Source of the DNA: Candidatus Caldarchaeum sp.
Lineage (GTDB): Archaea; Thermoproteota; Nitrososphaeria_A; Caldarchaeales; Caldarchaeaceae
Length of the DNA stretch: 11,576 bases
NCBI GenBank assembly: GCA_038844785.1
Contig: JAWBRA010000035.1
Location: 1-11,576 of the forward strand
Reading direction: 5' to 3'
Part shown: positions 1 to 11,576 of the stretch, in pieces
How the letters are laid out: every line of letters begins with the position of its first letter
How positions within the stretch are numbered: position 1 is the first letter of the stretch
Made by a program: the position numbers and the translations under genes
The notes under the pieces: model-generated
Database searches by the model: none
What the model saw: only the letters and a program-made list of their open reading frames with translations
Told to the model about the DNA's origin: nothing

Positions 1-240
1 AACGCATAGTCGGTCCGAGCGAACCGTCCTATGCGTGCAGGCGGTCAGTCCGAGCGAACCGTCCCAAGGCCCGACTCCAGCCAAACCCTCCCCCGCCACC
101 CCACGATATCTCTGAATGGGGTGGCCGCCTTTTACGGCGGGTGTGGGTGAGGGTTTGTGGCTGTGTTTGGCGGCGGTTTTCCTACGCGTTTCGCGGGACG
201 ACCCTATGCTTTCACATCCCCTCCCCGCCTGGAGGGGATG
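1..240 (-). ncRNA. Putative structured non-coding RNA or leader, continuing 3' of the C/D module and running off the window
   Basis: GC-rich with no credible ORF. Stems: 215-224/231-240 (perfect 10 bp), 78-90/149-163, 95-103/117-125, 125-129/136-140, 2-9/29-36. A-rich loops (GTAAAA, AAA) favour the minus strand, consistent with the minus-strand TATA at 309-315. Identity unknown. Confidence 0.5.
9..64. repeat. Two 21-nt direct repeats (GTCRGTCCGAGCGAACCGTCC) with 35-nt period
   Basis: 9-29 gtcggtccgagcgaaccgtcc and 44-64 gtcagtccgagcgaaccgtcc are 20/21 identical. Copy 1 is enclosed by the inverted repeat ACGCATAG (2-9)/CTATGCGT (29-36). The array may continue beyond the window edge. Confidence 0.9.
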
Positions 241-290
241 GCCTCAGGGCTTTTAACCCCTCACGGGATGATCGTCCCGTTCATCATAGC
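241..290 (-). ncRNA. Putative box C/D sRNA, predicted guide for 2'-O-methylation of tRNA-Lys(UUU) U34
   Basis: Minus strand reads GCT-ATGATGA (perfect C box, 287-281)...GGGGTTAAAAGCC-CTGA (D box, 247-244)-GGC, with a short terminal stem GCT/GGC. The D guide is complementary to GGCUUUUAACCC, the typical archaeal tRNA-Lys(UUU) anticodon arm. It starts ~20-25 nt downstream of a TATA box. The internal D'/C' boxes are degenerate. Confidence 0.65.
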
Positions 291-308
291 AACATGCTAC
301 AAACATGG

Positions 309-358
309 ATTTAAGCGGATAGGTGGTGTTGCCTGTACTGTCCCGGCAACGCTTTAAA
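309..358. promoter_or_regulatory. Divergent TATA boxes with an intervening inverted repeat
   Basis: Minus-strand CTTAAAT (315-309) and plus-strand TTTAAA (353-358). GTTGCC (328-333)/GGCAAC (345-350) lies between them. Confidence 0.5.
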
Positions 359-380
359 CATCTTGGTTCCGGGCATTATG

Positions 381-496
381 GGGGATTGAATCTAGTGGCA
401 GCATAACCTGTCACGGCTTCTGGGTTTTGCTGAGGCTTCTAACGTTGCTGCCGCTGGCCGATGCTTAGACGTTTGACGTAAAGCGTCATTATTTTT
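381..496 (+). ncRNA. Possible small structured RNA transcribed rightwards
   Basis: 12-bp stem CTAGTGGCAGCA (392-403)/TGCTGCCGCTGG (446-457) with two G-U pairs that work only on the + strand. Starts ~23 nt after TTTAAA (353-358) and is followed by a GACG..CGTC hairpin and T-rich tract (468-496). No ORF. Confidence 0.3.
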
Positions 497-767
497 ACAC
501 CCCACCTCCGTGGAAAGGCGAAACTTCAAGGATTTAGGCCCACTTTCAAGGTGTCAAAAATTCTCCAAAACGTACTACCGTAACGCATGGAGAAAACCCT
601 GTGTAGAAAGCCGAAGCTTACGTGAATCAGGCGCTGTTTCAGACCAACGACAGACGTCGAACACCAATTTGCCCAAAGCAGCAGAACCCATAATAACACA
701 CTAGGCTGTTAAAACACGTAGGAAACACCGTAGGTTGTTTTGGTGTTGATGACGATTTTTTGCCTCG

Positions 768-838
768 ACAGTTATCTAAAAATATGGAGCACTATTACAA
801 CAGTTGTCTAAAATTATATAAATGTCAAATGATTGACA
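768..838 (+). promoter_or_regulatory. Orphan promoter: 18-nt direct repeats, TATA box and palindromic operator-like site
   Basis: ACAGTTATCTAAAAATAT (768-785) and ACAGTTGTCTAAAATTAT (800-817) are 16/18 identical and 32 nt apart. TTATATAAA at 814-822, then TGTCAA-N4-TTGACA at 823-838. The ATG at 844 opens only 9 codons. Confidence 0.45.
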
Positions 839-1081
839 CCATCATGTTTGTCAGCATTTCAGGGCCGCTTTAACTAGCCTCCACAACACCTGATACCCCC
901 GGGCCACTAATGAATACAACCCTGTTCACCATAAGTTTAGTACAGCCTCCCATCTATGTTGCTGCAGTGCGTGCACCAATCTATCAACAGGCCTGCCCAT
1001 CAGGCTTGAAAGACCTGTTGGTTAAGCCGTTCACGTCAACCACCGTGAGCGTGAAGCCCGAAGCATCCTGAACACCTCGCC

Positions 1082-1291
1082 GTGGAGCTGACAGCTCTGA
1101 AGGAGTATAGGACGCTGGGATACCGCATGGGATGTCTGATAAGCTCGAGAAACTCTATACAGGATTACAGAAGGCCTCTCACCGAAGAGCTTGAAGAAGT
1201 CAACGAATGTCTCAAAATCCTCACACATCCGGGTCTTGACACGTTTGTCATGAACTTGGAGGAGGTAAACCCGCGCTGGAAGAAGACATAG
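1082..1291 (+). pseudogene. Short hypothetical ORF or gene fragment
   Basis: 69-aa ORF with protein-like composition (LTEELEEVNECLKIL). No recognisable motif; the frame is open only from 1055. Confidence 0.2.
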
Positions 1292-1318
1292 AGACAAACC
1301 AAAGACGTCAAACATTAG

Positions 1319-1580
1319 CTACAGAAGCCTTCCATCAACCCTCATTCTTACATTAAGCATCTTCTCAAGCATGCGGAGTCTTTCCTCATGAGACAGAAGC
1401 GAGGACATGACAAACAGGTCAAAAACACCGACAAAGGTGTTCTCGGCAGCAGCCAATACAGCCCGCTTGTCATCTTGTCTGAAAAGGCTCCTCCACAGGT
1501 GTGTCAGACCGTTGCAGCGATGAGCTGTTCGTCGCACACAAGCTTCTAGCACCATCACCACAGGGAAGGCTGAAGCCCAC
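1319..1580 (-). pseudogene. Degenerate small helical protein, possibly the arCOG07300-like protein of archaeal PolB2 operons
   Basis: C-terminus VFDLFVMSSLLSHEERLRMLEKML resembles, from memory, the family pattern 'F..h.MShLL.HE+.L..LE'. An N-terminal 'VGFSLP' (GTG at 1580) is out of frame with the 1561 ORF, implying a frameshift. Confidence 0.3.
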
Positions 1581-1589
1581 CAAGCTAGG

Positions 1590-1862
1590 AAGAACGATAC
1601 TCATGTAAAAGAATCTGGAAGCTTTGAGGAACTGGCTAAACTTACAGAACCCTCTCAGAGAGGATATTACTCTTCCGCCGCCATCAAAGAGATTTGCCGA
1701 ACTGCTAAGGAGGAAGCGTTAAAGTCCGCTCTATCGTCAGGTAACCGGGAGAAGATATCAATGCTGCACATCCAACAGGCTTTGCTGAAGGTACCTCCCG
1801 ATATCGCTACAGAGACAATCTTAAAGCATGAGCAGTGGGCTAGAATTCACGCAAGCTATTAA
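1590..1862 (+). pseudogene. C-terminal fragment of a classic-clade AAA+ ATPase (CDC48/Vps4-like lid and C-terminal helix)
   Basis: Not in the ORF track. Translation: ...SFEELAKLTEPSQRGYYSSAAIKEICRTAKEEALKSALSSGNREKISMLHIQQALLKVPPDIATETILKHEQWARIHASY*, matching the AAA lid pattern 'ELAKLTEGYSGADIK.IC..A...A...I...HF..AL..V.PS'. No Walker A/B. In-frame stop at 1521-1523 and no usable start codon. Confidence 0.75.
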
Positions 1863-2089
1863 CATTACATGATGTGTAAGGATATGGTCTTGTCAGAATC
1901 TTTGCTTAGACAATCTAAATGATGGCTTCAGAGTTCTAAATACACTTCATCACTAAACGGATACAGGCCCACCGATCAAAAGATACGGTAATTCCTTCTC
2001 GAATGTGCAGGGGATAAATCAACCGCCCAAAAGTTGCTTAGAATGCTACTCTCGATAATGTCAAGGTTAAGCCTCGTGTATGAGCTCGT

Positions 2090-2438
2090 GTGGAAGTTGG
2101 CCTAGGCTGTTTGATTGGGGAGATACTCGGTGACAGGAATGTACTTCTTGGGTTAAGGCTTTGGGCTGGTAGGCTCGATTCTGAGGGTTTTGAGGTTCTC
2201 TCCGAGCTTGGTTTCTGTGTAAGCCACAGGTCTGTTAGACTGTCGTTCCACAGGGCTGAGGAATACTATCAACTATACAAGAGTATATGAGGTTTATGGC
2301 GGCTGTAAGTGATGTATGCATAAACAAACCAACACCCTACACAGATAGGGCTGGATGGTATGGATGGACTACTAGAGGTGGGCGGAGTGCACTGACTATG
2401 CCTTCAGCCACAATACGTTAGGGGAGAATGATTATGTA
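2090..2438 (+). mobile_element. Degraded IS6-family (archaeal type) transposase remnant with internal deletion and frameshifts
   Basis: Three frames give collinear IS6-like motifs: HTH-like EVLSELGFCVSHRSVRLSFHR (2090-2290), MRFMAAVSDVCINKPTPYTDRAGWYGW (2287-2421; compare KP....DRGPWY.W) and SHNTLGENDYV (2406-2438; compare H.TFG.RN.VE). The first DDE aspartate region is missing. Confidence 0.6.
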
Positions 2439-2554
2439 GCGTATGCCGTGAAACATTCGGGAACAGAGATAGATGTCCCTACTGCAACAGAGTGTTGAGA
2501 AAGAAGCCGAGAAAAAAGAAAAACAACATCACATCAAAGAGTCTAATATACTAA
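2432..2554 (+). pseudogene. Small basic Zn-ribbon protein fragment (CxxC-x9-CxxC with K/R-rich tail)
   Basis: LCSVCRETFGNRDRCPYCNRVLRKKPRKKKNNITSKSLIY*. Preceded by an in-frame TGA (2429-2431). The ATG at 2428, after GGGGAG, is out of frame by 1 nt. Confidence 0.5.
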
Positions 2555-2614
2555 GCGGTCGTTCTTCCACGCTGAACTACCGGCCCGCCGGGACAATGAT
2601 TCCTCTTTTTTCCT

Positions 2615-2666
2615 AATATATATTTTCATACTTTCATGCCTACACATTATGGGTTAACCATAAAAT
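2615..2666 (+). promoter_or_regulatory. Promoter region of the LLM gene with an inverted-repeat operator candidate
   Basis: AATATATATT at 2615-2624. TTATGG-N5-CCATAA (2647-2663) overlaps the ATAAAA element ~24-29 nt upstream of ATG 2689. Confidence 0.45.
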
Positions 2667-2688
2667 CAGCAGAATTCATGGGCTGTGT

Positions 2689-3690
2689 ATGGAGCGAAAA
2701 ATAGGCCTTGGCCTCGGCTACGACCCTTCTATGACTGTTCGGGAGATGAGTGAGGTTGCAAAACGTGCTGAGGATAAAGGGTTTGACATTATTTTCTTCT
2801 CGGAGACTTTGCAAACTTTTCGCGACGCTGTTTCAACCATGGCTTGCTTTGCGCTCGCAGTTGAAAAGCCGTTGCTGGGTTACACGCAAATAGTTCGCCT
2901 CCGTTCCCCGCTGGTTTTGGCCCAAACGTTAGCAACTCTCGACGAGCTTTCGCATGGGAGAATGGTTCTAACTCTTGGGGCGTGCACAAAACAACATATG
3001 CAGAAACATGGTCTGGAATATGCAGACCCCGCTGAAACTCTGGTAGAATATATCTTGGTCGTCAAAAAACTGCTGACCGGTGAAAAGTTTTCGCATCAAG
3101 GCCGTCACATCAAGTTGGAGGACACAAGCCTCGGCTTTAAACCAGTCCGCAAAAACATCCCTATTTGGGTGGCGGCTACGAGCCGTACAGGGCTGCAGAT
3201 AGCTGGCAGGTACGGCGATGGCGTTCTACTTAATGCTACAACCTCCGTAGAATATTGTAGAAATGCTGTGCAAATAGTTCGGAAGTCGGCTGCAGAGGTG
3301 GGACGAAACCCTGACGAAATAACTGTGGCTGGTTTGATTGTGGCGGCAGTCGACGGCTCGAAAAAAGCTGTGGACTACGTAAGAAGAGAGGTGGCGAGTA
3401 AATTCAGCCCCTTGATGGTTGATTTCGCGATGAAGCCGAGGCTCAAAGTTGGTGAGCCGTTCGTTGACCAACGGCTTATAGAACATTTGCTTCAATCATA
3501 CAAGGCCGGCGGCTTTGAAAAACTGATGAACGACATCCCGGAGGATGTGTTAAAAGAATTGACTGCAATAGGTTCGGCAACAGATGTGAGAAATAAGCTA
3601 GAACAGTATAGAAGAGCAGGCGTAGAGCTGCCCATCGTCAGACCTGCTGCGCGTGAAATAATCAACGAAGTGATAGACGCCGTTGTTTAA
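2689..3690 (+). CDS. LLM-class (luciferase-like monooxygenase superfamily) flavin/F420-dependent oxidoreductase, Mer-like
   Basis: 333 aa. Motifs AKRAEDKGFDIIFFSE, RSPLVLAQTLATLDELSHGRMVLTLG, PIWVAAT..TGLQIAGRYGDGVLLN and C-terminal IGSATDVRNKLEQYRRAGV. Confidence 0.92.
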   Translation: MERKIGLGLGYDPSMTVREMSEVAKRAEDKGFDIIFFSETLQTFRDAVSTMACFALAVEKPLLGYTQIVRLRSPLVLAQTLATLDELSHGRMVLTLGACTKQHMQKHGLEYADPAETLVEYILVVKKLLTGEKFSHQGRHIKLEDTSLGFKPVRKNIPIWVAATSRTGLQIAGRYGDGVLLNATTSVEYCRNAVQIVRKSAAEVGRNPDEITVAGLIVAAVDGSKKAVDYVRREVASKFSPLMVDFAMKPRLKVGEPFVDQRLIEHLLQSYKAGGFEKLMNDIPEDVLKELTAIGSATDVRNKLEQYRRAGVELPIVRPAAREIINEVIDAVV

Positions 3691-3700
3691 AGTTTATTAA
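3688..3700 (+). promoter_or_regulatory. Internal TATA box for the substrate-binding protein gene (probably leaderless)
   Basis: TAAAG followed by TTTATTAA (3693-3700), ending 24 nt upstream of GTG 3724. Confidence 0.6.
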
Positions 3701-3723
3701 CAGCAAACACCGAACGTCAGTTT

Positions 3724-4971
3724 GTGAATAGTTGCGCTGTTTCTGCAACGGTTTTAGCCGCATTGTTGATAATCGTTGTAGTCGCGGGCGTCGCTGTCTA
3801 TTTTATCGTCCAACAGCTTTCGGCACCCACTGTGTCGGAGAAACCGTTGACGATAGGTTTCTCAATATCTATCTCCGGAGACTTCGCTGTTCCAGGACGT
3901 AAACAGCTTGAAGGCATCGAACTCTGGAAAGACTGGATAAACGCTAAAGGCGGAATATATGTCAAAGACCAGAACAAATACTACAAGGTCGAGTTGAAAT
4001 ATTATGACGACAAATCCAGTAAAGATGAGGTCATCAGGCTTTATGAAAAACTCATCAACGAAGACAAAGTCGACATACTGCTTTCACCATATTCGAGCAC
4101 CCTTGCTTTGACGGCGGCTGGAATCAGCGAGAAATACAGCAGGTTAATGGTTGTTGTAGGAGCCAACTCGGACACGATTTTCAAACAGGGCTATAGATAC
4201 ATCGTCGGCACATACACGCCTGCAAGTAAGATGCTGACACAGGCTATTGACGTATTGTTGCAGCATATTCAGAGCCCCTCTATAGCCGTTATCTACAAAG
4301 ACGATGCTTTCGCGAAATCTGTTGCTGAAGGGGCTAAAGCGTACGCCGAGCAAAAGGGCGTGAAGGTTTTAGCGTTCGAAATGTATCCGCGTGATGCGAA
4401 AGACCTTTCACCTATTCTGACCAAGGTCAAGGGTTTGAACGTTGACGCAATACTTGGCGGTGGACATTATGAAGATGAGGTCTTGCTCGTTAGGCAGGCG
4501 AAGGAGCTGGGCATAAACGTGAAGCTGATGAGTTTGCTCGTCAGCCCATCGCTGCCAGCATTCTACGACGCACTCAAAGAAACCTCGGAAGGAATTCTTG
4601 CACCCTCTCACTGGGAGCCTCAAACGAAACCAGCCATAAACTACGGTCCATCCATCGACGAATTCATGACCAAGTTCCGTCAAAAATGGAACAGTGAACC
4701 ATCATATCACTCCGCGGCAGCGTTCGCCGCCGGCCTGTACATCACCGTAGCCATTGAAAAAGCTGGGACGATAAACAATGAAAAACTCCGTCAAGCATTT
4801 AACGACATAGACATCGTGACGTTCTACGGAAGGCTGAAAATAGACCCGGTGACCGGCAACCAAGTCGGCCATGAGCTCGTTCTCCTGCAGTGGCAGAAAG
4901 GCGTGAAACAGGTCGTCTGGCCTAAGGAAGTTGCGACGGCTACGCTCATCTACCCCAAACCAGCCTGGTAA
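3724..4971 (+). CDS. livK: Branched-chain amino acid-type ABC transporter substrate-binding protein (LivJ/LivK family), N-terminal membrane anchor
   Basis: 415 aa. Hydrophobic N-terminal helix; IGFSISISGDFA..G, INAKGGI, YYDDKS, VDILLSPYSS, TFYGRLK.D..G, LLQWQKG..VVWP. Symbol is family-level; the substrate is unknown. Confidence 0.93.
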   Translation: MNSCAVSATVLAALLIIVVVAGVAVYFIVQQLSAPTVSEKPLTIGFSISISGDFAVPGRKQLEGIELWKDWINAKGGIYVKDQNKYYKVELKYYDDKSSKDEVIRLYEKLINEDKVDILLSPYSSTLALTAAGISEKYSRLMVVVGANSDTIFKQGYRYIVGTYTPASKMLTQAIDVLLQHIQSPSIAVIYKDDAFAKSVAEGAKAYAEQKGVKVLAFEMYPRDAKDLSPILTKVKGLNVDAILGGGHYEDEVLLVRQAKELGINVKLMSLLVSPSLPAFYDALKETSEGILAPSHWEPQTKPAINYGPSIDEFMTKFRQKWNSEPSYHSAAAFAAGLYITVAIEKAGTINNEKLRQAFNDIDIVTFYGRLKIDPVTGNQVGHELVLLQWQKGVKQVVWPKEVATATLIYPKPAW

Positions 4972-5826
4972 ATGTTAAACCCACAAATATTTTTTCAAAC
5001 ATTAGTCAACGGTTTATTGATGGGGACTGTTTACGGGATAGCCGCCGTTGGACTGTCCCTAATATGGGGGGTTCTGAAAATCGTGAACCTTGCCCACGGT
5101 GCTTTCATCATTTTAGCGGCATACATAACATATTGGTTGTTTGTTTACACTGGCCTTCCACCTCTCGTTATGACGCCTGTCAGCATCGTTATCGGTTTTC
5201 TGGTTGGATATCTTCTTTACCGTGGTGTTGGGAAGAACGTTGTCACCCTAGATCCGTCAACATCCGTGCTGTTCTTTTTTGGAATGTCGTTGCTTCTCAG
5301 CAACATTATTCTAAACCTTTGGGGCCCCGATGTTAGAGGAATCCCATGGCTTGTTGAAAGCGTTGAAATAACTGGAATCCGACTGGCTTTATCCCGGCTG
5401 CTTGCACTCGTATCCACAGTAGCCTGCTTCACCATACTCTACCTTGTCCTGCAACGTACCTATTATGGCAAAGCGATCAGAGCTGTGGTGATAAACAGGG
5501 TTGGTGCGGCATCGGTGGGAATAGATGTTAACAGCGTTTTCGCAGTAAGCATGGGTCTTGGAATAGGCATAACCTTTTTTTCGGGAACGATGATTGCATT
5601 GGTCAACCCGTTCACACCAGCGTCCGGCGACGGTTATTTGATGTATTCCTTCGCCTCAGTAGTTTTGGGAGGTGTTGGCAACGTTGTCGGAACATTGTTT
5701 GCCGGAATGTTGATGGGAGTGATTGAAAGCTTCGTCGGCGTGTATTTGACGCAGAGCCTCAGCCCCGCGGCAGCATTCATAACCCTCGTGCTGGTCATCG
5801 TGGTGAAATACCGTGGCGCAAGATAA
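4972..5826 (+). CDS. livH: Liv-type ABC transporter permease (LivH family)
   Basis: 284 aa, hydrophobic. NGLLMGTVYGIAAVGLSLIWGVLKIVNLAHG, T.YGKAIRAV, FASVVLGGVG. The ATG directly follows the upstream TAA. Confidence 0.93.
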   Translation: MLNPQIFFQTLVNGLLMGTVYGIAAVGLSLIWGVLKIVNLAHGAFIILAAYITYWLFVYTGLPPLVMTPVSIVIGFLVGYLLYRGVGKNVVTLDPSTSVLFFFGMSLLLSNIILNLWGPDVRGIPWLVESVEITGIRLALSRLLALVSTVACFTILYLVLQRTYYGKAIRAVVINRVGAASVGIDVNSVFAVSMGLGIGITFFSGTMIALVNPFTPASGDGYLMYSFASVVLGGVGNVVGTLFAGMLMGVIESFVGVYLTQSLSPAAAFITLVLVIVVKYRGAR

Positions 5827-6760
5827 ACAGCCGTTCAAAATCGGGCTTATCGGATACATCCTTATCATTACATTATCATTCATTCCGCTTTTAACAGGAA
5901 ACACTGCTACGATAGCGTTTGCATGGTCTTTCCTTCAACTCCTAGCCTTAGTAATGAGCCTGAACTTCATCACGGGTTTCACAGGATACGTCAACTTCGG
6001 GCACATCGCCTACTACGGCATAGGTGCCTACGTCGTGGCGTACCTGACCACGGTAACACGCTTAGACCCCTATACGTTTGTTCTAGCCGCCGCAGCAGTC
6101 TCAGCCATAGTGGCCTACGTGATCGGACTTCCCGTCCTCAGAATCCGCGGCCCCTACTTTGCGATAACCACGCTCGGCCTAGGAGAGGCAACACGTATCA
6201 TAATTGTCAACATCCCCGCCTTTAACTTCAGCGAAGGCCTACCAATAGCAGCCTACTTCACATATAACGTCAGCAACTCATACATCGCGATGCTGTTAAC
6301 CGTGGCCGCCTTATTCCTAGTCACGTTGTTCTTAAAGAAGACAAGGTTTGGAGCAATGCTGGAAGCCATCCGAGAGGACGAAGACTTGGCTGAATCGATG
6401 GGCATCAACACAGGTAGGGCGAAGCTTGCTGCATATGTCTTGAGCGCGGCCAGCGCAGGGGTTATCGGCGGACTAACCGCGATAACGCATGTCTACGCTC
6501 ACCCGGGATTTTTCTCTATCACGCTGAACGTTTCAGTGCTGGCGTCGCTGTTGATAGGAGGGGGTGGAACGTTGTTAGGGCCTCTTGCAGGCTCAGCCAT
6601 TTTCTATTTTATCGCCGACGCGTTGTTGCTCAGGTTTCCATATCTCCATCTCGTAATCTTCGGCGTAGTTGTGATGGTTATAACCGTTGCCTTGCCCCGA
6701 GGGCTTGCCCATCTCTTCTACCGGTATCCTAAAATCTCAAAATATCTCGCAGATGCATAG
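5813..6760 (+). CDS. livM: Liv-type ABC transporter permease (LivM family)
   Basis: 315 aa. LNFITGFTGYVNFGHIAYYGIGAY, LRIRGPYFAITTLGLGE, AIREDEDLAESMGIN, IGGGGTLLGPLAG. Overlaps livH by 14 nt. Confidence 0.93.
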   Translation: MAQDKQPFKIGLIGYILIITLSFIPLLTGNTATIAFAWSFLQLLALVMSLNFITGFTGYVNFGHIAYYGIGAYVVAYLTTVTRLDPYTFVLAAAAVSAIVAYVIGLPVLRIRGPYFAITTLGLGEATRIIIVNIPAFNFSEGLPIAAYFTYNVSNSYIAMLLTVAALFLVTLFLKKTRFGAMLEAIREDEDLAESMGINTGRAKLAAYVLSAASAGVIGGLTAITHVYAHPGFFSITLNVSVLASLLIGGGGTLLGPLAGSAIFYFIADALLLRFPYLHLVIFGVVVMVITVALPRGLAHLFYRYPKISKYLADA

Positions 6761-7456
6761 CTATTCGAACAAAAATTCACCACGTCTTATAAACTCTACA
6801 GTTCCTTCTGCTTTTATTCGACCCAGCTCGACGTAGTAAACATAATCTGCGATTTCCAAAACTTTATCAATATATTGGTCGACGACAAGCATTCCGATGT
6901 TTTTCCCCGCCAGTTTTTTCAACTCATCGTAGACTTGGTCTGCCATCATGGGTGAAAGCCCGACGGTCGGCTCGTCGATGAGTAGAAACTTCGGTTCGTT
7001 CATCATGGCTTTAGCCAGCTCGAGGAACTTCTGCTCTCCGCCGCTCATTTTACCCGCCTTGGTCAGCAGCCTTTCACGCAACCGTGGAAACTGTTCCAAA
7101 ACCATTTCGATACGCTCTTTCACCTTCGCCCTGTCATTTCTGAAGACCCAGGCCGAAAGCTCCAGATTTTCTTTGACTGTCATAGAAGTGAAAATCCCAC
7201 TTTCCTGCGGAATATAGAAGACGCCCATCCTAATCCTTTGATGAGGCTCTGCACAAGTGATGTCACTGTTGTCGAGGAAGATTTTTCCATGCCGGGGTTT
7301 CAAAAGCCCAAACAATGTCTTGAGCAGTGTGCTTTTGCCTGCGCCGTTAGGTCCTATTACTGCAAAGACTTTTCCAGGCTCAACTTTTACGCTTACGCCG
7401 TCGAGGACCGTAATGTCGCCCACGTAGGCTACTGACAGGTTTTCAGCCCGCAGCAC
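6761..7456 (-). CDS. livF: Liv-type ABC transporter ATP-binding protein (LivF family)
   Basis: 231 aa. Walker A GPNGAGKS, signature MSGGE, Walker B FLLIDEPTVGLSP, LivF-type VDQ. Confidence 0.93.
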   Translation of the reverse strand: MLRAENLSVAYVGDITVLDGVSVKVEPGKVFAVIGPNGAGKSTLLKTLFGLLKPRHGKIFLDNSDITCAEPHQRIRMGVFYIPQESGIFTSMTVKENLELSAWVFRNDRAKVKERIEMVLEQFPRLRERLLTKAGKMSGGEQKFLELAKAMMNEPKFLLIDEPTVGLSPMMADQVYDELKKLAGKNIGMLVVDQYIDKVLEIADYVYYVELGRIKAEGTVEFIRRGEFLFE

Positions 7457-8192
7457 TTCTCTTCACCCCGAGATACAGCTTTACAACCTCTTGGTTGCGC
7501 AGCACCTCGTCTGGCGGGCCCTCCAACAGCTTGGAGCCGGCGGTCATGAAGACAACACGTTGGCAGAGTCGTCTGATTTCGGTTATGTCGTGGCTGACGA
7601 CGAGGATGGATAAACCCTGCGCGTTCACTTTTTCAAGGGCGTTGATTAGCCAGTTTTTCAAGACGGGGTTGACGCCTGCGAACGGTTCGTCGAGAAGCAG
7701 CAGCTTGGGTTTCAGCATCATGGCTCTCGCAAATTCGAGGAGCTTTCTTTCTCCGCCGCTTAGCTGGGAGGCGAGGAGGTTTGCTTTTTCATTCAGTTTT
7801 ACAAGAGAGAGCATCTCCAACGCCCTTTCCCTCAGCTCGTCTATGGAGACTTTCATCCACGAAGAGGATGAAATTAGGTTATCAAGAACCGTGATGTTTC
7901 CGAAGACTTTCGGGATTTGGTAGGTTTTGATGACGCCGAGACGGGCTAGCTCGTAGGCTTTTTTGCCCACGATGTTTTCATCGTAAAAGTAGATGGAGCC
8001 GGCTTCAGGCTTTAGCAGCCCGCACACAACGTTGATGAAGGTGGTTTTGCCGGCGCCGTTGGGACCTATCAAACCCAGAATTTCTCCTTCAAACATCTCC
8101 AGAGAAAAACCGTTCAAAGCCTTCAAACCATCATAATACTTGACAACGTTGACAGCCTTCAAAACAAACTTAGAACCGCTGTCGTAAACCAT
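7443..8192 (-). CDS. livG: Liv-type ABC transporter ATP-binding protein (LivG family), start corrected to ATG 8192 (249 aa)
   Basis: GLIGPNGAGKTT, LSGGE, LLLLDEPFAGVNP, SHD, C-terminal VVKLYLG. The ORF-track extension to 8372 runs through the promoter and tRNA. A minus-strand TTTAAA lies ~28 nt upstream of ATG 8192. Confidence 0.92.
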   Translation of the reverse strand: MVYDSGSKFVLKAVNVVKYYDGLKALNGFSLEMFEGEILGLIGPNGAGKTTFINVVCGLLKPEAGSIYFYDENIVGKKAYELARLGVIKTYQIPKVFGNITVLDNLISSSSWMKVSIDELRERALEMLSLVKLNEKANLLASQLSGGERKLLEFARAMMLKPKLLLLDEPFAGVNPVLKNWLINALEKVNAQGLSILVVSHDITEIRRLCQRVVFMTAGSKLLEGPPDEVLRNQEVVKLYLGVKRSAAG

Positions 8193-8214
8193 TAACGGCG
8201 AGAAAACTTCCGCC

Positions 8215-8302
8215 AAAAATTTAAATCTATACAAAAACCGTCTACACCTTGCATAGACGATACACGTTTTCACCAGCCATCTGAAAATTACGCTTTTATA
8301 CA
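8215..8302. promoter_or_regulatory. Divergent promoters for livG-livF (minus) and tRNA-Cys (plus)
   Basis: Minus-strand ATTTAAAT at 8226-8219. Plus-strand TTTTATA at 8294-8300, 26 nt upstream of the tRNA. Confidence 0.6.
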
Positions 8303-8325
8303 AACAACAGCGTTGAATGTGTGGG

Positions 8326-8397
8326 GCCGGGGTGGCCGAGAAGTTAGGCGGCGGCCTGCAGAGCCGCTTCACAGGGGTGCAAATCCCCTCCCCGGCT
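8326..8397 (+). tRNA. tRNA-Cys: tRNA-Cys(GCA), intronless, CCA not encoded
   Basis: Acceptor stem GCCGGGG/CCCCGGC with U73 discriminator (Cys identity element). D stem GCC/GGC, anticodon arm GCGGC-CT-GCA-GA-GCCGC (anticodon 8358-8360), T arm AGGGG-TGCAAAT-CCCCT. Confidence 0.95.
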
Positions 8398-8554
8398 TAG
8401 GCTAGTTTATGGTGTTGTCTCAAAAATATCGCAGTTCTCCGGCAGAAAGAATTTTTGAAACATGGGCTTGGGGATGCGATGTTTCTGGGCAGACTTGCCG
8501 TCGTAGCTGGGTAGGATAGAAGCTTCGCCCTTGCTCCAGCATCAACTGTATAAG

Positions 8555-9817
8555 CTACTCGTATTTCAAGGCTTTAACGGCATCCATTCTGCTGGCTCTC
8601 CACGCCGGATATATGCCTGCGGCGACGCTGATGAATGCTGCGAAGAAATAGGCTGAGGCGACGTTTTCAGGAGCTATTACCGGCGTCAGGGAAAATGAAA
8701 CTCCACCAGCTGTCGAGGCGGTGGGCGGGCCGAACATCTGTGGACCACGTGGTTGTCCAAACGCACCTCCAGCTGGGAATAAGGATATGAAGTTTGGAAT
8801 GCTAAATGCTCCGACCACTCCTAGGGCCACGCCGACCAGACCACCCACAAGCCCTATCATCAGAGATTCCAGCAGGAAGATGTTGAGTATCTCTCTACCG
8901 CTGTATCCAATGGCCTTCATAACGCCTATCTCTTTGGTCCTCTCGATTACGGAGATGAGCATTATGTTGGCTATTCCGAGCCCGGCTACAGTCAACGAGA
9001 TAGCCGCCACCGAGCCTAAAAGAATGCCAAAAGACTGGATAACCGACCCCACCGTCTGCGAAAGTGTTTGCAGTGCTAGGATACGTGTTCTATCGCCGTA
9101 CAGGGCTGTGAGCTGGTCGACGACTAGCTGGACGTTTTCCACGCTGTCAGCTCTAACGAGTATGAGGTTGTAGTTTCTCATGTTGGTTATGCTACGCAAC
9201 GCTCCGATGGAGACGAAGATGGAGTTATCTATCGAGATGAACGCCGATGCACCGTATCTCTCGAGTATTCCAGTCACTATAACCGGAACTCTGCGGACTG
9301 AAGTTTGAAATCTTTGTTCTACATACAATGGTTGAGCGAGCATGACTGCTTGAGCGCCGCCGAGCGTAGATGGATAAGCAACCTCAAACCCAGCTACTCC
9401 AATTGGAGCGATGGTGTTGGGGTATATCTGCCCCTCCTTCAGCCTCAGCTCTCCTAGAAGGGTGGGTAGTAGCGAGGGGTCCACGCCGACCATGGTTAGC
9501 TCGACGTCTTGTCCAGACCGCTGGACATACACTCTTGCCGACATCATCGGCACAACCGATTCAACGTTCGGTAGTGATGAAATGACAGCTACGTCGGCAT
9601 CTGTTAGCTGGGTTCTTCCAAGCGGCGTTACCACTATCGAGGTTGGGCCAAGGGCCTGCAGCTGGTTCACTATCATCCTCTGGGCTCCTGCTGTCTGGGC
9701 TACCAAAGCGATAATGCTCGCCACACCTATAGCTATGGCCAGCACTAGGAGAGAAACTCTAACTTTTCTTTCACGCCAAGGCTTGATGCTGAGTATTACG
9801 GCGTCCCTTAGCTTCAA
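8555..9817 (-). CDS. MacB/FtsX-family (type VII) ABC transporter permease
   Basis: 420 aa. N-terminal R.SLLVLAIAIGVASII, extracellular domain, AAISLTVAGLGIANIMLISVIERTKEIGVMKAIG, GIYPAWRASRMDAVKALKYE. TTG start with GGAGG upstream, overlapping the upstream stop (TTGA). Confidence 0.93.
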   Translation of the reverse strand: MKLRDAVILSIKPWRERKVRVSLLVLAIAIGVASIIALVAQTAGAQRMIVNQLQALGPTSIVVTPLGRTQLTDADVAVISSLPNVESVVPMMSARVYVQRSGQDVELTMVGVDPSLLPTLLGELRLKEGQIYPNTIAPIGVAGFEVAYPSTLGGAQAVMLAQPLYVEQRFQTSVRRVPVIVTGILERYGASAFISIDNSIFVSIGALRSITNMRNYNLILVRADSVENVQLVVDQLTALYGDRTRILALQTLSQTVGSVIQSFGILLGSVAAISLTVAGLGIANIMLISVIERTKEIGVMKAIGYSGREILNIFLLESLMIGLVGGLVGVALGVVGAFSIPNFISLFPAGGAFGQPRGPQMFGPPTASTAGGVSFSLTPVIAPENVASAYFFAAFISVAAGIYPAWRASRMDAVKALKYE

Positions 9818-11576
9818 CGTTTCCTCCTCCCTAAGACGAGTCCGACAACCAGGCCGGCTGCTAAAGCCCCGGCTACCATGACTGGGGTTTGAAGGAAGGC
9901 TGGCTGCTGTGCTGCCGTAGTCTGGACGGCGCCACCCCTAGAGACTCCCTGTGCTGGCTGGCCCACCACTACCGGGATTGTCAAGCTCTCTGTGAAGGAT
10001 TCGCCCAGCTGGTTCCTGTAAGTTATTACCAATGGTATCAGGCTAAGGCCTGGCCGTGTCGTGTTGAGTACTGTCATGGAGATTGTGACTGAGCTGGGTG
10101 TGTTTACCGCAACGTCGCCGAGGAAGGTGCGGGTCTGACCGAAGGGCCTGAATCCCTGTACCTCACCAGGCCTTATCGAAACCGACATAGCGGTTGACGT
10201 TCCAACGTTGACAACCACAGCTGTGATGGAGAAAACCTGGCCTGGAGAAGGCCTCTCCGGCAGAACAGAGTAGTCAACCACCTCGAACTTGACAAGTCCT
10301 TTGACGAGAACCCCTATCTGCCTCTCCTCCTGCTTGGGAACGTTGTCCTGCATGAAGTAAGTCACTCTTAAGGTGAGGGGCAAGGAGGTGGGGGCTCCTT
10401 GCGTAATGTAGAGACGTGTTTTAAACTCATGTTCTTCACCGGGCCTGAGAGATTCTAGCGTCAGCGGGCTGTCCTGAATCCATGTAGCCTGGGATGTTGT
10501 TTGAGGTGTTTCTACTGTGATTGCCTTAAGAGTTGTTGTTCCTGTGTTCTGCAGGTAGACGGTCACGTTGTTTATGGTTCCAGAATACAACAACGTAGGG
10601 CTAAGCCTGATTACTATCGGAGAGAGCAGCTCCTTCGAGACAGCTGAGACAAAGAACATGAGGGTTCTCGACTCCGACCTAATTTGGTTGGAGTCATCAA
10701 CATAGGTGAGGGATGTTACCGCCTGCACGGATGGTGCGGTGGTCTCGCTTACATAGAAGCTGACTGGTATGTTTACAGTCTCTCCTGCCGCTATCGAGTC
10801 TACGTGGAACCTTCCGTCGCTGCCTATGAGGATGAGAGGAGGTGATACGGAAAGGGTGAGGGTCAGGTCGCGGATAGGGGAGGTGCCTACGTTGCTGACA
10901 ACAAGCCCTAGAGAGTTTACCTGGAGCATTGTGAGGGTGTTGGACGTGGCTCCCACTATCATGTTCGGCGTCCCCGGAAGACCGACGACGTAGCCCAGCT
11001 CGAAGCTCTGCATCCGACTGTTGAGGTATGCGTCGAGATAGCTGACGCTAAAGCTTAGCGTGAGAGGTAACCCGCCTAGCGAGGGCGCTATGTAAAGGCT
11101 GAGCGGTATGCTGACGCTCTCGCCGGAACCTATTTCTCCAAACTCATACGTCTGCTTGAAAAGGCTGACCTGCGAAGGAGCCGCCACCCTAAGCTGAACA
11201 TTCTTAGCCGCCCCAGACCCCTCGTTCTTCAGAACCACTGAGATGGAGTTGCTCATCCCGGCAACCAGCCTTGTCTCAACCCTCTCCATTACAAGCCTAA
11301 CCTCACCTTTGATCGGTAGCTTGACAGCGGAGCTCGTTGAGAAAACAGTACCGTCGGCAAGGTAGCCTGTGAAGCGTAGCGAAGCATCGTAGACACCAAG
11401 CTTGACGTCTTCAGCCACGTTGACTCTGAAGGTTACGGTTGCCGTCTGCCCTCTCTGTAAGGAGGATATGTAAGCTTGTACATAGTTTGAGCCGTCTAGG
11501 CCTGTTAAGCCTTTAGGCAACACGAGCAGCAGGCTTGCATAGCTCAGAGCCTCCTCTCGCATGTATAGTATTTTTA
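9814..11576 (-). CDS. COG1361-like S-layer-domain / repeated Ig-like (CARDB-like) protein with C-terminal TM anchor, 5'-truncated by the window edge
   Basis: Repeated 'L.N.G...A.NV...V...G.I..GE...V.F.L.V...Y.D' units; C-terminal TM helix followed by GRRKR. The frame is open to the window end (..KILYMREE) and no signal peptide is visible, so the real start is upstream. Adjacency to a MacB-type permease is typical in archaea. Confidence 0.82.
   Translation of the reverse strand, partial: KILYMREEALSYASLLLVLPKGLTGLDGSNYVQAYISSLQRGQTATVTFRVNVAEDVKLGVYDASLRFTGYLADGTVFSTSSAVKLPIKGEVRLVMERVETRLVAGMSNSISVVLKNEGSGAAKNVQLRVAAPSQVSLFKQTYEFGEIGSGESVSIPLSLYIAPSLGGLPLTLSFSVSYLDAYLNSRMQSFELGYVVGLPGTPNMIVGATSNTLTMLQVNSLGLVVSNVGTSPIRDLTLTLSVSPPLILIGSDGRFHVDSIAAGETVNIPVSFYVSETTAPSVQAVTSLTYVDDSNQIRSESRTLMFFVSAVSKELLSPIVIRLSPTLLYSGTINNVTVYLQNTGTTTLKAITVETPQTTSQATWIQDSPLTLESLRPGEEHEFKTRLYITQGAPTSLPLTLRVTYFMQDNVPKQEERQIGVLVKGLVKFEVVDYSVLPERPSPGQVFSITAVVVNVGTSTAMSVSIRPGEVQGFRPFGQTRTFLGDVAVNTPSSVTISMTVLNTTRPGLSLIPLVITYRNQLGESFTESLTIPVVVGQPAQGVSRGGAVQTTAAQQPAFLQTPVMVAGALAAGLVVGLVLGRRKR

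Follow-up and report, generated by a model that had tools for sequence, protein, structure and literature searches.

A probable derived member of a tRNA-Lys(UUU) U34 guide sRNA family at the 5′ end of a repeated module in a Candidatus Caldarchaeum genome

Is a 50-nt sequence close to one end of an archaeal contig a working guide for methylation of the wobble uridine of tRNA-Lys(UUU), the remnant of such a guide, or something that a surrounding repeated element uses for purposes of its own? The DNA considered here (the window) comprises 11.6 kb at the start of contig C35 in a Candidatus Caldarchaeum assembly (1.74 Mb in 57 contigs, 50% G+C). The rest of it encodes a luciferase-like monooxygenase, a branched-chain amino-acid ABC transporter, tRNA-Cys, a MacB/FtsX permease and a CARDB protein. 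An initial annotation had proposed an unannotated box C/D sRNA on the minus strand, and when the window sequence was re-read, positions 290 to 241 proved to be GCU-AUGAUGA-ACGGGACGAUCAUCCCGUGA-GGGGUUAAAAGCC-CUGA-GGC, exactly as claimed. As will be seen, this proposal is supported in part: the target, the guide register, the relatives and the protein machinery speak for it, but the RNA is no free-standing gene, being the 5′ end of a repeated module. We take its membership of an sRNA family to be real, and put its present function at about an even chance. Its parts and immediate surroundings are these:

1 to 361, minus strand: 5′ part of the repeated module, termed 'B', which runs past the contig end
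352 to 358, minus strand: TATA-like TTTAAAG, kept in all copies of the module
307 to 316, minus strand: TATA-like GCTTAAATCC, seen in the window, with a box at this site in all eight host copies compared (GCTTAAATCC in seven, GCTTATATCC in the copy on contig C40)
288 to 290, minus strand: 5′ flank GCU, which can pair with GGC at 243-241
281 to 287, minus strand: box C, AUGAUGA, read from the window sequence
263 to 280, minus strand: hairpin ACGGGA-CGAUCA-UCCCGU, occupying the region of the D′ guide, D′ box and spacer
261 to 262, minus strand: GA dinucleotide between the hairpin and the guide
258 to 263, minus strand: C′-like remnant UGAGGG, recognized by comparison with canonical relatives, 10 nt from box D
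248 to 259, minus strand: 12-nt D guide GGGUUAAAAGCC, the complement of G30-C41 of tRNA-Lys(UUU), with the A at 252 as N+5
244 to 247, minus strand: box D, CUGA, read from the window sequence
241 to 243, minus strand: 3′ flank GGC
215 to 240, minus strand: 10-bp hairpin CAUCCCCUCC-AGGCGG-GGAGGGGAUG, directly 3′ of the sRNA and part of the repeated module

The description of this RNA as having a single guide, with a hairpin in place of the D′/C′ half, is accurate. The replaced region folds as a hairpin of 6-7 bp, the stem of which is retained in all copies (variation being of the A-U/G.U and C-G/C.A kinds), and the internal boxes are remnants only, giving spacers of 6 and 10 nt where canonical relatives have 12 and 12 nt. 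One remnant, the CGAU at 274-271 within the hairpin, is the same as the D′ box of a canonical relative in genome G064; the other, UGAGGG, occupies the site at which canonical relatives have UGAUGA, UGAGGA or UGAAGA as box C′. The terminal stem (GCU/GGC) has three base pairs, one of them G.U, and the GCU flank is not conserved among paralogues. By structure prediction the guide alone folds into a small hairpin; this is no evidence against guiding, since the canonical sRNA of genome G058 is predicted to form one too (none is predicted in the canonical member from G050).

The TATA-like box that had been noted upstream of the sRNA is indeed there, with 21 nt from its TTAAAT to box C, and GCTTAAATCC may be regarded as the putative promoter of the sRNA. 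The more distant TTTAAAG is probably the promoter of a RuvC-Nop-like gene (discussed below), since it is also present in 'empty' copies of that gene that do not have the non-coding module, where it lies about 27 nt 5′ of the GTG start. A search of Rfam, as the initial annotation had advised, left the sRNA without a family: none was found for the sRNA or the full module at the gathering threshold over the window or at E values up to 10 over window positions 1-900, nor on the complete module copy of contig C12 at E values up to 1.

What might such a guide act upon? The predicted target, G30-C41 (GGCUUUUAACCC), is present in the host tRNA-Lys(UUU) gene (C9:13828-13932), the anticodon arm of which is CCGGG-CUUUUAA-CCCGG; this gene was mis-called by ARAGORN because of an intron of about 30 nt in its D arm. 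Many tRNA genes in the host assembly carry introns. Guide positions 259-248 pair with the target at 12 of 12 positions, all Watson-Crick (in the 13-nt stretch 260-248 the thirteenth base is mismatched against G42), and reading back from box D (C, C, G, A, A) puts N+5 opposite U34, just as the initial annotation had it. An exact search found the 12-mer target elsewhere in the host genome only in tRNA-Lys and at C19:12523. The proteins of an sRNP are also encoded by the host: fibrillarin (C33:12456-13130), Nop5 (C33:13220-13891) and L7Ae (C3:62684-62956).

The pairing was set against a control comprising all RUGAUGA-N26-44-CUGA pairs in the host genome (61, compared with 30 in a shuffled genome), the 12 nt before each CUGA being scored against 40 tRNA hits and the 16S gene (6,703 nt). 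Watson-Crick pairing at 12/12 positions was reached by just two of the 61 candidates, the window locus and a paralogue at C20:547-590; one more, likely to be a 16S guide, reached 11/12, and the scores 10/12, 9/12 and 8/12 were attained by 10, 36 and 12 candidates, respectively. In 6.7 kb of stable RNA, about 4e-4 matches of 12/12 would arise by chance.

Guides for position 34 of tRNAs are known from Haloferax, as the guide in the intron of pre-tRNA-Trp and as sR-tMet. With archaeal position-34 sRNAs in general, the window RNA shares boxes C and D, a guide directly 5′ of box D, an N+5 nucleotide that falls on tRNA position 34, and a host with L7Ae, Nop5 and fibrillarin genes; it differs from them in having U34 of tRNA-Lys(UUU) as its target, in its single guide, in the hairpin that stands for C′/D′, in its 6- and 10-nt spacers and in its location inside a repeated element. 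Derivatives of U34 that are 2′-O-methylated (including Um and s2Um) have been reported from thermophilic archaea, as has C/D-guided methylation at position 34, with predicted Pyrococcus guides for C34 of tRNA-Leu(CAA) and tRNA-Trp (PMC7668247). U34 of tRNA-Lys(UUU) is not among the C/D targets given in the available part of that source.

Is the same guide to be found elsewhere? Of 401 genomes of the phylum, 11 contain a pattern made up of a C or C′ box, the 12-nt tRNA-Lys U34 guide and a D or D′ box (UGAUGA-N2-4-UUAAAAG-NN-CUGA); reversing the pattern as a control gave one match. A search of 76 genomes of the order found the 14-mer GUUAAAAGCNCUGA in 22, of which 18 are among the 35 genomes of a sister family (f4), and the control gave no match. 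Its 24 matches outside the host (G000) comprise 16 full canonical C/D sRNAs, one per genome and all in the sister family; a copy of module B in genome G004; three matches in another repeat context; and four without boxes. With the same D guide in canonical sRNAs of 16 sister-family genomes, it is evident that a family of tRNA-Lys U34 guides exists. Its members (alignment A5) consist of GC-N-RUGAUGA, a 12-nt D′ guide (A/G)UCCUGGCUGCC, box D′, 3-5 nt, box C′, xxGUUAAAAGCY, CUGA and GC, the GC before box C and that after box D being invariant and the D′ box being NNGA (CGAU or GGAU if the register is shifted by 1 nt). They are free-standing genes of 58-66 nt with terminal stems of 2-6 bp (for example, G058:C19:40683-40746). 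The anticodon arm of tRNA-Lys(UUU) is identical in all four sister-family genomes checked, some of the genes having introns elsewhere, and the tRNA-Lys(UUU) of G004 has this same arm, matching G004's own guide.

The window RNA has in common with the canonical sRNAs GCU-AUGAUGA (within the family's 5′ GC(U)-RUGAUGA), CGAU (one of the family's D′ variants), UGAGG (the C′ variants including UGAGGA), and both GUUAAAAGCC-CUGA-G and GGUUAAAAGCC-CUGA-G. Its D guide with box D, GGGUUAAAAGCC-CUGA, fits the family pattern in the register xxGUUAAAAGCY-CUGA, and the 15 nt GGUUAAAAGCCCUGA are identical in the G058 member. Unlike the window RNA, the canonical sRNAs are free-standing, with a 12-nt D′ guide, 12-nt spacers and terminal stems of 2-6 bp; (A/G)UCCUGGCUGCC is absent from the window RNA, where ACGGGA, the 5′ arm of the hairpin, takes its place. 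A sequence-only model of the 16 canonical sRNAs (R2) has C35:243-290 as its top match in the host genome, with an E value (0.02; 15.4 bits) that is marginal and in the range of unrelated C/D sRNAs in relatives. We read the window RNA as a probable derived member of the tRNA-Lys U34 guide family. Neither a RuvC-Nop ORF nor a tRNA gene occurs within 1.5 kb on either side of any of 22 canonical loci, so that association with the element is a derived state of the host genus. As for conservation in related genomes, on which the initial annotation had made its proposal depend, the same D guide in the same register is found in 16 sister-family sRNAs; the GUUAAAAGCNCUGA search of the order found no such guide in either of the two complete genomes of the same genus, so that the guide is dispensable in the genus.

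The setting of the window copy is unlike that of these relatives. BLAST with window positions 180-420 against 41 genomes gave eight loci in the host and one in each of two genomes of the same genus, while a fourth genome gave a match of 24 nt, probably a chance one (4/41 genomes in all), and a covariance model of the first 120 nt or so of module B gave matches in three of the 76 genomes of the order. Module B is GC-rich, indel-rich and non-coding, with a long form of about 730 nt and a short form of about 630 nt; the window copy is of the short form, and the 50-nt sRNA is its 5′ end. In an alignment of the eight host copies, conservation spans hundreds of nucleotides on both sides of the sRNA. 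Complete copies comprise, in order, a divergent 74-aa small-ORF module (present in some 40 copies), TTTAAAG, module B, an ORF of about 285 aa, and a conserved tail of about 160 nt, beyond which, in seven cases, a tRNA gene follows at a distance of 150-280 nt. At least 20 copies and fragments of the 285-aa ORF are present in the host genome, and several copies have no module B, the promoter then adjoining the ORF. The assembly is broken within these repeats, so the counts are minimum values. The window's own module copy is interrupted by the contig end; from the collinear G004 locus (92% identity over 1.4 kb), the sequence indicates that it continues into contig C44 and then into the RuvC-Nop-like ORF. 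That the repeat region is multi-copy is confirmed by metagenome depth: when contigs of four DNA runs were compared with the complete C12 copy, summed depth was from several-fold to about 30-fold that of the unique flanks. No excision joint skipping module B was found among these contigs, which therefore give no evidence on excision. Among 13 sequencing runs recorded for this sequence, none is of RNA.

Three other interpretations of the repeated sequence were considered and put aside. A CRISPR leader was dropped because no more than 14 nt separate the 21-nt repeats (window 9-29 and 44-64), which fold as hairpins; a MITE or other terminal-inverted-repeat element was dropped when the apparent right-end repeat proved not to be conserved among copies; and a BHB intron is unsupported, as removal of UAUCUG...CAGAUA keeps the frame in the C12 copy, yet no start codon precedes it.

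Ten copies of the module were aligned over the sRNA, and they vary as follows:

Box C intact (RUGAUGA): 5 of 10 copies
Box C mutated (GUAAUGA): 5 of 10 copies
Box D region CUGAGGCC invariant: 10 of 10 copies
tRNA-Lys guide retained: 3 of 10 copies (C35, C20 and G004)
Guide replaced (UGGGUUGAAGCC, AGGGGUUGAAUUC or AGGGUUUGAAUUC) or deleted: 7 of 10 copies

The first hairpin is nearly invariant across the ten; variation is greatest in the segment at the guide position, which measures 7 to 13 nt and whose flanks are constant. Box C is intact in all three guide-keeping copies; these are 92-95% identical to one another and hence not independent, and comparison among them shows the sRNA part to be not measurably better conserved than the remaining module. 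In the RNAalifold prediction CUGAGGCC pairs with GGCCUUGG about 180 nt downstream, in a helix that is without covariation support. As for the seven copies with other segments, none has pairing of 10/11 or better (Watson-Crick) with host tRNAs, the 16S gene or the 23S rRNA of G008 and G009 (the host's own 23S is missing from the assembly), and genome-wide they give only chance-level or repeat-multiplied 11/12 matches. Two candidate targets were rejected: pairing of the C15/C9 variants with the tRNA T arm needs three G.U pairs, which is chance level, and a 12/12 match of the C40/C29 variant lies not in rRNA but antisense to a coding ORF next to the 16S gene.

We consider that the 50-nt RNA may be a derived single-guide C/D sRNA that still serves as a half-mer guide for 2′-O-methylation of U34 in tRNA-Lys(UUU), a proposal that is in our judgement as open to doubt as to belief. 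Boxes C and D would form a K-turn to be bound by L7Ae and then by Nop5-fibrillarin; G30-C41 of the tRNA would pair with the 12 nt upstream of box D; and fibrillarin would methylate U34, opposite the fifth guide base. The RNA of about 50 nt would be freed from a longer transcript, its ends being trimmed back to the core that the proteins protect. As to origins, sister lineages have this guide as the D guide in a canonical, free-standing sRNA with two guides. On the simplest history, a gene for a tRNA-Lys U34 sRNA, either the lineage's own or one gained from a sister lineage sharing its springs, became the 5′ end of module B, which in this genus lies between the promoter of a multi-copy TasR/IS110-like gene and its coding sequence. 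The D′/C′ half of the sRNA would then have shrunk to a hairpin, the module would have multiplied, and most of its copies would have decayed, leaving the window and C20 copies, with boxes and guide intact, as probable working half-mer guides.

Present function is favoured by the finding that all elements necessary to a half-mer guide are intact in just those copies that keep the guide, by the sRNP machinery that the host encodes, and by the ribose methylation of position 34 known from thermophilic archaea. Against it are the non-canonical spacing, the weak terminal stem, the absence of the guide from the two complete genomes of the genus and the lack of any measurable excess of conservation in the sRNA. 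Archaeal sRNPs need 12-nt spacers for efficient activity; single-guide 'half-mer' C/D RNAs are active in vitro. The same facts may be read in another way, which we think rather unlikely: the 5′ module would have descended from a tRNA-Lys U34 sRNA and no longer guide methylation, the first hairpin, GUGA and CUGAGGCC being kept for the sake of a larger repeated RNA or DNA element, and intact guides reflecting only the youth of the copies that have them. In keeping with such a relic, CUGAGGCC and the hairpin are the parts that do not (or scarcely) vary in ten copies, whereas box C is broken in half of the copies and the guide lost in seven; the spacing, the missing guide in close relatives and the non-independence of the three guide-bearing copies point the same way. 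Decay of this kind is less easily reconciled with the retention, in the guide-keeping copies, of all the boxes, of the full 12-base pairing and of the register that sets N+5, or with the in vitro activity of half-mers.

What of the gene beside which the half-mer guide lies? Sequence and profile searches with the 285-aa ORF gave no match in Pfam, NCBIfam or PDB, and its 160 database relatives are all labelled 'hypothetical' or unlabelled, those with a named source coming from assemblies of Ca. Caldarchaeum, Nitrososphaerota, Calditenuaceae and Thermofilaceae. An AlphaFold2 model of the family (pLDDT 89) has, however, structural counterparts:

TIGR-TasR (9mty): Foldseek E 3e-7; VIA Z 16.3, 245 residues aligned, rmsd 3.3; full length
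IS110 bridge recombinases ISCro4 and IS621: Z 14.7-14.9; full length
TasH: Z about 12.9; C-terminal half
Nop56/58: Z about 8; C-terminal half
Nop5 (3pla): Z 7.0; C-terminal half

The modelled product thus folds like TasR and the IS110 bridge recombinases, and would share their RuvC-coiled-coil-Nop architecture. IS110 recombinases use a serine in catalysis. In the family alignment (A1) acidic residues are conserved in the RuvC-like half, but there is no invariant serine at the position of the IS110 nucleophile, and in this, as in having no sequence-level match in Pfam or PDB, the family differs from the known IS110 and TIGR-Tas proteins. The tail of about 160 nt 3′ of the ORF has a 12-bp stem, two variable strands of 12-15 nt and a central hairpin; in each of the 11 aligned copies whose tail is intact, this unit follows the ORF, and most of the remaining ORF copies have tail segments at their flanks.

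Box C/D-like motifs flank tigRNAs and bridge RNAs and bind the Nop domain (PMC12045711), which, together with the TasR/IS110 fold, makes it worth testing whether the module supplies a guide RNA to the element. The 5′ module would then be bound, as a C/D-like unit, by the element's own RuvC-Nop (TasR/IS110-like) protein, and the variable segment from GUGA to CUGA would be a programmable DNA or RNA guide, directed in the window copy to the tRNA-Lys gene or transcript. Like an IS110 bridge RNA or a tigRNA, the module lies immediately upstream of a gene whose product is modelled with the TasR/IS110 fold (full length for these, and in the C-terminal half for Nop5), has C/D-like motifs around a variable segment, and is multi-copy and probably mobile; moreover the guide segment is the most changeable part between fixed flanks, and the family tends to adjoin tRNA genes, as in the seven ORF copies mentioned above. 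On the other hand, bridge RNAs and tigRNAs have two paired guide strands, in an internal loop or as tandem spacers, between conserved stems, and module B has one variable segment only, of inconstant length (7 to 13 nt). Module B is also optional for its gene family, several ORF copies having none of it, and it is the different conserved RNA-like unit 3′ of the ORF that fits the tigRNA/bridge-loop layout better; these two points weaken the case for co-option. The non-Lys variants have no convincing targets, and none of the 22 canonical loci lies beside such an ORF. We therefore hold co-option by the element to be improbable.

It is just as hard to believe that the resemblance is accidental, a GGG-loop-CCC hairpin in a structured repeat happening to complement the anticodon arm between RUGAUGA and CUGA. 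The guide does fold by itself as a small hairpin, related copies do have other loop sequences, and very many windows were scanned at the outset, so that rare coincidences would be picked up; but the low expectation for 12/12 pairing, with the register falling exactly on N+5 = 34, goes against it, and the comparison with canonical sRNAs disfavours it further, as the guide with box D, CGAU, UGAGG and GCU-AUGAUGA are common to the window RNA and 16 of these. Very improbable, finally, is the suggestion that a mobile element with a gene for a TasR/IS110-like RuvC-Nop protein captured a genuine C/D sRNA, the K-turn/guide unit of which it employs among its own guide RNAs against the tRNA-Lys gene or transcript. 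If true, this would be an archaeal intermediate, still living, that links box C/D sRNPs with the RNA-guided IS110/TIGR-Tas systems.

A limited literature search found no published account of C/D sRNAs of this lineage. If the half-mer guide works, it predicts a 2′-O-methylated wobble uridine on tRNA-Lys(UUU) in these little-studied hot-spring archaea, and defines a C/D sRNA family for this nucleotide with 16 canonical members. The window copy would be unusual among archaeal guides, as a methylation guide that was cut to a half-mer, carried and multiplied within a repeated element and then, in most copies, decayed. Nop5 has been argued to descend from an IS110-like ancestor in an extinct or unsampled archaeal clade (PMC11213020), and kinship with it has been proposed for TasR and the IS110 bridge recombinases. 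With a RuvC-coiled-coil-Nop gene beside a C/D RNA, there is now a concrete locus at which to look for interaction of Nop-domain nucleases with C/D RNAs in archaea, and one that bears on how RNA-guided RNA modification arose.

The ORF family that lies downstream of complete module B copies (module B being a repeated non-coding element of c. 0.65–0.73 kb) is multi-copy in the host genome, G000, and encodes proteins of about 285 amino acids without a Pfam or NCBIfam match. Besides the first two examples listed here there are at least 20 further copies, one of them just beyond the window.

ORF family copies
L012:981-1838 = G000:C14:26980-27837, minus strand, ORF copy
L013:376-1206, plus strand, ORF copy
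C35:13659-14073, ORF copy just beyond the window

Seven G000 copies have a tRNA gene 150–280 nt downstream (Lys-UUU once, Arg-UCU twice, Gln-CUG three times and Val once).

ORF copies with adjoining tRNA genes
G000:C9:12868-13932, ORF copy and tRNA gene
G000:C2:73614-74694, ORF copy and tRNA gene
G000:C3:27433-28470, ORF copy and tRNA gene
G000:C26:20628-21619, ORF copy and tRNA gene
G000:C33:14604-15237, ORF copy and tRNA gene
G000:C35:13246-14071, ORF copy and tRNA gene
G000:C47:2014-2749, ORF copy and tRNA gene

Because the copies adjoin tRNA genes, and because tRNA-Gln(CUG) and tRNA-Arg(UCU) have been duplicated along with the element in G000, the arrangement suggests either tRNA-linked integration or the carriage of tRNAs as cargo.

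The host tRNA-Lys(UUU) gene (G000:C9:13828-13932, plus strand) is interrupted within the D arm, away from canonical intron sites, by a hairpin-forming intron of about 30 nt; its orthologue in the same-genus genome G004 is intron-free, and those of G064 and G058, which carry canonical sRNA relatives, have introns within or adjoining the anticodon arm. The G000 16S rRNA gene (C7:41700-44906, minus strand) spans 3.2 kb against a 1.48-kb model, and must therefore contain introns totalling about 1.7 kb. It is followed 3' by protein-coding sequence, and the G000 assembly has no 23S rRNA gene.

The D guide of the 16 canonical box C/D sRNAs in alignment A5 (sister family f4) is predicted to be directed at U34 of tRNA-Lys(UUU). 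About 10 nt of the same tRNA, in its D-loop region (CAGCCAGGAU), are complementary to their D' guide, (A/G)UCCUGGCUGCC, so that, judged by complementarity, they may be dual guides for one tRNA.

Canonical sRNA example
L048:1494-1555, minus strand, canonical sRNA of alignment A5

The 14-mer GTTAAAAGCYCTGA, comprising guide and box D, also occurs in a second repeat family, which has no box C and adjoins the 74-aa small-ORF module.

Occurrences of GTTAAAAGCYCTGA in the second repeat family
G000:C3:76540-76553
G000:C4:14855-14868
G000:C8:66206-66219
G000:C18:177-190
G000:C45:9044-9057
other genomes: G004:C7, G004:C68, G007:C19

In the C8 and C18 copies it is immediately preceded by sequence resembling a tRNA 5' half (GGGGTAACTCAGTCTGGCCAGAGTG...).

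Window positions 1-64 (minus strand) hold two 21-nt direct repeats, GGACGGTTCGCTCGGAC(T/C)GAC, spaced 14 nt apart and each capable of forming a 6-bp hairpin; other module B copies have a single unit, between short inverted repeats. The AT-rich stretch at 740-950 includes TATA-like runs as well as the motif CATGATGG...TCAAATGA, and recurs at C20:1114-1317 (82% identity). It is part of a further repeated module, which lies upstream of module B and also occurs in C1, C15, C41, C44 and C48.

A conserved tail of about 160 nt lies 3' of the ORF, and 11 copies with the whole tail were aligned.

ORF tail examples
G000:C35:13504-13658, minus strand, ORF tail
C12:39586-39775, minus strand, ORF tail
C26:20820-20972, minus strand, ORF tail

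A 12-bp stem (GGAAAGGCCGGC / GCCGGCCUUUCC) encloses two variable strands of 12–15 nt on either side of an invariant hairpin, CCGUAUCC-NNNN-GGAUACGG, and is followed 3' by a second structure and a T-run. In layout this is similar to the stem-loop unit of a tigRNA or to the loop of a bridge RNA. The predicted model of the protein matches, over its full length, both TIGR-TasR (Z 16.3) and the IS110 bridge recombinases (Z about 14.8); relatives are 'hypothetical' proteins in MAGs of Ca. Caldarchaeum, Nitrososphaerota and Thermofilaceae. The family may constitute a hitherto undescribed archaeal lineage within the RuvC-Nop RNA-guided proteins.
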